DNA from: Acidobacteria bacterium UBA2161
Lineage (GTDB): Bacteria > Acidobacteriota > Vicinamibacteria > Vicinamibacterales > UBA823
Assembly: GCA_002328835.1 (NCBI GenBank)
Contig: DCWN01000043.1
Location: forward strand, 17,740 to 81,739
DNA length: 64,000 bases
Direction of reading: 5' to 3'
Part shown: in pieces, positions 1 through 64,000 of the stretch
Layout of the letters: every line of letters starts with the position of its first letter
Numbering within the stretch: position 1 is the first letter of the stretch
The notes under the pieces: generated by a model
What the model saw: only the letters and a program-made list of their open reading frames with translations
Told to the model about the DNA's origin: nothing
Database searches by the model: none
Program-made: the position numbers and the translations under genes

Positions 1-597
1 GGCCGCCAGTCCGAGACCGATGCTCGACGCGACATGCCCCAGCTCGCCGGCAACGGCCGACGCCTCGGGCAGCAGGACGACCTGCAGGACCAGCGTGGCG
101 AGCAGCGCGCCTATGGCGTCGATGAACACGCCCTCGGCCTCGAGTACCGTCTGCAGCCGCGGCTTGAGCCTCATGTCGCGCAGCAACGGGGTCACGACCG
201 TCGGTCCGGTCACGACGACGAGGCTGCCGAAGAGCGCCGAGAGATCCCAGTCCCAGCCCAGCCCCGCGCGGGCCGCGCCGGTGGCGCCGGCGAAGGTGAC
301 GAGCGCGGCGACCGTGATCAGCCGGCGAATCGCAGCCTCCTCCCGCCGGAGTCGCGACCACTCGAGGTTGAGGCCGCCCTCGAAGAGGATGACCGCCACG
401 CCCAGTTCGACCAGGATGAACAGCCCGTCAGCCAAGCCCCTGGGCTGCACCCAGCCGAGGCCCTCCGGCCCGAGCGCCGCGCCGACGGCCAGCAGCGCGA
501 TGATCCCGGGCAGCTTGACCTGCTTGGAGACCGACTGCGCCACCACGCCCGCGGCGAGCGCGATGGCGATGGTCAGGCTGGGATGTTCGAACTCCAC
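1..597 (-). CDS. Cation:proton antiporter (Na+/H+ exchanger, NhaP/CPA1-like), N-terminal part; the gene runs off the left edge
   Basis: Absent from the ORF track because it is open to the window edge. Reverse-strand translation from GTG (comp. 595-597): VEFEHPSLTIAIALAAGVVAQSVSKQVKLPGIIALLAVGAALGPEGLGWV..LFEGGLNLEW..VVTGPTVVTPLLRDMRLKPR. Multi-TM, typical exchanger blocks, high GC3. Confidence 0.8.
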   Translation of the reverse strand, partial: MEFEHPSLTIAIALAAGVVAQSVSKQVKLPGIIALLAVGAALGPEGLGWVQPRGLADGLFILVELGVAVILFEGGLNLEWSRLRREEAAIRRLITVAALVTFAGATGAARAGLGWDWDLSALFGSLVVVTGPTVVTPLLRDMRLKPRLQTVLEAEGVFIDAIGALLATLVLQVVLLPEASAVAGELGHVASSIGLGLAA

Positions 598-627
598 GGG
601 AATGTCAGCGGACCGCTGGGCGCCCGC

Positions 628-1059
628 TCATCGGACGTAGCCGAGCGCGAGGAGGCGATCTTTGAGTTCGGCGTCGATGACGGCTTCGCTGGTCTCGAGG
701 AGCGCCGAGCGCGTCAGCGCCGCCTCCATCAGTTCGACCATCAGGTGGCGCCGGGCCACCAGCGGCAACTCGATGATCGATTGATCGCCCACGCCCAAGA
801 CGAACGGCGTCCGGCGAGCCCAGCGTTCGTCATGGTCGTGCCAGCCCTCGACGAGCAGCGCGCGGGCGTCGGGGGTGCCGAGGTTGATGACCTCACGCTC
901 GACGAGCGGTTGTGAGAACGGCCGCCGCTCGACGAAGTCGTAGACGATCGGATCGGGCGCGCCGAATGTGCAGCCCGAGACGACGAGCGCGCAGGCCACG
1001 GCCGAAAGCCAGGACGCGGTCACTGGGTGATGTGAGGAACCGGCGAGGAGCAACTTCAT
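628..1059 (-). CDS. Putative lipoprotein, unknown function
   Basis: 143-aa ORF with signal peptide and lipobox (ALVVSGC). Ends 30 nt upstream of the antiporter start, same strand. No recognisable domain. Confidence 0.6.
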   Translation of the reverse strand: MKLLLAGSSHHPVTASWLSAVACALVVSGCTFGAPDPIVYDFVERRPFSQPLVEREVINLGTPDARALLVEGWHDHDERWARRTPFVLGVGDQSIIELPLVARRHLMVELMEAALTRSALLETSEAVIDAELKDRLLALGYVR

Positions 1060-1099
1060 CGCAATGGAGAAGGTCGCTCGACGGAGACCACGGTGCGGC

Positions 1100-2167
1100 C
1101 TACCGGAAGCGGGTCAAGGTGACGTCGATCGAGCGTTCTCGGCGCTCGCACGGCTGCCACTGCACGAGGATCGGGCTTTGGAAGGTGCCCTCGGCCAGCG
1201 CGCCGTGGCCAGCCTCGTCGTGGTCCGAGACGAGCAGGCTGACCGACCGCTTCATTCGGAGGAAGCGGCGCGCGGGCGCGCCGATGAAGCGGGCGAGAAT
1301 CTTTTCCACGACCGATTCGTTCAGGCCCAGCGCGTCCACCAGCTCGTTGAAGACGCGAACCATGTCGTACTTGGCGTAGCCGATCGTCTTGTTCGGAATG
1401 GCACGCGGGTCCGCGAGCAGATGGCGGCTCTTCTCGGCCATGAACCGCAGGGGGTTGCGGATGACCTCGGCGAGGTCGTGCTGCATCAGCAGCGTTTCGT
1501 ACTCGTTGACGGTCAGGCCGGCCTGGTGCTCGCCGGGTGCCAGGGCGATGCGGATACGGCCCTTGTCGACGCCGTGCCGGGTGATCAACTCCTGGCATCG
1601 CTCGTAGAGGCCGACGCGTCGATCCTTCAGGTTCACGGAGTCGACCGGATGCTCGGAGATCGGTACCGTCATCCGCTCGCGCGCGACCTCTTCCTCCGAA
1701 TTGTACCCGAGGATGCTCGTCGTGCGTTGCCGCGGGCGGCCATCGTTGACGCCGTCGAGATCGATGAAATAGACCGGCTCGCCACTGCGGCGCCGATAGG
1801 TCACGCAGCTGCGGAGCCCGGCGCTGATGAAGGCGAGGTGCGAGTCGGCGTTGCGAGGCTCGACGCGGCGCTGGGCTTCCGAGAGTTCCTCGCGCAGGTG
1901 GAGTTCATCGTGCCGATAGCCGCCGCCTTCGGGGAACACCGCGCGGAAGAAGCTGAGATACGGCGCCACACCGTCCCGCGTCCGGTTCAACCGCATCGCC
2001 AGGCTCTGGTCGAGATAGCCCGCGGTCGTATGGTACGAGCAGTAGAGCGCGCGCGGAAATCGCTCGACGAGATCGCCGTGAGTGTCCGCAGCGCGCTCGC
2101 GGACGTCTACGACGTCAACACGACTGCGCGGGCTGATCTCGAGGGTGACTTCGGCCGGTGAGGGCAT
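1100..2167 (-). CDS. YjbQ/UPF0047-like domain protein with ~190-aa C-terminal extension
   Basis: 355-aa ORF. The N-terminal ~160 aa carry YjbQ-type blocks (CSYHTTAGYLDQS; NADSHLAFISAGLRS; FIDLDGVNDGRPRQR). The C-terminal half has no recognisable domain. Confidence 0.7.
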   Translation of the reverse strand: MPSPAEVTLEISPRSRVDVVDVRERAADTHGDLVERFPRALYCSYHTTAGYLDQSLAMRLNRTRDGVAPYLSFFRAVFPEGGGYRHDELHLREELSEAQRRVEPRNADSHLAFISAGLRSCVTYRRRSGEPVYFIDLDGVNDGRPRQRTTSILGYNSEEEVARERMTVPISEHPVDSVNLKDRRVGLYERCQELITRHGVDKGRIRIALAPGEHQAGLTVNEYETLLMQHDLAEVIRNPLRFMAEKSRHLLADPRAIPNKTIGYAKYDMVRVFNELVDALGLNESVVEKILARFIGAPARRFLRMKRSVSLLVSDHDEAGHGALAEGTFQSPILVQWQPCERRERSIDVTLTRFR

Positions 2168-2224
2168 GGTCTAGCGTCGAAATGGCCTGATCTAGCTCTA
2201 GTCTACTACACTCGGGGCTCCGCC

Positions 2225-2467
2225 ATGCCGAGGGTGCCGCGATACTCCCGTGAGCCGTTTCCGGCCTACCGCTTCGTTCCGGGCGAGCATCCGCACCCGA
2301 CCCGCGACCCGGCCGGCCACTCTTTCGGCCGCCCGGAGGCGGTCGTGCCGCCGTCGCCCGAGACGTGGCGGCCGGCCTGCTACGCCGGTCCATGGGAAGT
2401 GCCGGAACAGCGGGCTGCCGGCAACCACGGGCCTGCTTCGACGACGCGGCGATCGGGCCGCCGATGA
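2225..2467 (+). CDS. Small ORF, possibly a remnant of a larger gene
   Basis: 80-aa ORF. The first ~50 codons have high GC3 and the motif EPFPAYRFVPGEHPHPTRDPAGHSFG, which I associate (from memory only) with N-termini of DUF309-type proteins. The rest is Arg/Gly-rich and not domain-like. Confidence 0.3.
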   Translation: MPRVPRYSREPFPAYRFVPGEHPHPTRDPAGHSFGRPEAVVPPSPETWRPACYAGPWEVPEQRAAGNHGPASTTRRSGRR

Positions 2468-2504
2468 GCACGTTGGTCATGCCCGAGGCCTCCGGGGAGG
2501 GCTG

Positions 2505-3275
2505 ATGCTGGGCTTCTTCCAACGTCGGCGCCGTCGCCGCATCGGTGCTGCGCCGTTTCCCGATCGGTGCCTGGACGTGCTCGGTCGCAACGCGCCGTTC
2601 TATGCCCGGCTGCCCGAAGGCGACAAGCGCGAACTGCAGCGCCACATCATCGTCTTCCTCGATGAGAAGACATTCGAGGGGTGCGGCGATCTCGAGTTGA
2701 CCGAGGAGATGGCGGTCACCGTCGCGGCGCATGCGTGCCGGTTGCTGCTCCACCGCGAGACCAACTACTACCCGACCGTGTCGTCGATCCTCATCTATCC
2801 GGAGGCCTATGTGGCTCCGGTCGTCGAGGAGTCGGACGACTGGTTCGTCACCGAAGGGGAGGAGGATCGCGAGGGCGAGGCGTCACGCTACGGGACGGTC
2901 GTGCTATCGTGGGCCGAAGTCCTGTCAGGCATCAGGGCCGAGGGGGAGGGCCGGAATCTGGTGATTCACGAGTTCTCACACCAACTCGACATGGAAGACG
3001 GCGAGGCCGATGGAGCGCCGCCGCTGCCCAGCCGGCGGCACTACGCCGAGTGGTCCGCGGTCCTCGGCCGGGAGTACGACCGGCTGCGTGCGGACGCCGA
3101 TCGAGGCCAGCCCACCCTGCTCGACCCGTACGGTGCCGAGGACCCGGCAGAGTTCTTTGCGGTGGCGAGTGAGTGCTTCTTCGAGCAGCCGGCTTCGCTG
3201 CGGGCCTCACACCCCGACCTGTACGGGCAACTGCAGCTGTTCTATCAGCAGGATCCGGTCCGGTTCTCGAGGTGA
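2505..3275 (+). CDS. mtfA: MtfA-like zinc metallopeptidase (peptidase M90)
   Basis: ATG 2505 preceded by GGGGAGG. HEFSHQLD zinc motif. C-terminal DPYGAEDPAEFFAVASECFFEQP...LFYQQDP is colinear with E. coli MtfA (..DPAECFAVLSEYFFSAP..FYQQDP). The upstream part of track ORF 2250.. is Arg-rich and not protein-like. Confidence 0.85.
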   Translation: MLGFFQRRRRRRIGAAPFPDRCLDVLGRNAPFYARLPEGDKRELQRHIIVFLDEKTFEGCGDLELTEEMAVTVAAHACRLLLHRETNYYPTVSSILIYPEAYVAPVVEESDDWFVTEGEEDREGEASRYGTVVLSWAEVLSGIRAEGEGRNLVIHEFSHQLDMEDGEADGAPPLPSRRHYAEWSAVLGREYDRLRADADRGQPTLLDPYGAEDPAEFFAVASECFFEQPASLRASHPDLYGQLQLFYQQDPVRFSR

Positions 3276-3287
3276 GGCCTCGGGGGG

Positions 3288-3437
3288 GTGCTTGTGGTAC
3301 GTAAAGGAGAAGTCCTGTACCGATATCTCGCCGCGTTGTTCTGTGCCCTGGTCGTCGGGTGCGGCGGCGCGCCGGAGCCCGCGGTCGACTCCATGCCGGC
3401 GGCCAAGGTACCCGCGCCGTCGTGCATGGTCATATGA
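3288..3437 (+). CDS. Possible 49-aa small lipoprotein (below the ORF-track length cut-off)
   Basis: GTG 3288 (or GTG 3294) after a G-run. Translation VLVVRKGEVLYRYLAALFCALVVGCGGAPEPAVDSMPAAKVPAPSCMVI* has a signal peptide plus lipobox VVGC. Weak support only. Confidence 0.25.
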   Translation: MLVVRKGEVLYRYLAALFCALVVGCGGAPEPAVDSMPAAKVPAPSCMVI

Positions 3438-3615
3438 CCTAATCAATACCGCGTATCTACCATTTCCGCTTCACTCGGCTTCACTACAGTTCACAGGATC
3501 GCCCGCCGATACTCGCGTACGAGGGCCGTTCGAGACGGCCCGAGCATCGCCGGCGACGCCAGCCTCCCCGGCGGTCCGGGAGGGGGCGGGCGTTGCCATC
3601 TTCGGAGGTCGAGTC

Positions 3616-4530
3616 ATGACGAGCGAGAACAGTTTCCCTCAGACAGAGAATCAACCGGCTCAGACGATGCAGCCCAGTTTCGGCTCCCGGCTGCGCGCGG
3701 TCGCGTTGTGGTCGCTCGTCTTCTTGGTCGTGGTTGCCGCGGCGTTCGGGACCGGGTACTTCCTGCAGGAGCGCGAGATCCTCGACCTCCGTCACCAACT
3801 GGTCGCCGTCAAGGCCGACGCCGCTTCGGACATCGCCACGCTCGAACGTCGCGTGCTGGAGGCCGAGAAGACTCAACTCGAGCATGCCCTCGAGCGCGCG
3901 TCGCTGAACCTGACGTTGAACCGCGTGCTCGCGCCCCTGCCGCTGGCACTGGCCGACGTGGAGCAGCGGAACTTCGGTCATGCGATGGAGCGGATCGCAA
4001 CGGCACGACGCGCACTCGATGCTCCTGGCATTTCCCAGGCGGTGCGAGAGGTCGCCGGCGGGAGGCTCGACGCCATCACTCGGGAAATCACGACCGAGCT
4101 GAGGCAGCTGCAGCAGGCGGGCATCGGGAATCGGCTCGCGGTCAGTGCGCACGCGCTCGAACGGGTGCTGGTCACACGGGATGACACTGGGGTGTTCGTC
4201 GAACCGTTGATGCCGATGGCGGGTATGCCGGTGGAGACGCCGCCGGCGTTGACCGCCGGGCCGGCCACCCCGCCGGCATGGGAGCCGATCGAGCCGGCCG
4301 CGCCGCAGCCCGAGCCAGCCTGCGTCGAGGAGCGGCTCGTGCCGAGCGTGACGCTCGAGACCGAGAACGCCGCGGCCAGGACGGCGGTCGGGCCGGGGCC
4401 GGCAGCGTTCCGGACGACGCCACCGGCATCTGGCCGGCCTACGCGCCGGTCGAGCCTCCGAGCTAGCCTGGGTGGACGGTCAGGATCGGCGTGGGAGGCC
4501 GTGGTACAGCGTGCGTGTCCCCGAGCCTAG
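3616..4530 (+). CDS. Single-pass membrane-anchored coiled-coil protein with Pro-rich tail (paralog of 7768..8520); 3' end uncertain
   Basis: ATG 3616 with GGAGG 8 nt upstream. One TM (LRAVALWSLVFLVVVAAAFGTGYF), then a heptad-like region LERRVLEAEKTQLEHALERA homologous to the 7768 gene. The last ~40 codons are basic, have lower GC3 and overlap the convergent gene by 51 nt. An alternative frame ends at 4466. Confidence 0.7.
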   Translation: MTSENSFPQTENQPAQTMQPSFGSRLRAVALWSLVFLVVVAAAFGTGYFLQEREILDLRHQLVAVKADAASDIATLERRVLEAEKTQLEHALERASLNLTLNRVLAPLPLALADVEQRNFGHAMERIATARRALDAPGISQAVREVAGGRLDAITREITTELRQLQQAGIGNRLAVSAHALERVLVTRDDTGVFVEPLMPMAGMPVETPPALTAGPATPPAWEPIEPAAPQPEPACVEERLVPSVTLETENAAARTAVGPGPAAFRTTPPASGRPTRRSSLRASLGGRSGSAWEAVVQRACPRA

Positions 4531-5883
4531 CGGTTCCTTCGCCACGACGTCGAACGCCTCCAAAAGCACCGCTTCGAAGCGTTCGATCGTGTAGCCGTCG
4601 GCGAGAACGTCCCGGTTCCTCAGTAGCCGCTCTACCATCGGATCGTCGCGGGTGACGAACTCGACGACAACCTCGGCCCCGGATTCCGCGAGCCACTCGA
4701 CGAAGTCCGGGAGCGGCACGTTCCGGCCGATAACGATGTGATGCATCAGCGCCAGGCAGAGCATCAGGTCCGGGCGGGCCCGGTCGAGTAAGGCCGGCCG
4801 TTCGAGGCCCCGCCAACCGAGCGGTGGGGTCGGGTCGGCGACGTTGCCGACAAGCGGCAGGATGTTGCGGGTGGGCTCGAGTTTGACCGCGCCGTAGAGT
4901 CGTTCGATGGCGAGGTGATCGCCGTCGATCGCCACGACCTGACCAGTGTTCTCCGCCGCGATACGTGAGTACAGGCCGGTGTTGCAGCCGACATCCCAGA
5001 CCAGGTCCCGCCGCCGCTCCCCGACCACACGCTGCACGAACGCCGCCTTCTGTTGCTGGTCGCCGTCGGTGTAGGTGTTGCACGTCGTGTACTCCGACCA
5101 CGTCGAGTCCGGCGGATCCCAGCGCAGTCCATCGACGAGCCGCCGCATCCGGGACACGTTGTTCTTGACGAGGGCCGCGCTGAACCCGGCTCTTCGCAGA
5201 TCGGTCTTCACATCGCGCTCGGTGTCCTGGTAGCGCGCCTGGACCTTCGACAGGAGGTACACGTGAGTCAGCACACCGGCGCGCAGATAGTCCCGGAGCG
5301 CCAGCACGCGCCGCAGGTGCATCGGCTCGATCCCTTCCAGGCTCCCGCGGAGCCACGGCTGGAAGGGCACGTCCTTGTAGGCCTGGAGCAGGAGCGGATA
5401 GAGAAAGAGCTGGCAGAACTGCCGGTAGCCCACCCACGGTTCACCCGGTTCGGCGATCGTGAACGAGGCCATGTCGATGAAGGTGGGCTGCACGCCGAAC
5501 CATTGCACGTTGAACGGCGTGGCATCCTTCAGGGTCATCCCCTCATCGAGTGCGGCGAGCAATAGATCGAGCTGCAGCAGCGCGGCGTCGCGCAGCATCC
5601 CGAAACACCACTCGTAGGGGTACGACACGACCGGCACCGGCTGGTGTTCGAGCACGGCGACCCAGCTCGGATCGAGCTCGGGTAGCCCGGCGCGATCGTC
5701 GACAGGAATGGTGTCTATGAGGCGCCCGTCCGCGACGAATGCGCTGAAGAAAGTCGTGTCCGACAGGTGTTGCCAGTCACGGAGCGCATCCGCGCTCAGA
5801 CACCTGAAGATGCGGTTCTCGTGTCGAAAGATCCGCGCGGCTGGGTCGCGAAACGACCCCGGTTCGTAGCGGGTCGCCGCCAT
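4480..5883 (-). CDS. Class I SAM-dependent methyltransferase with large N-terminal domain
   Basis: 467-aa ORF. SAM motif I VWDVGCNTGLYS in the C-terminal third. Well-behaved composition. Confidence 0.8.
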   Translation of the reverse strand: MAATRYEPGSFRDPAARIFRHENRIFRCLSADALRDWQHLSDTTFFSAFVADGRLIDTIPVDDRAGLPELDPSWVAVLEHQPVPVVSYPYEWCFGMLRDAALLQLDLLLAALDEGMTLKDATPFNVQWFGVQPTFIDMASFTIAEPGEPWVGYRQFCQLFLYPLLLQAYKDVPFQPWLRGSLEGIEPMHLRRVLALRDYLRAGVLTHVYLLSKVQARYQDTERDVKTDLRRAGFSAALVKNNVSRMRRLVDGLRWDPPDSTWSEYTTCNTYTDGDQQQKAAFVQRVVGERRRDLVWDVGCNTGLYSRIAAENTGQVVAIDGDHLAIERLYGAVKLEPTRNILPLVGNVADPTPPLGWRGLERPALLDRARPDLMLCLALMHHIVIGRNVPLPDFVEWLAESGAEVVVEFVTRDDPMVERLLRNRDVLADGYTIERFEAVLLEAFDVVAKEPLGSGTRTLYHGLPRRS

Positions 5884-5928
5884 CTGGCTGGGTTGACCCC
5901 TGGATCGTCGGGCCGCGGCCCGACGGTG

Positions 5929-6159
5929 TCAGGGGTTCTCGGCGTCGGAGTCTCGGCGTTTGAACTGCAGCGTCAGACGGTGCCAGAGCAGCTTGGCGAA
6001 CACGGCCCCGGCAGCAACGCCCCCGAGTGCCAGTTGCACGAGCAAACTGCCGGCACCGGGATCGAGATAGGCCTCGACCGGTGCCTCCGAGACGACGAGC
6101 AGCAGCAGCACGGGCAGTCCCGCGTGCACGAGCTGGTTCGGCTGTCTTGGATTCCCCAT
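5929..6159 (-). CDS. Small membrane protein (76 aa)
   Basis: ATG comp. 6157-6159. MGNPRQPNQLVHAGLPVLLLLVVSEAPVEAYLDPGAGSLLVQLALGGVAAGAVFAKLLW..: two hydrophobic helices. Lies 45 nt upstream of the methyltransferase on the same strand. Confidence 0.55.
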   Translation of the reverse strand: MGNPRQPNQLVHAGLPVLLLLVVSEAPVEAYLDPGAGSLLVQLALGGVAAGAVFAKLLWHRLTLQFKRRDSDAENP

Positions 6160-6255
6160 CGAGCCCTCGCCACGTGATGATGACGTGACAATAGATGATA
6201 GCACAGCGCTGCACACGGACCGGGTGTCAAACGATGGTACAATCCGCTGCCTGCC

Positions 6256-7743
6256 GTGACCGATTCCCCCATTCCGATCAAGCGTGAGCCGACGCTGGGG
6301 CAGGCGCTGCTCCCGGTCGGCGTGCTGATTCTCCTTCTGGCTTCCTCGGTGTACCTCTTCGGGGGCGGATCCTCGTCGGGCCCGAATCAGATCGCGCTCA
6401 TCCTCAGCGGTGGCGTGGCGATCCTCGTGGGACTCCGGAACGGCTACGTCTGGCGCGAGTTGGAACGCGGCATCGTCACCGGCATCTCGCTGGCGATGGG
6501 CGCCATCCTGATCCTGATGGTCGTCGGATCGCTGATCGGCAGCTGGATTCTGGCCGGCGTCGTACCGACGATGATCTATTACGGGCTACAGATCCTGTCG
6601 CCCACGATCTTCTATCCGGCCGCGACCATCATCTGCGCGCTCGTCGCCCTGGCCAGCGGCAGTTCCTGGACGACGGCCAGTACGATCGGCATCGCGCTGA
6701 TTGGCATCGCGGCGACGCAGAACCTCAATGTCGGTCTGGCCGGCGGCGCCATCATCTCGGGCGCGTACTTCGGCGACAAGATGTCGCCGCTCTCGGACAC
6801 GACGAACCTCGCGCCGGCGATGGCCGGCACCGATCTCTTCGTGCACATCCGGCACATGGTCTGGACGACGGTGCCCAGCCTGGCCATTGCGCTCCTGCTG
6901 TTCACGGTCATCGGGTTCTGGTCGACTCCGCCCGCCGGCTCGAGCGACCTGGAGGCGATCCTGTCGGAGTTGCGCGCGCAGTTCGCGATTGGCCCGCATC
7001 TCCTGTTGCCGGCGGTGCTCGTCTTCGTGCTGGTCATCCGCCGCATGCCCGCGTTTCCGGCGTTGCTGCTCGGAGCCCTGACCGGCTCGGTGTTCGCTGC
7101 CGTGTTTCAACAGCAGACGGTCTTGACCTACGTTGGCGAGACCGATCTGCCGCGCAGCGTGGCTGTCTTGAAGGGTGTCTGGATCGCGCTGTTCGACGGG
7201 TTCGTACTCACATCCGGGAACGCTACGCTCGATGAGTTACTGAGCCGAGGCGGCATGTCCAGCATGCTCAACACGATCTCGCTCGTCATGACGGCATTGA
7301 TGTTCGGCGCGGTCATGGAGACAACGAAGATGCTCCAGAAGATCGCGTTCTCGATCTTGAGCTTCGTGCGAGAGACCGGCGATCTGATCGCGGCGACGAT
7401 TCTGACCGCCATCGGCATGAACATCGTCGCATCAGACCAGTACATCGCGATCGTGCTGCCGGGACGGATGTTTCGCGCCGAGTATCGCAGGCGAGGGTTG
7501 GATCCACGCAATCTGTCGCGGACGCTTGAAGACTCCGGGACGCTCACGTCGCCGCTCGTACCCTGGAATACCTGTGGGGCGTTCATGTCACAGGCCCTCG
7601 GGGTGGCGACGTGGACCTATTTGCCGTTCTGTTTCTTCAACTTGATCAACCCGCTGATCGCGGCGATCTATGGGTACAGCGGCTTCACGATCAAGAAGCT
7701 ACCCGCGGACGAGATCCGCGACGACGACTCGGCGGTTGCCTGA
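6256..7743 (+). CDS. nhaC: Na+/H+ antiporter, NhaC family
   Basis: 495-aa polytopic membrane protein, GTG start. Blocks ASGSSWTTASTIGIALIGIA and YFGDKMSPLSDTTNLAPA are typical of NhaC. Confidence 0.85.
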   Translation: MTDSPIPIKREPTLGQALLPVGVLILLLASSVYLFGGGSSSGPNQIALILSGGVAILVGLRNGYVWRELERGIVTGISLAMGAILILMVVGSLIGSWILAGVVPTMIYYGLQILSPTIFYPAATIICALVALASGSSWTTASTIGIALIGIAATQNLNVGLAGGAIISGAYFGDKMSPLSDTTNLAPAMAGTDLFVHIRHMVWTTVPSLAIALLLFTVIGFWSTPPAGSSDLEAILSELRAQFAIGPHLLLPAVLVFVLVIRRMPAFPALLLGALTGSVFAAVFQQQTVLTYVGETDLPRSVAVLKGVWIALFDGFVLTSGNATLDELLSRGGMSSMLNTISLVMTALMFGAVMETTKMLQKIAFSILSFVRETGDLIAATILTAIGMNIVASDQYIAIVLPGRMFRAEYRRRGLDPRNLSRTLEDSGTLTSPLVPWNTCGAFMSQALGVATWTYLPFCFFNLINPLIAAIYGYSGFTIKKLPADEIRDDDSAVA

Positions 7744-7767
7744 GGCGATGCGCCGGAGGAGGGCACC

Positions 7768-8520
7768 ATGAGCATCATCGATGATCCGAGTGACGCGAAC
7801 GAGCCGGGCCGCGGTGGGTTCGGCCGCACGTTTCGCACGTTCGTCATCTGGCTCATCGTCCTCGGCATCGCGGTCGGTGCCGGGTTCGCCGGGGGCTACG
7901 TCCTGCACTACCAGGAGCTGCGCGACCTCGAACGCGCGTCGTCCGAGGAGCAAGCCGACCTGGCTGCGCAGCTGGCCGCACTGGAGCGCCAGATTCTCGA
8001 GGCCGAGAAAGAGCAGCTCGAGGCCGCGCTGGCGCGGGCCAACGTCGTCGCGAACCTCGACGAGGTGCTGACGATGCTGCCGCGGGCACTCCAGGAGATC
8101 GAGCAGTTCGGGCGAGCGATGCAGGATATCGACACGGCCCAGCGCGCGCTGACCGATGCCGGCGTGACGGCCGACACGCGCGACACGCTCGGCGCGTCGC
8201 TCGCCGAGCTCCGGCAGCGGCTGACCTCGCTCGATCTCCAGGCGCGCGAGCGGATTGCGGCCAGCGCCGATGACCTCGAACAGGTGATGAGTTCCTCGGA
8301 GGGGGTCCAGCCACCGATGGCGCGCGAGCCGGCCCACGCGACGGAGGTGCCAGCCATCGAGACTCCACCGGCCGACACGGCGCTGCCCGACGCCGAGCTG
8401 GAGACCGAGGAAGCTGATGAAGTCGACGTGCCGCCCGGCGCCGATCCGCCCGCCGACCCTGCGGTGCCCGAAACCGGCCAGCCGCCGGTGGTTCCCCCAG
8501 CGCAGCCGCCGGCGGACTGA
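7768..8520 (+). CDS. Single-pass membrane-anchored coiled-coil protein with acidic Pro-rich tail (paralog of 3616..4530)
   Basis: ATG after GGAGG. TM FVIWLIVLGIAVGAGFAGGYVL. LERQILEAEKEQLEAALARA and FGRAMQDIDTAQRAL match LERRVLEAEKTQLEHALERA and FGHAMERIATARRAL of the 3616 gene. Confidence 0.75.
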   Translation: MSIIDDPSDANEPGRGGFGRTFRTFVIWLIVLGIAVGAGFAGGYVLHYQELRDLERASSEEQADLAAQLAALERQILEAEKEQLEAALARANVVANLDEVLTMLPRALQEIEQFGRAMQDIDTAQRALTDAGVTADTRDTLGASLAELRQRLTSLDLQARERIAASADDLEQVMSSSEGVQPPMAREPAHATEVPAIETPPADTALPDAELETEEADEVDVPPGADPPADPAVPETGQPPVVPPAQPPAD

Positions 8521-8545
8521 GTCCGACCGGTCGACGGATCCGCGC

Positions 8546-10041
<1,496 letters not shown>

Positions 10042-10045
<4 letters not shown>

Positions 10046-10842
10046 ACCGCTTCACCGACCTGTTCGGCGCGCCGAGGCCGATCATCGGCGTGATCCATCT
10101 GCCGGCGTTGCCCGGCTCCAGCGCGTCGCCGGGTCTCGGCGAGGTCCTCAAGCGCGCGCTCACCGACCTCGCCGCCCTTGAAGGTGGCGGTGTCCACGGC
10201 GTGCTCGTGTCGAACGACGGCGATGAGCCGAGGCGCATGAAGGCCGGGGCCGAGACCATTTCGGCGCTCACGCGGGTCGCCCACGAGATCGTCCATGCCT
10301 CGAACGGCGTCAAGGTCGGCGTGCAGGTCCTGCTGAACGACCCCGACGCGTCCGTGGCGGTCGCACACATGGCCGGCGCCGCGTTCATCCGCACCGACTT
10401 CTTTGTCGATCCGATGCAGCGGCCGGAGTACGGTGCGATCGAGATCGCGCCGAAGCGGCTCGTCGAGTACCGCGCTAGCCTCGGTGCGCGCGACGTCCTG
10501 ATCCTGGCCGATGTCCAGGTGAAGTACGCGCAGATGATCGACCCCCGCCCGCTGGCCGAGTCGGCGGCCGAGGCTGCCGAGTGCGCCGCCGACGCGATTG
10601 TCGTGACCGGATCAGTGACCGGGGAGGCACCGGTGTGGACGTCGGTGCGCGAGGCGAAGCAGGGCGCCGGACGCTGCCCGGTGCTGGTCGGCAGCGGCCT
10701 CGACCTGTCGGATGCCGCCGACTTGCTCCGGACCGCCGACGGCGCGATCGTCGGTACGAGTTTGAAGACCGGCGCCTACGTCGACGCCGGCAAGGTGCGC
10801 GCGCTGATGACGGCGGTGGGCGCGCTCGATTCCCTCCCGTGA
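10042..10842 (+). CDS. BtpA/SgcQ-family TIM-barrel protein
   Basis: ATGA overlap with the glpK stop. N-terminal IIGVIHLPALPGS and C-terminal VGSGL...DGAIVGTSLK blocks are typical of the BtpA family. Confidence 0.75.
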
Positions 10843-11651
10843 AGGTCGTCTGCGCAGGCGATTGCGGCGTCGACCGCTACGTCGATCTGGGCATCGACCG
10901 GCCGGGCGGCAAGACCCTCAATGTCGCCGCGACTGCGCGGCAATTGTTTCCGCGATCGACCGACGTTAGCGTGGTGACCGCGTTGGGTACCGACGAGGAG
11001 GCGCGGTTCGTCGCGGCGGCAATTCGGGATCATGGTTTGACCGGGTCGGTCGTCCACCGGCGGGGGCGAACTTCCGTTCAGCAGATCGATCGGTCGCCGG
11101 CGGGTGAAAAGATCTTCCTCGAGTACGACCAGGGTGTGCTCGGCGGCTACCGTCCCGACCCCGCGGCCCGAGAGCTCATCGCCGCTGCCGATCTGCTCGT
11201 CACCCCGCTCTACGTCGAGATCCACGGCTTCTTCGATTCGGTCATCGCCACGCCCTCGGCCGGCCTCCGGGTCGTCGACTTTTCCGATCTCTCCGACTTC
11301 GACTCCGACCCGGCCATCGTCGACCGCTACGCCGATCGATTCGACATCGGGTTCTTCGGGCTGAGCCTGGCCGCGCCGAACCTCATCGCCTCGCTCGAAG
11401 TGCTGGCGCGTTTGCGCCGGAAGCTCTTCATCGTGACGCTCGGCGCCGACGGCAGCCTCGCGGTGGGAGGGGCGGACCGGATCCGATGTCAGGCGGTGCC
11501 GGTGCCGGCAGTCGTCGATACGACCGGCGCGGGCGATGTCTTCGCGGCCGGATTCCTCCGGGAGTACTGCACGTCGCGCGACGTCGCCGCCAGCCTCCGT
11601 GCCGGCAGCCTGGTGGCGGCCGAGTCGATTCAGCGTATAGGCGCGTTTTGA
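10839..11651 (+). CDS. PfkB-family carbohydrate/small-molecule kinase
   Basis: GTG 10839 overlaps the upstream stop (GTGA). C-terminal signature VVDTTGAGDVFAAGF. The upstream part of track ORF 10581.. overlaps btpA in another frame. Confidence 0.8.
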   Translation: MKVVCAGDCGVDRYVDLGIDRPGGKTLNVAATARQLFPRSTDVSVVTALGTDEEARFVAAAIRDHGLTGSVVHRRGRTSVQQIDRSPAGEKIFLEYDQGVLGGYRPDPAARELIAAADLLVTPLYVEIHGFFDSVIATPSAGLRVVDFSDLSDFDSDPAIVDRYADRFDIGFFGLSLAAPNLIASLEVLARLRRKLFIVTLGADGSLAVGGADRIRCQAVPVPAVVDTTGAGDVFAAGFLREYCTSRDVAASLRAGSLVAAESIQRIGAF

Positions 11652-12587
11652 CTAGCGGACTAGCAGCGGGCACGTCATGCAATGGGCGCCGCCGTTGCCT
11701 ATGAATAGCTCATTAGATGGGAACGTCGAGACGGTCCAGCCTCGGCTGCGCAGCCGATCGGCGATGCCGGTCGCCTGCGCGAAGCCGATCGCCTTCGTCC
11801 CGCGCTCGGTCACGACCACGTTGAGATGTCCGCCGAGGCGCTCGTCGTCCGAGATCGGCAGCCGCTCCACGCCGCGCGCTTCGAGGAACTCCTCGAACAT
11901 GACGTGCCGCGGCTCGGCGCGGCCAGCCTCGTGGAGCCAGCACGGGAAGGTCCGGAACGCCTCTTCGAAGATGAGGCCAAGCCGTTCGTCGAGCACCATG
12001 AAGATGCCGTCGATGTGGATGTAGCCGAACGGCAGCGGTACTTCGAGGAAGTACTTCACGTCGCGTCCGAGCACGAGCGCGCGGAGCGCGGCGGCGCCCT
12101 CCTGGTTGGCCCGGTCGCAGATCGATGCGACGACGGTGTCCTCACCGATCATCGTCACGCCGCCGCCTTCGAGGTAGCCGGGTGGCTCGATCGCGCCGAG
12201 CACGGGCACGCCCAATCGCTCGAAGGCCCGGCCCATCAGACGCTGATCGCCCCACCGCCCGCGCAGGTGCGGGCTCATGAGGACGGCGCCCGAGGCGAAG
12301 ACGGCCGCCAGGTCGCGTGTGTAGGTGACGTTGGGGCGTCGATTCAGGGTGGCGATGGCATCGTCGTCGGCGGCGAGGACATCGCTCAGGAAGACCGTGT
12401 CGACACCGTCAGCGTGGAAGCAGTCGACCATCGCGTCGTAGTCGCGGACGAACCCAGTGCGATCGACCGGTCGGTCGAAGTTGAACTCGCGCAGCGTCTG
12501 CTCCGTGACGAGGTCGAGTTCGGGGCCCGGCCGGTGCATTAGGACCCGCTCGAGCGTGCCGTATGCGGAGCGGACGCCGAAGGTCAT
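11652..12587 (-). CDS. Guanidino-group modifying enzyme (amidinotransferase / arginine deiminase / DDAH superfamily)
   Basis: Start MTFGVRSAYGTLERVLMHRPG (ATG comp. 12585-12587), overlapping the upstream TAA by 1 nt. C-terminal catalytic block GNGGAHCMTCPLLVR. The 668-aa track ORF is an artefactual upstream extension. Confidence 0.8.
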   Translation of the reverse strand: MTFGVRSAYGTLERVLMHRPGPELDLVTEQTLREFNFDRPVDRTGFVRDYDAMVDCFHADGVDTVFLSDVLAADDDAIATLNRRPNVTYTRDLAAVFASGAVLMSPHLRGRWGDQRLMGRAFERLGVPVLGAIEPPGYLEGGGVTMIGEDTVVASICDRANQEGAAALRALVLGRDVKYFLEVPLPFGYIHIDGIFMVLDERLGLIFEEAFRTFPCWLHEAGRAEPRHVMFEEFLEARGVERLPISDDERLGGHLNVVVTERGTKAIGFAQATGIADRLRSRGWTVSTFPSNELFIGNGGAHCMTCPLLVR

Positions 12588-13951
12588 TAGGACGCGCGCC
12601 CGCCCTGGCGGGTCAGCCAGAAGTAGACCGGAACGCCGGTGGCCGTGAGCGCCAGACCGATCAGCGTATCTTGCGAGTTGTAGATGACCGCGCTGACCAG
12701 GAACATCGCCATCACGCCCATGAAGACGAGCGGCACGACGGGGTACCCCGGTGTGCGATAGGTCCCGGCGCTGGGCGTGCGCCGGTGCCGGAGCGGGAAG
12801 ATCGCCGAGACCAGCAGGATGTTCGCTAGCTGAAGCGGGACCAGCAGGAACGTCACGAGCCGATCGAACGAGCCGAAGAACAGCAGTGCGACCGACGAGA
12901 GAATTGCCGTGAAGAGAATCGCACCGGACGGCACCGCCGTCGTCGGTGAGACGATCGCGAGTCCACGGAAGAACGTCCCAAGAAGGGTCGGGCGCGCCGC
13001 CGCCTCGTACTGCGCCGCGACGGTATAGATGATCCGCGGCAGCGTCATGACGAGGCCGCCCAGGGCGCCGAAGATCGACACCGTCATCAGGCCCGTCACC
13101 AGCCGTCCGCCCGTCGTGCCGAACGACAGTGTGGCGATTGTGGCGCCGATGGTCGTCGGTTCGGCCCGCATCGCATCGAGCGGGAGGACTCGCAGGAACG
13201 CGTAGTTCACGAGCAGGTAGAGCAGGGTGATACCGCCGACACCGAGCGCGAGTCCGCGCGGCAAGTTGCGGCGCGGTTCGTTGACTTCGCCCGCGACGTG
13301 CGTGACATCGAGCCAGCCGTCGTAGGTGAACAGCACGGCGGCCACGCCGAGGCCGACGAGGCGAAACAGGCCGACCCAGTCCCCCGACCCGGCGCCGACA
13401 CTCGACGCGCGCGGTGCGGCGTCGGCGAGAAAGAGCGCACCCCCGACCAGGCAGAGCAGTCCGAGGATCTTGGCCGCGGTCAGCGTTACCTGTGTTCGCC
13501 CGCCCCACGCGACACCGCGCAGGTTGATGAGCGTGAACCCGCTGATTGCGGCCACGCCCCAGACCGCGGCCGACGGGCCGGTGCCGCCGAGCAACTGGAC
13601 GAGGAATTCGCCGAAGACGATCGCCACGCCGGCGACCGAGCCCGGCCCGCTGACCCACATCTCCATCCAGACCTTGAGGAAGCCCCAGAACGGTCCGTAG
13701 CCTTCACGGATGATGTGGTACGTCGCCCCCGGCTGCGGCAGGAGCGTCGCGGTTTCGGCCAGCGTCAACGCGCCGCACAACGTGATGACGCCGCAGAGCG
13801 CCCAGAAGAAGTAGACCTGCGCCGGCGTCTGGGCGACGGCAGCCAGCTCGCCCGGCGTGAAGAAGATGCCCGAGCCGAGCATGTCGCCGACGACGATGGC
13901 GACGACGGCCGAGAGGCCGAGCTGGCGGCGCAGCGCGGGCGCGGAGCTCAT
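12587..13951 (-). CDS. APC-family amino acid permease
   Basis: Start MSSAPALRRQLGLSAVVAIVVGDMLGSGIFFTPGE (ATG comp. 13949-13951). About 12 TM. The longer track ORF start lies inside a repeat element. Confidence 0.85.
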   Translation of the reverse strand: MSSAPALRRQLGLSAVVAIVVGDMLGSGIFFTPGELAAVAQTPAQVYFFWALCGVITLCGALTLAETATLLPQPGATYHIIREGYGPFWGFLKVWMEMWVSGPGSVAGVAIVFGEFLVQLLGGTGPSAAVWGVAAISGFTLINLRGVAWGGRTQVTLTAAKILGLLCLVGGALFLADAAPRASSVGAGSGDWVGLFRLVGLGVAAVLFTYDGWLDVTHVAGEVNEPRRNLPRGLALGVGGITLLYLLVNYAFLRVLPLDAMRAEPTTIGATIATLSFGTTGGRLVTGLMTVSIFGALGGLVMTLPRIIYTVAAQYEAAARPTLLGTFFRGLAIVSPTTAVPSGAILFTAILSSVALLFFGSFDRLVTFLLVPLQLANILLVSAIFPLRHRRTPSAGTYRTPGYPVVPLVFMGVMAMFLVSAVIYNSQDTLIGLALTATGVPVYFWLTRQGGRAS

Positions 13952-13981
13952 CGGCCCAATACTAGTGGAAGTCCTGTTCCC

Positions 13982-14191
13982 GCGCGGGACTGGGCATTGC
14001 GCCGTCGATCCCGTCGGCGGCCGGCGACCAGGCGATTCGGGATCTTCCCAGCGTGTGAGCCACGGGTCGACAGGCCAAGCGTTCACGAATTCCGTTTCGG
14101 TGGTCGCACATCCAGGCGGCCGCCTCCCTAAGAAGGGATCGACCACCGCAAAGCCCAGCCCCGCGCCAGACCAAACGCCCAGCCCCGCGCC
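13982..14191. repeat. ~185-nt palindromic (long-hairpin) repeat, copy A, plus a duplicated 15-nt terminal arm
   Basis: Homologous over its whole length to the reverse complement of 38524..38711. There is a 34-nt identical block at 13990-14023, a central block GTGTGAGCCAYGGGTCGAC, and a 29-nt block at 14115-14143. Nested long-range complementarity: 13982-13995/14153-14166, 14004-14012/14135-14143, 14016-14023/14117-14124. GCCCAGCCCCGCGCC is repeated at 14153 and 14177. Confidence 0.85.
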
Positions 14192-14200
14192 GAGTGAGAG

Positions 14201-15664
14201 CTAGCTCCGTCGGAAGAACTTCTCGACCGCGGTCTGCGGCGCGGGCTGGGTGATCGGTGTCAGACCGACGATCAGGGCGAGGCTCAGCGCCATGCCGGGC
14301 ACAACAGGATGAATCGCGACGGCCCATCCGACCTCGGCCAGCGTGAGCCCGGTCCAGACGGCGGTGATGGCGAAGCCGCCGACGGCCGACGCCGTTGCGG
14401 CGGCCGGCGTCGTCCGCGGGGAGGTCAGTCCGAACAGGAGCGGGAAGAAGAAGGTTGCTCCGACCATCGCCACGGCGTAAGAGACGATGGCCAGGATCAG
14501 CGCGGGCGTGTTCAGCGCCGCGACGAGCGCGATCGCTCCGATCACGACGATCGTGACCCGCGAGATCCGCAGGTAGTGGCGCTCGTCGCGCGCGATGCCG
14601 CGTGGTTCGTGAACCGACTTCCGTAGGAAGTCGTGGGCGACCGCCGCACCCGAGAGCAACAGCAACGAGTCGGTCGTCGACATGGCCGCGCTGGCGATGC
14701 CGGTGAGCGCGATCGCCGAGGCGACCGGGCCGAGGACGGCGGCCGACAGCGCCGGGAACGCCTGATCCGGCAGGTCGATCTGGTCCCAGACGAGAATTCG
14801 CGCCGCGCCGCCGAGGTAGAGGTTGCCGTAGAGCATGAAGATGCTGATGAGCAGGCAGGTGGTCGGCAACGCGTAACGGGCCACCTTCGAATCGCGCGCG
14901 ACGAACACCTTCGTGAGCAGTTCAAGCCGCGTTGCGTAGGCGACGAACCAGACGAGCCACCACGACAGCAGGTAGCTCCAGGACCACGATGTCCCGGTGA
15001 CTGACGTCCAGCCCGGCGCCAACGCCTCCGCGCGCTGCATCACCGTCGCCAGGCCGCCGGCCGCCGCGTAGACCGCCGGCATCATGATGATGAGGCCGAT
15101 CCACATGAAGACGAACTGCAACACGTTCGTCCAGATGACGGCCAGCATGCCGCCCAGCGCGACGTAGAAGATGAAGAGTGCCGTGCCCAGCACCATCGAC
15201 GGCACGAGCGGGAATCCGAGCAGCCCTTCGAGGATCAGCCCCATCCCCCGGATCTGCGCGATGAGATAGACGATGCTCGACGCCGCGACGACGAAGGCGC
15301 TGAACGCCCGCAGCGTGTGGCTGCCGAACCGGTCGCCCATGTAGTCGGGCAGCGTGAACGCAGCGATCTCCCGTAGCTTCCTCGCGAAGAAGACGAGAAT
15401 GACTAGAAAGCCGAGCGCGAAGCTCATCAGCGGCAGGATCGCCACACCGCCGAACGCGCCGGCGAACGCGACGCCGCTCAGCACCGAGCCGCCGTGCATC
15501 ACGGCCGCCATCATCCCCAACGTCATCACAACGGTGCCGAACCGGCGTCCGGCGACCCAGAGGTCGGCCTCGCTCCGTTGCTGCCGCCCGGAGATGACTG
15601 CAATGGCGATGACGACAATCAGGTAGGCCGCGAAGACGGCCAGGCCGACGCTCGAGGGGGTCAT
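14201..15664 (-). CDS. Sodium:solute symporter (SSS family)
   Basis: 487-aa polytopic protein. The N-terminal AVISGRQQRSEADLWVAGRRFG block is typical of SSS transporters. Confidence 0.85.
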   Translation of the reverse strand: MTPSSVGLAVFAAYLIVVIAIAVISGRQQRSEADLWVAGRRFGTVVMTLGMMAAVMHGGSVLSGVAFAGAFGGVAILPLMSFALGFLVILVFFARKLREIAAFTLPDYMGDRFGSHTLRAFSAFVVAASSIVYLIAQIRGMGLILEGLLGFPLVPSMVLGTALFIFYVALGGMLAVIWTNVLQFVFMWIGLIIMMPAVYAAAGGLATVMQRAEALAPGWTSVTGTSWSWSYLLSWWLVWFVAYATRLELLTKVFVARDSKVARYALPTTCLLISIFMLYGNLYLGGAARILVWDQIDLPDQAFPALSAAVLGPVASAIALTGIASAAMSTTDSLLLLSGAAVAHDFLRKSVHEPRGIARDERHYLRISRVTIVVIGAIALVAALNTPALILAIVSYAVAMVGATFFFPLLFGLTSPRTTPAAATASAVGGFAITAVWTGLTLAEVGWAVAIHPVVPGMALSLALIVGLTPITQPAPQTAVEKFFRRS

Positions 15665-15667
15665 GCG

Positions 15668-15778
15668 CTACGGCCGCCGGCCGGTCTTGATCTGCCAGCA
15701 GACGTAGTACTGGTAGGCGATGACGGCCAGGGGGATGACGATCAGGACGAGGACGCTCGACCAGGGCAGTCCGAACAT
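15668..15778 (-). CDS. 36-aa single-TM micro-protein directly upstream of the SSS symporter (not in the ORF track)
   Basis: MFGLPWSSVLVLIVIPLAVIAYQYYVCWQIKTGRRP*. 34 of 35 codons end in G/C. The TAG is 3 nt before the symporter ATG. No clear SD. The arrangement is analogous to the small subunits that precede other SSS transporters. Confidence 0.55.
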   Translation of the reverse strand: MFGLPWSSVLVLIVIPLAVIAYQYYVCWQIKTGRRP

Positions 15779-15908
15779 GGCGTAAGGATACAGAATTCGG
15801 GAGCCGGAGGCGGGAGCATCTGGCCGCCCTTATACTGCGTCCAGCTTGAGATCGATAAGCCGAGGGACGCGTGGCTGGACCCGGCTCGGGTGCGGAAGGA
15901 GAGTCGTG

Positions 15909-16406
15909 ATGGGGCGGGTGAAGTGTCAAGTGCTTGTCTTCGCGGCCGTGCTTGCCGGACTCTGGCAGGCTGGGGCCGGTGCGCAGCCCGGGGTGGCTGC
16001 CGAGGACGAGGTTCGGGCGGTCTTGACCGATTTTCTGCGCGTCTTCGAGAACGGCGAGGTCGACGCGATGGAAGCGGCGTTCACCGATGCCACCGTCTTC
16101 CCCAGAGCGATCATGGGCCGCGAGCCGGCCGAACCGATCCGGGTGGCGGCCTACCGTCGCCAGCGCGGACTCGATCCGCAGATGCGAGAAGTCGTCGCCG
16201 AGTGGCGCGCGAGCCGGCCCGGCCCGCCCTACGTGGCGCTCGAACCCCGCAATCTTGAGATAGAGGTCTTCGGTGACGCCGCGCTCGCGACATTTCACCT
16301 CGAGAACGGTCCGTCCCTGTCCCGCCGGACATTCGTTCTGGCGAATCGTGACGGTGTCTGGCGGATCGTGCACCTGCACGCCTCCAACGTCGTAGAGTCG
16401 AATTGA
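15909..16406 (+). CDS. Secreted SnoaL-like/DUF4440 (NTF2-fold) protein
   Basis: ATG 15909 after GGAAGGAG. Signal peptide, then VRAVLTDFLRVFENGEVDAMEAAF...ANRDGVWRIVHLHAS, typical of NTF2-like proteins. Confidence 0.7.
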   Translation: MGRVKCQVLVFAAVLAGLWQAGAGAQPGVAAEDEVRAVLTDFLRVFENGEVDAMEAAFTDATVFPRAIMGREPAEPIRVAAYRRQRGLDPQMREVVAEWRASRPGPPYVALEPRNLEIEVFGDAALATFHLENGPSLSRRTFVLANRDGVWRIVHLHASNVVESN

Positions 16407-16515
16407 CGTCCCGGAAGGCACTGGTTCGTCGCTTCGCCGCGTACGTCGACATGGTTCACGCGGCACTCGGCGACTACCGCAGGGGGTTGGAAGGGCAGCT
16501 GCAAGGAGGCGAACG

Positions 16516-17289
16516 ATGAAGCGGATCATCTGGTGTGCGTTCCTGATCGGCATCGCGGGAGCGCCGCTCCAGCTTCAGGCCCAGGACCGTGACACGGGTT
16601 TTCTGAACCGCACCGTCACCGTTGACGGCGCGACCCACAGGTACCAGGTCTACGTGCCTCGCGACTACGACCCTGACGTGGCCTGGCCGGTGATCCTGTT
16701 TCTTCACGGCGCGGGTGAGCGCGGCGATGACGGCATCATCCAGACCGAGGTCGGCCTTGGCCGGGCGCTCCGGCGGTGGCCCGAACGCTACCCGGCGATC
16801 GTCGTCCTCCCGCAGGCGCCGACCGAGACGCTCTGGCAGGGCGAGATCGCCGACGTGGCGATGGCGGCACTCGACCAGACGGTTGCCGAGTACCGCACCG
16901 ACGCCACGCGGACCTATCTGACCGGCCTGTCGATGGGCGGGAACGGCAGCTGGTATCTCGGCTACCATCACGCCGATCGCTTCGCGGCGGTCGCGCCGAT
17001 CTGCGGCTTCGTCAGTACCCTCGGCAGTTTCGACGGTGGTTTCTCGAGTGCCGCCGACCCGCATGCGGAGGTCGCGTCGCACCTCGCCGAGACGCCAGTC
17101 TGGATCTTCCACGGTGAGTCGGACACGGTCGTGTCCGTCGAGGAATCGCGGAAGATGCACGCGGCCCTCCAGGCCGTGGACGCCCCAGTCCGCTACACTG
17201 AGCTGCCCGGCACCGGCCACAACTCGTGGGACGCGGCCTACGCGTCGCCCGGCTTCGCCGAGTGGCTCTTCGAGCAGGGGAAGCGATGA
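16516..17289 (+). CDS. Secreted alpha/beta-hydrolase esterase (phospholipase/carboxylesterase or PHB-depolymerase-type)
   Basis: Signal peptide. LFLHGAGERG. Nucleophile elbow GLSMGG. C-terminal IFHGESDTVV ... GTGHNSW. Confidence 0.8.
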   Translation: MKRIIWCAFLIGIAGAPLQLQAQDRDTGFLNRTVTVDGATHRYQVYVPRDYDPDVAWPVILFLHGAGERGDDGIIQTEVGLGRALRRWPERYPAIVVLPQAPTETLWQGEIADVAMAALDQTVAEYRTDATRTYLTGLSMGGNGSWYLGYHHADRFAAVAPICGFVSTLGSFDGGFSSAADPHAEVASHLAETPVWIFHGESDTVVSVEESRKMHAALQAVDAPVRYTELPGTGHNSWDAAYASPGFAEWLFEQGKR

Positions 17290-17302
17290 CCGGGTCGGCT
17301 GG

Positions 17303-17842
17303 TTGCGGCGGCTGGCCGACGCGCTGCCCGCTCGAGAGCTGATCTTCGTCAAGCATGCGCGCGGCGGGACCTCGTTGCTCGCCTGGGCGCCGGAATGGGA
17401 TGAGGCGCGCGCCGAGACCACCGGGAACGCCGCGGCCGGCCCGATGTATCCGCAGCTCATCGAGCTCCTCGATGATCTGGGTGTCCGCGACGGCGTCGAG
17501 TTCGGCGCGGTTTTCTGGATGCAGGGTGAGCGTGATGCACTCTTCCCCGGGCCGGCCGCCGAGTACTTCGACAACCTCCGAACGCTCGTGACCGCGTTCC
17601 GCCGCGACCTGACCGATCCGGACCTACCCTTCATCCTCGGTCTGGCGAATCCGTCACCCGAACGCTACACCGAGTTGGCGGTCGTCCAGGCCGCTCAGCG
17701 CCACGCGGCTGCTGAGATTGCGGGCGTCCACCTGGTCGATACTGCGGGTCTCACCAAACACGATGACGCCGTCCACTACGACACCGGCGGCATTCTCGAG
17801 CTGGGGCGGAGGTTCGCCGAGACCTACCTGGCGGTACGGTAG
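17303..17842 (+). CDS. SGNH/DUF303 (sialate O-acetylesterase-like) protein lacking the N-terminal catalytic block; possibly a pseudogene
   Basis: Homology starts at ..VGWLRRLADALPARELIFVKHARGGTSLLAW .. FWMQGERD .. VHYD. No GQSNM-type Ser block can be encoded, because the upstream sequence is the esterase C-terminus. The only in-frame start nearby is TTG 17303. ATG 17286 (ATGA-coupled) is in another frame and stops after 18 codons. Confidence 0.5.
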   Translation: MRRLADALPARELIFVKHARGGTSLLAWAPEWDEARAETTGNAAAGPMYPQLIELLDDLGVRDGVEFGAVFWMQGERDALFPGPAAEYFDNLRTLVTAFRRDLTDPDLPFILGLANPSPERYTELAVVQAAQRHAAAEIAGVHLVDTAGLTKHDDAVHYDTGGILELGRRFAETYLAVR

Positions 17843-17923
17843 TCACAGGTGTGACGGGCGAGGCCCGACTCGCCCGGCGCTATCGGATATGATCCGCCTG
17901 TTTTCCGCGGAAGAGGTGATCAG

Positions 17924-19276
17924 ATGCCCACGGCCTTCCGATTCGTCCTGACGATCATCCTCGGCGCCGCGCTCGCGGCGACCGCCGCGGCCCAGCCGTC
18001 GGCGCTCCTCGTCCGGGGCGTGACGCTCATCGACGGCAATGGTGGCGTGCCGGTCGATGACACGACCGTCGTCATCGAGGGTGACCGGATTGCGGCGGTC
18101 GGCGGCGCGGATCTGCCGATCCCCGACGGCGCGGAGGTCATCGACGGCCGCCGCCGCTACCTCGTGCCCGGCCTGATGGACATGCACGTCCACCTGCGTG
18201 GTGGCGGCAGCCGGCGCGACGGCGGCGCCGTGACGGTCGAGCAGGAGCGCGCCGGTCTCCGCGGCCTGCACAGCTATCTCTACGCCGGCGTCACGACGAT
18301 CTACGACGCCGGCAATCGGTCAGCGTTCATCTTCCAGCTGCGCCGGAAGGAGCGCGCGGACGAGATCGTCGCGCCGCGCATCTTCGCTACCGGCGGCACC
18401 GTCGCCAGTCCGAACGGCCACGGCGGACCGTATCTGGTGGAAGCCTGGCCCGAGGATCGTGCCGTTCTTGATGAGCACATCGCGACCGGCCCCGACATCC
18501 TGAAGATCGGTCAGGACGAGCACGGCTGGATGATGCGCCCGCTCATCAACCAGCTGCCGGTCGATCTGCTCGAGCGCATCATCCGGCACTATCACGAGCA
18601 GGGGATCCGCTCGACGATTCACGTATCGACCGAGCGGACGGCGTGGGAGGCGATCTACGCCGGCGTCGACACGCTCGCGCACCCGATCATCCAGGCGCCC
18701 GTCAGCGACGCCTATCTCGAGATGATGGCCGTCCGACGGGTTCCCACCGTGTCGACGCTCACGATCGGCGAGGCGGCGAGCCGGCTGGTCGAGCATCCGG
18801 AGCATCTCGACGAGACGCTCTACCGGGACACCGTGGAATCGGAGGAGATCGCGCGGCTGAAGACCGAACAGCGGGCGCGCGAGCAGGAGAACGGACGCAC
18901 CGGGTGGCTGCGGACGATGACGCCGATCGCGCAGGAGAACCTGCGCCGGCTGCACGCGGCGGGCAAGGACATCGTCGTCTGCGGCACCGATCAGTTCTCG
19001 GGGCCGGCGGTGCACCGCGAGCTGGAGCTGCTGGTCGAGGGTGGGATTCCACCGGCGGACGCGATCGTCATCGCAACACGGAACGCCGCGCGCTTCCTCG
19101 GTCGACTCGACGAGATGGGTACGGTTGAATCCGGCAAGCTGGCCGATCTGGTCATCCTCGACGCCGATCCGACTGTCGACATCGACAACCTGAAACGGAT
19201 CGTGTCGGTCATCAAGGGCGGCCAGATCGTCGACCGGTCGGCGCTCGATCTCCCGGTGAACCGTGGACCACTGTAG
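17924..19276 (+). CDS. Secreted amidohydrolase-family metallohydrolase
   Basis: Signal peptide. VRGVTLIDGNG .. PGLMDMHVHL (HxH metal site). C-terminal GKLADLVILDADP. Confidence 0.85.
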   Translation: MPTAFRFVLTIILGAALAATAAAQPSALLVRGVTLIDGNGGVPVDDTTVVIEGDRIAAVGGADLPIPDGAEVIDGRRRYLVPGLMDMHVHLRGGGSRRDGGAVTVEQERAGLRGLHSYLYAGVTTIYDAGNRSAFIFQLRRKERADEIVAPRIFATGGTVASPNGHGGPYLVEAWPEDRAVLDEHIATGPDILKIGQDEHGWMMRPLINQLPVDLLERIIRHYHEQGIRSTIHVSTERTAWEAIYAGVDTLAHPIIQAPVSDAYLEMMAVRRVPTVSTLTIGEAASRLVEHPEHLDETLYRDTVESEEIARLKTEQRAREQENGRTGWLRTMTPIAQENLRRLHAAGKDIVVCGTDQFSGPAVHRELELLVEGGIPPADAIVIATRNAARFLGRLDEMGTVESGKLADLVILDADPTVDIDNLKRIVSVIKGGQIVDRSALDLPVNRGPL

Positions 19277-19285
19277 CCAGGCCAA

Positions 19286-19354
19286 CCGTAGCGCGCCAAC
19301 CGGGAGGGCCATCCGCCGGATGGCCGCATCGCGGGGCTGAAGCCCCGCGCTACA
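19286..19354. repeat. REP-like double hairpin
   Basis: GGCCATCC-GCC-GGATGGCC (19307-19325), followed by CGCGGGGC-TGAA-GCCCCGCG (19330-19349). The reverse strand reads TGTAGCGCGGGGCTTCAGCCCCGCG, the same motif as at 22445 and 58617. Lies between the amidohydrolase stop and the next gene. Confidence 0.7.
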
Positions 19355-19390
19355 TCAATGCGCGACGCGGTGCTCCGGAGGAGCACCTTC

Positions 19391-20838
<1,448 letters not shown>

Positions 20839-20842
<4 letters not shown>

Positions 20843-21975
20843 AGATCTGCATCGTCGGAGGCGGTCCGGCCGGGCTGTACTTCGCGATCCTGATGAAGCA
20901 GCTCGACCCATCGCAGGAGATTACCATCCTCGAGCGCGACGGCCCGAACGATACGTTCGGGTGGGGCATCGTCTTCTCGGACCAGACGTTCGGCTACCTG
21001 GAATCGAGCGACGCGCCCTCATTCACCCGGATCGTCGAGTCGTGCCAGACCTGGGACAACGTCGACATCGTCCACCACGGCGAGAAGGTGTCGATCCACG
21101 GCAACCGCTTCTCGGGGATCGCGCGGCTGGCTTTTCTGAACATCTTGCACGCGCGCTGCCGCGAGCTGGGCGTGGACGTCCGGTTTGGCACGAACATCAC
21201 CGATCGCACGCAGCTTCCGCCGCACGATCTGCTCGTTGGCGCGGATGGGGCCAACAGCTTGCTTCGGCAGTGGTTCAGCGACGGTCTGCGGCCGACGATC
21301 GACCGGCGCAAGAACAGGTACATCTGGCTCGGCACGCCGCGGCTGTTCCACGGCCTCACCCTGACCTTCCATGCGACCGAGGCCGGGCCGTTCGCTTCGC
21401 ACGCCTACAAGTTCAGCGAGACCGCAAGCACGTTCATCGTCGAGTGCGCCGAGGAAACCTGGGCGCGCGCCGAGTTGGAGGGGAAGTCGGGCGAGGAGAC
21501 CTGCGCCTATCTCGAGGAAGTGTTCGCCGACGATCTGCACGGCGAGCCGTTGCTGACGAACAACTTCGTGCGCTGGATCAACTTTCCACTCGTCAAGAAC
21601 CAGCACTGGCAGGACGGCAACGTCGTCTTGCTGGGCGACGCGCTGCACACGGCGCACTTCTCGATCGGGTCAGGCACGAAGCTGGCGCTCGAGGACGCGA
21701 TCGCGCTGGCCCAGGCGTTCGAGGCCAACCCCCGGATCGACGCCGCCCTGCCGGCGTTCGAGCGGGCCCGCAAAGCGATCGTCGACCGACTGCAGGACGC
21801 CGCCGAGTCGAGCCTGGTCTGGTTCGAGCAGATGGGCGACTACCTGCACTTGCCGCCGCTGCCCTTCGCCTACGAGGCGATGACGCGCAGCGGTCGGGTC
21901 GACCGCGAGAAGCTGCGGAAGCGCGACCCGAAGTTCGTCGCGGCCTACGAGCGGGGAGCGGCCAACGATGACTGA
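20839..21975 (+). CDS. FAD-dependent aromatic-ring monooxygenase (salicylyl-CoA/2-aminobenzoyl-CoA hydroxylase-like)
   Basis: ATGA overlap with the OYE stop. MKICIVGGGPAGLYFAILMK...NDTFGWGIVFSD...LLGDALHTAHFSIGSGTKLALEDA. Confidence 0.85.
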
Positions 21976-22438
21976 CGACTTCTACCGGGTCAACGTGCGG
22001 GTGCACTGGGCCGACACCGATGCGGCCGGCGTGGTCTGGTTCGGCAACTTCCTTCGGTTCTTCGAAGAAGCCGAGGACGAATTGTTCCGGGCGCTGGGCC
22101 GGACGCGGATGGAGCTGATCGAAGACTTCGGGATCCTCATGCCGCGTGCCGAGGCGTCATGCCGCTTCCGGTCGCCGGCGCGGGCGGAGGAGGTGCTGGA
22201 GATCGGGATCGCCGTCGAGTCGATCACCGACCGCCGCATCGCCTACAAGTTCGAGGCCCGCGAACGTGACACGCGCCGCCTGGTCTGCGAGGGGGCTTAC
22301 CGCGTCGCGTGCGTCAGCCAGAAGACCTTCAAGGCGACGGAGTTTCCGGCGAAGCTGCGCGGGCTGTTCAAGCGTATGGACGAGCTGGTGACCGCGCAGC
22401 GGCAGGACAAGAGCGAGCGCGGTGCCGGCTGGGCGTGA
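21968..22438 (+). CDS. 4HBT/YbgC-type acyl-CoA thioesterase
   Basis: 8-nt overlap with the upstream gene. VRVHWADTDAAGVVWFGNFLRFFEEAEDELF is the hot-dog thioesterase signature. Confidence 0.85.
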   Translation: MTDDFYRVNVRVHWADTDAAGVVWFGNFLRFFEEAEDELFRALGRTRMELIEDFGILMPRAEASCRFRSPARAEEVLEIGIAVESITDRRIAYKFEARERDTRRLVCEGAYRVACVSQKTFKATEFPAKLRGLFKRMDELVTAQRQDKSERGAGWA

Positions 22439-22444
22439 AGATGC

Positions 22445-22470
22445 TGTGGCGCGGGACTTCAGTCCCGAGG
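22445..22470. repeat. REP-like hairpin directly after the thioesterase stop
   Basis: TGTGGCGCGGGAC-TTCA-GTCCCGAGG. 6-bp stem at 22452-22457/22462-22467. Same motif family as 58617 and 19330 (rc). Confidence 0.6.
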
Positions 22471-22667
22471 TCCTTCGTGCCCTCCGCGTTCTGGTCTCCT
22501 GTCCGTCCCGGACACCGGCGCGTGCGAGCGTGATCGCTCGCGCAGGCGAGAAAATCTCCGCGGAGTACAGCGCAATCGATGGCACAATTGGCACGACCGA
22601 CGGGCCTTGATCGTCTTGGCCGGACGTCGCTCGGGACTCGGATCACCCGGTCGGAGGGGGAGCGCGC

Positions 22668-23141
22668 GTGGTTCAGGCTTGGGGCGTGACGGTGCTGCGA
22701 CTGATGGTCGGAGCGGTCTTCGTCGCGCATGGGTTGCCGAAACTCCTGCCACTCTGGGGCGCCAGCCCCGCGCGCATGGCCACCCTGTTCGAGGCGGCCG
22801 GGTTGCAGCCCGGGCTGCTCCTGGTGCTCGCCGTCGGCGTCGTCGAACTGGTCGGCGGGGCCGCGCTGTTCGTCGGTGTCTTCACCCGCCTCATGGCGCT
22901 GCCGCTGGCGATCGAGATGGGCGTGGCGATCTGGAAGGTGCACTGGCCGAACGGTTTCTTTCTCAACCTCTTGCTCGAGCCGGGCGTCGAGCACGGCTTC
23001 GAGTACGCGCTCGTCCTGTTCGGGGCGTTGTGCTGCCTGATGCTGGCCGGTCCGGGCGCGCTCTCGATCGACGCCTACCGGACCCATGCGGCCGAGTCGG
23101 CGGCCGAGGGTCGGGCACGCCTCCGGCGCAGCAAGGTGTAG
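22668..23141 (+). CDS. DoxX-family membrane protein
   Basis: GTG start after GGAGGGGGAG. LRLMVGAVFVAHGLPKL and four TM segments. Confidence 0.8.
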   Translation: MVQAWGVTVLRLMVGAVFVAHGLPKLLPLWGASPARMATLFEAAGLQPGLLLVLAVGVVELVGGAALFVGVFTRLMALPLAIEMGVAIWKVHWPNGFFLNLLLEPGVEHGFEYALVLFGALCCLMLAGPGALSIDAYRTHAAESAAEGRARLRRSKV

Positions 23142-23187
23142 TCGTCAGATCGTTGGCCGCGCCTCACTCGATCGTCGGGACCCCACG

Positions 23188-23928
23188 ATGCAGCTGACGG
23201 GACGTGCCGCCCTGCTGACGGGTGGCAAACGGATCGGCGCCGCCGTCGCCGATGCCCTCGCGGAAGGCGGCGCCGACGTCGCGCTGTCGTTCAACCACTC
23301 CCGCGACGAGGCCGAGCGGGCTGCCGACGCGATTCGAGCGCGCGGACGGCAGGCGTTCATCGCGCCTGCCGACCTGGGCGACCCGTCGGCCTGCGACAGG
23401 CTCGTGCGCGACGCTGCCGCGGCGCTCGGGCGGCTCGACATCCTCGTGCACATGGCGTCGGTGTACACGAAGACGCCGTTCGACGAACTTACCGTCGACG
23501 ACTGGGATCGCGCGATGGCGGTCGATCTGCGCGGGGCCTTTCTGTGCGCGCGCGCGGCAGTGCCGCACATGCGTCAGCAGGGCGGCGGACGGATCGTCGT
23601 CTTCTCGGACTGGACGGCCCGCGGCGGCCGGCCGACCTACACGGGCTACCTGCCCTACTATGTGGCGAAGGCCGGCGCGGGCGCGCTGGCCGAGGTGCTC
23701 GCGCTGGAACTGGCCCCCGACGGCATCCTGGTCAACGCGATCGCGCCGGGGCCGATTCGCTCGCCGGTGGATCTGGATGACGCCGCGAGTGATGCTGTGA
23801 CCCGGGCGACGCCGCTCGGCCGCTGGGGCGGAGACGAGGAGATCGCGAAGGCAGTGCGTGCGCTGGTCGAGAGCGATTTCACGACGGGCGAGACGATCCG
23901 CGTCGACGGCGGCCGTCACTTGCGCTGA
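23188..23928 (+). CDS. Short-chain dehydrogenase/reductase (SDR)
   Basis: Start MQLTGRAALLTGGKRIGAA. Catalytic YYVAKAG. C-terminal TGETIRVDGG. Confidence 0.85.
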   Translation: MQLTGRAALLTGGKRIGAAVADALAEGGADVALSFNHSRDEAERAADAIRARGRQAFIAPADLGDPSACDRLVRDAAAALGRLDILVHMASVYTKTPFDELTVDDWDRAMAVDLRGAFLCARAAVPHMRQQGGGRIVVFSDWTARGGRPTYTGYLPYYVAKAGAGALAEVLALELAPDGILVNAIAPGPIRSPVDLDDAASDAVTRATPLGRWGGDEEIAKAVRALVESDFTTGETIRVDGGRHLR

Positions 23929-23935
23929 GGTAGCC

Positions 23936-25129
23936 TCACGCGCGGACGGCTAGCAGCGTCTTCAGCGAGGCCAGCGCCCCAGTCAGTTCCCGGCGCTCTT
24001 TGGCGAAGCACAGCCGGATGTAGCCCTCACCGTGAGCGCCGAAATCGGCGCCCGGCACGCACCCGATCCGACCCTCCTTGATCAGGTACTCGACGAGCGC
24101 CCAGGAGAGCGACTCGGGCTCGGCCGTCGCGTCGGGCGGACGCCAGTCGGGATCGATGCGGAGGAATGCGTAGAACGCTCCTTTCGGTGGCTCGCCGCTC
24201 AGGACGCCCGATCCGAGTTCGGCGATGCCTGCGTAGAAGAGGTCGCGGCGGGCCTGCAACTCGACCCGGAACGCCTCGACCTGCGCCTGGCCGTTCTCCA
24301 GCCCGCCGACGCCGCCCCACTGCACGACGGTCCCGATGTTGCTGCAGGTGTAGTAGAGGACCTTCTTGATCCGCTCGTGAACGGTCCGGTCCTTGACGGC
24401 CAGGTAGCCGAGGCGCAGTCCGGTCATCGCGTAGGACTTGCTGAACGTATAGACTGGGATCGTCCGGTCGTACATTCCCGGTAGCGACGCGATGCTCATA
24501 TGGCGCTCGCCGTCGAAGACGACATCCTCGTAGGCTTCGTCGGAGATCACCCACAGGTCGCGTTCGGTCGCGACCGCCGCGATCCGTTCCATGTCGACCC
24601 GCGTGAGCACGCCGCCGGTTGGGTTCTGGGGTGAGTTGAGCAGGATTGCGCGGGTCTTCGGCGTGATTTTCGACTCCAGTTCGTCCAGGTCGGGTCGCCA
24701 CTGGCGCGATTCATAAAGCGGGCAGTCGACGGTCACGCCGTGGGCGGACTGGATGGTGCCGCGAGTTGTCGGCCACATCGGATCCGCGCACAATACCTCG
24801 TCACCCGGCTCGAGCAGGCCATGGAAGATGACGTAGAGAGCGTGAATGCCCCCGTTGGTCACCATGACGTCGTCGACCGTGTCGATCGGAATGTGGTTTC
24901 GGTCGCGGAGTCTTTCGAAGATGAGTTCGCGCAGCCGCGGGATGCCGAGGGTCTGCACGTAGTGGGTCTTGTTCTCCGCGATGGCGCGATTCATCGCGGC
25001 CTTGACCGCGTCGGGTGCGTCGAAGCCGACGTCGCCTTGATCGAGTCGGTACGGATTCTCGAGCCCGAACATCATGTCGCGGATGCGCATGATGCCGGAG
25101 GAGGGGATGGAGTCGAGGTAGCGGCCCAT
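23936..25129 (-). CDS. PLP-dependent aminotransferase, class I/II
   Basis: Start MGRYLDSIPSSGIMRIRD (ATG comp. 25127-25129). NSPQNPTGG. PLP-Lys block FSKSYAMTGLRLGY. Confidence 0.88.
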   Translation of the reverse strand: MGRYLDSIPSSGIMRIRDMMFGLENPYRLDQGDVGFDAPDAVKAAMNRAIAENKTHYVQTLGIPRLRELIFERLRDRNHIPIDTVDDVMVTNGGIHALYVIFHGLLEPGDEVLCADPMWPTTRGTIQSAHGVTVDCPLYESRQWRPDLDELESKITPKTRAILLNSPQNPTGGVLTRVDMERIAAVATERDLWVISDEAYEDVVFDGERHMSIASLPGMYDRTIPVYTFSKSYAMTGLRLGYLAVKDRTVHERIKKVLYYTCSNIGTVVQWGGVGGLENGQAQVEAFRVELQARRDLFYAGIAELGSGVLSGEPPKGAFYAFLRIDPDWRPPDATAEPESLSWALVEYLIKEGRIGCVPGADFGAHGEGYIRLCFAKERRELTGALASLKTLLAVRA

Positions 25130-25194
25130 GGCGCAGCGTGGCACAGTGCGCCGTATCTTGGCAATGCCGTTCAGGGCAGGGGCAGGAGCAGACG

Positions 25195-25380
25195 ATGACG
25201 GATGACGGCGCGGACGTGAAACTGGCACAGACCGATTACGAGATCCTCGAGTTACTTCGCCGGCGCTGGAGCCCGCGGGCGTTCGCCGACCGCGCGATGG
25301 CGCGCGCGCCTCGGACCCGCCGGCCGATCGCAGAACTTGCATTCGCGGGTGCGTGGGGCCAGCCGCTGGCGAAGCGTTGA
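25195..25380 (+). pseudogene. 61-codon ORF resembling only the N-terminus of a nitroreductase-family protein (probable remnant)
   Basis: AGGAG 6 nt upstream of ATG 25195. MTDDGADVKLAQTDYEILELLRRRWSPRAFADRA resembles the nitroreductase N-terminal RRSxRxF block. No frame continues into the expected ..APS..N.QPW.. block. Confidence 0.3.
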
Positions 25381-25384
25381 CGCG

Positions 25385-26362
25385 ATGTCCACCGATCCGA
25401 TTCCTACCCTAGCCGCCGTGCCCGCGCTCTCGCTCGGGCACTATCCGACACCGGTCGAGGAGCTCTGCGGCCTGCGCGCGGCGCTGGGCGGCGGCCCGAG
25501 GATCTTCGTGAAACGCGACGACGCGATCGCGTTCGGCTTCGGGGGCAACAAGGTTCGCAAGCTGGAGTTGGTGGCCGCCCGCGCGCTCAGCGAGAGTGCA
25601 GACACACTGATCACGGCAGGCGGGGTGCAGTCGAACCACGCCCGCGTCACCGCGGCGGTGGCGGCGCGCCATGGGATGAACTGCCTGATCGTCGCGAACG
25701 GCGAGCCCCCGGAAACACCATCGGCGAACGCGCTGCTCGATCGGCTGTTCGGTGCCGAGGTGCAGTATGTGGCGTCGCGCGACGAACGATCGACCGCCAT
25801 GGCCGCGGCCGCAGTCCGGCTGACGGCGACGGGTCGTCGTCCACACGTGATCCCCGTCGGCGCGTCCACCCCACTTGGCGCGCTGGGCTACGTCCGCGCG
25901 GTGGCGGAGTTGGTGGATCAGATGCCGGCACCCGATGTCATCGTCCACGCCAGCTCGTCGGGCGGCACCCAGGCGGGCCTCGTCGCGGGGTGCCGGCTGT
26001 ACGCACTGCGTACTCGCGTCATCGGGGTGAGCCCGGACGATTCGGCCGAGGCGCTGCACCGAACGGTCGGTGCCCTGATTGATGGAATCGAGTTGACCCT
26101 CCGCCTGGCACCGGGGTCGCTGTCGGCCGGGCCCGCGTCCGAGGTCGACGATGCGTTCGTCGGGGACGGCTACGGAATTCCCACCGAGGCCTCTCGCGAG
26201 GCGATCGACCTGCTGGCGCGTCGAGACGCCATCCTGCTTGACCCCACCTACACCGCCAAGGCGATGGCGGCGCTGGTCTCCTACGTCAGGGCGGGACGGT
26301 TTCGAGACGACCAGACGGTCCTGTTCTGGCATACGGGCGGCCAGGTGAACCTGTTCGCCTGA
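25385..26362 (+). CDS. D-cysteine desulfhydrase / ACC deaminase-family PLP enzyme
   Basis: Start MSTDPIP (ATG 25385). KRDDAIAFGFGGNKVRKLE. GGVQSNHARVTA. C-terminal LDPTYTAKAMAAL ... FWHTGG. Confidence 0.88.
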   Translation: MSTDPIPTLAAVPALSLGHYPTPVEELCGLRAALGGGPRIFVKRDDAIAFGFGGNKVRKLELVAARALSESADTLITAGGVQSNHARVTAAVAARHGMNCLIVANGEPPETPSANALLDRLFGAEVQYVASRDERSTAMAAAAVRLTATGRRPHVIPVGASTPLGALGYVRAVAELVDQMPAPDVIVHASSSGGTQAGLVAGCRLYALRTRVIGVSPDDSAEALHRTVGALIDGIELTLRLAPGSLSAGPASEVDDAFVGDGYGIPTEASREAIDLLARRDAILLDPTYTAKAMAALVSYVRAGRFRDDQTVLFWHTGGQVNLFA

Positions 26363-26460
26363 AGTCTGAGGATCGTCGTCGATCTCTGATACATTTCCAC
26401 ATTGAATCTTCCTGCCTGACTTCGCCCGAGCATCGGGCGGCCACAGCAGGTTGCGGACGG

Positions 26461-27309
26461 ATGAAGACCTTCCTGACGGGCATCGCCATCGCATCGGTCG
26501 CGTCGGCAGCGTCGGCCCAGCCGCTGACGCTCGACGAACTGCTGTTCCGCGCGAACCAGTCCGTCATCGCCTACGAGCAAGTCTTCTCGAATGCCGTGAC
26601 CGAGGAGAGCTACGAGCAGCGGATCGTTCGATTCGACGGCAGCCCGCGTGGGGAGCGTCAGTTGCGGTCCGACATGCTGTTCATCCAGTTGCCCGGCGCA
26701 GTCTCGTGGCTCGGCTTTCGCGATGTCTTCGAGGTTGACGGCGAGCCGGTGCGCGACCGCGACGCACGGCTGCAGGAGCTGTTTCTCGGGGACGCGCGCC
26801 CCGCGGTCGAGCAGGCGACGACCATCGCGCTGGAAAGCGCACGCTACAACATTGGGGACCTGGTGCGAACGGTCAACCTCCCGACCATCGCTTTGGCCTT
26901 TCTGCACCCGCTCAACCAGCACCGGTTCGACTTCGAGCATCTCGGCGAGGCGACGGTCGACGGGCGGTCGGCCTGGATCGTCGGATACAGCGAGCAGACG
27001 CGGCCGACGTTCGTCCAGAGCCGGGGCGGCGACACCTTCGCGCGGGGGCGATTCTGGCTCGACGTGCAAACCGGGCAGACGTTGCGGAGCGAGTTGATCC
27101 TGGGCACGTCGCGCAGCGAGATCTTGACGACGATTACGGTCGACTACCGCAAGGACGCAGCCCTGACCTTGTGGGTCCCTGAGTCGATGCACGAAGTCTA
27201 CGAGCGGCCACGTCGCTCGCGCGCCGATCGCATCGAGGCCACGGCCACATATTCGAATTTCAGGCAGTTCGGCGTGCAGACCGAGGAATCCGTGCGGGTC
27301 CCCCGATGA
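26461..27309 (+). CDS. Secreted protein, unknown function
   Basis: 282-aa ORF with signal peptide (ASAASAQP). Good GC3. No recognisable catalytic motif. Confidence 0.65.
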   Translation: MKTFLTGIAIASVASAASAQPLTLDELLFRANQSVIAYEQVFSNAVTEESYEQRIVRFDGSPRGERQLRSDMLFIQLPGAVSWLGFRDVFEVDGEPVRDRDARLQELFLGDARPAVEQATTIALESARYNIGDLVRTVNLPTIALAFLHPLNQHRFDFEHLGEATVDGRSAWIVGYSEQTRPTFVQSRGGDTFARGRFWLDVQTGQTLRSELILGTSRSEILTTITVDYRKDAALTLWVPESMHEVYERPRRSRADRIEATATYSNFRQFGVQTEESVRVPR

Positions 27310-27344
27310 TAGTGGCGCGACGCCGGGGCCGTCGAACGGGCTTC

Positions 27345-29378
27345 ATGATGCGGCGAGGAGTGACGATGGTGGTGCTCGGGTTGAGTGTGGGAAGCGTGGC
27401 GGCGTGTGGTGGTGGAGTCAGCCGCTCGCCGGACCAAGCGCCTGCGGTGGATCGGGCGGTGGACCGGCCGTATCTGTTGGAACGTGTCGGCGAGGCCGCG
27501 GTCGTCCAGCTGTACGCCGACGGGTTCGACGCACTGCCGCTCGATCAGAAGATTCTCGTCTATCACCTCTACCGGGCGGCGCTCGCCGGACGCGACATCT
27601 TCTACGACCAGCGCTACATGCACAACCTCGACATGCGCGAGGTGCTCGAGCAGATCCTGACCCATGCGGACGGCGTGGACCCGGAGACGCGGGCCGAGGT
27701 CGAGCACTATACGAAGCTCTTCTGGATCAATACCGGTCCCTACAACAACCTCACCGCGCGCAAGTTCGTCCTCACGAGTAGCCCCGAGGCCTTCGCGGCG
27801 GCCGCGCATGCAGCGGCCGCCTCGGGCGCCGCGTTTCCGATCCGCGACGGCGAAACGCTCGATGCGATGCTGGCGCGTATGGCGCCGCTGTTCTTCGACG
27901 CCTCGGTCGATCCGAGCGTGACGAGCAAGACCCCGGGCGCGGGCCAGGACATTCTGGCGGCGAGCGCGAACAACCTGTATGTCGACGTCACCATGGACGA
28001 TTTCGAGGGGTTCACCGAGCAGTACGCGCTGAATTCACGGCTCGTCAAGCGCGACGGTCGGCTCGTCGAGGAGGTCTACAAGATTGACGGCAAGTACGGC
28101 CAGCCGATCGCCGAGATCGTCGGTCATCTGGAGGCCGCGGTGCCCTATGCGACCGCGCCGATGGCCGAGGCGCTCCGCGCGCTGATCCGCTTCTACCAGA
28201 CCGGCGAGGCGGCCGATCGTGAGGCGTACGACATCGCCTGGGTGCGGGACGATGCATCGCCCGTCGACACGATCAACGGCTTCATCGAGGTCTACATGGA
28301 CGCGCGCGGCGCGAAGGGCGCGTGGGAGGCGCTCGTCTACTACGTCAACCGGGAGAAGACCGAAGCCATCCGGACCCTGGCCGAGAATGCCCAGTGGTTC
28401 GAGGACCGGATGCCGTGGGATCCGCAGTATCGCAAGGACGGGGTCCGTGGCATCACGGCCAACGCCATCGACGTCGTCATCGAGACGGGCGAGTCGGGGC
28501 CGGTCACGCCGATCGGGATCAACCTGCCGAACGACCAGGCGGTGCGGGAGGAGTACGGCAGTAAGTCCGTCTCGCTGTCCAATGTCGTCGTGACGTATGA
28601 CCGCTCGATGCCTGGCGGGTTCCGCACCGAGTTTGCCTGGACGGCCGAAGAGGTCGCGCGTGCCGAGCGCTGGAGCAGCTTCGCGGGCGAGCTGACGACG
28701 AACATGCACGAGGTGATCGGGCACGCCTCGGGCAGGCTGGCGGACCATTTGAATGGGAACCCGCAGGCCGTGCTGAACGAGCAGTACTCGGCGCTCGAGG
28801 AGAGCCGAGCCGATCTGGTGGCGCTGTACTTTCTTCCCGATCCGAAGCTGGTCGAGCTGGGCCTCGTGCCGGCCGAGAGTCACGACGAGGTCGTGCTGGC
28901 CGAGTACGAGGGCTACACGCGCAATGCCATCGTGCAGCTGCGCCGCGTGCGCGAGGGAACGCAGCTCGAGGAAGATCATATGCGGAACCGGCAGATGATC
29001 GTCCGCTGGCTGATGGACAACACGAACGCCATCGAGGAACGCGAGCGCGACGGCAAGACGTTCTACGAGATGACGGACGCGGCGGCGTTTCGTGAGGGCG
29101 TCGGGCGACTGCTGGCGGAGGTTCAGCGGATCAAGTCGGAAGGCGACTATGACGCCGCGAAGCAGTTGTTCGAATCGTACGGGATCCATTTTGATCCGGT
29201 GTTGCGAGATCAGATCGTCCAGAGGGTGGTTGCGCTCGACCTGCCGTCCTATTCGGGGTTCGTGCAGCCGAAGCTCGAAGCCGTGATGGGTGCGGACGGT
29301 GCGGTCGCCGATGTCGCGATCTCCTATCCGAACGACCTCATGACGCAGATGCTCGAGTACTCGGGCAACCTGCCGTGA
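27345..29378 (+). CDS. Dipeptidyl-peptidase III-like zinc metallopeptidase (M49), lipoprotein
   Basis: MMRRGVTMVVLGLSVGSVAACGG lipobox. HEVIGHASG and EESRADLVALYF match the M49 HExxGH / EExR(A/K)(E/D) motifs. The start could instead be ATG 27306 (ATGA overlap with the upstream stop). Confidence 0.8.
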   Translation: MMRRGVTMVVLGLSVGSVAACGGGVSRSPDQAPAVDRAVDRPYLLERVGEAAVVQLYADGFDALPLDQKILVYHLYRAALAGRDIFYDQRYMHNLDMREVLEQILTHADGVDPETRAEVEHYTKLFWINTGPYNNLTARKFVLTSSPEAFAAAAHAAAASGAAFPIRDGETLDAMLARMAPLFFDASVDPSVTSKTPGAGQDILAASANNLYVDVTMDDFEGFTEQYALNSRLVKRDGRLVEEVYKIDGKYGQPIAEIVGHLEAAVPYATAPMAEALRALIRFYQTGEAADREAYDIAWVRDDASPVDTINGFIEVYMDARGAKGAWEALVYYVNREKTEAIRTLAENAQWFEDRMPWDPQYRKDGVRGITANAIDVVIETGESGPVTPIGINLPNDQAVREEYGSKSVSLSNVVVTYDRSMPGGFRTEFAWTAEEVARAERWSSFAGELTTNMHEVIGHASGRLADHLNGNPQAVLNEQYSALEESRADLVALYFLPDPKLVELGLVPAESHDEVVLAEYEGYTRNAIVQLRRVREGTQLEEDHMRNRQMIVRWLMDNTNAIEERERDGKTFYEMTDAAAFREGVGRLLAEVQRIKSEGDYDAAKQLFESYGIHFDPVLRDQIVQRVVALDLPSYSGFVQPKLEAVMGADGAVADVAISYPNDLMTQMLEYSGNLP

Positions 29379-31483
29379 CCACGAGTAGTTCTCCAAGGTC
29401 CACGCGCGCGCCGGCGGTCGTCATCGTCGGTCTTGCGCTGGTGAGCGCGTGGGCGGTCCACGCCACCGAGCAGGCCGCGTCTGACGAACCGCTGGCGTTC
29501 CGTCAGGCGATGCTGGCCGCCGAGGATGCGCGCGCGGCCGATCCGGCCGGCCTGGCGACGCTGCTCGTGGGCGTCGGGAGCCCAGACGAGGAGATTCGGC
29601 GGATCGCCTTGCGGGCGATCGGACGTCTGGAACGCTCCGATCTGAGCGAACGGATCGCGGCGTCGCTCGAGGCCGACGCACCGGCGGTGCGTGCCGAAGC
29701 CGCCAACGCGCTGGGCCAGAGCCTGCAGCGAGACGGCGATCCATCGGCGTTCGTGGCCGCGCTGCTGGTCCGGCTCGAGCGCGAGCGCGATTCCACCGTG
29801 CGCGGCACGGTGGCCGAGACGCTCGGCCGCCTGCCGTATCAGGATGCCGAGACGGTGCGACGTGTCGACAGGGCGCTCGCCATCCTGGCGGTGTCGACCG
29901 ATCCCGTCGTGCGCCTCGGCGCTGTGGGTGGGCTGGAGGTGCTGGGCCGGTTGCAGCGCGAGCACGGCGCGCTCGCGGACGGAACGCTTGCGCGGCTGAC
30001 GGCCGCGGCATTGGCTAGCGGGGCTCCAGGGACCGGCGGGGCCAACGAAGCAAACGAGACGGCGGCACGGACGCGGCGGCTGGCGCTATCCGCGCTGATC
30101 GGCGCGGAGGCCGTCACGTCGACGATCGTCGACGCGGTGCTCGGCGACCCCGACCCGCAGTTGCGCCGGCTGGCAGCGTCGGCGCTCGGCACCGATGCGG
30201 AGATCTCCGGTCGCGAAGCCCTGATCGCGCGCGCCCTGGCCGATGACTCCCCGATGGTGCGCCTCGAAGCGCTGGGCGCGCAGCCTCGGCTCGCCGAGGG
30301 TGCGGATTGCGATCCACTAGCGGCCGCGCTCGAGGATGCCAACTCGCATGTCGTGCTTCGAGCGCTGGATCTGCTCGGCGGGGCGTGCGCGGAGCGCCGG
30401 TCAATGGTGGGGTTGGTGGCGGGCGTGGCCGGCCGCCTCGATGACAGCGGCGCGTGGCATCAGCCGGCGCACGCCCTGGTCGCACTCGCCGCATTCGATG
30501 CGGCCCGCGCGAGTGCACTGCTGCCTCGATTCGGCGAGCACTCGACCTGGCAGGTCAGGATGTACGCCGCCCGTGCCGCAGCGGCGATGGGTGAGCGGGG
30601 AGCCGCCGCGCTCGACACGCTGGCCGAAGATCCGAACGCGAATGTCCGGGGTGCCGCCCTGCGAGGCGTGGTGGCGCTGCGAGGCCACGCGGCCGACGGG
30701 TTGTTGCTGGAGGCCCTGTCGAGCGACGACTATGGCCTACTCCGTACGGTTGCCGGGTTGCTCGCGGGCAGTCCGGATCGCCGCGCCCCGACCCGCTTGC
30801 TGGCGACGTTGGAGCGCCTGACCGCGGCCGATCGAGACACCTCGCGCGATCCGCGCGTCGCGATTGTCACGCGGCTGGGGGAGCTGGGGTCGCGACGCAA
30901 CGCGGGCGTGCTGCGGTCGTATCTCGAGGACTTCGATCCGCGGGTGGCGGCCGCGGCGGCGGAGGCGCTGTCGGCGTGGACGGGCCGGCCGGTCACCGCG
31001 CGCACGACGCGTCTGAGGACCGGGCCGACGCCGTCGCTCGCCGGCGCGCTGGGCCAGTCAGCGGTCCGAGTGCTGATGGCGAACGGCACCGAGTTCGAGC
31101 TGGAACTGTTCCCGGAGGAGGCGCCCGCCACCGTCGAACGCTTCGCCGGCCTCGCGCGCAGCGGCCACTACGACGGGTTGACCTTCCATCGCGTCGCGCC
31201 GAACTTCGTGATCCAGGGCGGCAGCCCCGGGGCGAACGAGTTCATGGGCGACGGCCCCTACATGCGCGACGAGCTGGGACTGCGTCCGCATCTGCGCGGC
31301 ACGGTCGGGATTTCCACGAGAGGCCGCGACACGGGCGACGCGCAGCTATTCGTGAATCTGGCGGACAACCCACGCCTCGACCACAACTACACTGTCTTTG
31401 CGCGGGTCACCAGCGGCATGGACGCCGTGGATGCGGTCCTCGAAGGTGACGTCATCGAGCGCGTCGAGATCCTTGACCGCTGA
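29375..31483 (+). CDS. HEAT-repeat protein fused to a C-terminal cyclophilin-type peptidyl-prolyl isomerase
   Basis: GTGA overlap with the M49 gene. N-terminal signal or anchor. About 500 aa of Ala/Leu/Arg-rich HEAT-like repeats (..VRAEAANALG.., ..VRLEALGA..). C-terminal LTFHRVAPNFVIQGGSP...GTVGISTRGRDTGDAQLFVNL. Confidence 0.8.
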   Translation: MTTSSSPRSTRAPAVVIVGLALVSAWAVHATEQAASDEPLAFRQAMLAAEDARAADPAGLATLLVGVGSPDEEIRRIALRAIGRLERSDLSERIAASLEADAPAVRAEAANALGQSLQRDGDPSAFVAALLVRLERERDSTVRGTVAETLGRLPYQDAETVRRVDRALAILAVSTDPVVRLGAVGGLEVLGRLQREHGALADGTLARLTAAALASGAPGTGGANEANETAARTRRLALSALIGAEAVTSTIVDAVLGDPDPQLRRLAASALGTDAEISGREALIARALADDSPMVRLEALGAQPRLAEGADCDPLAAALEDANSHVVLRALDLLGGACAERRSMVGLVAGVAGRLDDSGAWHQPAHALVALAAFDAARASALLPRFGEHSTWQVRMYAARAAAAMGERGAAALDTLAEDPNANVRGAALRGVVALRGHAADGLLLEALSSDDYGLLRTVAGLLAGSPDRRAPTRLLATLERLTAADRDTSRDPRVAIVTRLGELGSRRNAGVLRSYLEDFDPRVAAAAAEALSAWTGRPVTARTTRLRTGPTPSLAGALGQSAVRVLMANGTEFELELFPEEAPATVERFAGLARSGHYDGLTFHRVAPNFVIQGGSPGANEFMGDGPYMRDELGLRPHLRGTVGISTRGRDTGDAQLFVNLADNPRLDHNYTVFARVTSGMDAVDAVLEGDVIERVEILDR

Positions 31484-31572
31484 GGGACGGGGCCCACCAA
31501 ACTCCCTCGTCGCGCCTGGCCCTCGCCGTCCAGCCCGGCGCCAGCCATCGTCAACACACGTGAGTTCTGGGG

Positions 31573-32499
31573 TTAGCGGTGGCCTGACTCCGTCTCGCTC
31601 AGTGCGATCGGCTTGTAGGGGAGCAGGTCCGGGGTCAGTGGCTCGTAGTCGGAGATCTGGGTCATCAGCTCGACCGCAAACGATCGGAACAGCAGCGTAC
31701 GGCCGGAGCCGGTGAAGTCGAAGCCGGCCGGTAACCAGCGGTTGCCGACCCGGATCCGGCGGACGTTGATGCGGCTTCCCTTGTGCAGCCGCGCGACCAG
31801 CCCCCAGCCGATCGTGATGTCGCTCATCGCCTCGGCCTCGACCCGGATCACCTGACGGTCGTTCTCGCTGACCCAGGCTCGCCCGCTCGATTTCGCGAGG
31901 AGCCTGCCGGGTCGCGTCTTCGGATCGACCTCGGCACGCGGCGCGAAGCTGACGACGATCGCCGGCCGGCCGTTGATCTGCTCGCGACCTTCCAGCCGGT
32001 ACTCGAACAACCCGAGCACCTCCTCCATCATCTCGCGTTCTTCTTCGGCGTCCTCGGCGTCCTCGCGCTCGCGCTTCTGCCGGTCGCGCTCGCTCTCCCG
32101 CGAACGGTCGCGCGCCGCCTTCAGCCGCTCCGCGCGGTGTCGGCGGTCCTGCTCGGTGAGCTTCTCCTCCGAAAGCGGCTCGCCCTCCTCTTCGAGGAGC
32201 CGGCGGTAGGCGATGCCAAGTTCGGCGGATCGATAGACGCGGTAGAGGTTGGGTCCTTCCGCCTTCACCCCGCCGAAGAAGCTGATATCGGCCTCGACCC
32301 GTCGCTCGAGAAAGGTGTAGCCGTCGAGGACATCGGTGTCGAGCTGCAGGTTGGCGCGGACGTCCGCGAGGAACGGTTCAGCGTCTGGCAGTGACGCGGC
32401 ATCCTGTGCACGAGCACCGACCTCGAGCATGCCGGCGGCGGCACAGAGCACCGCCGCCGCGATCCTCACCGGGCCAGGCCCGACCCACCCCGTGTGCAT
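31573..32499 (-). CDS. Secreted protein with highly charged Arg/Glu/Asp-rich central segment, unknown function
   Basis: Start MHTGWVGPGPVRIAAAVLCAAAG (ATG comp. 32497-32499); the start is uncertain. The upstream 129 codons of the track ORF are Arg/Pro-rich and not protein-like. Confidence 0.6.
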   Translation of the reverse strand: MHTGWVGPGPVRIAAAVLCAAAGMLEVGARAQDAASLPDAEPFLADVRANLQLDTDVLDGYTFLERRVEADISFFGGVKAEGPNLYRVYRSAELGIAYRRLLEEEGEPLSEEKLTEQDRRHRAERLKAARDRSRESERDRQKREREDAEDAEEEREMMEEVLGLFEYRLEGREQINGRPAIVVSFAPRAEVDPKTRPGRLLAKSSGRAWVSENDRQVIRVEAEAMSDITIGWGLVARLHKGSRINVRRIRVGNRWLPAGFDFTGSGRTLLFRSFAVELMTQISDYEPLTPDLLPYKPIALSETESGHR

Positions 32500-32552
32500 G
32501 AAGCGAATACCCAGGGTCAGTATAGTGCGGCGGCCCGGGTCGGCGGCTAGAC

Positions 32553-33797
32553 ATGTACAATGATCGGCTGACGCAGATGGGGAAACTCCGCTACGGCGTG
32601 TCGTACTGGGCCGACCGGCAACCGCGCCGGCGCCCGACGTATCCGCGGCATCGCGGGCAGCTCGACGTCGATGTGGCGGTCGTCGGCGGGGGCCTCGCGG
32701 GGTGTGCCACGGCATACGCACTCTCGACGGCCGGTCTGAGGGTCGGCCTGTTCGAGGCGGCGCGGATAGGCGACGGGGCCGTCGGGGCGAGCACCGCGCT
32801 CGTGATGCAAGAGCCCGACGTCGATTTTCAGGAGACGCTCGACGCCCACGGACTGCGCGCGGCCAGGGCGATCTGGAAGCTGACACGTCGTGCCGCGCAG
32901 GACTTCGCGTCGACCATGCGGCGGCTGAAGATCCCGTGTCAACTCGACGCCCAGGATTCGATCTACTTCGCTGAGGATCCGGAGGCGGCGAAGCGGCTGC
33001 GCGGCGAGTGGCAGGCGCGCCGGAAGGCCGGCCTCGAGGCCCGCTGGCTGAAGAGCGACGCGCTCTGGCGCGAGGCCCGCGTGCGAGCCGAGTGTGCGAT
33101 CCGCGTCGCGGGTAACGCGCAGGTCGACCCGGTGCGTGCCTGTGCCGGGCTGGCGGCGGCGGCCGTCAAGCGTGGGGCCAGCGTCTACGAGCGATCGTCG
33201 GTCGAGCGAATCCGGCCGAGCCGGCGATCGGTCGAGCTGCGGACGGCCGGCGGCGGCGTTACGGCCGACCAGGTCGTCGTGGCCACGGGCCATCCAGGTG
33301 CACTGTTCCGGCCGCTGGGGCGACACTTCCGGACACTCGAGACCTACGCGGTGGCCACTCCGACCCTCGGGGCTCGCATCCGCGCCGAGCTTGGCCGTCG
33401 GCAGGCGATGTTGTGGGACGCCGCCCAACCGTACCGCTATCTCCGATGGACCCGCGACGATAGGATCCTCTTCGGTGGCGGCGACCAGACCCCGCCGCAT
33501 CCGAGATCGCGCGAGAAGGCGCTGGTGCAACGAACCGGACAGCTCATGTACGAACTGTCTGTGCTGTATCCGTCGATCTCCGGTATCCAGCCGGAGTACG
33601 CCTGGGCCGGTCACGTAGCGGCGGCAGCCGACGGCCTGCCCTACATCGGGCCGCACCGGAACTATCCACGTCACTCGTTCGCACTCGGGTTCGGCGGTAG
33701 CGGCCTGGCGCAGGGCTTCCTGGCCTCGAGAATCCTCGCGCGGCACTGCCTCGGCGAGCCAGCCAAGGGCGACGAGTTATTCGGCTTCACCCGCTGA
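32553..33797 (+). CDS. FAD-dependent oxidoreductase (DAO/glycine oxidase-like)
   Basis: DVAVVGGGLAGCATAYALSTAGLRVGLFE Rossmann motif. 414 aa. Its stop is 5 nt before bshB1. Confidence 0.8.
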   Translation: MYNDRLTQMGKLRYGVSYWADRQPRRRPTYPRHRGQLDVDVAVVGGGLAGCATAYALSTAGLRVGLFEAARIGDGAVGASTALVMQEPDVDFQETLDAHGLRAARAIWKLTRRAAQDFASTMRRLKIPCQLDAQDSIYFAEDPEAAKRLRGEWQARRKAGLEARWLKSDALWREARVRAECAIRVAGNAQVDPVRACAGLAAAAVKRGASVYERSSVERIRPSRRSVELRTAGGGVTADQVVVATGHPGALFRPLGRHFRTLETYAVATPTLGARIRAELGRRQAMLWDAAQPYRYLRWTRDDRILFGGGDQTPPHPRSREKALVQRTGQLMYELSVLYPSISGIQPEYAWAGHVAAAADGLPYIGPHRNYPRHSFALGFGGSGLAQGFLASRILARHCLGEPAKGDELFGFTR

Positions 33798-33802
33798 AAC
33801 CC

Positions 33803-34519
33803 ATGCAAGTCGACGTGCTGGCCTTCGGGCCGCATCCTGACGACATCGAGATCGGCATCGGCGGGACCCTGGCGAAGCATGTCCATGCCGGCCACCGGGT
33901 CGGGCTGTGCGACCTGACTCGCGGCGAGCTGGGCAGCAACGGGACGGTCGAGGTGAGACTCGAGGAGGCACAGGCGGCCGCCCGTGTGCTAGGCGCGAGC
34001 TGGCGCGAGAACCTCGGGCTGCCCGACGGCGGACTGCGGGACGACTCCGACCAGGTGCGCGCCGCGGCCGAGTTCATCCGGCGCTGTCGACCGCGCACCG
34101 TGGCGGCTCCGTACGGGCAAGACCGACATCCAGACCACGTGAATGGCAGCCGGCTGGTGGCGGCGGCAGTGTTCGCGGCTGGGTTGCGCCGCGCCAAGAT
34201 CGAGGGCGAGCCCTGGCGACCCGACTGGATCTGTCACTACTTCATCAACGACACGACGCAGCCCTCCTTCGTCGTCGACGTGTCCGATCACTACGAGACG
34301 AAGCGCCGGGCACTCCGGTGCCACGCATCGCAGTTCGAGGCCGCTTCCAAGACCGCCGTGGGGACTCGTCTGAACGCTCCGTCGTTCCTCCGCCTGGTGG
34401 AGTCGCGCGACGAGCACTTCGGTGCGCGGCTGGGTGTCGCATACGCCGAAGGCTTCGTGGTGACCGAGCCGATCGTGCGACAGGGCCTGCTCCGCGACGA
34501 GGGTCCGGAGACGCCGTGA
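33803..34519 (+). CDS. bshB1: Bacillithiol biosynthesis deacetylase BshB1 (PIG-L/LmbE family)
   Basis: VDVLAFGPHPDDIEIGIGGTLAKHVHAGHRVGLCDLTRGELGSNGTVEVRLEEAQAAARVLG...RENLGLPDGGL is colinear with Bacillus BshB1. Translationally coupled to bshA. Confidence 0.85.
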   Translation: MQVDVLAFGPHPDDIEIGIGGTLAKHVHAGHRVGLCDLTRGELGSNGTVEVRLEEAQAAARVLGASWRENLGLPDGGLRDDSDQVRAAAEFIRRCRPRTVAAPYGQDRHPDHVNGSRLVAAAVFAAGLRRAKIEGEPWRPDWICHYFINDTTQPSFVVDVSDHYETKRRALRCHASQFEAASKTAVGTRLNAPSFLRLVESRDEHFGARLGVAYAEGFVVTEPIVRQGLLRDEGPETP

Positions 34520-35658
34520 ACATCGGCATTGTCTGCTACGCGTCGGTCGGCGGCAGCGGCATCGTCGCCACCGAATTGGGCCGCGCGCTCGCGGGACGCG
34601 GGCACCAGGTCCGTCTGGTCAGCAGCGAGTTGCCGTTCCGCTTCGGCGACTATCATCCCGGCCTCGGTTTTCACCCGGTCCAGGCGCCGCTCTATCCTCC
34701 GCTGCGGGAACCGCAGTACTTGCTGTCGCTGGCGAACAAGCTCGTGCAGGTGTCGCGCGAGTTCTCGCTCGATGTCATTCACGCGCACTACGCGATTCCG
34801 CACGCCGCGGGCGCGTATCTGGCCCGGCAGATTCTTGCTACGAGTGGCGACGACCGCGTCCCGAAGGTCATCACGACGCTCCACGGCACCGATGTGACCC
34901 TGGTCGGCGCGGATCCGTCGTACTCTCGCACGGTCACGTTCTGCATCGATCAGTCGGACGGCGTCACCACCGTCTCGGAGAGCCTCAAGGCCGAAACGAT
35001 CCGCGAGTTGTCGGTCGGCGCCGACATCCGCGTGATCCCGAACTTCCTCGATTGCGACCGCTATCGCCGAGTGCCCGATCCGGAACTCCGCGCGCGGCTG
35101 GCGGGCGACGACCCGGCGACGAAGCTCGTCATCCACATGTCGAATTTCAGGCCCGTGAAGCGGGTCGACGCGGTGGTCGAGGTGTTCCGCCAGATCCACG
35201 CGCGCGTGCCCGCGCGGCTGGTCTTCGTGGGAGACGGCCCGGAGCTCGCGCCGGCCTGCGAGCAGGCACGCGAGTTGGGGCTGGGCGACGCGGTCGAGTC
35301 GCTCGGCGAGCAGGAGCAGATCGTGCCGCTCCTCTCGGCGGCCGATCTGGCCCTGCTGCCGTCGGCCACCGAAGGGTTCGGCCTTGCCGCGCTCGAGGCG
35401 ATGGCCTGCGAGACGCCGGTCATTGCCTCGCGGGTGGGCGGGCTGCCCGAGGTGATCGAGCACGACGTGAGCGGCTACCTGCATCCCCCCGAGGACCTGG
35501 CCGCGATGGCCGACAGCGCCGTCGCGCTGTTGACCGACGAGCCCCGGCATCGGGAGGTCGCCCTGGCGGGGCGCGACGTGGCGCTCAAGAAGTATTGCGC
35601 CGACGCGATCGTGCCGCGCTACGAGGACTACTACCGAGAGATCGTCGGCGTCCGCTGA
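34516..35658 (+). CDS. bshA: N-acetyl-alpha-D-glucosaminyl L-malate synthase BshA (GT4 glycosyltransferase)
   Basis: GTG 34516 (GTGA overlap). IGIVCYASVGGSGIVATELG, DVIHAHYAIPHA, TTLHGTDVT, HMSNFRPVKRV, VGDGPE, EGFGLAALEAMAC, GGLPEVIEHDVSG all track B. subtilis BshA block by block. Confidence 0.9.
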   Translation: MNIGIVCYASVGGSGIVATELGRALAGRGHQVRLVSSELPFRFGDYHPGLGFHPVQAPLYPPLREPQYLLSLANKLVQVSREFSLDVIHAHYAIPHAAGAYLARQILATSGDDRVPKVITTLHGTDVTLVGADPSYSRTVTFCIDQSDGVTTVSESLKAETIRELSVGADIRVIPNFLDCDRYRRVPDPELRARLAGDDPATKLVIHMSNFRPVKRVDAVVEVFRQIHARVPARLVFVGDGPELAPACEQARELGLGDAVESLGEQEQIVPLLSAADLALLPSATEGFGLAALEAMACETPVIASRVGGLPEVIEHDVSGYLHPPEDLAAMADSAVALLTDEPRHREVALAGRDVALKKYCADAIVPRYEDYYREIVGVR

Positions 35659-35687
35659 GCCGAGTGCGATATAGTCGAAGGCATCTC

Positions 35688-38390
35688 ATGCTCAGACAGC
35701 TAGCGGTCCGTGGTGAAAGTGCCGCGTGGCGAATGCCGCGGCACCTTCACCGCAGGCTGCTAAGCGCGTTCGTGCTGGTGCTCGTGGCCGGCGGGATTGC
35801 GGTGTCGCTCGTGCACGGTCAGATGCAGGTCCGGCCCGTGGCCGACGAGGAAGGTCACGCCGGCCTCGGCCTGGTACTTCGCAAGCTGACCACCGTCGGC
35901 TCGTTCATGATGGCGACGGCCCACCCCGACGACGAGAACAATGCGCTGCTGGCCCTGCTGAGCCACGGCCGGGGCATCCGCACCGCCCTGGTCTCGGCCA
36001 CGCGCGGTGACGGCGGGCAGAACGAGATCGGTGCCGAGTTGTTCGACGCGCTGGCGGTGTTGCGGACCGAGGAATTGCTCGCGGCGCATCGGTTCGACGG
36101 AGCCGAGCAGTACTTCACCCGTGCGGTCGATTTCGGTTACTCGTTCAGCGTGGAGGAAACGTTCGAGCGGTGGGGGCGGCAGGAGATCCTGGGCGACTTC
36201 GTGCGGATGATCCGCACGCTGCGTCCGGACGTCATCACCGGACTGCGTCCGACCGGCGGCGGCGGCCAGCACCACCAGGCGTCGGCCATCCTCGCGCAGG
36301 AAGCCTTCCGGGCCGCGGCCGACCCGACGCAGTTTCCCGAGCAGATTGCCGATGGGCTCCGACCGTGGCAAGCCAAGAAGTTCTACTTCAGCGCCGGATT
36401 CGGGTTTCGGGGCGCGCCCGCCGGTGCGGACACCGAGGGGCTCGAGACGATCGACCTTAGCGGTTTCGACCCGCTGCTCGGCCGTACCTACGCCGATATC
36501 GGGAGCGAAGCCCGGAGCATGCACAAGTGCCAGGGGATGCCGCAGGTCCTGCGGCTGCCGGGAGACTCCCGGGCTCGGTACACGCTGGCCGACACGACGA
36601 TCGCGAACCGTAACGGCGGCGACGACGCACCGCTGTTCGACGGCATCGACACGAGTCTGGCGAGCCTAATTCAGTACGCCGGTGCCCGGGCGCCGCGCGG
36701 ACTCGCCGTCGTCCTGACGAGCATCGCGCAGCAGGCGCGCGAGGCGCAGCGGCAGTTCAGCCAGTCGGGGATCGACGCGACACGGCAGCCGCTGTTGAAC
36801 GGTTTGGCTGCGGTCAGAAACCTGCGCGGCCAACTCCGGACGTTCGGGTTAAGCGACGATGCGGTGTACGAGATCGACTTCCGTCTCGCGCAGAAGGAAG
36901 AACAGTTCCAACGTGCAGTGATGCTGGCCCACGGCGTCCGCCTCGAGGCCCTGGCCGATGATGGCGTGGTGACGGCGGGGCAGCCGGTACGGGTGTCGGC
37001 GCTGGTGGCCAACCGCGGGGCGGCAGACGTGGCCGTGCGGCGCGTGTCGTTCGAAGGGTTCGACGGTGCGGCGCTGGGATGCGGTGCCGACGTCGTGACG
37101 GCCGGCGGCGTCTACACCTGCGACTCGTATCTCAGCGTACCCGCCGCGGCCGCACAGACGACGCCGTATTTTTCGCGGCTGCCGGACGCTGCGCGCTACC
37201 GCTTCGACGCCGACGCCGCGTTCGGACTGCCCTTCGAGCCGTCGCCCTTCCAGGCAACGTTTGCCATTGGCTTCTCTCGCGAACAGGTCTCGGTGCGGGT
37301 CCCCATCCAGTTCCGCTACGAGAAGGAGATCTTCAGCGGCGAGAAGCGGACCGAGCTGAACGTCGTGCCTCGCCTGGCGGTCCAGCTGTCTCCGGAGATC
37401 GCCGTCGCGCCCGTCCGGAGCGAGGCGCCCCGCGAGCTTCGCGTCATCGTCTCCAATCGCGGCGCGGACCCGACCCGCGCCGACGTGGCGCTCGACGTGC
37501 CGGCCGGGTGGCAGGTGGAACCCGCCGAGGCGTCGATCGCGTTTGCACGCGAGGACGAGGAGCGCACGGTGCGCTTCTTCGTCACCCCGGCGGCCGGCGT
37601 GGCCGTGGGCGATCACACCGTGACCGCACGGGTGACCAGCGATGGCGCCAGGTTCGAGCAGGGATACCAGGTCGTCGAGTACCCGCACACGCAGCCCAGA
37701 CACCTGACCACGACCGCCGAAGCGCGCATCAAGGTGATCGATGTCCTGGTCGCGTCGGATGTGCTGGTGGGGTACGTCATGGGCGCGGGCGACCAGATGC
37801 CTACCGCGATCGAGCAGCTGGGCGGTCGAGTCGAGCGGTTGAGTGGCGACGTCTTGGCCTGGGGCGACCTGTCGAAGTACGACCTCATCATCACGGGTGT
37901 GCGCGCCTACGAACTGGATGCCGACCTGCGCGCGCACAACGATCGTTTGATGAGCTACGTCGAAGACGGTGGCACGGTCATCGTGCAGTACAACAAGTTC
38001 GGCTTCAACGACGCGCAGTACGGACCGTTTCCGGCGCAGGTGAGTCGAAGCCGGATTACCGACGAGGGCGCTCCGGTGGAGCTGCTCGTGCCGAACCACC
38101 CGCTGTTCAACGAGCCGAATCCGATCGACGCAACCGTGTGGGACGGCTGGGTCCAGGAGCGCGGCCTGTACTTCCTGGGCGAGCGCGCGCCCCAGTACGT
38201 CGACCTGGTGTCGATGGAAGATCCGTTCGAGAACAACCCCGGCGTCAAGGACGGCGCGCTGGTCGAGGCGCGGGTGGGACAGGGGCGCTGGCTCTACGTC
38301 GCGCTCGGCCTCTGGCGGCAGCTGCCGGCAGGCACCGAGGGCGCCTACCGATTGCTCGCCAACCTCCTCAGCGTCGCCGACGCCCCGTAA
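35688..38390 (+). CDS. Large multidomain PIG-L/LmbE-family deacetylase (~900 aa) with C-terminal glutamine-amidotransferase-like/ThuA-like region
   Basis: N-terminal anchor, then MMATAHPDDENNALLALLSHGRGIRTALVSATRGDGGQNEIG (PIG-L motif). Long beta-rich middle. C-terminal IKVIDVLVASDVLVGYVMGAGD...YDLIITGVRAY...GGTVIVQYNK. The start is ATG 35688 or ATG 35733. The track ORF start 35052 overlaps bshA. Confidence 0.8.
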   Translation: MLRQLAVRGESAAWRMPRHLHRRLLSAFVLVLVAGGIAVSLVHGQMQVRPVADEEGHAGLGLVLRKLTTVGSFMMATAHPDDENNALLALLSHGRGIRTALVSATRGDGGQNEIGAELFDALAVLRTEELLAAHRFDGAEQYFTRAVDFGYSFSVEETFERWGRQEILGDFVRMIRTLRPDVITGLRPTGGGGQHHQASAILAQEAFRAAADPTQFPEQIADGLRPWQAKKFYFSAGFGFRGAPAGADTEGLETIDLSGFDPLLGRTYADIGSEARSMHKCQGMPQVLRLPGDSRARYTLADTTIANRNGGDDAPLFDGIDTSLASLIQYAGARAPRGLAVVLTSIAQQAREAQRQFSQSGIDATRQPLLNGLAAVRNLRGQLRTFGLSDDAVYEIDFRLAQKEEQFQRAVMLAHGVRLEALADDGVVTAGQPVRVSALVANRGAADVAVRRVSFEGFDGAALGCGADVVTAGGVYTCDSYLSVPAAAAQTTPYFSRLPDAARYRFDADAAFGLPFEPSPFQATFAIGFSREQVSVRVPIQFRYEKEIFSGEKRTELNVVPRLAVQLSPEIAVAPVRSEAPRELRVIVSNRGADPTRADVALDVPAGWQVEPAEASIAFAREDEERTVRFFVTPAAGVAVGDHTVTARVTSDGARFEQGYQVVEYPHTQPRHLTTTAEARIKVIDVLVASDVLVGYVMGAGDQMPTAIEQLGGRVERLSGDVLAWGDLSKYDLIITGVRAYELDADLRAHNDRLMSYVEDGGTVIVQYNKFGFNDAQYGPFPAQVSRSRITDEGAPVELLVPNHPLFNEPNPIDATVWDGWVQERGLYFLGERAPQYVDLVSMEDPFENNPGVKDGALVEARVGQGRWLYVALGLWRQLPAGTEGAYRLLANLLSVADAP
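35700..35762. mobile_element. Mini copy (two arms, no core) of the CTAGCGG..GTGCCG TIR element family
   Basis: CTAGCGGTCCGTGGTGAAAGTGCCGCG-(10-nt loop)-CGCGGCACCTTCACCGCAGGCTGCTAA. The arms match the TIRs of 43242..43407. It forms a ~27-bp imperfect hairpin with ATG 35733 in the apical loop. Confidence 0.75.
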
Positions 38391-38394
38391 TCAC

Positions 38395-38413
38395 TGTGGG
38401 GCTCTGCCCCACA
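38395..38413. repeat. GC hairpin 5 nt after the stop codon (REP-like/terminator-like), first unit of a repeat-filled spacer
   Basis: TGTGGGGC-TCT-GCCCCACA, 8-bp stem. The following ~100 nt (..CGCTCGCGGGGACTCAACGCCCCGCGCC..) resemble 53267..53330. Confidence 0.6.
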
Positions 38414-38523
38414 CCCCGGCTCGGTCGCTCGCGGGGACTCAACGCCCCGCGCCATTCCCTCGCGGGCCGCGCCGTGCGCGGCCTGTCTCCCTCACGAACC
38501 GCTAGCGCGAGCGATCACTTCCT

Positions 38524-38711
38524 GGCGCGAGGGTGGGTGTTGCGGTAGTCGATCCCTTCTTAGGGAGGCGGCCGCCCAGGCCTTCGACCGCCAGGACGGA
38601 TTCCGTGCAGGCACGGTCGGTCGACCCATGGCTCACACCTTGGAAACCCCTGAGATCGGTCTGTTAGACGGCCGCCGACGGGATCGACGGCGCAATGCCC
38701 AGCCTCGCGCC
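38524..38711. repeat. ~185-nt palindromic (long-hairpin) repeat, copy B (inverted relative to copy A)
   Basis: The reverse complement aligns with 13982..14166. Identical 34-mer at 38669-38702, central block at 38620-38638, 3' block at 38540-38576. Terminal arms 38524-38539/38697-38711 are complementary. Confidence 0.85.
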
Positions 38712-38729
38712 GGGGGGGAGGGACGCTAG

Positions 38730-39668
38730 TTACTGAAGGATCGAAACCAGTGCGTGGTTGATTGTCGAGAAGCGGAAGTTGAAGCCGAGTGCGAGTGCCC
38801 TCGACGGCAGCACCCGCTGCCCGCCCAGCAGGAGCGCGTCGGCGAGTTCGCCCAGGGCGAGGCGCAGGGCGAACGGCGGTGCGGGCAGGAAGCTCGGCCG
38901 CCCGAGCGCATGGCCGAGGGCCTTCGAGAACTCCAGATTCGTCACCGGCGCCGGTGCCGTCGCGTTGAGTACTCCCGTGGCGGTCGGGGTGGCCAGCACC
39001 CACCTCACGAGATCCACCCAGTCGGCGCGATGAATCCAGGAGATATACTGCCGGCCCGAGCCGAGCGGTCCGCCCACGAACAACCTGAACGGCACCACCA
39101 TGCGTTCCAGCGGGCCGCCGTTGCGGTCGAGCGCGACACCTCCGCGCAGGATGACCAGCCGGTCGATGCTGGCCTCCAGCTCGCGCGCGGCCGTTTCCCA
39201 GTCGACGCAGCTTGCCGCGAGAAAATCGTCGCCGGGCGACGAGGCTTCGTCCAGTTCTTGATCGCCCCGATTACCGTAGTAGCCGACGGCCGAGGCGTTG
39301 ACGAGCGTTGGCGGCGGATTCGCCGCCGCCCGAATGGCGCCGACGACCGACTGGGTCGCGAGTACGCGGGAATCGCGGATACGCGCCTTCTGCGCGGTCG
39401 ACCACCGGCGCGCGGCGATCGATTCGCCCGTCAAGTTGACCACCGCGTCGGCTCCGTCGACGACCGCCGCCCACCGTCCGACGCCGTCCGTTCCGTCCGG
39501 CCGCCAGCCGGCGTTGGACAAGCCCGGCAGACCGGTGCCCGCCTCGTGGACGACCACACCAGGCTCGAGCGCTCGTGTCAGGACGACGACTTCATGGCCG
39601 TCCTGCAGCAGCGCATCGGCCAGCGCGCGTCCGAGGAATCCCGAGCCGCCGGGGATGACGACTTTCAT
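38730..39668 (-). CDS. YfcH-like epimerase-family SDR (NAD-binding domain + DUF1731)
   Basis: MKVVIPGGSGFLGRAL... ; ...GPLGSGRQYISWIHRADWV...LPSRALALGFNFRF are typical of the YfcH/SDR39U1 family. Confidence 0.85.
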   Translation of the reverse strand: MKVVIPGGSGFLGRALADALLQDGHEVVVLTRALEPGVVVHEAGTGLPGLSNAGWRPDGTDGVGRWAAVVDGADAVVNLTGESIAARRWSTAQKARIRDSRVLATQSVVGAIRAAANPPPTLVNASAVGYYGNRGDQELDEASSPGDDFLAASCVDWETAARELEASIDRLVILRGGVALDRNGGPLERMVVPFRLFVGGPLGSGRQYISWIHRADWVDLVRWVLATPTATGVLNATAPAPVTNLEFSKALGHALGRPSFLPAPPFALRLALGELADALLLGGQRVLPSRALALGFNFRFSTINHALVSILQ

Positions 39669-39748
39669 CAGCGTGCCTGTCTCGAATGGGTCGACCGTGC
39701 CCCGTCAGGGCGGGTCACTCTCTTGGACGAGGCCGGACCGACCGATGT

Positions 39749-40300
39749 TCAGCGACCGGGGCCCAGGCTCTCGGGGAACCAGTACTCGCCCGGGACGGAG
39801 CCCATGATCCCTTCGTAGAAAATCGTGACCGGCTCGTTGAAGTCTATCGCGCCTTCGAACGCGATGAGGGCTTCGGCCGTCAACGGCGGCCTGCCGTCGA
39901 GCACGGTCGTCGGCGAGTCCAGCGCAAGGCTGCCCGCCAGATCGTACCGCCGAGTCTCCTGAATCATATAGATCCGCTCGAGGCGGAAGAGGTGCAGCGC
40001 CGGACCCTCGGTGCCGATCCAGAAAAGGTGGCGCTCCTGCGCTCCGCTCAGTTCGGTGGACGCCGTGTCGAACAGCGTGGTACCAAGCGTGCATCGCCCG
40101 AGTGACGCTGGCGTGACGTAGACGAACCACATCCGCAGCCCCGCCATGTCCGGGTCGCTGATCGTGATGTCGAGAAGGCTCTCATTGGCGCGCAGGTCGT
40201 CCCATGTCGGACACTGCGCGGCCGCCGGGCTTGGCATCAGGAGGGCGACCGCCAGGAGACCGATCGCCAGGCGCCGAGCGGCGGGGACGGGCAAAGTCAC
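39749..40300 (-). CDS. Secreted protein, unknown function
   Basis: GTG start overlapping the upstream TGA (GTGA). Signal peptide LLMPSPAAAQ. 183 aa. No recognisable domain. Confidence 0.6.
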   Translation of the reverse strand: MTLPVPAARRLAIGLLAVALLMPSPAAAQCPTWDDLRANESLLDITISDPDMAGLRMWFVYVTPASLGRCTLGTTLFDTASTELSGAQERHLFWIGTEGPALHLFRLERIYMIQETRRYDLAGSLALDSPTTVLDGRPPLTAEALIAFEGAIDFNEPVTIFYEGIMGSVPGEYWFPESLGPGR

Positions 40301-40845
40301 GGCCGATCGTTCTCGGCGTTCGCGAGATGTTCCCGGGCCACCCGGCGCGCCGCCTTCCGGACGACGCGTGTCGCGCTCGACACCGTGATCGTGGCGGTCG
40401 TCACGCCGTCGACGTCCTCGCCGACCCGGAACCGGTCGAGAATGCTCTTACCGACGAACTGATCCGCAAACTTGGGTAGCTCGATCGAGAAGTACCCGTA
40501 GGGCTCCCGGTGTGCGATCAGATCGACCCCGCGCAGCCTGCCGGCCGTGTCCATGCCGACCAGCATTTCGATCGGGCCTTCGTATCCGCGTTCGAGCGGT
40601 TCGACGTCGATTGTCGAGAAGACGAACCCGATCAGCGTCTCGTCATCCGTGTACACCTTGATGTGTGCGGGCGTGCCGGTCTTGCCGGAGAAGCGGGCGG
40701 CCTCGGGGAAGAGCGTGTTCAGGTGGGGCTCGAGTCCGCGGATCGACGACTGCATCCAGGCGTCGACACGGATGATCGCCGCGAGCAGGAGAGCGACCGT
40801 GATCCAACGGCGCACGAGCCGCGTTTCCGCGGGTGTCCAGGTCAT
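40297..40845 (-). CDS. Membrane-anchored FMN-binding-domain protein (NosR/NqrC/RnfG-type FMN_bind)
   Basis: Start MTWTPAETRLVRRWITVALLLAAII (ATG comp. 40843-40845). C-terminal ..VDGVTTATITVSSATRVV resembles the flavinylation motif D-G-x-(S/T)-G-A-T, with T in place of G. Confidence 0.7.
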   Translation of the reverse strand: MTWTPAETRLVRRWITVALLLAAIIRVDAWMQSSIRGLEPHLNTLFPEAARFSGKTGTPAHIKVYTDDETLIGFVFSTIDVEPLERGYEGPIEMLVGMDTAGRLRGVDLIAHREPYGYFSIELPKFADQFVGKSILDRFRVGEDVDGVTTATITVSSATRVVRKAARRVAREHLANAENDRP

Positions 40846-40883
40846 GTGGGGCCTGGGAATCGTACCAGATCGGGGCGGACGCG

Positions 40884-43196
40884 TCACCGTGACGAGGAGA
40901 TCATCGAGTCGAGCGGGACAATGTAGCTGGCAGCCGTTCGCCAGGTGACCCGATCCCGTGCGAGCCATGGCGGCAGCCCGCCGGCCGGGCTGCCGGGTAG
41001 TGTGGGCGTTTCGACGATCGCCACTCCATGCGAAATCGCCGCGACGGCGCCGGCAGGGATCACGGCGTCGAACGTTGCGCCCGTGGCCGACACTGCCAGC
41101 CGCGTGGCGCTCCACGCGTCATTGCGTCCGCTCGTGCCAGGCCAGTTGGCGCTGAGGGGCGTGACTCCAGGTGGCAGGACGATCCGGAGCGAGGTGGCCT
41201 CGAGCGACGGGATCACCGTGACGCGCAGGCGCGAGCCGGCGGCGACCAGGTTCAGCGACGCCGAGATCGACGCCGGCAGCGGATGACCGCCGGGATCCAG
41301 AGCCTGGTAGACGAACGGTTGCGCGAGCCGGCCTGTGGGAGCCGTGAGTCCAGGGTACGCATCGCTCGCCACCGTCCAGTCCAACGGTGAGTCACTGACG
41401 GCGTCGACGATCGTCGGCTCGTTCGCGCCGACCTCCCAGGTCCCCGATCTGTCGCGCTCCAGCTGAACGTAGCGTGCTGCCGCCCGTAGCGGCCGATCGG
41501 CGGAGTACGCGGGCGCGAGGTACGCTGCCGCGAAGGCCGTCGCGGCGGCGATGGCCACGGCGCCGGCCACCTTCGAGCGTCGCGGCCATCGGCGCTCATA
41601 GGGCGCGAGGCCGGCGAGCGGCGGGATCGCGGTCACCCCGACCAGCGCGACGTACGCCGGCAGGATCCAGACGGGCGTCACGATCGGCTGTCGGCCCAGG
41701 ACTGTTACGAGAAACCCGAGGAGCAGCCAGGCATCCTGCGCCCAGATCGCCGCGACCATCAGGGCCACGGCCGCCGACGCCATCCGACCCGACCCGGCGG
41801 TCCAGCGTGGGACAGCCATCAGCACCGCGCCGGCGCCGAGGAGCGGCACCGTCCAGAGGAACGCGGCCGCCGGCGCGGCCCACTCGGTCAGGCCCGCCAG
41901 TGCGACCCAGCAGGGGAGCGCGATCGACCAGACCACCAGCGGGTGCGACGAGGCCTCCAGGCGGAGCCTGGCCGCCAGGGCGGCCAGGCCGCAAGCCACG
42001 ACTGTGGCGGCGGCGAGCATCGCCGCCACCAGGAATGCCGGATGCGCGTACCACGGGTGAAGGACGTCCCGGACGCCGCGGAGGGTCCACGCCACCACGA
42101 CCATCGCCCCGACGATTCCCACGGCGCCGAGCGCGGCCCACCCGGCAGCAAGCCCTAGCCGTGTGAGACCCACGAGTCGCGTCGCCTGCACGACGACCCG
42201 CCACCAGGCCGCGGCGCCGAGGAGAAGGGCGAGGAGGGCAACGAGGCGTCCACTCGAGTCGCCATAGGCCACCGCGAAGACCCCGGCTAGATCGAAGTAG
42301 CGCGTCGCCGTCGGTGGCGGGCCGGTCCAGTCCGTTCGGTCGAGCGCGCGCAGCGTCGCGACGACGTTTGCGCCGGTGCGGCGCAGCGTCCGGTCGGCGA
42401 TGCGGTCCGCCGTGTCTCGGTCCGTGTGGTAGGCGTAGCTGTTCCCGACCAGCGCGAAATTGAGGCCGGGAATACCGGCGCGGCGGAAGACCGAGAAGTC
42501 GGTGTCGCGCGGGAGCCGTCGATAGATCTCGAGGGCGAACGAGGCACCGCGCGGCGCCGGTGCCGCCCGCGCCCAGGTTCGCAACGGCCCACCGTGTTCC
42601 GGACCGGTTTCGAAGAGGAACGCCGGCCCGGCGGTGCCGATCGACTCCAGGTTGACGTAGGTCCGCAGGTGTTCCGCCACGTCCGGGTCGTCAAGGAGCG
42701 CGTGAGCGCCAAGCAATCCGGCCTCTTCGCCGTCGGTCAGCAGAACCATGACGGTGTGCCGCCTGCCGGTCTCGGCCGCGAGCGTCCGCCCGGCCTCGAC
42801 TGCCAGCGCCGCGCCGAAGGCATTGTCGCCCGCGCCGGGCCCGGCTGCCACGGAGTCGTAGTGCGCCACGAGGCCAAGCGCATCCGGGATCGCGCCCGGA
42901 GCGACGGCGATGATGTTTGCGACCGATGCCGTTAGGCCGACGGCTGGCAGACGGACCTGGGCTTGCTGCACGCGGACGTCGAAGCCTGCTTGCTCCAACT
43001 CGTCGACCAGGTAGCGTCGAGCGGCGGCGTTCGCGTTCGACCCGAGCGGCCGGCTGCCGATCGTGTCGGCCAGCATCGCCACATGCGCCCGGGCACGTGA
43101 GAGGGAAACGCCATTGTCAACGGCCGCGCATCCGGCGGCGCCGGCGACGACGTCGACGACGACCAGCACGACGAGCGAGCGCGCCCAGCGCGGCAT
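40884..43196 (-). CDS. Polytopic membrane M28-family metallopeptidase
   Basis: N-terminal M28 domain (VAHYDSVAAGPGAGDNAFG, LLTDGEEAGLLGA, YVNLESIG), followed by ~8-9 TM helices and a C-terminal soluble domain. 770 aa. Confidence 0.85.
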   Translation of the reverse strand: MPRWARSLVVLVVVDVVAGAAGCAAVDNGVSLSRARAHVAMLADTIGSRPLGSNANAAARRYLVDELEQAGFDVRVQQAQVRLPAVGLTASVANIIAVAPGAIPDALGLVAHYDSVAAGPGAGDNAFGAALAVEAGRTLAAETGRRHTVMVLLTDGEEAGLLGAHALLDDPDVAEHLRTYVNLESIGTAGPAFLFETGPEHGGPLRTWARAAPAPRGASFALEIYRRLPRDTDFSVFRRAGIPGLNFALVGNSYAYHTDRDTADRIADRTLRRTGANVVATLRALDRTDWTGPPPTATRYFDLAGVFAVAYGDSSGRLVALLALLLGAAAWWRVVVQATRLVGLTRLGLAAGWAALGAVGIVGAMVVVAWTLRGVRDVLHPWYAHPAFLVAAMLAAATVVACGLAALAARLRLEASSHPLVVWSIALPCWVALAGLTEWAAPAAAFLWTVPLLGAGAVLMAVPRWTAGSGRMASAAVALMVAAIWAQDAWLLLGFLVTVLGRQPIVTPVWILPAYVALVGVTAIPPLAGLAPYERRWPRRSKVAGAVAIAAATAFAAAYLAPAYSADRPLRAAARYVQLERDRSGTWEVGANEPTIVDAVSDSPLDWTVASDAYPGLTAPTGRLAQPFVYQALDPGGHPLPASISASLNLVAAGSRLRVTVIPSLEATSLRIVLPPGVTPLSANWPGTSGRNDAWSATRLAVSATGATFDAVIPAGAVAAISHGVAIVETPTLPGSPAGGLPPWLARDRVTWRTAASYIVPLDSMISSSR

Positions 43197-43241
43197 GCCG
43201 AGAGCGTATCGGAACTGTTCGGGTGGTGGAAGGTTAGGCGG

Positions 43242-43407
43242 CTAGCGGCCCGTGGTGAAGGTGCCGCTGCATTCGACCGCCGATGCATCCCGCCCTGCGG
43301 CGTTGCTCAGTGGTCGAATACTCCCGGTATGCTCCCGCTTCGCGTCTTGCAGGGCGGGCGCCTCGACGGTCTCGGTGCCACTCGGCACTTTCACCACGGA
43401 CCGCTAG
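43242..43407. mobile_element. MITE-like non-autonomous element, full-length copy (166 bp) with 25-nt terminal inverted repeats
   Basis: Left TIR CTAGCGGCCCGTGGTGAAGGTGCCG (43242-43266). Right TIR CGGCACTTTCACCACGGACCGCTAG (43384-43407; 1 nt shorter than the left arm as delimited). The internal core is itself self-complementary (CCCGCCCTGC/GCAGGGCGGG). No ORF. The right-hand CTAG supplies the TAG stop of the gene 43404..44060. Confidence 0.8.
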
Positions 43408-44060
43408 CGGCGGAGTGTGACGTCGCCGCTGAAGGTCTTGAAGCGCAGCTTTCTCCGATGCTGGGTTCGGCCGGTGTCATTCAGCACAGCTGCGAGGCGC
43501 CGACGGTTGCGGTGCCGGAAGATCAGCGGCTCGTCGCTCGACAGCCGCCCGGACTCCGACCGGAACTCGACATCCGCGGCGGCCGAGTCGGACAGCCGGA
43601 TCTCGACGTTGCCGCTGAACGTGCCGACATCATGATCGCCTCGCACCCGCTCGATGGCGACCGGGCTGCTGAAGACCCGCACTGCCAGGTCGGTGTCGCG
43701 CGGCACTTCGATCTCGAAGTCCGTCTCGACGACGTCCCCCTTGTCAGAACGGAACCAGTCTCGCCATGTGCGCCGTAACTGGTTGGCGACGATCTCGATG
43801 ACCGCGCGCGACTCCCTGATCTCGAGCTTGACCCTCGACAGCAGATCGTGCGGCGCCCGCCGCACGGCCCGGATCACCACTTCGTCGCGGTCGGTGCCCG
43901 TGATCCGGACATGACCGGAAAAAGTCCTCAGTTCAACTCGTCCGCCGTCGCCAAACGGAATGACACGATCGATCCGTTCGGTCGTCTGGGCGGCGAGGCC
44001 GCCACCGGCCACGACCAGACCGAACAGCGCGACGATCAAAAGACGAAGACCGCGTCCCAT
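43404..44060 (-). CDS. DUF4097-like beta-strand repeat protein (putative adhesin fold), secreted/anchored
   Basis: Start MGRGLRLLIVALFGLVVAGGG (ATG comp. 44058-44060). Repeated ..FSGHVRITG.., ..FSGNVEIRL.., ..FSGDVTLRR units. Confidence 0.7.
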   Translation of the reverse strand: MGRGLRLLIVALFGLVVAGGGLAAQTTERIDRVIPFGDGGRVELRTFSGHVRITGTDRDEVVIRAVRRAPHDLLSRVKLEIRESRAVIEIVANQLRRTWRDWFRSDKGDVVETDFEIEVPRDTDLAVRVFSSPVAIERVRGDHDVGTFSGNVEIRLSDSAAADVEFRSESGRLSSDEPLIFRHRNRRRLAAVLNDTGRTQHRRKLRFKTFSGDVTLRR

Positions 44061-44218
44061 CTCCACGAGACATAGACGGAGAACCGTGCGGCAAAGTTGC
44101 GGCGATGCCCGCCGCCTCGGGGCGAGCATGGCGAGCATGACGGGTGATGATGGCGGAAGCGCCGGACTCCGAGTAGGCTAGCTGGCGGTCCGGAACCCCG
44201 CGAGAGGACGAAAGGATT

Positions 44219-45874
44219 ATGCAGATGCGACTGATGGACAGCGGTGACCCGGCGCGAACGAGGTCGCGGCGTGCACCGGCGGCGACCGCGCTCGTGGCCA
44301 CGGCGCTGCTGACTTGGCCGGTGACGGCCGCGGCCGAGCAGCGATTCGAGGTGTCGTTTCCTACCGCGGCCCACGCCGAGCCGGTGACCGGGCGGATCTA
44401 CGTCATGATCTCGCGGACGAACGAGCGCGAGCCCAGGTTGCAGATCGGACGCACCGGGGTGCCGTTCTTCGGCCGCGACGTCCAGGCGCTGGCGCCGGGC
44501 GAGGCGGGGATCATCGACGCGACCGATCTCGGCTCGCCGGTGGCCAGCCTGCGCGACATCCCGGCGGGGGACTACTTCGTCCAGGCGTTCGTCAATATCT
44601 ATTCGGAGTTCCGACGCGCCGACGGCCACGTCGTCTGGATGCACGACGACCAGTGGGAAGGGCAGCACTGGAACCGCTCGCCCGGGAACCTGCACAGCCC
44701 CGTCGGGCGGATCCGCCTGGATCCCGAAGCGGACGGCGTCATCGCGCTCAGCGCCAGCGAGGTTATCCCGCCGGTCGACGTGCCGCCGGACACCGAGTGG
44801 GTGCGGCGTTTCAAGTTCCAGAGTTCGTTGCTCACCGAGTTCTGGGGACGGCCGGTGTATCTCGGGGCGACCGTGCTGCTGCCGCGCGACTACGATAGCT
44901 CGACGATCAGCTATCCGGTGAACTACATCCAGGGACACTTCTCGCTGGGCGCGCCGAACCGGTTCGAGGTCGGCGCCGATCTCTACCGCGAGTGGATCCG
45001 CGATGAGTTCCCCCGAATGATCCTGGTGACGTTTCAACATCCGAATCCGTACTTTGACGACTCCTATGCCGTGAACTCCGTGAATCTCGGGCCCTACGGC
45101 GACGCAATCATGCAGGAGCTGATTCCCGAGGTCGAACGGCGCTATCGTGTCATCGCCGAGCCCTACGCGCGCGTCCTCTCCGGCGGATCGACCGGCGGCT
45201 GGGAGTCACTGGCGCTGCAGATCTTCCATCCCGACTTCTTCGGCGGCACCTGGTCGTACTGTCCCGACCCGGTGACGTTCACCGACGTCGAAGGGATCAA
45301 CGCCTACGAGGACGTGAACGCTTTCTACAAGCAGCACGAGTGGCGGCGCGTTCCGATTTCCAATACCCGGGAGGTCACGGGCGAGGTTCGCCTGACGTCC
45401 CGCCAGCGCAACTACTTCGAGCTGGTCAGTGGGACGAAAGGCCGATCGGGGCAGCAACTGGACATCTGGTCGGCCGTGTATGGCCCCCTCGGCGACGACG
45501 GCTACTTCGAGCCGTTGTTCGACAAACGCACGGGCGAGATGGATCCCGAGGTGGCCGCGTACTGGCGGGACAACTATGACTTGCTGGACTACCTGCGCCG
45601 GAATTGGACCGAGGTGGGCCCGAAACTCGTCGACAAGTTGCGCGTCTACACCGGCACGATGGACAATTTCTATCTGAACAACTCGACACGCGAACTCGAG
45701 CAGTGGATGAAGACGACCGAGAACCCGCACTACGAGGGATTCTTCATGTACGGCGACGGCAAGGGGCACTGCTTCAGCGGTCCGGTGAGCCGGGCGGAGC
45801 GCCTGCGCGAGATGGCCCAGTTCATCATGACGAAGAAGCCCGAGGGCGCGACGACGCCGTGGTGGAGTTACTGA
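44219..45874 (+). CDS. Secreted esterase-family alpha/beta hydrolase (enterochelin-esterase-like)
   Basis: Arg-rich signal (TRSRRAPAATALVATALL). GGSTGGWESL nucleophile region. 551 aa. Confidence 0.75.
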   Translation: MQMRLMDSGDPARTRSRRAPAATALVATALLTWPVTAAAEQRFEVSFPTAAHAEPVTGRIYVMISRTNEREPRLQIGRTGVPFFGRDVQALAPGEAGIIDATDLGSPVASLRDIPAGDYFVQAFVNIYSEFRRADGHVVWMHDDQWEGQHWNRSPGNLHSPVGRIRLDPEADGVIALSASEVIPPVDVPPDTEWVRRFKFQSSLLTEFWGRPVYLGATVLLPRDYDSSTISYPVNYIQGHFSLGAPNRFEVGADLYREWIRDEFPRMILVTFQHPNPYFDDSYAVNSVNLGPYGDAIMQELIPEVERRYRVIAEPYARVLSGGSTGGWESLALQIFHPDFFGGTWSYCPDPVTFTDVEGINAYEDVNAFYKQHEWRRVPISNTREVTGEVRLTSRQRNYFELVSGTKGRSGQQLDIWSAVYGPLGDDGYFEPLFDKRTGEMDPEVAAYWRDNYDLLDYLRRNWTEVGPKLVDKLRVYTGTMDNFYLNNSTRELEQWMKTTENPHYEGFFMYGDGKGHCFSGPVSRAERLREMAQFIMTKKPEGATTPWWSY

Positions 45875-46112
45875 AGAACTCCCGCCGGAGTTCCCCTGAG
45901 GCGCCTCCGGCCGCCCCTATCTCAAACATTGTCAACAGCGTTTCAGTAAAGTATATTGTTCGCCAAATTCCGCTTCCGGTCGTCGGGCTGTCGGGCTCAT
46001 GAGCTGCCACTGGCGTAGCGGCGCGTCGATGTCGCTGTGCCAATAGCACGTCCGGAGAATTAATCGGGAAGCCTGAGCCGGCCTCCAATGGCCGCACGGG
46101 GATAGACCAGTA

Positions 46113-46949
46113 ATGAGCGAAACTCGTGATACCCGCCTGCCTTTTTCACTCGAGCCGGTTCTGGTCGGGCTCCTGTTCGGATCCATCGGCCTGTTCGGCG
46201 TCATCTACGGCATCGGCGAGTGGGCGCCCGAGCTGGCCTCGCGCCACGGTGCTGGCATCGACGCGATGATGACCTATCTCATGGTCACGACCGGCGCGAT
46301 GTTTCTGATCGGTCACCTGGCGATGGCCCTGTTCATCTGGCAGGGCAGCCGGCGGACGCGGATCTCGCACCGGCTGGCGTCGCCACGGTTCGAGAAGCGA
46401 CTGTCGATCGCGCTGGGCGTGCTGATGGCCGTCGTTGCAGAGGGTGGCGTCGTCGCGATCGGCCTGCCGGTCTGGAACGAGTACTTCATGGCCGAGGCGC
46501 CGCCCGACGCGGTGACGGTCGAGGTCGTCGGTCAGCAGTTCTTCTGGAACGTGAGATATCCCGGCGCCGACGGTGAGTTCGGTGCGACTGACATCCAGTT
46601 GATGGACGATGTGGTGAATCCGATCGGCCTCGACAGAAGCGATCCGGCCGCCGTTGACGACATCGTCTGGTTGAACGAGATCTACGTCCCGGTCAACCGC
46701 CCGGTCAGAGTGGTGCTGCGGTCGAAGGATATGATCCATAGTTTCTTTCTGCCGCATCTCCGCGTGAAGCAGGATGTCATTCCGGGGATGGTGCCGGAGT
46801 TGGTGTTCGTGCCGACGCGGGAAGGCACGTTCGAGCTCGCGTGTGCCGAGTTATGCGGGCTCGGACATTACCGGATGCAAGGGTTCTTCCACGTGGTCTC
46901 CGACGCGGAGTTCACCAGCCAGCTCGAGAGGCTGGCGAGCGAACAGTAG
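46113..46949 (+). CDS. Heme-copper oxidase subunit II (CuA; no fused cytochrome c domain)
   Basis: Two N-terminal TM. HSFFLPHLRVKQDVIPG and CAELCGLGHYRM CuA ligand pattern. Confidence 0.9.
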   Translation: MSETRDTRLPFSLEPVLVGLLFGSIGLFGVIYGIGEWAPELASRHGAGIDAMMTYLMVTTGAMFLIGHLAMALFIWQGSRRTRISHRLASPRFEKRLSIALGVLMAVVAEGGVVAIGLPVWNEYFMAEAPPDAVTVEVVGQQFFWNVRYPGADGEFGATDIQLMDDVVNPIGLDRSDPAAVDDIVWLNEIYVPVNRPVRVVLRSKDMIHSFFLPHLRVKQDVIPGMVPELVFVPTREGTFELACAELCGLGHYRMQGFFHVVSDAEFTSQLERLASEQ

Positions 46950-46978
46950 ACGGCCGACTGAGCCAGGCGGAGTCATAG

Positions 46979-48730
46979 ATGTCCGAAGCGCACGATCCCG
47001 GGTTCATTCGACGCTACATCTTCAGTACCGATCACAAGATCATCGGCATCCAGTACATCCTGACCGGCCTCGTGATGGGCATGGTCGGCGGGCTGCTGGC
47101 GGTCCTCATCCGGATACAGCTCGGGTGGCCGACCGCCCAGTGGGAACTGCTGGAGAGGCTGATGCCACGTGGCTACCCGAGCGGCTTCATGGCGCCGGAG
47201 TTCTACATCTCGGTCGTGACGATGCACGGCACGATCATGGTCTTCTTCTTCATCTCGTACGTGCTGGTGAGCGGTTTCGGGAACTACCTCGTTCCGTTGC
47301 AGGTGGGTGCGAAGGACATGGCCTACCCGCTCCTGAACATGCTGTCGTACTGGTTCGCCCTGCTGTCGGCGGTCGTGATGATGGCGTCGTTTCTCGTGGA
47401 GGGCGGTGCCGCGGCGGCTGGATGGACGGCGTATCCGCCTTTGAGCGCGATTGCGTCCGCCGTGCCCGGCTCGGGCCTGGGGCAGAGCATCTGGCTGGTG
47501 TCGATGGCGATCTTCATCGCGTCTTTCACGATGAGCGGGCTGAATGTCGTTGCCACGATCTTCACCATGCGCGCGCCCGGCATGACGATGATGCGGCTGC
47601 CGCTGACGATCTGGTCCTATTTCATCGCGGCGATCCTCGGCCTGCTGGCGTTCCCGCCGCTGACCGCGGCCGCGGTCCTGCTACTCTTCGACCGCCATCT
47701 CGGCACGAGCTTCTTCCTGCCCAGCGGCCTCGTCGTGGCGGGCCAGCCGCTGTCGTTCCAGGGGGGCTCTCCGCTGCTCTGGCAGCACCTGTTCTGGTTC
47801 CTCGGTCACCCGGAGGTGTACGTCCTGATTCTGCCCGCGCTCGGGATCGTCGGCGACGTCCTGCCGGCATTCACGCGCAAGCCGGTCTTTGGTTATCGGC
47901 TCAACGTCTACTCCCTCATCGCCGTCGGCGTCCTGAGCATGGTGGTCTGGGGCCACCATATGTTCGTCAGCGGCATGAGTCCGTTTACCGGCGAGTACTT
48001 CACGCTGGCGACGATGGTCATCACGATTCCGATGACCGTGTACGGCGTGAATCTCGTGGCCAGTTTGTTCGGCGGCAGAATGCGCCTGGCCACGCCGATG
48101 CTCTTCAGCTTGGCGGCGGTCGCATTGTTCGGATCGGGCGGGTTCGGTGGGCTGTTCCTCGGCAACGCGACGGCCGACATGCAGCTGCACGACACGTACT
48201 TCGTCGTCGGTCACTTCCACTTCATGATCGGCGGCGTGACGCTGATGGGCACCTTCGCGGCGCTCTACTTCTGGTTCCCGAAGATGTTCGGCCGTTCGAT
48301 GCACGAGGGTTTTGGCAAGCTCCACTTCTGGGGGACGTTCGCGCCGTTCTTCATGGTCTTCTTCGGACAGCATTTTCTCGGCCTGCAGGGGATGCCCCGG
48401 CGCTACTACGCGTTCAACACCTACGAGTATCTGGAAGGGACTGCCGGCCAGAACACGATGCTGAGCGTGCTGGTGATGGTGCTCGTGGCGGCGCAGTTCG
48501 TCTTCATGGTGAATTTCCTATGGAGTCTGTTCAAGGGGCAGCCGGTCGAAGCAAACCCGTGGGCGGCGACCACGCTCGAGTGGACCGTCGCGTCGCCGCC
48601 GCCGCACGGGAACTTCGGTGACACCTTGCCGGCCGTGCACCGCTGGGCGTACGAGTACTCGCCCGACGGCACCGGGGAGGACTTTGCGCCGCAGACGGCG
48701 GGCCCGAACGACGCGCCGATCACGGCCTGA
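46979..48730 (+). CDS. ctaD: Heme-copper (cytochrome c) oxidase subunit I
   Basis: 583 aa. FSTDHKIIGIQY, FWFLGHPEVYVLILPALG, VWGHHMF, VVGHFHF blocks. Confidence 0.95.
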   Translation: MSEAHDPGFIRRYIFSTDHKIIGIQYILTGLVMGMVGGLLAVLIRIQLGWPTAQWELLERLMPRGYPSGFMAPEFYISVVTMHGTIMVFFFISYVLVSGFGNYLVPLQVGAKDMAYPLLNMLSYWFALLSAVVMMASFLVEGGAAAAGWTAYPPLSAIASAVPGSGLGQSIWLVSMAIFIASFTMSGLNVVATIFTMRAPGMTMMRLPLTIWSYFIAAILGLLAFPPLTAAAVLLLFDRHLGTSFFLPSGLVVAGQPLSFQGGSPLLWQHLFWFLGHPEVYVLILPALGIVGDVLPAFTRKPVFGYRLNVYSLIAVGVLSMVVWGHHMFVSGMSPFTGEYFTLATMVITIPMTVYGVNLVASLFGGRMRLATPMLFSLAAVALFGSGGFGGLFLGNATADMQLHDTYFVVGHFHFMIGGVTLMGTFAALYFWFPKMFGRSMHEGFGKLHFWGTFAPFFMVFFGQHFLGLQGMPRRYYAFNTYEYLEGTAGQNTMLSVLVMVLVAAQFVFMVNFLWSLFKGQPVEANPWAATTLEWTVASPPPHGNFGDTLPAVHRWAYEYSPDGTGEDFAPQTAGPNDAPITA

Positions 48731-48747
48731 CCCGGCGGCGGCGGAGC

Positions 48748-49338
48748 ATGATGACGATGACGACGACGGCCACCGGCACGATCGCCCCGTGGGCCTCGAC
48801 GGCGCCGGACCCCACGGCGGCGCAGCGAGCCATGCGCCTCCACTTCGGTCTCTGGATGTTCCTGGCGACCGTGACGATGCTGCTCGCCGCCCTTTCGAGC
48901 GCTTACCTCGTCAGGCGCAGCGGGACCGACTGGCGGCCGGTCGCGCTGCCGTCGCTCGTATGGTGGAACACGCTGGTCCTCGCCGCGAGCAGCGCGGTAC
49001 TGGAGTTGGGGCGGCGGCGGCGAGCGGGGCTCGGCTTGGCCACGGGCCTTGCGGGCGCGTCGCTCCTGGCTGGTGTCTTCATCGTGGGGCAGGTCGGGCT
49101 CTGGCGCGCGCTCGCAGCCCAGGGCATCTACCTACTGACGAACCCGCACAGCTCGTTCATCTACTTGCTGACCGGTGTGCACGCGGTGCACCTGCTGGCG
49201 GCGCTGGTGGTGATGTTGGTGACGCTGGCGACCCTCGGCCGGCGGGATGCCGATACCCGGGCCGCCCTCTGCGCCACGTTCTGGCATTTCCTCACCGGAG
49301 CGTGGGTCTACCTGTTGGCACTGGTGACGTGGGTCTGA
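48748..49338 (+). CDS. Cytochrome oxidase subunit III-family protein (first of two)
   Basis: 196 aa. HFGLWMFLATVTMLLAALSSAY .. TGVHAVHLL .. FWHFLTGAWVYLL. Confidence 0.8.
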   Translation: MMTMTTTATGTIAPWASTAPDPTAAQRAMRLHFGLWMFLATVTMLLAALSSAYLVRRSGTDWRPVALPSLVWWNTLVLAASSAVLELGRRRRAGLGLATGLAGASLLAGVFIVGQVGLWRALAAQGIYLLTNPHSSFIYLLTGVHAVHLLAALVVMLVTLATLGRRDADTRAALCATFWHFLTGAWVYLLALVTWV

Positions 49339-49369
49339 GCGGATGCGCTCGTGAGAGAGGAGAGAGCCG

Positions 49370-49978
49370 GTGACGACAGTGGCTGACGGAGCGGTGGATC
49401 GATGGGCCGGCGGCGTCTGCCCGTTTGAGATGGGCTGGCGTAAGCTGATGATGTGGATCTTCATCATCACCGATGGCCTGCTCTTCGCCGGCCTGCTTGC
49501 CGCGTCCGGCTACGGCCGGACCATGGCCTCGGTCTGGCCCGAGCAGTCGGGCGTGTTCAGCATCCCCTTCATCGCTGCGATGACCTTCGTCCTCATCTCG
49601 AGCAGTGCCACGATGGCGAGTGCCGTGGCGGCGGCCCACGCGGGCAAGACCGCCGATGTCACCAGGTTCGTTGGGCTCACTATTGTTGGCGGGCTCGTCT
49701 TTCTCGGCATGCAGGCCTACGAGTGGACCCACATCATCGGCGAGGGCGCGACGCTCACGTCCAACCCGTGGGGCGACCCCTTGTTCGGCGCCTACTTCTT
49801 CATGATCACCGGCTTCCACGGCTCCCACGTGCTCACGGGGCTGATCGTGCTCGTGTCGCTCCTGGTCCGCTGGACGAAGGGCCTGTCGACGAGCGAGGGC
49901 GTTGAGTTGGCTGGCCTGTACTGGCACTTCGTCGACCTGGTGTGGGTGTTCGTCTTCACCTGCTTCTATCTGATCTAG
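49370..49978 (+). CDS. Cytochrome oxidase subunit III-family protein (second of two)
   Basis: GTG start after GAGAGGAGAGAG. KLMMWIFIITDGLLFAGLL .. ITGFHGSHVLTGL .. LYWHFVDLVWVFVF. Confidence 0.85.
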   Translation: MTTVADGAVDRWAGGVCPFEMGWRKLMMWIFIITDGLLFAGLLAASGYGRTMASVWPEQSGVFSIPFIAAMTFVLISSSATMASAVAAAHAGKTADVTRFVGLTIVGGLVFLGMQAYEWTHIIGEGATLTSNPWGDPLFGAYFFMITGFHGSHVLTGLIVLVSLLVRWTKGLSTSEGVELAGLYWHFVDLVWVFVFTCFYLI

Positions 49979-49992
49979 CCCTGGAGGATGGG

Positions 49993-50298
49993 ATGACGGC
50001 GTCGAGTGCACAGCCTGGCTACAAGCTCTACTGGACCGTCTGGGCGGTCCTGCTCACTCTGACACTGGTGATGCTGCTGGTCGATCAGGCGCCGTTGCCG
50101 CGGCTGCTGTTCGTCGTGGTCATGGTGATCGCCATGCTCGTCAAGGCGTCGCTCATCGGGATCTACTACATGCACCTGAGGTTCGAGCATATGGCGATCG
50201 CCTTGATGGTCGTTGTCGGGCTGCTGGTGAACGCCGCGGTTCTCTACGCTCTCATCGTGCCGGACGCCCTGCAGATTCAGCAGATGTCGATGCCGTGA
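49993..50298 (+). CDS. Prokaryotic cytochrome oxidase subunit IV-family small membrane protein
   Basis: ATG 49993 after GGAGGA. KLYWTVWAVLLTLTLVMLLV .. KASLIGIYYMHLRFE are typical of COX4_pro-type proteins. Confidence 0.75.
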   Translation: MTASSAQPGYKLYWTVWAVLLTLTLVMLLVDQAPLPRLLFVVVMVIAMLVKASLIGIYYMHLRFEHMAIALMVVVGLLVNAAVLYALIVPDALQIQQMSMP

Positions 50299-50597
50299 GC
50301 GATGTGTTCAAGAGGAGAACGAGACCGATGGTGATGAGGTCGTTCGGGTGGCGGACGGCGCTCGGTGTGGTCCTGGTCGTGGCGTGGCTCGTCGTGGCCG
50401 CGGCGCCCGCCGACGCCCAGTGCGTCATGTGCCGCACCGCACTCGACACGCCCGAGGGCCGGATGATGATCGCGGCGCTCCGCGACGGGATCCTGCTGCT
50501 GCTGGCCGCACCGTTCGCCGCGTTCGGCTGCGTCGCCTACTTTGCCGTCCGGAGCCAGCGTCAGCTGGCGTCTCAGCAGGAAGAGCCCGAGGCGTAG
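50295..50597 (+). CDS. Small exported/membrane protein with CxxC motif and C-terminal TM anchor
   Basis: GTGA overlap with the subunit IV stop. Signal-like TALGVVLVVAWLVVAAAPADAQ, then CVMCRTALDTPEG, then TM ILLLLAAPFAAFGCVAYFAV. The start could be an internal ATG. Confidence 0.55.
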   Translation: MSDVFKRRTRPMVMRSFGWRTALGVVLVVAWLVVAAAPADAQCVMCRTALDTPEGRMMIAALRDGILLLLAAPFAAFGCVAYFAVRSQRQLASQQEEPEA

Positions 50598-50602
50598 TAG
50601 CC

Positions 50603-51052
50603 CTACTTCCGTCTGCGGCGCGGCGCCTCAGGCGGTTCGGCTTCTGTGGCGATCATCACCTCGGTCGACTTGATGATCGCCATCGCGGGATTCCCGCGAC
50701 GCAGCTTGAGAGCCGAGACCGCATCGCGGGTGATGACTGCGGTGAGCGTCTGATCGCCGATGCGCAGTCGCACCTGGGCCAGCAGCCCTTCCATCCGGAC
50801 CTCATCGATAATTCCGCGCAGCTGATTGCGCCCGCTGATCGCGACGATCGCGCCACCGTCGGGAACCGAACGCGCCCGCGCTGACGGCAGCCGGCCCTGC
50901 CGCGCCAACAGTCGCTCGACTTCGGTTTCAGCGATCCGATGGTGGCCCCCCTCGGTGCGCGTCGTCCTGACGCTGCCCTTGAAGATCCACTGCTTCAGCG
51001 TGGAGTAGCTGACGCCGAGCCGAGCGGCCGCCTGCCGAACCGTCAAGATCAT
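50603..51052 (-). CDS. Molybdate-responsive-type regulator: excisionase/MerR-like HTH fused to a TOBE (Mop) domain
   Basis: N-terminal LTVRQAAARLGVSYSTLKQWIFKG. C-terminal ISGRNQLRGIIDEVRMEGLLAQVRLRIGDQTLTAVITRDAVSALKLRRGNPAMAIIKSTEVMIA (TOBE pattern). Divergent from modABC. Confidence 0.8.
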   Translation of the reverse strand: MILTVRQAAARLGVSYSTLKQWIFKGSVRTTRTEGGHHRIAETEVERLLARQGRLPSARARSVPDGGAIVAISGRNQLRGIIDEVRMEGLLAQVRLRIGDQTLTAVITRDAVSALKLRRGNPAMAIIKSTEVMIATEAEPPEAPRRRRK

Positions 51053-51114
51053 GACAAATAGGACTGAAACGTTTGTTGAATCGTACTAGGTCATACTAAA
51101 ATGCCTATTCCCAT
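51053..51114. promoter_or_regulatory. AT-rich divergent control region between the HTH-TOBE regulator and modA, with inverted repeat AATAGG..CCTATT
   Basis: 62 bp, clearly lower in GC than its surroundings. AATAGG at 51057-51062 and CCTATT at 51104-51109. I could not define -10/-35 elements or a Mo-box confidently. Confidence 0.4.
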
Positions 51115-51942
51115 ATGGCAACCAGATTCGACTCCTGGCGGTCGGGCCTCGCCATCCTCCTCCTCGCGCTCGGCGTGGCCACGGCCAGGGCCGCGGCGGG
51201 CGGCGGTGCCGTGCAGACCCGGCCGCCGCAGGCCGTGCTGGTCTCGGCGGCGGCCAGCTTGACCCACGTGCTCGGTGAGATCGGGCGTGCGTACACCCGA
51301 GTCGCGCCCGACGTCCGAATCGAGCTGAACGTCGCCGGCTCGAATACGCTGGCGCGCCAGATCGTGGCCGGCGCCCCGGTGGATCTGTTCGTCAGCGCGA
51401 ACCCGGCGGAGATGGACCGCGTGGAGCGATCGGGGCGGATCCGACGCGGGACCAGGGCGGACCTGCTGTCGAATCAGCTGGTGGTTGTCGTTCCCGACGA
51501 TCGGGTCCCGCCCTCGACTCTCGCGGACCTCGCATCAGCCAGGATCCGTCGGATCGCGCTGGGCAATCCCGAGGGCGTGCCCGCCGGTGTCTATGCGCGG
51601 CACTACCTCGAATCGCGCGCTGCCTGGGCGACGCTGTCATCGAAGGTCGTGCCGACCCGGTCGGTCCGCGCGGCGCTCGAGGCGGTCGAGGCGGGGAACG
51701 CCGACGCGGCCTTCGTGTACCGCACCGACGCCGCGACCGCGCCGGACGCCGTCATCGCCTTCGCGGTGCCGGTCGACGATGCCCCGCGGATTGTCTATCC
51801 CACGGCCGTCATCGGAGATGGCCCGAACCCGGCCGGCGCGCTCGAGTTTCTCGCGTTTCTGCGCGGACCGGTCGCGACGCGGCTCTTCGAGCGCGCCGGA
51901 TTCATCGCGCTGGGCGGGACGGAGGCGGGGGCGCTTCGATGA
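51115..51942 (+). CDS. modA: Molybdate ABC transporter substrate-binding protein
   Basis: Signal peptide. LVSAAASLTHVL, NVAGSNTLARQIVAGAPVDLFVSAN, ALGNPEGVPAGVYA blocks. Confidence 0.9.
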   Translation: MATRFDSWRSGLAILLLALGVATARAAAGGGAVQTRPPQAVLVSAAASLTHVLGEIGRAYTRVAPDVRIELNVAGSNTLARQIVAGAPVDLFVSANPAEMDRVERSGRIRRGTRADLLSNQLVVVVPDDRVPPSTLADLASARIRRIALGNPEGVPAGVYARHYLESRAAWATLSSKVVPTRSVRAALEAVEAGNADAAFVYRTDAATAPDAVIAFAVPVDDAPRIVYPTAVIGDGPNPAGALEFLAFLRGPVATRLFERAGFIALGGTEAGALR

Positions 51943-52595
51943 CGACCGACGTCTGGGAGGTCGCCTCGTTCACGCTGACCATGGCGGGGGCGGCGACGCT
52001 GCTCATGCTGCCGCCGGGGATCGCGCTGGCATGGCTGTTCGCCCGATACCGGTTTCCCGGCCGCACGGCACTCGACACGGTCGTGTCGCTGCCGCTGGTG
52101 ATTCCTCCGGTGGCGACCGGCGTGATCCTGCTCCGGCTGCTCGGACGCCGCGGCATCTTCGGCGGCATGCTCGAAACAGCCGGTATCGAGGTGATCTTCA
52201 CGTGGAAAGCGGTCGTCCTGGCGATGACGGTCATGGGGATGCCGCTCCTCGTGCGGGCGGCGCGCGCCGCGTTCGAGCAGGTCGATCGGCGCTACGAGCA
52301 GATCGCGGCGACGCTGGGTGCGAGTCCGCTCCGGGTCTTCTTCACCATCAGCCTGCCGCTCGCGGGCCGCGGCGTGATGGCCGGCTCGCTGCTGGCGTTC
52401 TCGCGCGCCCTGGGCGAATTCGGCGCGACGGTCGTCGTCGCCGGGAGCATCCCGGGCTCGACCCGGACGATCGCCGCTGGAATCTACACCTACACCGAGA
52501 TTGGCAACGACGCCGCCGCGACGGGCCTGCTGCTCGTCTCGGTCGCCATTGCGTTTGGCGCGCTCTGGTGCTCGAATCGCCTGGCGCAGTCCTGA
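51939..52595 (+). CDS. modB: Molybdate ABC transporter permease
   Basis: ATGA overlap with modA. FPGRTALDTVVSLPLVIPPVATG .. SRALGEFGATVVVAGSIPG (EAA-loop region). Confidence 0.9.
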   Translation: MTTDVWEVASFTLTMAGAATLLMLPPGIALAWLFARYRFPGRTALDTVVSLPLVIPPVATGVILLRLLGRRGIFGGMLETAGIEVIFTWKAVVLAMTVMGMPLLVRAARAAFEQVDRRYEQIAATLGASPLRVFFTISLPLAGRGVMAGSLLAFSRALGEFGATVVVAGSIPGSTRTIAAGIYTYTEIGNDAAATGLLLVSVAIAFGALWCSNRLAQS

Positions 52596-53260
52596 TGGCG
52601 TTTGCTGTGACGCTCGACTTCACGCTCCAGCAGGGCCCGTTTCGTGTGCAGTTGGACGAGACGGTGCGCGCTCGCGCGATTGCGCTGTTCGGCCGATCTG
52701 GCGCGGGCAAGACGACCGTGCTCGATGCCGTCGCCGGACTTCGCCGGCCGACCGACGGGCGGATCGTGGTTGGCGAGACCACGCTGTTCGCGTCTCGAGA
52801 CGGCCTCGATCTCCCAGCTCGACATCGGCGAATGGGCTACGTCCCGCAGGATGCGGCGTTGTTTCCCCACATGAACCTCCGCCGTAACGTCACCTACGGC
52901 GCAGGGCATGGGCGCGGCGACACGCTGGCGAAGATTCTCGCCGTGCTCGATCTCGAGGCGCTCATCGAGCGGCGCGTGGACCAGCTGTCGGGCGGGGAGA
53001 AGAAGCGGGCGGCGATTGCCCGAGCGCTCATGGCCGACCCGCGCATGCTGCTACTCGACGAGCCGCTGAGCGGGCTCGACGCGGCGCTGCGGCAACGCGT
53101 GTTGCCGTACCTCATCCGCGTCCGCGACGAGCTGGAGACCCCGATGCTCTACGTGTCGCACCAGGCCGAGGAGGTCCGGGCGATTGCCGACTGGGTGATC
53201 AAGCTCGACGGCGGCCGGGTCGTCTCCTCCGGGCCGCCCGACGAAGTCGAGTTGGCTTGA
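52595..53260 (+). CDS. modC: Molybdate ABC transporter ATP-binding protein, short form without C-terminal TOBE domain
   Basis: ATG 52595 overlaps the modB TGA by 1 nt. Walker A GRSGAGKTT, signature LSGGEKKR, Walker B LLLDEP. Only 221 aa. Confidence 0.88.
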   Translation: MAFAVTLDFTLQQGPFRVQLDETVRARAIALFGRSGAGKTTVLDAVAGLRRPTDGRIVVGETTLFASRDGLDLPARHRRMGYVPQDAALFPHMNLRRNVTYGAGHGRGDTLAKILAVLDLEALIERRVDQLSGGEKKRAAIARALMADPRMLLLDEPLSGLDAALRQRVLPYLIRVRDELETPMLYVSHQAEEVRAIADWVIKLDGGRVVSSGPPDEVELA

Positions 53261-53266
53261 TCAGAT

Positions 53267-53281
53267 CGGGGCTGCGCCCCG
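53267..53281. repeat. GC hairpin just after the modC stop (REP-like/terminator-like)
   Basis: CGGGGC-TGC-GCCCCG. The following ..CGCAACGCCCAGTCGCGCGGCC.. resembles the arms of the 185-nt repeat and the spacer at 38395-38520. Confidence 0.5.
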
Positions 53282-53341
53282 AACCCCCGCGCCGGCACGC
53301 TCGGGCGCAACGCCCAGTCGCGCGGCCTTCACTCCGGACTC

Positions 53342-55375
53342 CTACGGCTGTGTAGTTTCGGTTTCGCCCCAGATGTAGCGGCCGAACCACTCCAGGTTCT
53401 GCTCCATCGCAGCGCGGGTCGCTTTGGGCTTGTTCAAGCCATGGCCGAAGCCCTTGAAGACCACGAGCCGCACCGGCACGTTCTGATCCCGCAAACCTTG
53501 ATACAGCTCGTAGGCGTTCGGCAGCGGCACGCGGCGGTCCAGTTCGCCGTGCTGAATCAGCGTCGGGGTGTTGGCCTGCGTGATGTAGGTGATCGGCGAC
53601 GTGGTGGCGTAGATCTCTGGATCGTCCCAGGGCGTGGCCTGCAGGTACTGCCGCGTGAACGGGTGGATGTCGGTATTGACGTAGTAGGTCATCCAGTCGG
53701 AGATCCCGGCGCCCACCGACACTGCTCGGAAGCGGTCGCTGTCGTGTGTGGTCAGGAAGGCCGAGATGTACCCGCCCTGGCTCCAGCCCATTGCCCCGAC
53801 GCGGTTGCCGTCGACAAGTCCCTCGGCGATCAGGTGGTCGACGCCGGATACGACATCCCAGGCGTCGCCCACGCCCAGGTTGCGCACGTTCAACGCGCGG
53901 AACGCTGCGCCGTAGCCGGCGCTGCCGCGGTAGTTGGGTTCGAGGACGAGCGCACCCTTGGCGACGAAATGGTCGAGTGGATAGGTGCGGTACGCGAGCG
54001 GTTGCGGCCGCGAGATGCCCGTGGGTCCGCCATGAATGACGACGAGCAGCGGATAACGACGGCCGCGCTCGAAATCGGCCGGCTTGTGAAGGACCCCTTC
54101 GATGCTCGTGCCGTCCCGGCTCGCCCAGGAGATCACCTCGCGCGTGGCGAGCGTCCAGTCGCGCGCCTGATCCCACATCCGCGTCAGCCTGGTGGCCTGG
54201 AGATGTTCGCCATCAGCCCCTTCGGTCGGCTGGCCCGGCAGATCGGCCACGAACAGCTCCTGGCCCGTCGTGGCATCGGCGCCGGCGAATGCCACCGCGT
54301 CGAACGTCCGCGTGAACGTGAAGCCGGCCGAGGTCGACTCTGGCGCGCGCGAGAGCCGGATCACGCTGTGCGAGATCGGATCCAGCCTGTAGAGATGCGA
54401 CCAGGTGCGATCGGACGCCGAGAAGTAGATGCCGTGCGGGCCCCAGGCGATGGGCGAGGCGTGTTCGTCGAATGCCCCGGTCAGGACGTCGAGGCTCCCG
54501 CCCTCGGCGGGTACCGTCGCGATCTCCCGGTTGGTGTAGTAGAACCATTCGCTGCCCATCGATGTCGTGAACGCGATACGCAGGCCGTCGGGCGACCACA
54601 CCGGACGCGAGTCGGGGCCGGCTTGTTCGACCAACGCGCGCACTGCGCCGTCGCTCACCCGGGCGACCGAGATGTCTGCGGATTCGCTGGAGGACGGATC
54701 GCTGTCGGTCCGGTGGTCGAACGCGACGCTCGCGTCGTCGGGTGACCAGGCGATGCTGCCGACGACGAAGGGGCCTTCGGTCAACCGGCGCGGTTCGCCC
54801 TCATCGCCCTCGTCGGCATCGACGACGTACAGATGCGCCATCCTGAGACCCTCGTCGACGATTTCGAACTCGCCGGCGCGTTCGTCGCGGGCCTTCCGAG
54901 CGTCGCTGACCGGGTCGGTTGCGACAAAGGCCAGCCGGGCGCCGTCGTGCGCCCAGGCGAAGCGGCTCACGCCCCCGTCGACTGACGTGACCTGGCGCGC
55001 TTCACCGCCGTCGGGTCGGATCGCATAGATCTGGCGCGTGCCACCCCGGTCGGAGAGAAAGGCGATCCGGCTTCCGTCGGGTGCCCAGGCCGCCGAGTTG
55101 CTCGAGCCTTCGGCGTTGGTCAGGTGCCGCGGTGCCCCGGACGCGACATCGACGATCCACAGCTCGGTCTCCCAGGCGTTCTTGTCCCAGTTGGCTTCAC
55201 GCACCTGATAGACGACCGCCCGGCCATCGGGCGAAATCGCGGGGCTCTGCGCTGCCTTCATCGACAGGATGTCGTCGAAGGTCGGGAGGCCGGATTGCGC
55301 GCGTACGAGCGCCGGCGCCCCAACGGTCAAGGACAGCACCATCGGGGCCGTGATGCCGAGGCGGCAGAGTCGCAT
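53342..55375 (-). CDS. S9-family serine peptidase (prolyl oligopeptidase/acylaminoacyl-peptidase type) with N-terminal beta-propeller
   Basis: 677 aa. Signal peptide. TolB-like repeats (SPDGR..V, APDGSRIAF, SPDGLRIAF). Catalytic GWSQGGY .. HGELDRRVP .. GFGHG. Confidence 0.9.
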   Translation of the reverse strand: MRLCRLGITAPMVLSLTVGAPALVRAQSGLPTFDDILSMKAAQSPAISPDGRAVVYQVREANWDKNAWETELWIVDVASGAPRHLTNAEGSSNSAAWAPDGSRIAFLSDRGGTRQIYAIRPDGGEARQVTSVDGGVSRFAWAHDGARLAFVATDPVSDARKARDERAGEFEIVDEGLRMAHLYVVDADEGDEGEPRRLTEGPFVVGSIAWSPDDASVAFDHRTDSDPSSSESADISVARVSDGAVRALVEQAGPDSRPVWSPDGLRIAFTTSMGSEWFYYTNREIATVPAEGGSLDVLTGAFDEHASPIAWGPHGIYFSASDRTWSHLYRLDPISHSVIRLSRAPESTSAGFTFTRTFDAVAFAGADATTGQELFVADLPGQPTEGADGEHLQATRLTRMWDQARDWTLATREVISWASRDGTSIEGVLHKPADFERGRRYPLLVVIHGGPTGISRPQPLAYRTYPLDHFVAKGALVLEPNYRGSAGYGAAFRALNVRNLGVGDAWDVVSGVDHLIAEGLVDGNRVGAMGWSQGGYISAFLTTHDSDRFRAVSVGAGISDWMTYYVNTDIHPFTRQYLQATPWDDPEIYATTSPITYITQANTPTLIQHGELDRRVPLPNAYELYQGLRDQNVPVRLVVFKGFGHGLNKPKATRAAMEQNLEWFGRYIWGETETTQP

Positions 55376-55435
55376 CTTGAACTCCTTGGTAGAGGACAGG
55401 CCAAGGAGCGTAGCACAGGGCCGAACGACGCCTGC

Positions 55436-55969
55436 CTAGAATCGGAAGACGACGCCGACCGACGTCCGCCAGAAACTGAAGTCCCCGAGGTCGAAGTCGA
55501 GGATGCCTTCGCCGCCGTCGCTCAGACTGCGGAGGTAGCGGACGTCGCCGCGGATGCCGAAGGTCTCCCCGAAGAATCCGTAGAGCCCGCCGCCCAGATT
55601 GATGCCCAGGTCGTTGCGGCTGAACTCGATCAGATCGGACGGCCCGGCGATCCGGCTTCGCATGAGACCCATGCCGCCGACCACGTAGGGCCGCACGGGC
55701 CCGGCGGGCGCGCCGATGATCACGCTGCCCATCAGCGTCAGCAAGTTGTTGTCGCTCTCGGGCTCTTCGTCGACGAAGAAATCCGGGGTGTAGCCAAGGT
55801 CGAACTCGAAGCCGACCAATTCACGGCCCATGCCGGCGAGCGAGAAGCCCCACGTCGTCTGGCTCATCGCGCTGCCGATGTACGGCGAGAAGAGCCCGTC
55901 GGCCGAGGCGCTCACCGGGACCAGCAGGCTGAGGACGAGCACGAGCGGCGCGAGGCGATGAAGAGGCAT
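55436..55969 (-). CDS. Small outer-membrane beta-barrel protein
   Basis: ATG comp. 55967-55969 after AGGAG. Signal peptide. Alternating beta-strand pattern. C-terminal ..SVGVVFRF (terminal Phe). Confidence 0.75.
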   Translation of the reverse strand: MPLHRLAPLVLVLSLLVPVSASADGLFSPYIGSAMSQTTWGFSLAGMGRELVGFEFDLGYTPDFFVDEEPESDNNLLTLMGSVIIGAPAGPVRPYVVGGMGLMRSRIAGPSDLIEFSRNDLGINLGGGLYGFFGETFGIRGDVRYLRSLSDGGEGILDFDLGDFSFWRTSVGVVFRF

Positions 55970-56054
55970 GGGTTCTCCTGCGTGTGAGCGACCACGGCTA
56001 CTCGAGCTTATCGGGTGGATTTGCTCCCTGCGACAGGGCGCCGCGCCTCGGCCC

Positions 56055-56357
56055 TCAGCGGCCCGCGAGCTGCTGCGCATGATGCTGCACGAGCTCCCAC
56101 GCCCGGCCGACGTGGTGCTCGGTCGTCCGGAGATGGCCGATCGCGAGGCGGATCACGTAGCGACCGGCCAGTTTGCCGTGGGAAAGGAACACTTCGCCCG
56201 AGGCGTTCAAGGCATCCAGCAGATCGGTGTTGAACCGTTCGAGCGTCGCCTCGTCCCAGTCGGTGCCGGCCGGCCTGGCGCGGAAGCAGACGACGGAGAA
56301 CGGTACCGGCGCCAGCCGTTCAAAATCCGCGTGGGCGTCGACCCAGCCGGCGAAGCA
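56055..56357 (-). pseudogene. In-frame continuation of the decarboxylase beyond the TAG (C-terminal small domain, 100 codons)
   Basis: Same frame as 56358..57545. CFAGWVDAHADFERLAPVPFSVVCFRARPAG...LAGRYVIRLAIGHLRTTEHHVGRAWELV... to TGA comp. 56055-56057. No own start codon or RBS. Confidence 0.75.
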
Positions 56358-57545
56358 CTAGGCCAGACGCATGTGTTCGCTCAACCGCCGCCGGATCCCC
56401 TCGGCGCCGAAGTGGCGCAGCACCATCCAGAGCTTCAGCGCCCGGAATCGCCGCCCGAGCTGGAAGCCTGTGTCCATGAGGTTCTGCACGTCACCGGCTT
56501 CGGGGGTGCGCAGGTACTCGGGCGTCAGGGAGAACGCCGCGCGCACCACGTCCATCCGAGGCGAGAACAGGGCGCTCAGGTCGAACGGTGTGAAGAGCCA
56601 CTTGTGTGGGTTGATCACGACCGAGTCGGCGCCCTCGCAGCCGTCCAGAACGTGCGCGCAGCTGGGCACCATGGCCGCGACGCCGGCGTAGGCGGCGTCG
56701 ACGTGCAGCCAGATGCGCTCGGCCGCGCAGATCCGGGCGATCGCCGGCACGGGGTCGACGCTGGTCGTCGCGGTCGTGCCGGCCGTGGCCACGACCGCTA
56801 TCGGCAAGTGGCCGGCCTCCCGGTCCTCGGCGATCGCGCCCGCCAGATGCTCCGCTCGCATCCGGAAGTCCGCGTCGACCGCGATCTTTCTCAGCGCGCC
56901 GTGCCCGAGGTCCAGCAACATGACCGCCTTGTCGACCGACGAATGGGCCTGCTCGGAGCAGTAGACGCGGAGGCCGGAGAGATCGGCGCGCCCGGCGAGG
57001 CCGCGCTCACGGACGTCCGGCACCGCCGCTTCGCGCGCTGCCGCGAGCGCGTGGATGGTGGCCACCGACGCCGTGTCGTAGATGACTCCCTCGAACCCCT
57101 CCGGCAGCCTCACGAGTTGTCGGAGCCAGTCGAGGGTCAATCCTTCCAGTTCGGTGGCGGCCGGTGACGTCCGCCAGAGCATGGCCTGAACGTTCAATGC
57201 GGCGGCGAGCAGCTCGCCGATGACGCCCGGCGCGCTGCCACTGATGGCGAAATAGGCGAAGAAGCCGGGGTGGTTCCAATGGGTCAGGCCGGGCGTGATG
57301 ATCTGCTCGAAGTCGTCGAGGATCGCGTCGAAGTCCTCGCCGTGTTCGGGCGGTTCGGCGGGCAGGGCGGCGCGCACATCACCCGGCTGCACCTGGGTCA
57401 TGACCGGGTAGCGCTCGGAGTGGCCGAGGTAGTCGGCCACCCAATCGAGCGCGCGCCGTGCGTGCCGGTTGAAGGCCTCGGCGTCCATGTCGCCGAGGGA
57501 ACCCTCGGCGTCAGGCGAGCGTGGGCGCGTCGACTCGTCGGACAT
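56358..57545 (-). CDS. Group II PLP-dependent (aromatic-L-amino-acid-type) decarboxylase, reading frame as far as an in-frame TAG
   Basis: HWNHPGFFAYF, TAGTTATTSVDP, PLP-Lys motif VINPHKWLFTPFD. Ends at TAG comp. 56358-56360 after 395 aa, lacking the C-terminal small domain. Confidence 0.85.
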   Translation of the reverse strand: MSDESTRPRSPDAEGSLGDMDAEAFNRHARRALDWVADYLGHSERYPVMTQVQPGDVRAALPAEPPEHGEDFDAILDDFEQIITPGLTHWNHPGFFAYFAISGSAPGVIGELLAAALNVQAMLWRTSPAATELEGLTLDWLRQLVRLPEGFEGVIYDTASVATIHALAAAREAAVPDVRERGLAGRADLSGLRVYCSEQAHSSVDKAVMLLDLGHGALRKIAVDADFRMRAEHLAGAIAEDREAGHLPIAVVATAGTTATTSVDPVPAIARICAAERIWLHVDAAYAGVAAMVPSCAHVLDGCEGADSVVINPHKWLFTPFDLSALFSPRMDVVRAAFSLTPEYLRTPEAGDVQNLMDTGFQLGRRFRALKLWMVLRHFGAEGIRRRLSEHMRLA

Positions 57546-57547
57546 GC

Positions 57548-57577
57548 CTAGCAGCCCGCGGTGAGTGTGCCGCGGCT
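57548..57577. mobile_element. Solo arm of the CTAGCGG..GTGCCG TIR family, embedded in the 3' end of a gene
   Basis: CTAGCAGCCCGCGGTGAGTGTGCCGCGGC matches the TIR consensus. Its reverse complement is about 28/33 identical to the right arm of the mini copy at 35735-35765. No partner arm nearby. Confidence 0.55.
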
Positions 57578-58111
57578 ATACTGGCGGACGTACTCGAGGG
57601 CGAACTCCTTCAGGCCGGGCGAGCGCAAGCCGATCGTCTCAGCTTCGGCAGTGGCGCGGTCCACGTCCCAGCCGTCCAGCTTGACCCGCTTGATCAACCA
57701 CATCGCGCCGACGCGGTTCGCGGAGCCGCAATGCACGAATGTCGGCTGGTTGGTCGGGTCCGCGATGACCGCCAGGAACTCCTCGGCCACCGCGGCCGAC
57801 GGGTCCGACCCCCGGAACGGGAGGTGGAAGTACTTCAGGCCTATCGCCTCGGCCTTCTCGGCCGCGCCGACCGGGTCGGCGCCGTTCTCGCCCTCGGTGC
57901 GGAAGTTGACGACGGCGGCAAACCCACGCCGTTGCACCTCGTCGAGGGCGTCGAGCGTCGTGGCCCCGGCGCACGCCACCGTGGCGCCCACCTGGGTGTA
58001 GTTCCGAATACCGGGCACATCCTCTTTGGCCAGTTCTTGCGCGCTGACAGCCGTTGCGGCTACAAGGACAAGCGCCGGGATCAACGAACAGGTGACGTAC
58101 TGGGATCGCAT
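57548..58111 (-). CDS. Secreted DUF442-type (PTP-loop Cys) phosphatase/sulfur-transferase-like protein
   Basis: Signal peptide. Active-site-like FVHCGSANRVG. 187 aa. The last ~10 codons (SRGTLTAGC*) and the TAG are encoded by the repeat arm. Its stop is 2 nt before the decarboxylase ATG. Confidence 0.75.
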   Translation of the reverse strand: MRSQYVTCSLIPALVLVAATAVSAQELAKEDVPGIRNYTQVGATVACAGATTLDALDEVQRRGFAAVVNFRTEGENGADPVGAAEKAEAIGLKYFHLPFRGSDPSAAVAEEFLAVIADPTNQPTFVHCGSANRVGAMWLIKRVKLDGWDVDRATAEAETIGLRSPGLKEFALEYVRQYSRGTLTAGC

Positions 58112-58147
58112 GACCGAGAATTATAGCGCGTTCACAAGGAGGGTGGA

Positions 58148-58621
58148 GTGGCTGAACTGGTGCATACCAGCCGGATGCGGCTGGAGAAGATCAAGGGTCC
58201 GATCCGTCACGCGTACATCGAGAATTTCGATGAACCGATCCGCTTCGGGGTGCACGGCGGGATCAAGCACTTCTACGGCATCGAACCGGAGGAGGAACTG
58301 CCGGCCACCCTGGACCACATGGTCGCGGCCGTCGGCGGTTGACTGCTCGGCACCCTGGCCGGCGCACTGGAAGTGCGTCAGATTCCGTCGGGCGATGGTC
58401 GAGTCACGGCAACCGTCGAAGGTGACATCGAGGCGGTGGACAAGATCCTTCGCATCACGCGGATCCGGGTTCGGTATGCCTTGCGGATTCCCGCCGGCAC
58501 CCGCGCCGCCGCCGACCGCGCGCTGGCGACCCACGAGAGCAAGTGTCCGGCTGCGATGAGCGTGCGGGGCTGCATCGACCTGGTGATCACGGCCGACGTG
58601 ACGGAGGAAAAAGAAGTGTAG
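58148..58621 (+). CDS. OsmC/Ohr-family peroxiredoxin-like protein with in-frame TGA at the first conserved Cys position (candidate selenoprotein, or a nonsense pseudogene)
   Basis: GTG 58148 after AAGGAGGG. Track ORFs 58148..58342 and 58373..58621 share one frame, separated by TGA 58340-58342. The joined 157 aa read ..LDHMVAAVGG[TGA]LLGTLAGAL.. and ..THESKCPAAMSV.., matching the two OsmC Cys blocks. Confidence 0.7.
58361..58379 (+). promoter_or_regulatory. Candidate bacterial SECIS-like stem-loop downstream of the in-frame UGA
   Basis: GGCGCAC-UGGAA-GUGCGUC: 7 bp (one G-U), 5-nt loop with G at positions 2-3. The stem starts 18 nt after the UGA (58343-58360 intervene). Confidence 0.4.
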
Positions 58622-58645
58622 CGCGGGACTGCAGTCCCTCGCCTC
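58617..58645. repeat. REP-like hairpin filling the 24-nt gap between convergent stop codons (bidirectional terminator-like)
   Basis: GTGTAGCGCGGGAC-TGCA-GTCCCTCGCC. The TAG of the OsmC-like gene (58619-58621) is part of the TGTAGCGCGGG motif shared with 19330-19354 (rc) and 22445. Confidence 0.65.
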
Positions 58646-59761
58646 TTACCGATCCACCAACACCGCGACCGGTTCGATCAGACGGACCGTCAGCGTCATG
58701 CCCGGAAGCAGGGTCGTGCGGCTCCGGTCGCCGGTCATGACCGACGCCGTGCCGGTGGCCGCGCCGGCCGCTCCACCGACGGCCGCACCGCGCCGGCCCC
58801 CGAAGATTGCGCCGAGGATTGCACCGGTCACCGCCGCGCCCCCGATCGTCTTGGCGCTGCGTCCACCCTGTCCCTCGCCCTCGCGATAAACCGGATCGGT
58901 GACGATCGACATGTGCGTGCGGTCGGGCATCACGAGGGTGTGGAACCTGACACCGATCCGTGCGGTCTCGCTCATCCGACCGCCCTGCTCCACGAGCACG
59001 ACGGAGCCTTGCAGCTGCGCGCCGGCGGGGATCGCGACGCGTTCGCCGACGAGCACGTCGCGCGCAACCGTCGCGTCGACGCGGTCCTCCACCTGTGCAC
59101 TCTCGCTACTGACGCGCGTCTCCAGCTCCAGACCGATGACCGAGTCGGCCGCGACGACCAACTCCTCGAGCTCCTCCAGGTCAAGGCGTGGCAAGTCGTC
59201 GCCGGTGGCGCGGGCCGTGGCGCCCGCGCCGCGGCCGACGGTTTCCAGCTCCATGTCTTCTGGCCAGGGTTGATCGAGGCCGATCCACTCGTCGGTCGCG
59301 CTTCGCGGCGCCTCCACGTCAGCCAGGGTTGGCGGTTCGACGGCGATCGCCTCGGGCGGCGTAGGTGAAGTCTCGGCACCGATCGCTTCCGGGGCTTCGC
59401 CTGGGTCCGGTTCTTCGATGTCGGGAGCCGTCACCGGCACGGTCTCCTCGAGGTTCCGCGTTTCCGGGCGCGGGCTGTCCTCGAGGACGGCGTCGACCGT
59501 CACGGTCGACTCGGCCGGCGGCTCGGTCGCTTCGTTGACGACGGTCTCGGTCGCCTCGACGGCCTGGGTCGGAGGCTCGATCGGCGCGGTCGGCAGCACA
59601 GGGGCGGCCGCTCGCGCGGTCTGGCCTGCTACCGCGGCCGCGCCGGCGTCGGCATCGTTCTGCCTGACAGCGAGGTAGGCACCCGTCCCGACCGCCACGA
59701 AGCTGGCCAGGAACAGCGCGCCGAGGGTCAGAGGTCTGGACAACATCAGCAACTCCTTCAT
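58646..59761 (-). CDS. Membrane-anchored protein: N-terminal TM, Pro/Glu/Ala-rich linker, C-terminal beta-domain plus glycine zipper
   Basis: 371 aa. TM LTLGALFLASFVAVGTGAYLAV. Acidic Pro-rich ~130 aa. The C-terminal ..VAIPAGAQLQGSVVLVEQGGRMSETARIGVRFHTLVMPD.. is followed by GGAAVTGAILGAIFGGRRGAAVGGAAGAATG. Confidence 0.65.
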   Translation of the reverse strand: MKELLMLSRPLTLGALFLASFVAVGTGAYLAVRQNDADAGAAAVAGQTARAAAPVLPTAPIEPPTQAVEATETVVNEATEPPAESTVTVDAVLEDSPRPETRNLEETVPVTAPDIEEPDPGEAPEAIGAETSPTPPEAIAVEPPTLADVEAPRSATDEWIGLDQPWPEDMELETVGRGAGATARATGDDLPRLDLEELEELVVAADSVIGLELETRVSSESAQVEDRVDATVARDVLVGERVAIPAGAQLQGSVVLVEQGGRMSETARIGVRFHTLVMPDRTHMSIVTDPVYREGEGQGGRSAKTIGGAAVTGAILGAIFGGRRGAAVGGAAGAATGTASVMTGDRSRTTLLPGMTLTVRLIEPVAVLVDR

Positions 59762-59996
59762 CCATGGTTACAGCAATTGCCGTGCCCATCTCGGAGTTCA
59801 AGCGATCTTCAGAACACCCTGTGTTTCAGTAGTTTACTAGAACGCCTCGGCGCCGAGTGGCGTCGCGCACCAATGACACCTGTCCTGGGAAGGGGACCGT
59901 CGGTGCCGCACGCGGCCCGATCCGGCGCGCGCCCGGCATCCGGCTGGGAAGGCTTGACAACCAGCAGCATCTCGCTCAGGGTTAGGAGCGAAGAGG

Positions 59997-60428
59997 TTGC
60001 CGTTGGCGTCTTCCAGTTCAAAGAGTTCGATCGTTCCGACCAGCCGCGTCACCCGCATTTACGAGCACCGCGATATCGACGAGATGATCGGGCAGGGTGA
60101 TGCTGCGCCCGGCATCGATGCGCGGAAGCTGCAGCCGGGCGACACGCTCGTCATGCGAACGCGCAACACAGCCTACACGCTCCAGTTGGAGAACCCCGCG
60201 CGCTGCATGGGTCGGGGAACGAGCGACGGGAAGCACGTCACCGATGAATCCGCGATGTACGTGCTGGGTTCGACGCTGTCCGGGCGAGGCACGATGGTCA
60301 AGCTCGGCTGGGTCCTGCTCGGATTCCGGATGGTGCTGCTCGTTCCCGGGCGCGAACTCTTGACGACACCGGTGCAGTCGCTGTCGGTGAACGGCCAGCC
60401 GCTGGTCGCGGCGCAGGGCACGCACTGA
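59997..60428 (+). CDS. Hypothetical protein (orphan)
   Basis: TTG 59997 with AGGAG 9 nt upstream (alternative start ATG 60084). GC3 is high from ~60040 onward. No recognisable domain. Confidence 0.45.
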   Translation: MPLASSSSKSSIVPTSRVTRIYEHRDIDEMIGQGDAAPGIDARKLQPGDTLVMRTRNTAYTLQLENPARCMGRGTSDGKHVTDESAMYVLGSTLSGRGTMVKLGWVLLGFRMVLLVPGRELLTTPVQSLSVNGQPLVAAQGTH

Positions 60429-60591
60429 CGGCTGATGCCGGCTCGTCGAATGAACGACGCTGCAGCCACTCGTCCGAGTCGCTCAGGCCTTTCGACCCAC
60501 CGGATGAAAACCCGACCAGACGTGCGGTGATGCGGAAAGGTCGACGGTGCGGATCGTGCCGACGCAGCCTCGACAAGAGGAGGGCCTCTGT

Positions 60592-61269
60592 ATGACGAAT
60601 GCGCTTGGAAAACTGTTTGGGTGGTCGCCGTTCCGCCTCCTCCAGCAGCACATGGGACAGGTGACGACCTGCATCGCCAAGATGTGCGAGGCGCTGGAAG
60701 CGTTCGAACGAGAGTCCTGGGCGGACGTCGAATCGGCGGCCGAGGAGATCTCGCGGTTGGAACATGAGGCCGACAAGATCAAGGACGAGATTCGCGGCAA
60801 CCTGACCACTCGATTGTTCCTGCCGATCGATCGGGGTCGCGTGTTGGAAATCCTCGCGCTTCAGGACAGCTTGGCCGACCGCGCCGAAGACGTCGCCGTC
60901 CTGCTGACCTTCAAGCGGTTCAAGATCCTGCCAGGTGTCGCCGATCAGTTCCGCGAGTTTCGGGACCTGAACATCAGGGCGGTCAACCTGGTGGCGGAGA
61001 TCATCAACCAGCTCGACGAACTGGTCGAAACCGGCTTCGGCGGCACGGCGGCCGACAAGATTCGCAAGATGGTGCACGACGTGGCCTACGCGGAGCATGA
61101 AGTCGATCTCGTCCAGCGAAAACTCCTGAAGGATCTCTTCGCCAGGGAAGCGGAACTGTCCGCAGGCGATCTGTATCTCTGGCTGCAGCTGATTCACGAG
61201 CTTGCGAGCCTCTCCAACGGCTCCGAGAACCTCGCGAACCGCACGATGATCGTCCTCGAGGCCAAGTAA
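60592..61269 (+). CDS. DUF47/PhoU-like phosphate-transport accessory protein
   Basis: ATG 60592 after AGAGGAGGG. Helical protein (..EISRLEHEADKIKDEIR.. ..VAYAEHEVDLVQRKL..) immediately upstream of a PiT transporter, which is the canonical pairing. Confidence 0.8.
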   Translation: MTNALGKLFGWSPFRLLQQHMGQVTTCIAKMCEALEAFERESWADVESAAEEISRLEHEADKIKDEIRGNLTTRLFLPIDRGRVLEILALQDSLADRAEDVAVLLTFKRFKILPGVADQFREFRDLNIRAVNLVAEIINQLDELVETGFGGTAADKIRKMVHDVAYAEHEVDLVQRKLLKDLFAREAELSAGDLYLWLQLIHELASLSNGSENLANRTMIVLEAK

Positions 61270-61317
61270 GGTCTCTCGCGCGTTCCCAGATCGAAGGCAC
61301 GGCCCTCCAAGACGTTG

Positions 61318-62808
61318 ATGACCGGCATCGAAGGCGCCTTGATCGCCCTCGTCCTGATCGTCGGGTTCTACACCGCGTGGAACATCGGGGCGAACGACGT
61401 GGCGAACGCGATGGGGACCTCCGTCGGGTCCGGCGCCCTGACGCTGAGGCAAGCCGTGATCGTGGCCGGCATCTTCGAATTCCTGGGCGCGTTCCTCGTC
61501 GGCGCGAACGTGTCCGAGACCGTGCGGAAGAAGATGTTCGACCCGGGGCTGCTGCCGGTTATCCACGGCGACCAGGCGGCGGTCATCCTGGCGCTGGGAA
61601 TGATCGCGGCGCTCCTGGCGACCGGCACCTGGCTGATGTTTGCGTCCTACTTCCACTGGCCGGTGTCGACGACCCACTCGATCGTCGGTGCGGTGGTCGG
61701 GTTCGGCTGCGTCGGCGTGGGGTTCGGGAACGTGGACTGGGCGCAGGTCGGCCTGATCACGGTCGGCTGGGTCGTCTCGCCGCTCCTGTCAGGCACGATT
61801 GCCTACCTGCTCTTCCGGACGATCTTGCGCAGAGTGTTCTTCAAGAACAACCCGGTCGCGGCCGCCAAGCAGCTAGCGCCCTACCTCGTCTTCCTCGTGT
61901 TGATCGTTCTGATCGGCGTGGCGACGTTCAAGGGGCTGAACCCGCTGTGGGCACGCCTGAGTATCGAGCCGTTCGATCCGCGGATCACGTTGCTGATCGT
62001 CGCGGTGGCCGGCCTCGCCGGATTCGGGGGGATGGCCGCGACACGTCGCCTGGTGCGGGATGTGCCGGAGGATGGGGTCGGCACAGGCAACCCGGTCCGC
62101 TCTGCCGAGCTGTCACGCTCGCTGGACAAGGCGGCCGCGCACTTGCAGCGGGTCCAGGAAGTAGCCGACGGCCCGATGAACGATCAGGTCGCCATCTTGC
62201 TCAAGAACATCGGGGAACTACAGAGTAGCGCCGAGGCACGGTCCATCTATGGCACCGATTCGACGCAACTGCAGCACGTGGAAAAGATCTTCGTGTTTCT
62301 CCAGATCCTCACCGCAAGCTTCGTCGCCTTTGCGCACGGATCGAACGACGTGGCGAACGCCATCGGTCCGATGTCGGCGGCCTATCAGGCGGTCGTCACG
62401 GGTGAAGTTGCGCTCCAGGCCGCCGTGCCCGGCTGGGCGCTCGCGCTCGGCGGCGCGGGCATCGTGGTCGGCCTCGCGACGTGGGGATGGCGGGTCATCG
62501 AGACCGTCGGCCGGCGGATCACGGAGCTGACACCGAGCCGTGGATTCTGCGCCGAGTTCGCCGCAGCCATCACCATTCTGCTCGCCTCAATTCTGCCTCT
62601 GGGCCTGCCCGTCTCGACGACCCATACGCTCGTGGGCGCGGTCTTGGGCGTCGGCCTGGCCAGAGGCATCGGCTCGCTGAACATGCGCGTGATGCGCGAC
62701 ATCGTCGCGAGCTGGGCGATCACGATCCCGGTGGGCGCCGGCCTGTCGATCGCGTTCTATTTCGGGCTCAAGTTCATGCTGCTGGATTCGGGTTTGGGCG
62801 GAGGCTAA
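61318..62808 (+). CDS. Inorganic phosphate transporter, PiT family
   Basis: Duplicated signature GANDVANAMGTSVGS / GSNDVANAIGP. Polytopic. ~120-aa hydrophilic central loop. The start is ATG 61318 (or TTG 61315). Confidence 0.9.
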   Translation: MTGIEGALIALVLIVGFYTAWNIGANDVANAMGTSVGSGALTLRQAVIVAGIFEFLGAFLVGANVSETVRKKMFDPGLLPVIHGDQAAVILALGMIAALLATGTWLMFASYFHWPVSTTHSIVGAVVGFGCVGVGFGNVDWAQVGLITVGWVVSPLLSGTIAYLLFRTILRRVFFKNNPVAAAKQLAPYLVFLVLIVLIGVATFKGLNPLWARLSIEPFDPRITLLIVAVAGLAGFGGMAATRRLVRDVPEDGVGTGNPVRSAELSRSLDKAAAHLQRVQEVADGPMNDQVAILLKNIGELQSSAEARSIYGTDSTQLQHVEKIFVFLQILTASFVAFAHGSNDVANAIGPMSAAYQAVVTGEVALQAAVPGWALALGGAGIVVGLATWGWRVIETVGRRITELTPSRGFCAEFAAAITILLASILPLGLPVSTTHTLVGAVLGVGLARGIGSLNMRVMRDIVASWAITIPVGAGLSIAFYFGLKFMLLDSGLGGG

Positions 62809-62877
62809 GGAACCGAGTTTCCTGATCCGGTGCCGGCGGGTTACCGTGCGGGTGGCCGATGCGAAGCGGAGGCGTGA

Positions 62878-63405
62878 TTGACGGTGCGGCTCAAGAAGAC
62901 CTATAGCTCGCGCGAGGTGGCGGCGCTGACCGGCCTGTCCGCGCGGCAGCTGCAGTGGTGGGACGCGAAGAAGGTGCTGGCGCCCACCGTGGCGTCGCAT
63001 CGCACCGCCGCGGGCGGATTCACCGAGCGCCGCTATTCGCCGGTCGAACTCTACGAACTGCTGGTGCTGGCCGACCTGCGCCGCCGCGGCTTCTCGGTCC
63101 ACCGGATCCGCGAACTGCTCCGGACGTTGAAACGTCAGTTCGGCGTCCGTCTCTACGACACGATTCGAGGCGGTGGAGATGTCACGCTGCTCACCGACGG
63201 CCGCGAGATCTACGCGCGGACGTCGAAAGGTGAATTCTTCAACCTGCTGCGTGAGCCTGGCCAGCCGTTGCTGGTGCTCGGTGAAGGCGAAGGCCTGAAG
63301 GAACTCAGCTCGCGCGCCCGCGCGAAGCGGCCGAAGAAGCGCGCCGCGAAGACCAAGACCAAGACGAAGAAGGCCGCGAAGAAGCCGGCGAAGTCCGCCA
63401 CCTGA
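62878..63405 (+). CDS. MerR-family HTH protein with Lys/Ala-rich histone-H1-like C-terminal tail
   Basis: TTG 62878 after GGAGG (alternative GTG 62884). YSSREVAALTGLSARQLQWWDAKKVL (MerR-type HTH). Tail RARAKRPKKRAAKTKTKTKKAAKKPAKSAT. Confidence 0.75.
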   Translation: MTVRLKKTYSSREVAALTGLSARQLQWWDAKKVLAPTVASHRTAAGGFTERRYSPVELYELLVLADLRRRGFSVHRIRELLRTLKRQFGVRLYDTIRGGGDVTLLTDGREIYARTSKGEFFNLLREPGQPLLVLGEGEGLKELSSRARAKRPKKRAAKTKTKTKKAAKKPAKSAT

Positions 63406-63418
63406 GGCGCCGGCGTCG

Positions 63419-64000
63419 TCACGCGCCTTTCGGGTGCATCGTCCGCCCGCCGACCACCGTCCGGGCAACCTCGATCTCCTTGATCGCGTCAGGGTCGACG
63501 TCGTGCGGGTCCTGCCGCAGCTCGACGAAGTCGGCGTACTTCCCGACGGCGATCGAGCCTTTTACGTCTTCTTCGTACGAGGCGTAGGCGCCGTTGACGG
63601 TCCCGATCCGCAGCGCCTCGTCCACCGTCACCTTCTGGCTCGGCCCCCAGACCCGCCCCTCGAAGTCCTTCCGGGTCACCATGCTCTGGATCGCCATCAG
63701 CGGCTCGAACGGGCCGGGCACGTAGTCGGACGCGCCCGCGACCGGGATGTCGTAGTCGAGGAACGACTTGTGCGCGAACATCCACTCCATCTTCTCCTGG
63801 CCGTACTCCACCCACTTGTTGCCGTGGTAGTGCGCGTAGGTCCAGAACGGCGTCGGAATCGAGCCTGACGCCTTGATGCGTGTCAGCAGATCGGGATTGA
63901 CGAGCGAGCAGTGTTCCAGGCGGTGGCGCCGGTCGGGGTGGGGCCACATCCGGAGCACGCGCTCGTAGGCGTCGAGGACGTACTCGATCGTCTTGTCGCC
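63419..64000 (-). CDS. Amidohydrolase-3 (YtcJ-like) family metallohydrolase, C-terminal part; the gene continues past the right edge
   Basis: The frame is open to the window end (..DKTIEYVLDAYERVLRMWPHPDRRHRLEHCSLV..). C-terminal GSIAVGKYADFVEL...VARTVVGGRTM is typical of the family. Confidence 0.8.
   Translation of the reverse strand, partial: GDKTIEYVLDAYERVLRMWPHPDRRHRLEHCSLVNPDLLTRIKASGSIPTPFWTYAHYHGNKWVEYGQEKMEWMFAHKSFLDYDIPVAGASDYVPGPFEPLMAIQSMVTRKDFEGRVWGPSQKVTVDEALRIGTVNGAYASYEEDVKGSIAVGKYADFVELRQDPHDVDPDAIKEIEVARTVVGGRTMHPKGA

Follow-up and report, generated by a model that had tools for sequence, protein, structure and literature searches.

A dispersed, lineage-restricted family of palindromic intergenic repeats, probably non-autonomous, in Acidobacteria-like bacteria

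We consider it probable (at roughly 60%) that the two copies of a long hairpin element found in the window, i.e., the whole 64,000-nucleotide stretch of DNA analyzed here, represent a dispersed, lineage-restricted family of ~187-bp palindromic intergenic repeats that are non-autonomous and of the REPIN/REP-dimer/MITE type. The element occupies at least ten dispersed loci, counting the window copies, and its insertions are found almost only where they are harmless, 0–45 nt past a stop codon and mostly between convergent genes. The family was previously uncatalogued, and it is best filed under a familiar kind of repeat (REPIN-, MITE- or ERIC-like) and not as a new kind of RNA. According to the initial annotation of this DNA, the element could be either a structured RNA or a BIME/MITE-like palindromic DNA that is recognized by a protein; the latter accounts better for the dispersed loci, the absences from orthologous sites, the inversion at one of these sites and the preference for convergent spacers, while a structured RNA is not required.

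The Two Copies in the Window

The forward orientation of the element is defined here as the strand that reads CTGGGCATTGCGCCGTCGATCCC. Copy A (13981..14167) lies in this orientation on the plus strand; it scores 170.9 bits in nhmmer and 199.8 bits on the plus strand, versus 48.8 bits on the minus strand, with the covariance model R1. Copy B (38523..38711) has its forward orientation on the minus strand and scores 168.5 bits in nhmmer and 191.3 bits with R1; both copies fold into the hairpin described below. The limits given in the initial annotation (13982–14166 and 38524–38711) delimited the same element, and the family as a whole is best fitted by 13981–14167 and 38523–38711.

Upon re-analysis, all statements of the initial annotation on the sequence of the window copies proved correct. 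The shared 34-mer occurs exactly twice in the window, at 13990–14023 on the plus strand and at 38669–38702 on the minus strand, and so does the shared 29-mer (14115–14143, plus strand; 38548–38576, minus strand), with zero occurrences expected for each; not one of 100 shuffled sequences yielded even two block matches. The apical block GTGTGAGCCAYGGGTCGAC (14053–14071, plus strand; 38620–38638, minus strand) is likewise confined to the two copies. Copies A and B are homologous from end to end, with 84% column identity, and their interiors are only 63–70% identical. The nested long hairpin is formed by all four strands of the two copies with folding energies of −109 to −123 kcal/mol; the corresponding z-scores lie between −3.1 and −7.0 relative to dinucleotide shuffles, and none of 200 shuffles folds as well. 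The outer-stem exchange that had been reported as compensatory, G:C in copy A against A:T in copy B, is real: the corresponding columns 7/189 of alignment A2 hold AU in seven copies and GC in one.

Copy A is situated between two transporter genes, both of which are encoded on the minus strand, and its reverse strand is thus expected to be present in the mRNA. Upstream lies a gene for a sodium:solute symporter of the SSF type (14201..15664, minus strand; Pfam PF00474, E 7e-46), and downstream a gene for an APC-type amino-acid permease (12587..13951, minus strand; PF13520, E 3e-43). As had been noted, the element starts 29–30 nt from the permease ATG (13951), its duplicated arm is 9–10 nt away from the symporter stop codon (14201–14203), and the 15-nt sequence GCCCAGCCCCGCGCC at its right end (14153–14167) recurs at 14177–14191. 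The permease comprises 454 amino acids as called in contigs from the same strain; a mechanically derived open reading frame of 519 amino acids that reaches 14146 crosses copy A and is spurious over that part. Sequence comparison reveals that the segment 14168..14191 (plus strand) consists of AGACCAAAC followed by the 15-nt duplicate of the right end, and it looks like a remnant of, or a duplication from, an element end. The same feature is present at the congeneric locus L001, likewise on the symporter side. When read on the minus strand, this segment has a weak terminator-like score.

Copy B sits between two convergent 3′ ends. On one side, the stop codon of an epimerase/DUF1731 gene (TIGR01777-like; 38730..39668, minus strand; PF08338 and PF01370) is positioned 18 nt before the element; on the other, a gene for a PIG-L/NPCBM_assoc protein (35052..38390, plus strand; Pfam assignment) ends at a distance of 132 nt. 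Judged by its orthologues, which comprise 880–893 amino acids, the real start of the latter gene is probably located further inside than the mechanical reading frame suggests.

Members of the Family and Their Distribution

The copy number in other genomes, a point raised by the initial annotation, was assessed by scans with exact words, and these added nine loci to the two in the window. A scan of a collection with one genome per species, conducted with an exact 21-mer from the right arm, recovered a single locus (L001, from a metagenome-assembled genome that represents its species) with a complete copy. A scan of metagenome contigs with an exact 21-mer from the left arm recovered 16 loci, about nine of which are complete or end-truncated copies; after pairing, these represent about seven distinct contexts (L005/L017, L006, L008, L011/L012, L013, L014, L015 and L016), and the gene context differs each time. 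Seven distinct loci stem from one metagenome assembly (CEQE01 contigs). The other metagenome matches (L002–L004, L007, L009 and L010) fall inside coding sequences and are due to chance, as is a single match of the arm word to a viral contig, which lies in a collagen-like coding repeat. Since the nine further loci are found in different gene contexts and the shuffles failed to yield two block matches, the idea that the element is a chance palindrome, or a local duplication confined to the window, is refuted.

Most of the contigs bearing a copy are marine (Tara-type) and have a G+C content of 65–70%. The nearest named homologues of the flanking proteins come from metagenome-assembled genomes designated "Acidobacteria bacterium"; L001, however, is labelled Dehalococcoidia. 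In profile and covariance-model searches, the copies score 154–204 bits on their forward strand versus 32–54 bits on the reverse strand; R1 separates the strands by ~140 bits, and the assignments of orientation are secure. Further or more diverged copies were not detected in 330–500 kb of related DNA searched with nhmmer --max, fuzzy matching and R1, and the element was not found in ~150 kb from the nearest relatives. The window itself contains two copies in 64 kb. Other families of hairpin repeats are present in the same genomes.

No Rfam family matched at gathering thresholds over the entire window, and nothing was found in L001; a plant miRNA family that aligned to the element when E values up to 10 were admitted is spurious (18 bits against a threshold of 297 bits). 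Searches of plasmid and phage collections with blastn provided no match to the element. Within the window, the arm core GTCGATCCC occurs five times versus 2.2 expected, and four of the five occurrences are within the two copies; as a genome-wide tag it is not over-represented there. A 15-mer at 255–269 that matches the right end perfectly is part of a coding region and is regarded as fortuitous. The search for guide-like complementarity between the interior of the element and the rest of the window revealed only short, G+C-rich chance matches.

Architecture of the Element

The element consists of two strongly conserved arms that enclose a variable interior of nearly constant length; the values given below are from alignment A2, which contains 11 copies, 10 of them distinct. 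The left arm (13981..14023 in copy A, plus strand; delimited by identity among copies) is 43 nt in length and harbors the cores GTCGATCCC and GGCGGCCG that pair with the right arm. The right arm (14114..14167, plus strand; likewise delimited by identity) is 54 nt in length; an additional conserved bulge within it, CTCCCTAAGAA, is also able to fold locally into a small hairpin (TCCCT/AGGGA), which the left arm lacks. Mean pairwise identity among the copies is 0.92 for the left arm, part of which served as the search word for the metagenome copies so that only the comparison with L001 is free of ascertainment for this arm, and 0.88 for the right arm. Since the metagenome copies were retrieved independently of the right arm, and L001 independently of the left arm, ascertainment alone does not account for the conservation of the arms.

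The interior (14024..14113 in copy A, plus strand; 90 nt; defined by motif match and alignment) has a mean pairwise identity of 0.59, and its length is 89–93 nt in all 10 distinct copies. It retains the 10-nt motif GTGTGAGCCA (14053–14062 in copy A) and, less strictly, a second short motif that reads GGTCG at 14103–14107 in copy A and is found as GGTCGA in six of the 10 distinct copies. A small conserved open reading frame inside the element was considered and rejected, as interiors of 89, 90, 91 and 93 nt keep no reading frame. The loci L011 and L012 differ at only two positions in 1284 nt, and both differences are in the spacer.

The arms are imperfect inverted copies of one another with the cores GTCGATCCC and GGCGGCCG, and the outer 20 nt (GGCGCGAGNCTGGGCNTTGCG) are present at both ends of every copy as terminal inverted repeats. 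Two asymmetries between the arms are conserved: CC stands opposite CTA, and a bulge of 8–10 nt (CTCCCWA(M)AGRA) is found in the right arm only. The tetranucleotide GTAG precedes TCGATCCC in the right arm of just five of the 10 distinct copies; CGTC precedes GATCCC in the left arm, but there it lies inside the search word.

The consensus fold of alignment A2 comprises 47 pairs with 95% of the cells paired, and helices 1–3 are 96–98% paired. Double changes are seen at seven pairs versus 2.5 in column shuffles, and none of 500 shuffles reaches seven; the Rfam search, which the initial annotation had suggested along with a covariance model, produced no family. Five of the seven pairs with double changes are in the outermost helix, and helices 2 and 3 are invariant. 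At L015, both ends are altered from GCGCGAG/CTCGCGC to ACACGAG/CTCGTGT. The reverse strand folds better than the forward strand (−74.8 versus −61.5 kcal/mol in alifold; lower in nine of 11 single folds) because a conserved A.C mismatch on the forward strand becomes a G.U pair on the reverse strand. A strand test that contrasts G.U with A.C counts more G.U on the reverse strand; its outcome is weak and can be traced to one or two family-wide differences.

Genomic Placement

Six of the seven loci for which both flanks are readable are convergent 3′–3′ spacers (binomial P ~0.001 against an expectation of 25%), and L006 is probably an eighth locus, of the convergent kind. At nine of 11 loci, the forward strand of the element starts 0–45 nt after a stop codon on the same strand. 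A separate terminator-like hairpin adjoins the element at copy B, L014 and L016, and that of L016 is shared with the related loci L039 and L040. Most copies are in fact located between a stop codon and the next terminator-like hairpin, and the forward strand should therefore be part of a 3′ UTR. Most copies also have no downstream gene that they could control; at L008, the element is positioned ~20–40 nt upstream of a gene start and is oriented like copy A. No sigma-70-like promoter was found in or beside the element, and no canonical terminator within it. A sigma-54-like sequence on the reverse strand, TGGCTCACAC-N-YTGG, was rejected since its essential −12 GC is GG.

There is no consistent direct repeat of three or more nucleotides that could be a target-site duplication across 10 copies, even when the boundaries are shifted by up to 4 nt. 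Transposase or recombinase genes were found neither in the 64-kb window (~40 proteins scanned, plus Pfam tables) nor beside any copy, and at no locus do the arms flank a gene. Related loci contain genes of the rve, IS66, IS630 and Transposase_mut types, but these have no similarity to the arms of the element in their vicinity, and no arm similarity was detected beside transposase genes in ~500 kb of related loci.

Presence, Absence and Inversion at Orthologous Sites

The element is absent from three orthologous sites in the closest relatives, whose flanking proteins are 89–93% identical. In L019/L020, whose symporter is 91% identical, the copy-A site is a spacer of ~40 nt without the element, and the symporter and permease genes of L021/L022 (symporter 90% identical) overlap, again without the element. 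The copy-B site lacks it in L032/L033 (epimerase 93% identical), L034/L035 (81%) and L036 (78%). At the L016 site, L037/L038 (89%) possess a spacer of 17 nt without the element, and L039 and L040 (82–85%) harbor, at the very position of the element, a hairpin insertion of another kind, directly upstream of the terminator-like hairpin that they share with L016. Since the intergenic DNA has diverged too far for an exact empty site to be recognized, insertion and loss in the relatives are inseparable at single-base resolution.

The locus L001 is congeneric with the window (88–93% nucleotide identity across the shared genes; symporter proteins 96.9% identical, third codon positions 85.6%) and has the element, inverted relative to copy A, at the corresponding site. 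The interior of this L001 copy is 0.59–0.63 identical to that of copy A, which is the level seen between paralogues, and copy A is closest to L016 (0.74). Next to the symporter gene, GTTTGGTCT and the short remnant of an element end are preserved in L001 as well as in the window. It follows that, after the divergence of the two species, the copy-A site was used again or its element replaced. Among five contigs of the same strain as the window, derived from different samples, the element has a single orientation and not one difference; a sixth contig breaks off after 44 nt of the element.

Proposed Mode of Spread and Alternative Interpretations

The turnover at orthologous sites, the free orientation, the harmless spacers and the presence of other hairpin repeats together point to spread or exchange at the DNA level. 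We suggest that the element is copied or exchanged via its arms by a trans-acting protein that would be encoded elsewhere in the genome. The likeliest candidate would be an HUH/Y1 transposase (RAYT- or TIRYT-like) acting on single-stranded hairpin DNA; such an enzyme is favored over a DDE transposase because no target-site duplication was found. In addition, copies could have recombined with one another by way of their outer 20 nt, which are nearly symmetric, and such homologous exchange would explain the inversion or replacement at the copy-A site. The initial annotation had named a plain MITE, with random orientation relative to transcription, target-site duplications and no covariation beyond shared ancestry, as the outcome that would speak against its proposal, and this holds in half: the orientation is not fixed, yet a target-site duplication is missing and the double changes in the outer stem exceed those in shuffles. 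An observation that sits uneasily with a REPIN is the low apparent copy number, with ~10 loci in the whole metagenome collection that have the exact 21-mer.

Wherever the element is transcribed, it is predicted to form a hairpin of about −105 kcal/mol in a 3′ UTR or an operon spacer; in the case of copy A, the hairpin of the reverse strand would separate the genes of two transporters, which in relatives adjoin or overlap each other. If it resembles REP/BIME and ERIC sequences in this respect, the hairpin may impede exonucleases, be a site of processing or serve as a terminator. The copy-A hairpin should, by the same analogy, block 3′–5′ decay of the upstream message, and it could be cut or reduce read-through, so that expression of the permease would be lowered relative to that of the symporter and the two transporters would become uncoupled.

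Several features of the element would also be expected of a structured RNA that is selected by the host, either as a 3′-UTR or intercistronic module or as a processed small RNA, in which the helix of the two arms closes the structure, the apical GUGUGAGCCA motif and the conserved bulges are putative binding sites for proteins or RNAs, and the scatter of the copies reflects recruitment to many genes. At each locus, conservation is much higher in the arms than in the interior, which has a fixed length of 89–93 nt and keeps its 10-nt motif; the outer helix has double changes, a bulge is conserved unpaired on one arm only, the position of the forward strand behind a same-strand stop codon makes its transcription almost certain, and conserved G.U pairs give the reverse strand a more stable fold. 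This more stable strand, however, is not the one that is most often co-directional with the adjacent gene, neither strand is consistently sense, and at the single co-directional locus, opposite strands of the element are found in the two congeneric genomes. Furthermore, the element is missing from the same sites in the nearest relatives, and it corresponds to no Rfam family even at E values up to 10. The covariation in the outer stem is equally expected from one DNA-binding protein that reads both arms or from template switching in the palindrome during repair; mutation by template switching within quasi-palindromes is well established. Helices 2 and 3, being invariant, are uninformative in this respect. 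For these reasons, we regard a host-selected RNA as rather unlikely. The constant length of the spacer and the apical motif would not be needed by a purely selfish element, which hints at an added constraint, and one may speculate that each copy is under purifying selection as a structured nucleic-acid module whose arms, bulge, spacer length and GTGTGAGCCA provide a platform for a dedicated protein, and whose fast-changing spacer could carry copy-specific information; we view this proposal with considerable doubt. If true, the element would be a new class of 3′-UTR RNA or single-stranded-DNA element, composed of a scaffold and a variable region, and not a decaying repeat.

The preponderance of convergent 3′–3′ spacers (six of seven fully readable loci) and the high stability of the hairpin on both strands are also what one would expect of a bidirectional transcription terminator or insulator that the host keeps between convergent genes in either orientation. 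Yet no T/U tract follows either arm, and a terminator scan was blank at copy B; several loci (copy B, L014 and L016) already have, next to the element, a conserved terminator-like hairpin that is distinct from it, the corresponding sites of relatives do without the element, and copy A is inside a gene pair that is operon-like in relatives. A role of this kind is hence improbable. The opposite orientations that the element has in L001 and the window at a shared site directly upstream of the permease gene, and the copy of L008 in front of a gene start in the copy-A orientation, bring to mind an invertible DNA switch (inverton) with the arms as recombinase sites, in which expression of the downstream gene would be switched by flipping of the interior. 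The five contigs of the same strain, collected from different samples, nevertheless have one orientation without a single difference, and the interiors in the window and L001 differ as paralogues do, so a simple flip is not what separates them. Moreover, the element has no sigma-70-like promoter in or beside it, the window encodes no invertase, and most copies lack a downstream gene to control. We therefore consider a switch highly improbable, and maintain that a non-autonomous hairpin repeat is the reading that best fits the data.

Significance

With this family, the range of REPIN/MITE-like hairpin repeats comes to include a marine lineage of Acidobacteria-like bacteria that is uncultured. 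Neither Rfam nor the plasmid and phage collections contain the family, whose copies disrupt assemblies and cause spurious extensions of open reading frames, such as that of 519 amino acids at copy A. The copy-A site offers a natural experiment, since a very stable hairpin stands there between symporter and permease genes that are adjacent or overlapping in sister genomes, and the layout with conserved arms and a variable spacer of constant length makes the family well suited to the question of how such repeats are kept intact. The mobilizing protein, if found, would help to decide whether tyrosine (HUH) transposases service long hairpin repeats outside the Proteobacteria.

Comparison with Known Systems

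Integron attC sites resemble the element as imperfect palindromes with conserved asymmetric bulges and a variable center that are recognized as a folded single strand. However, attC sites require GTTRRRY/RYYYAAC, a consensus violated by the GTTGCGG/CCGCAAC of the element, and the element is associated with neither cassette arrays nor a nearby integrase; its copies are instead scattered among housekeeping genes.

The ERIC/IRU, YPAL and BIME sequences of enterobacteria are, like the element, long (127–170 bp) imperfect palindromes that are intergenic, transcribed and found in either orientation; effects on the stability and processing of mRNA are ascribed to them. They belong to hosts of another phylum and have no sequence relationship to the element, and a layout of hyper-conserved arms and a variable spacer is not known from these families.

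MITEs, for instance the Correia elements of Neisseria, share with the element a length of ~190 bp, terminal inverted repeats, an intergenic location, presence or absence between relatives and co-transcription into hairpins of the mRNA. The element differs from MITEs of the DDE type in that it has no target-site duplication and no insertion sequence with matching ends was found in the ~500 kb of related loci; its interior is also far more diverged than its ends, unlike what recent transposition of a master copy would produce.

REPINs and REP dimers (Bertels & Rainey 2011, PMC3116915; Di Nocera et al. 2013, PMC3733652) differ from the element in several respects. REPs are 20–40 nt in length, whereas the arms of the element measure 43–54 nt and are not clean stem-loops with an unpaired tag, which in REP units is GTAG (or CGTC) at one end. 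Head-to-head REP dimers have spacers of 20–100 bp that are conserved in length and not in sequence (PMC3733652); the ~90 nt of the element are at the upper end of this range and carry a conserved motif of their own. REPINs are present in tens to hundreds of copies per genome, while the apparent copy number of the element is low, and they have a single-copy Y1/HUH transposase gene (RAYT or TIRYT) flanked by the repeat, of which there is none in the window or at the loci examined. RAYT-like tyrosine transposases flanked by long inverted repeats are known, and those of Acidobacteria form a distinct group (PMC3733652). The likenesses are substantial. Both consist of two conserved inverted units that form one long hairpin, the units being more conserved than a spacer that is conserved by length, and both lack a target-site duplication and are inherited vertically in a lineage-restricted manner. 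CGTC is found in one arm of the element, and GTAG in the other arm in half of the copies. REP dimers are located downstream of genes, between convergent or unidirectional genes (PMC3733652), and the copies of the element are found in the very same positions, downstream of genes and between convergent or co-directional ones.

Assembly and annotation across the 187-bp repeat

The near-identical metagenome contigs L011 and L012 differ by just two mismatches over 1284 nt (L011 1184 and 1204), and because both fall in the variable interior of the 187-bp repeat, this suggests either a local mutation hotspot or an assembly that mixed copies. The same-strain contig L031 stops at 11543, 44 nt into the repeat, and several of the metagenome copies (L013, L006, L008) are found 0-105 nt away from the end of their contig; both patterns are what an assembly-breaking repeat should produce. 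Mechanically called open reading frames that cross the repeat are an annotation hazard: the minus strand carries two such frames through copy A, a 519-aa extension of the permease (12587-14146) and a frame of 121 aa (13962-14327); in same-strain contigs the permease is called as a 454-aa protein that starts at 13951.

The taxon labels of L001 (JASLOV010000301.1), in which the repeat is inverted at the copy-A site, and of L025 (GCA_002713265.1) are at odds. L001 is titled as a Dehalococcoidia bacterium, yet its DNA is 88-93% identical to the window, and most organism-named homologues of the window proteins carry an Acidobacteria label. One of the bins is probably mislabelled.

Other conserved elements

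The 187-bp repeat tends to be positioned with a stop codon on one side and a terminator-like hairpin devoid of a T tract on the other. Such G+C-rich hairpins (e.g., GGCCGCGCACGGCGCGGCC) adjoin the right end of several copies, and are found at 38395-38520 of the window and in the flanks of the copies on L014, L016, L008 and L011.

The minus strand of the window reads CTAGTATTGGGC at 13955-13966, with 4-5 nt separating it from the ATG of the permease. Both the window and L019, a relative that lacks the repeat at this site, keep the word TAGTATTGGGC shortly before the permease start, with TAGTATTG as the L001 variant and TACTATTGC in L022, a further relative lacking the repeat here; the remainder of the spacer is unalignable. 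This word could be a signal for translation, or else a -10 box that yields a leaderless transcript.

A third conserved structured element, likewise G+C-rich, reads CCGCGGGTGGCGCCGGGT.GGGGGCCCCCC.CGGGCGCGGAGG ... GAGCACCCGTGGGGGAAG.CCGGCGACAGGACCCGCGG. It is present in L001 (7815-7950), where it lies right next to the 187-bp repeat and upstream of the permease gene, and in L036 (10985-11080), and partially in L019 (15494-15636) and L015 (8978-8996); it had no Rfam match at E values up to 10.

Other palindromic repeats

The window also holds two copies of a second palindromic family unrelated to the 187-bp repeat, a 69-nt hairpin (35699-35767, plus strand) and a 171-nt copy with an interior of ~100 nt (43238-43408, minus strand). 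Both share the ends GCTAGCGGTCCGTGGTGAAAGTGCCG...CGGCACCTTCACCACGGGCCGCTAGC, which the sequence at 57547-57572 matches more weakly.

Where L016 has its copy, the relatives L039 (11470-11590) and L040 (about 11330-11450) carry a different insertion at the orthologous site, in which GTCGATCCC occurs twice as a direct word, each time ahead of a CCCTCTCCC(C)...GGGAGAGGG hairpin. That the GTCGATCCC word is shared hints that tagged hairpin repeats form a broader group within the lineage.

Follow-up and report, generated by a model that had tools for sequence, protein, structure and literature searches.

Selenoproteins of the OsmC-like type have been listed since 2005 and are known from computational surveys alone (PMC1088965, PMC2398784, PMC9312934, PMC13188914). 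The published family comes from the Sargasso Sea (Zhang, Fomenko & Gladyshev 2005; e.g. AACY01145085) and corresponds to the NCBIfam entry NF041052, 'OsmC-related (seleno)protein'. It is also included in the GOS survey of 2008 and in reviews of 2022 and 2026; representative accessions given in reviews are MBR72571.1 and MCS5647933.1. A first-pass annotation of the locus discussed here had described such proteins as known only from computational surveys. The literature agrees, although the family was by no means new, having been catalogued for so long, and the added remark that an assignable genomic example would be valuable was over-rated, since such examples exist in many MAGs. The OsmC (1qwi, 1nye, 1ukk; TIGR03562) and Ohr (1n2f, 6eb4; TIGR03561) proteins are hydroperoxide reductases with two catalytic Cys. 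Selenocysteine (Sec) is likewise located at the peroxidatic or redox-active site of Sec-peroxiredoxin, AhpD-like and GPx proteins, which also have a bSECIS element within the ORF and form mixed Sec/Cys families with repeated switching between the two residues (PMC1088965, PMC13188914). These proteins have a thioredoxin fold, whereas the protein described below is predicted to share the alpha-beta swapped dimer of OsmC/Ohr.

The window, i.e. the whole stretch of 64,000 nucleotides that was analysed, belongs to a 68% GC Vicinamibacterales genome. At 58148-58621 it contains a single OsmC-fold gene, of which a TGA is the sole interruption; the gene and all of its elements given below lie on the forward strand. 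The ORF layout divides it into 58148-58342 (64 aa) and 58373-58621 (82 aa), both in one frame and separated only by the TGA at 58340-58342 and 30 open nt, which is the arrangement that the first-pass annotation had reported. Joined, they give a product of 157 aa and about 17 kDa. The 157 codons run from a GTG start, located 5 nt downstream of a Shine-Dalgarno-like AAGGAGGG read from the sequence at 58136-58143, to a TAG stop at 58619-58621, and the N-termini of homologues (MAEVVHTSR.., MGELVH..) are consistent with this start. The in-frame UGA is codon 65, and the predicted product reads ..HMVAAVGG-U-LLGTLAGALEVR.. around it. A sequencing error can be excluded as the source of the TGA because three assemblies of the locus, made independently of one another, agree on all 474 nt of the gene, including the TGA. 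The window is carried by contig NZAY01000117.1 of GCA_002687695.1. A scan of 57900-58800 for promoters and terminators yielded nothing useful. We interpret 58148-58621 as the gene of a 157-aa hydroperoxide reductase of the OsmC/Ohr fold, with Sec at residue 65 decoded through SelB and a downstream hairpin, and assign this reading a probability of roughly 0.87. The gene is real and very probably encodes a selenoprotein. Indeed, the initial proposal of a candidate selenoprotein, built on the OsmC fold, the UGA at a redox Cys and the hairpin, was supported by all tests run.

The joined product scores 41.3 bits against the Pfam OsmC model PF02566 (gathering score 27.5), with residues 54-145 covered. 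An AF2 model was obtained for the closest Cys form, P0003, a homologue 68% identical to the window protein and modelled in its place (pLDDT 93.3). With this model, the best 50 PDB matches in Foldseek were all OsmC, Ohr or OsmC-like, with TM values of 0.79/0.86 for 2onf and 0.63-0.79 for the OsmC and Ohr structures. In profile-to-PDB alignments the TGA column coincides with the Cys of 'AGCF'/'AACF' in the OsmC of T. thermophilus (1ukk) and E. coli (1qwi), where it equals Cys59 of the E. coli protein; this is the first catalytic (peroxidatic) Cys column, and in the P0003 model it lies inside the central catalytic helix (residues 54-76). The second conserved Cys, Cys133 (TGT at 58544-58546), aligns with 'GCPVS' of the same two structures, is present in 94/94 unique Sec-form genes and shows no variation in the alignment of Cys forms. 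The analogy to Cys125 of OsmC would make it the resolving Cys. Both the assignment to the fold and the placement of the TGA on the first conserved OsmC Cys, with the second intact, had been anticipated from the window alone and stand. The PF02566 score, the modelled fold and the two redox Cys columns thus place the 157-aa product, as a predicted member, in the OsmC/Ohr superfamily. Both catalytic Cys columns of the two-Cys hydroperoxide reductases align with it, and the chemistry of a peroxidatic residue and a resolving Cys would be shared, making the enzyme a predicted peroxidase or hydroperoxide reductase. The window protein differs from the OsmC of E. coli and T. thermophilus and from Ohr in that its peroxidatic residue is UGA-encoded and in its low identity to them (10-19%). 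Against TIGR03562 (OsmC) it reaches 13.8 bits, below the cut-off of 85.8, and against TIGR03561 (Ohr, cut-off 88.85) it is unreported while its homologues reach at most 19.8.

The window protein and the NF041052 family have much in common: the PF02566 fold, a retained second Cys, a predicted Sec that takes the place of the first catalytic Cys where the central helix begins and precedes Leu-Leu, a short bSECIS with a G-containing apical loop some 20-25 nt after the UGA, and the fact that both are known from sequence alone. Nonetheless, the two are readily told apart when the published family is compared through the 2005 supplement sequence AACY01145085. The NF041052 HMM (cut-off 95) gives 157.4 bits to AACY01145085, 17.4 to the window protein and 19.8-25.3 to its Cys homologues, and BLASTP between the first two finds only a 43-residue local match of 37% identity. 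The motif at the Sec position is U-L-L-G-T (UxxxT) in the window protein and U-L-L-G-T, U-M-T-G-T or U-M-M-G-T among its relatives, as opposed to U-L-L-T (UxxT) in the NF041052 family. Unlike that family, the window protein has an N-terminal beta region of about 50 residues with conserved motifs of its own, HTSR and GVHGGIK. The SECIS elements are unrelated (GGCGCAC-UGGAA-GUGCGUC in the window, UGAAGCG-GUA-CGCUUCA in the published family), and the hosts differ, the published family having an AT-rich marine one as against the GC-rich Vicinamibacterales genome of the window. These comparisons indicate that the window protein represents a distinct OsmC subfamily outside NF041052.

How the TGA column behaves among relatives, one of the checks suggested at the outset, bears directly on whether the UGA is decoded. 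TGA occupies the codon 65 column in 91/91 related sequences (80 GTDB species representatives, 10 metagenome contigs and the window). All 80 representatives, almost all of them Vicinamibacterales, have no other lesion in the gene. More distant homologues have TGC or TGT at this column, which encodes Cys in 17 full-length homologues; the Sec/Cys signature first suspected from a stop on a catalytic Cys column is borne out. A distant clade (L120, L121) has TGA at the same column as well. Among Sec-form genes the context GGT-TGA-CTG is almost fixed. Codons +1 to +6 after the UGA vary only synonymously, with amino acids conserved at 95-100% from +2 to +6; Gly+3, Thr+4, Leu+5 and Ala+6 are 100% conserved and change freely at synonymous sites. 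The ORF remains open for 89-94 codons beyond the UGA in 94/94 unique Sec-form sequences, and dN/dS is 0.17 on the 5' side and 0.26 on the 3' side, with a downstream dS of about 1. To judge from these substitution patterns, the region 3' of the TGA is under purifying selection, and they indicate that translation passes through the UGA at 58340-58342.

The hairpin found downstream of the UGA at 58361-58379 consists of a 5' arm GGCGCAC (58361-58367), a loop UGGAA (58368-58372) and a 3' arm GUGCGUC (58373-58379). The U and A of the loop may close, leaving GGA, and the stem is thus 7-8 bp. A published bSECIS model requires an apical loop of 3-9 nt with a G in its first two positions, an upper stem of 4-16 bp, 16-37 nt between UGA and loop, and an MFE of at most -7.5 kcal/mol (PMC13188914). 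At -10.3 kcal/mol and 25 nt from UGA to loop, the window hairpin satisfies all four constraints, and its loop fits the pattern N1-G-G-N-N2. Taken alone, it lacks significance, as chance supplies such a structure to about 15% of the TGA triplets in this DNA: 113/770 on the window's strand have a downstream hairpin with SECIS geometry and 7 bp or more, and the single-sequence fold z-scores are weak (-0.27 and -0.72). An Rfam search gave no SECIS or other meaningful match, either for the whole window at the gathering threshold or for 58250-58480 at E <= 10. This negative is uninformative; Rfam is not known to include a bacterial SECIS model of general scope.

It is the comparison with relatives that sets this hairpin apart; the conservation it reveals, like the coincidence of the TGA with a Cys column, goes well past what chance would produce. 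Pairing is complete (7/7) in 85/92 unique genes, the loop is always UGGnn, and 98.3% of cells are paired across 58 distinct sequences, while pairing collapses in slid controls. Compensatory changes occur at two stem pairs (C-G to G-C and back, A-U to G-C). Codons within the hairpin have a mean synonymous entropy of 0.24 bits, the lowest of the gene, against 1.42 elsewhere (Mann-Whitney p = 2e-7): Leu+9 is CTG in 92/92, Val+11 is GTG in 87/88 and Ala+8 is GCA in 85/92, whereas other Leu, Val and Ala columns favour CTC, GTC and GCC. An energy of -7.5 kcal/mol or below is reached by 15/18 distinct Sec-form hairpins and by 0/12 Cys-form hairpins, and in Cys forms the loop Leu codon varies. The distant Sec clade (L120, L121) has another hairpin in another peptide context. 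Across the relatives, the hairpin is conserved and under constraint, and it is restricted to UGA forms. The first-pass annotation was thus right that a 7-bp SECIS-like stem exists here, and the stem fits the bSECIS model and is constrained, but as a single-sequence feature it is unremarkable in 68% GC DNA. The codons that the hairpin occupies also encode ALEVR, a conserved peptide. Of the covarying pairs, the strongest (columns 28-46) coincides with an amino-acid covariation between Gly/Arg and Gln/Asp/Glu, and could be a protein-level effect.

Under the selenoprotein reading, the UGA at 58340-58342 would be decoded by Sec-tRNA(Sec) delivered by SelB, which would be recruited by the hairpin of 7-8 bp, with its GG-containing apical loop, 25 nt downstream within the coding sequence. 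We infer that Sec is the residue inserted, and the site bound by SelB would be 58361-58379. Residue 65, where the long central helix begins and where OsmC has its peroxidatic Cys, would then be Sec. By analogy with OsmC/Ohr, its selenolate would attack the hydroperoxide and become a selenenic acid, which Cys133 would resolve to a selenenylsulfide; a thiol donor, either a lipoyl protein or thioredoxin, could subsequently reduce it again.

The alternative that survives best is that the UGA is decoded but not as Sec, through a suppressor tRNA or leaky near-cognate read-through. Acidobacterial allo-tRNAs, or a SelB-using tRNA(Cys) of the selC* type, could be the decoders; position 65 would be Cys, Ser, Trp or another residue, and the hairpin a stimulator of read-through. 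We consider this unlikely. What the relatives reveal is read-through of the UGA, and the identity of the inserted residue rests on inference. The base after the UGA is C in most sequences, and termination at UGA-C is weak. Nonsense-suppressor anticodons have been described in acidobacterial allo-tRNAs, and in other phyla selC* tRNA(Cys) has been described as suppressing opal codons (PMC5389517). Against this, the UGA sits exactly on the catalytic Cys column, where TGT or TGC would yield Cys at no cost, and its retention in more than 90 genomes is therefore sensible only if the product is not Cys. The hairpin also conforms to the bSECIS model of the SelB type, and both its spacing and its G-G apical loop agree with it. 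An order-wide, structure-directed insertion of a residue other than Sec in this gene, by an allo-tRNA or a selC*-like tRNA, seems a shade more improbable still.

The Sec machinery is a further point that has been raised in favour of non-Sec decoding. With ARAGORN for tRNA-Sec and tblastn with E. coli SelA, SelB and SelD, none of selA, selB, selD or tRNA-Sec was located, either within the 64 kb of the window or in 119 loci of relatives, whose flanks total 1.64 Mb. Their absence is uninformative, because the stretches searched amount to about 1% or less of each genome. Moreover, Acidobacteria/Acidobacteriota are documented Sec users (PMC1794560, PMC12013277, PMC13582414), and their bona fide selenoproteins (PMC1794560, PMC12013277) speak against a non-Sec residue. 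A general suppressor would additionally read ordinary TGA stops, and TGA is otherwise an ordinary stop in the window, as had been noted early on: seven Pfam-supported genes (COX1, Na+/H+ antiporter, M49, M28, FGGY kinase, FAD-binding protein and esterase) end at TGA with the expected lengths. A screen of the window for further read-through TGA genes compared GC3 on either side; apart from one pair of adjacent genes it returned nothing but off-frame junk, and by this measure the window holds no second selenoprotein.

Much less probable is a split gene, in which a second ORF starts at GTG 58373, the GGAA/GGAG of the loop serves as ribosome-binding site and the two polypeptides assemble into an OsmC-like protein. 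Gene callers annotate two ORFs everywhere, and the GTG at codon +11 is almost invariant and preceded by purine-rich GGAG/GGAA. However, codons +1 to +10 would be untranslated, which is at odds with the complete conservation of Gly+3 to Ala+6, and the GGAG lies 0-1 nt from the GTG, too short a spacing for a Shine-Dalgarno. Furthermore, the break would cut the central catalytic helix and lose the catalytic residue, and Cys-form homologues are single chains. A dead OsmC gene, produced by a nonsense mutation or an assembly error, is a poorer explanation again and highly improbable: the stop does fall inside a conserved domain and the L110 and P0021 copies look decayed, but the TGA recurs in the three assemblies and in 80 species-level genomes free of other lesions, downstream dN/dS is well below 1, and the second Cys is never lost. 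Finally, the idea that TGA is a sense codon throughout this genome (genetic code 4 or 25), to which the Trp at this column in the public entries P0001, P0002, P0004, P0013 and P0021 might point, has a negligible probability, as the codon in P0001 is TGA and its W derives from the gene caller's choice of code, seven window genes stop normally at TGA, and the known lineages with code 4 or 25 are unlike genomes of 68% GC such as this one.

In public records (NCBI, JGI, ENA) the gene appears essentially always as two 'hypothetical' fragments or with a false Trp, a mis-annotation repeated in no fewer than 80 species-level genomes and in dozens of clusters at 50% identity. The Vicinamibacterales OsmC subfamily, found throughout that order, is covered by no curated model, and a Sec-aware family model would correct hundreds of database entries. 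If the selenoprotein reading is right, the Vicinamibacterales, abundant soil and marine Acidobacteriota, would use selenium consistently and would have a hydroperoxide defence enzyme that depends on Sec. It seems that Sec has replaced Cys at one and the same catalytic column of OsmC in two distinct subfamilies. We lean towards an independent origin of Sec in the two, together with a near-universal Sec form in Vicinamibacterales, and consider this much more probable than order-wide decoding as another residue. If the Sec form is near-universal there, the gene would serve as a marker of the Sec trait in this lineage. For expression studies, the subfamily has a small, clearly delimited SECIS and hosts with complete genomes, such as the Vicinamibacterales chromosomes OZ244838.1, OZ252227.1 and OY760734.1. 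At about 80% identity, Sec and Cys forms intermingle, and the Cys forms still contain SECIS relics in decay; for these two reasons the subfamily could provide a clean system in which to study Sec/Cys exchange. A few related copies look decayed, such as L110, with an extra stop, and P0021, with a scrambled C-terminus.

We identified the OsmC locus (58148-58621, plus strand) as a single gene that, judged by comparison with its relatives, very probably encodes a selenoprotein (probability about 0.87). Its two plus-strand ORFs, of 64 aa (58148-58342) and 82 aa (58373-58621), share one frame and are separated only by an in-frame TGA (58340-58342) and 30 open nt; gene callers report pieces of 64 aa and of 82 or 92 aa in every assembly. 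As the first-pass annotation proposed, they form one full-length OsmC-fold product, the joined 157 residues scoring 41.3 bits against Pfam OsmC (gathering score 27.5). A Shine-Dalgarno-like AAGGAGGG (58136-58143, plus strand) lies 5 nt 5' of the GTG start, and the gene ends at a TAG (58619-58621, plus strand). The annotation had also placed the TGA on the redox-Cys position, with the second conserved Cys intact, and homologues bear this out. A protein search returned about 22 full-length homologues, with Cys or 'Trp' in the TGA column, and many half-proteins that stop exactly at ..AAVGG or ..AAVGA or start 1-3 residues after. The column codon is TGA in 91/91 related sequences, which come from 80 species-representative genomes and 10 metagenome contigs besides the window itself. 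When a profile of Cys forms (homologues with TGT or TGC at the column) is aligned with OsmC of T. thermophilus and E. coli, this column falls on the AGCF/AACF Cys, and codon 133 (58544-58546), the other invariant Cys, falls on GCPVS. The AlphaFold model of P0003, the closest Cys form (68% identical; pLDDT 93.3), matches OsmC/Ohr structures only (TM 0.79/0.86 to 2onf) and has the column Cys within a long central helix. SelB/SECIS-directed insertion would likely place Sec at the peroxidatic position of a putative hydroperoxide reductase of OsmC/Ohr type, in which Cys133 would be the resolving residue.

Full-length 'Trp' entries occur in public metagenome protein sets (P0001, P0002, P0004, P0013 and P0021). 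The Trp is an artefact: the column codon of P0001 is TGA (L007:443-445), and therefore the gene caller used code 4/25 on such contigs, creating false Trp entries. P0021 moreover has a scrambled C-terminus, and L110:764-826 holds a Cys-form copy with an in-frame stop 20 codons past the Cys (after ..ALEACSIPSEPN); both are decayed or low-quality family copies. Around the UGA (window 58337-58345; columns 4-12 of the alignment A4), GGT precedes it in 70/72 Gly-coding sequences, Gly being GGC elsewhere, and CTG follows it in 86/87. These near-fixed synonymous sites suggest a U-UGA-C context selected for recoding efficiency.

The first-pass annotation also described a SECIS-like hairpin. It is present (GGCGCAC-UGGAA-GUGCGUC, 58361-58379, plus strand; UGA-to-loop 25 nt, -10.3 kcal/mol) and agrees in every point with the published bacterial model, in which 4-16 bp of stem carry a loop of 3-9 nt with a G within its first two positions, typically N1-G-[G|U]-N-N2, the UGA-to-loop spacing is 16-37 nt and the MFE is <= -7.5 kcal/mol (PMC13188914, Fig. 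2). Its single-sequence significance, however, is weak: the fold z-score is -0.27, and 113 of the 770 TGA triplets on the plus strand of the window have some hairpin with SECIS geometry. By itself, the hairpin is weak evidence. Comparison between genes argues strongly for it. All seven pairs form in 85/92 unique genes and the loop starts with UGG in all of them. Mean synonymous entropy is 0.24 bits in the hairpin vs 1.42 outside (Mann-Whitney p = 2e-7), and each of the five four- or six-fold degenerate hairpin codon columns lies below every column outside the UGA-to-hairpin stretch. Counting codons from the UGA, Leu+9 is CTG in 92/92, Val+11 GTG in 87/88 and Ala+8 GCA in 85/92, while elsewhere in this gene the favoured Leu, Val and Ala codons are CTC, GTC and GCC. 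Across 58 distinct sequences 98.3% of cells are paired, vs 4-67% with slid partner columns as a control. Compensatory changes occur at two pairs: C-G<->G-C in 14 cells, and A-U->G-C in 2 cells, where the 'ALEAR' clade has also replaced Val by Ala. The first of these coincides with Gly/Arg and Gln/Asp/Glu covariation in the protein, and a protein-level cause is a possible alternative there.

The control set comprised 14 metagenome Cys-form genes with nearly the same peptide and 12 distinct hairpins. Their loop Leu codon varies (CTC, CTA, CTT, TTG), 2-5 Watson-Crick pairs are left, and 0/12 distinct hairpins reach <= -7.5 kcal/mol vs 15/18 from Sec forms (homologues with TGA at the column). Four Sec forms (L095, L096, L098, L106) group inside the Cys forms, with about 80% amino-acid identity (comparison with L092-L094, L097 and L099-L108), and the Cys forms keep a weakened hairpin relic with many G-U pairs. 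This pattern points to recent switching between Sec and Cys, the Cys forms retaining SECIS relics, and suggests that recent conversions ran from Sec to Cys. A distant Sec clade (L120:9806-10276, L121:3514-3984) has TGA in the same column within another peptide (..VAG/VSA-U-MMGTLATVLAG..), with the hairpin CUGGCCA-CGGUGC-UGGCCGG, whose loop contains GGU and lies 19 nt downstream of the UGA; hairpin and peptide both differ, and a hairpin therefore goes with the UGA and not with one given peptide. The hosts of this clade have 68-69% GC, and one of its clusters holds 596 member sequences.

Sec as the identity of the inserted residue is an inference: selA, selB, selD and tRNA-Sec had no match in the window or in 1.64 Mb of flanks, which cover little of genomes of 4-7 Mb, and the literature on acidobacterial selenoproteins yielded nothing specific to Vicinamibacteria. 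Within the window, scans gave neither a tRNA gene nor, at gathering score, any Rfam family. For Acidobacteria/Acidobacteriota, three selenoprotein families (PMC1794560), three selenoproteins in Occallatibacter riparius (PMC12013277) and [NiFeSe] hydrogenases (PMC13582414) have been reported. The main rival is decoding of the UGA by a non-Sec suppressor tRNA such as an allo-tRNA, a class described from Acidobacteria (PMC5389517); we consider it improbable, given that TGT/TGC could encode Cys at this Cys column for free, that the hairpin has features of the SelB type and that ordinary TGA codons still terminate translation.

Apart from which residue is inserted, the codon record of 92-94 unique Sec-form genes shows that the UGA is passed by translation. 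Codons +2 to +6 encode Leu-Gly-Thr-Leu-Ala with 95-100% amino-acid conservation and freely varying third positions, the frame stays open for 89-94 codons after the UGA in 94/94, the second Cys is kept in 94/94, and dN/dS is 0.17 upstream vs 0.26 downstream (dS about 1); together these rule out a pseudogene. The ten codons between the UGA and the GTG that opens the 82-aa ORF evolve as translated sequence, which excludes an independent start at that GTG. Seven Pfam-supported window genes (COX1, Na+/H+ antiporter, peptidases M49 and M28, FAD-binding protein, esterase, FGGY kinase) end at TGA, an ordinary stop here as previously claimed, which excludes a change of code across the genome. Nor is the TGA a sequencing or assembly error, because the identical 474-nt gene with its TGA and neighbouring gene stands in three independent records (NCBI GCA_002687695.1, contig NZAY01000117.1, 178,770 bp; ENA ERZ27286384, a 179,599-bp contig; JGI marine metagenome 3300020423) and the same locus in at least 16 more places.

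OsmC-like proteins have been a listed bacterial selenoprotein family since 2005, a purely computational one as the annotation stated (PMC1088965, PMC2398784, PMC9312934, PMC13188914): three Sargasso Sea sequences in 2005 (COG1765, UxxT; PMC1088965), five from GOS in 2008 (PMC2398784), and entries in 2022 and 2026 reviews (PMC9312934, PMC13188914). By sequence, the window gene falls in a separate OsmC subfamily captured by no curated model. Against NF041052, 'OsmC-related (seleno)protein' (cut-off 95), the 2005 supplement sequence AACY01145085 (..GIGF-U-LLTQ..) scores 157.4 bits, the window protein 17.4 and its Cys homologues 20-25; AACY01145085 matches the window protein over only 43 residues locally and its SECIS is unrelated, although the window gene would operate in the manner of the known OsmC-like selenoproteins, Sec taking the same catalytic column. 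Nor does the window protein pass the models for OsmC proper or Ohr. At E <= 1e-10 the subfamily comprises 337 clusters (50% identity), and of the best 150, at least 42 are full-length with Cys; N-fragments that stop at the Sec column account for at least 26, and C-fragments that begin just past it for at least 21. The gene adds a member, in a distinct, uncurated subfamily, to a kind that has been known since 2005. Its value lies in annotation repair, in marking Vicinamibacterales as Sec users, in a clean system for Sec/Cys exchange and in genome-assigned candidates with which an OsmC-like selenoprotein could be characterised for the first time.

In most Vicinamibacterales loci, the divergent upstream neighbour of the OsmC gene is a pyridoxal-dependent decarboxylase gene (window 56358-58111 region, minus strand; L001-L008). 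The window and its closest relatives have a signal-peptide BLH_phosphatase/DSP-PTPase-like gene (57548-58111) inserted between the two, 36 bp from the OsmC start. The convergent downstream gene (58646-59761, minus strand) encodes a 371-aa Ala/Glu/Pro-rich protein with a hydrophobic N-terminal segment and weak Gly-zipper and TrbI-like Pfam matches only. Between it and the OsmC stop (58621) lies a perfect 14-nt palindrome, GGGACTGCAGTCCC (58625-58638), which lacks a T-run and was not called by a terminator scan. PCAK01000020.1 ('Acidobacteria bacterium NP133') is collinear with the window at about 89% nucleotide identity, and relatives are nearly all labelled Vicinamibacterales or Vicinamibacteria. 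In a MAG labelled Acidimicrobiia (L087, VFYY01000039.1), there is a copy of the Vicinamibacterales type with 71% aa identity, whose hairpin, GGCGCGC-UGGCG-GUUCGCC, has one internal stem mismatch; this copy could reflect mis-binning or horizontal transfer.
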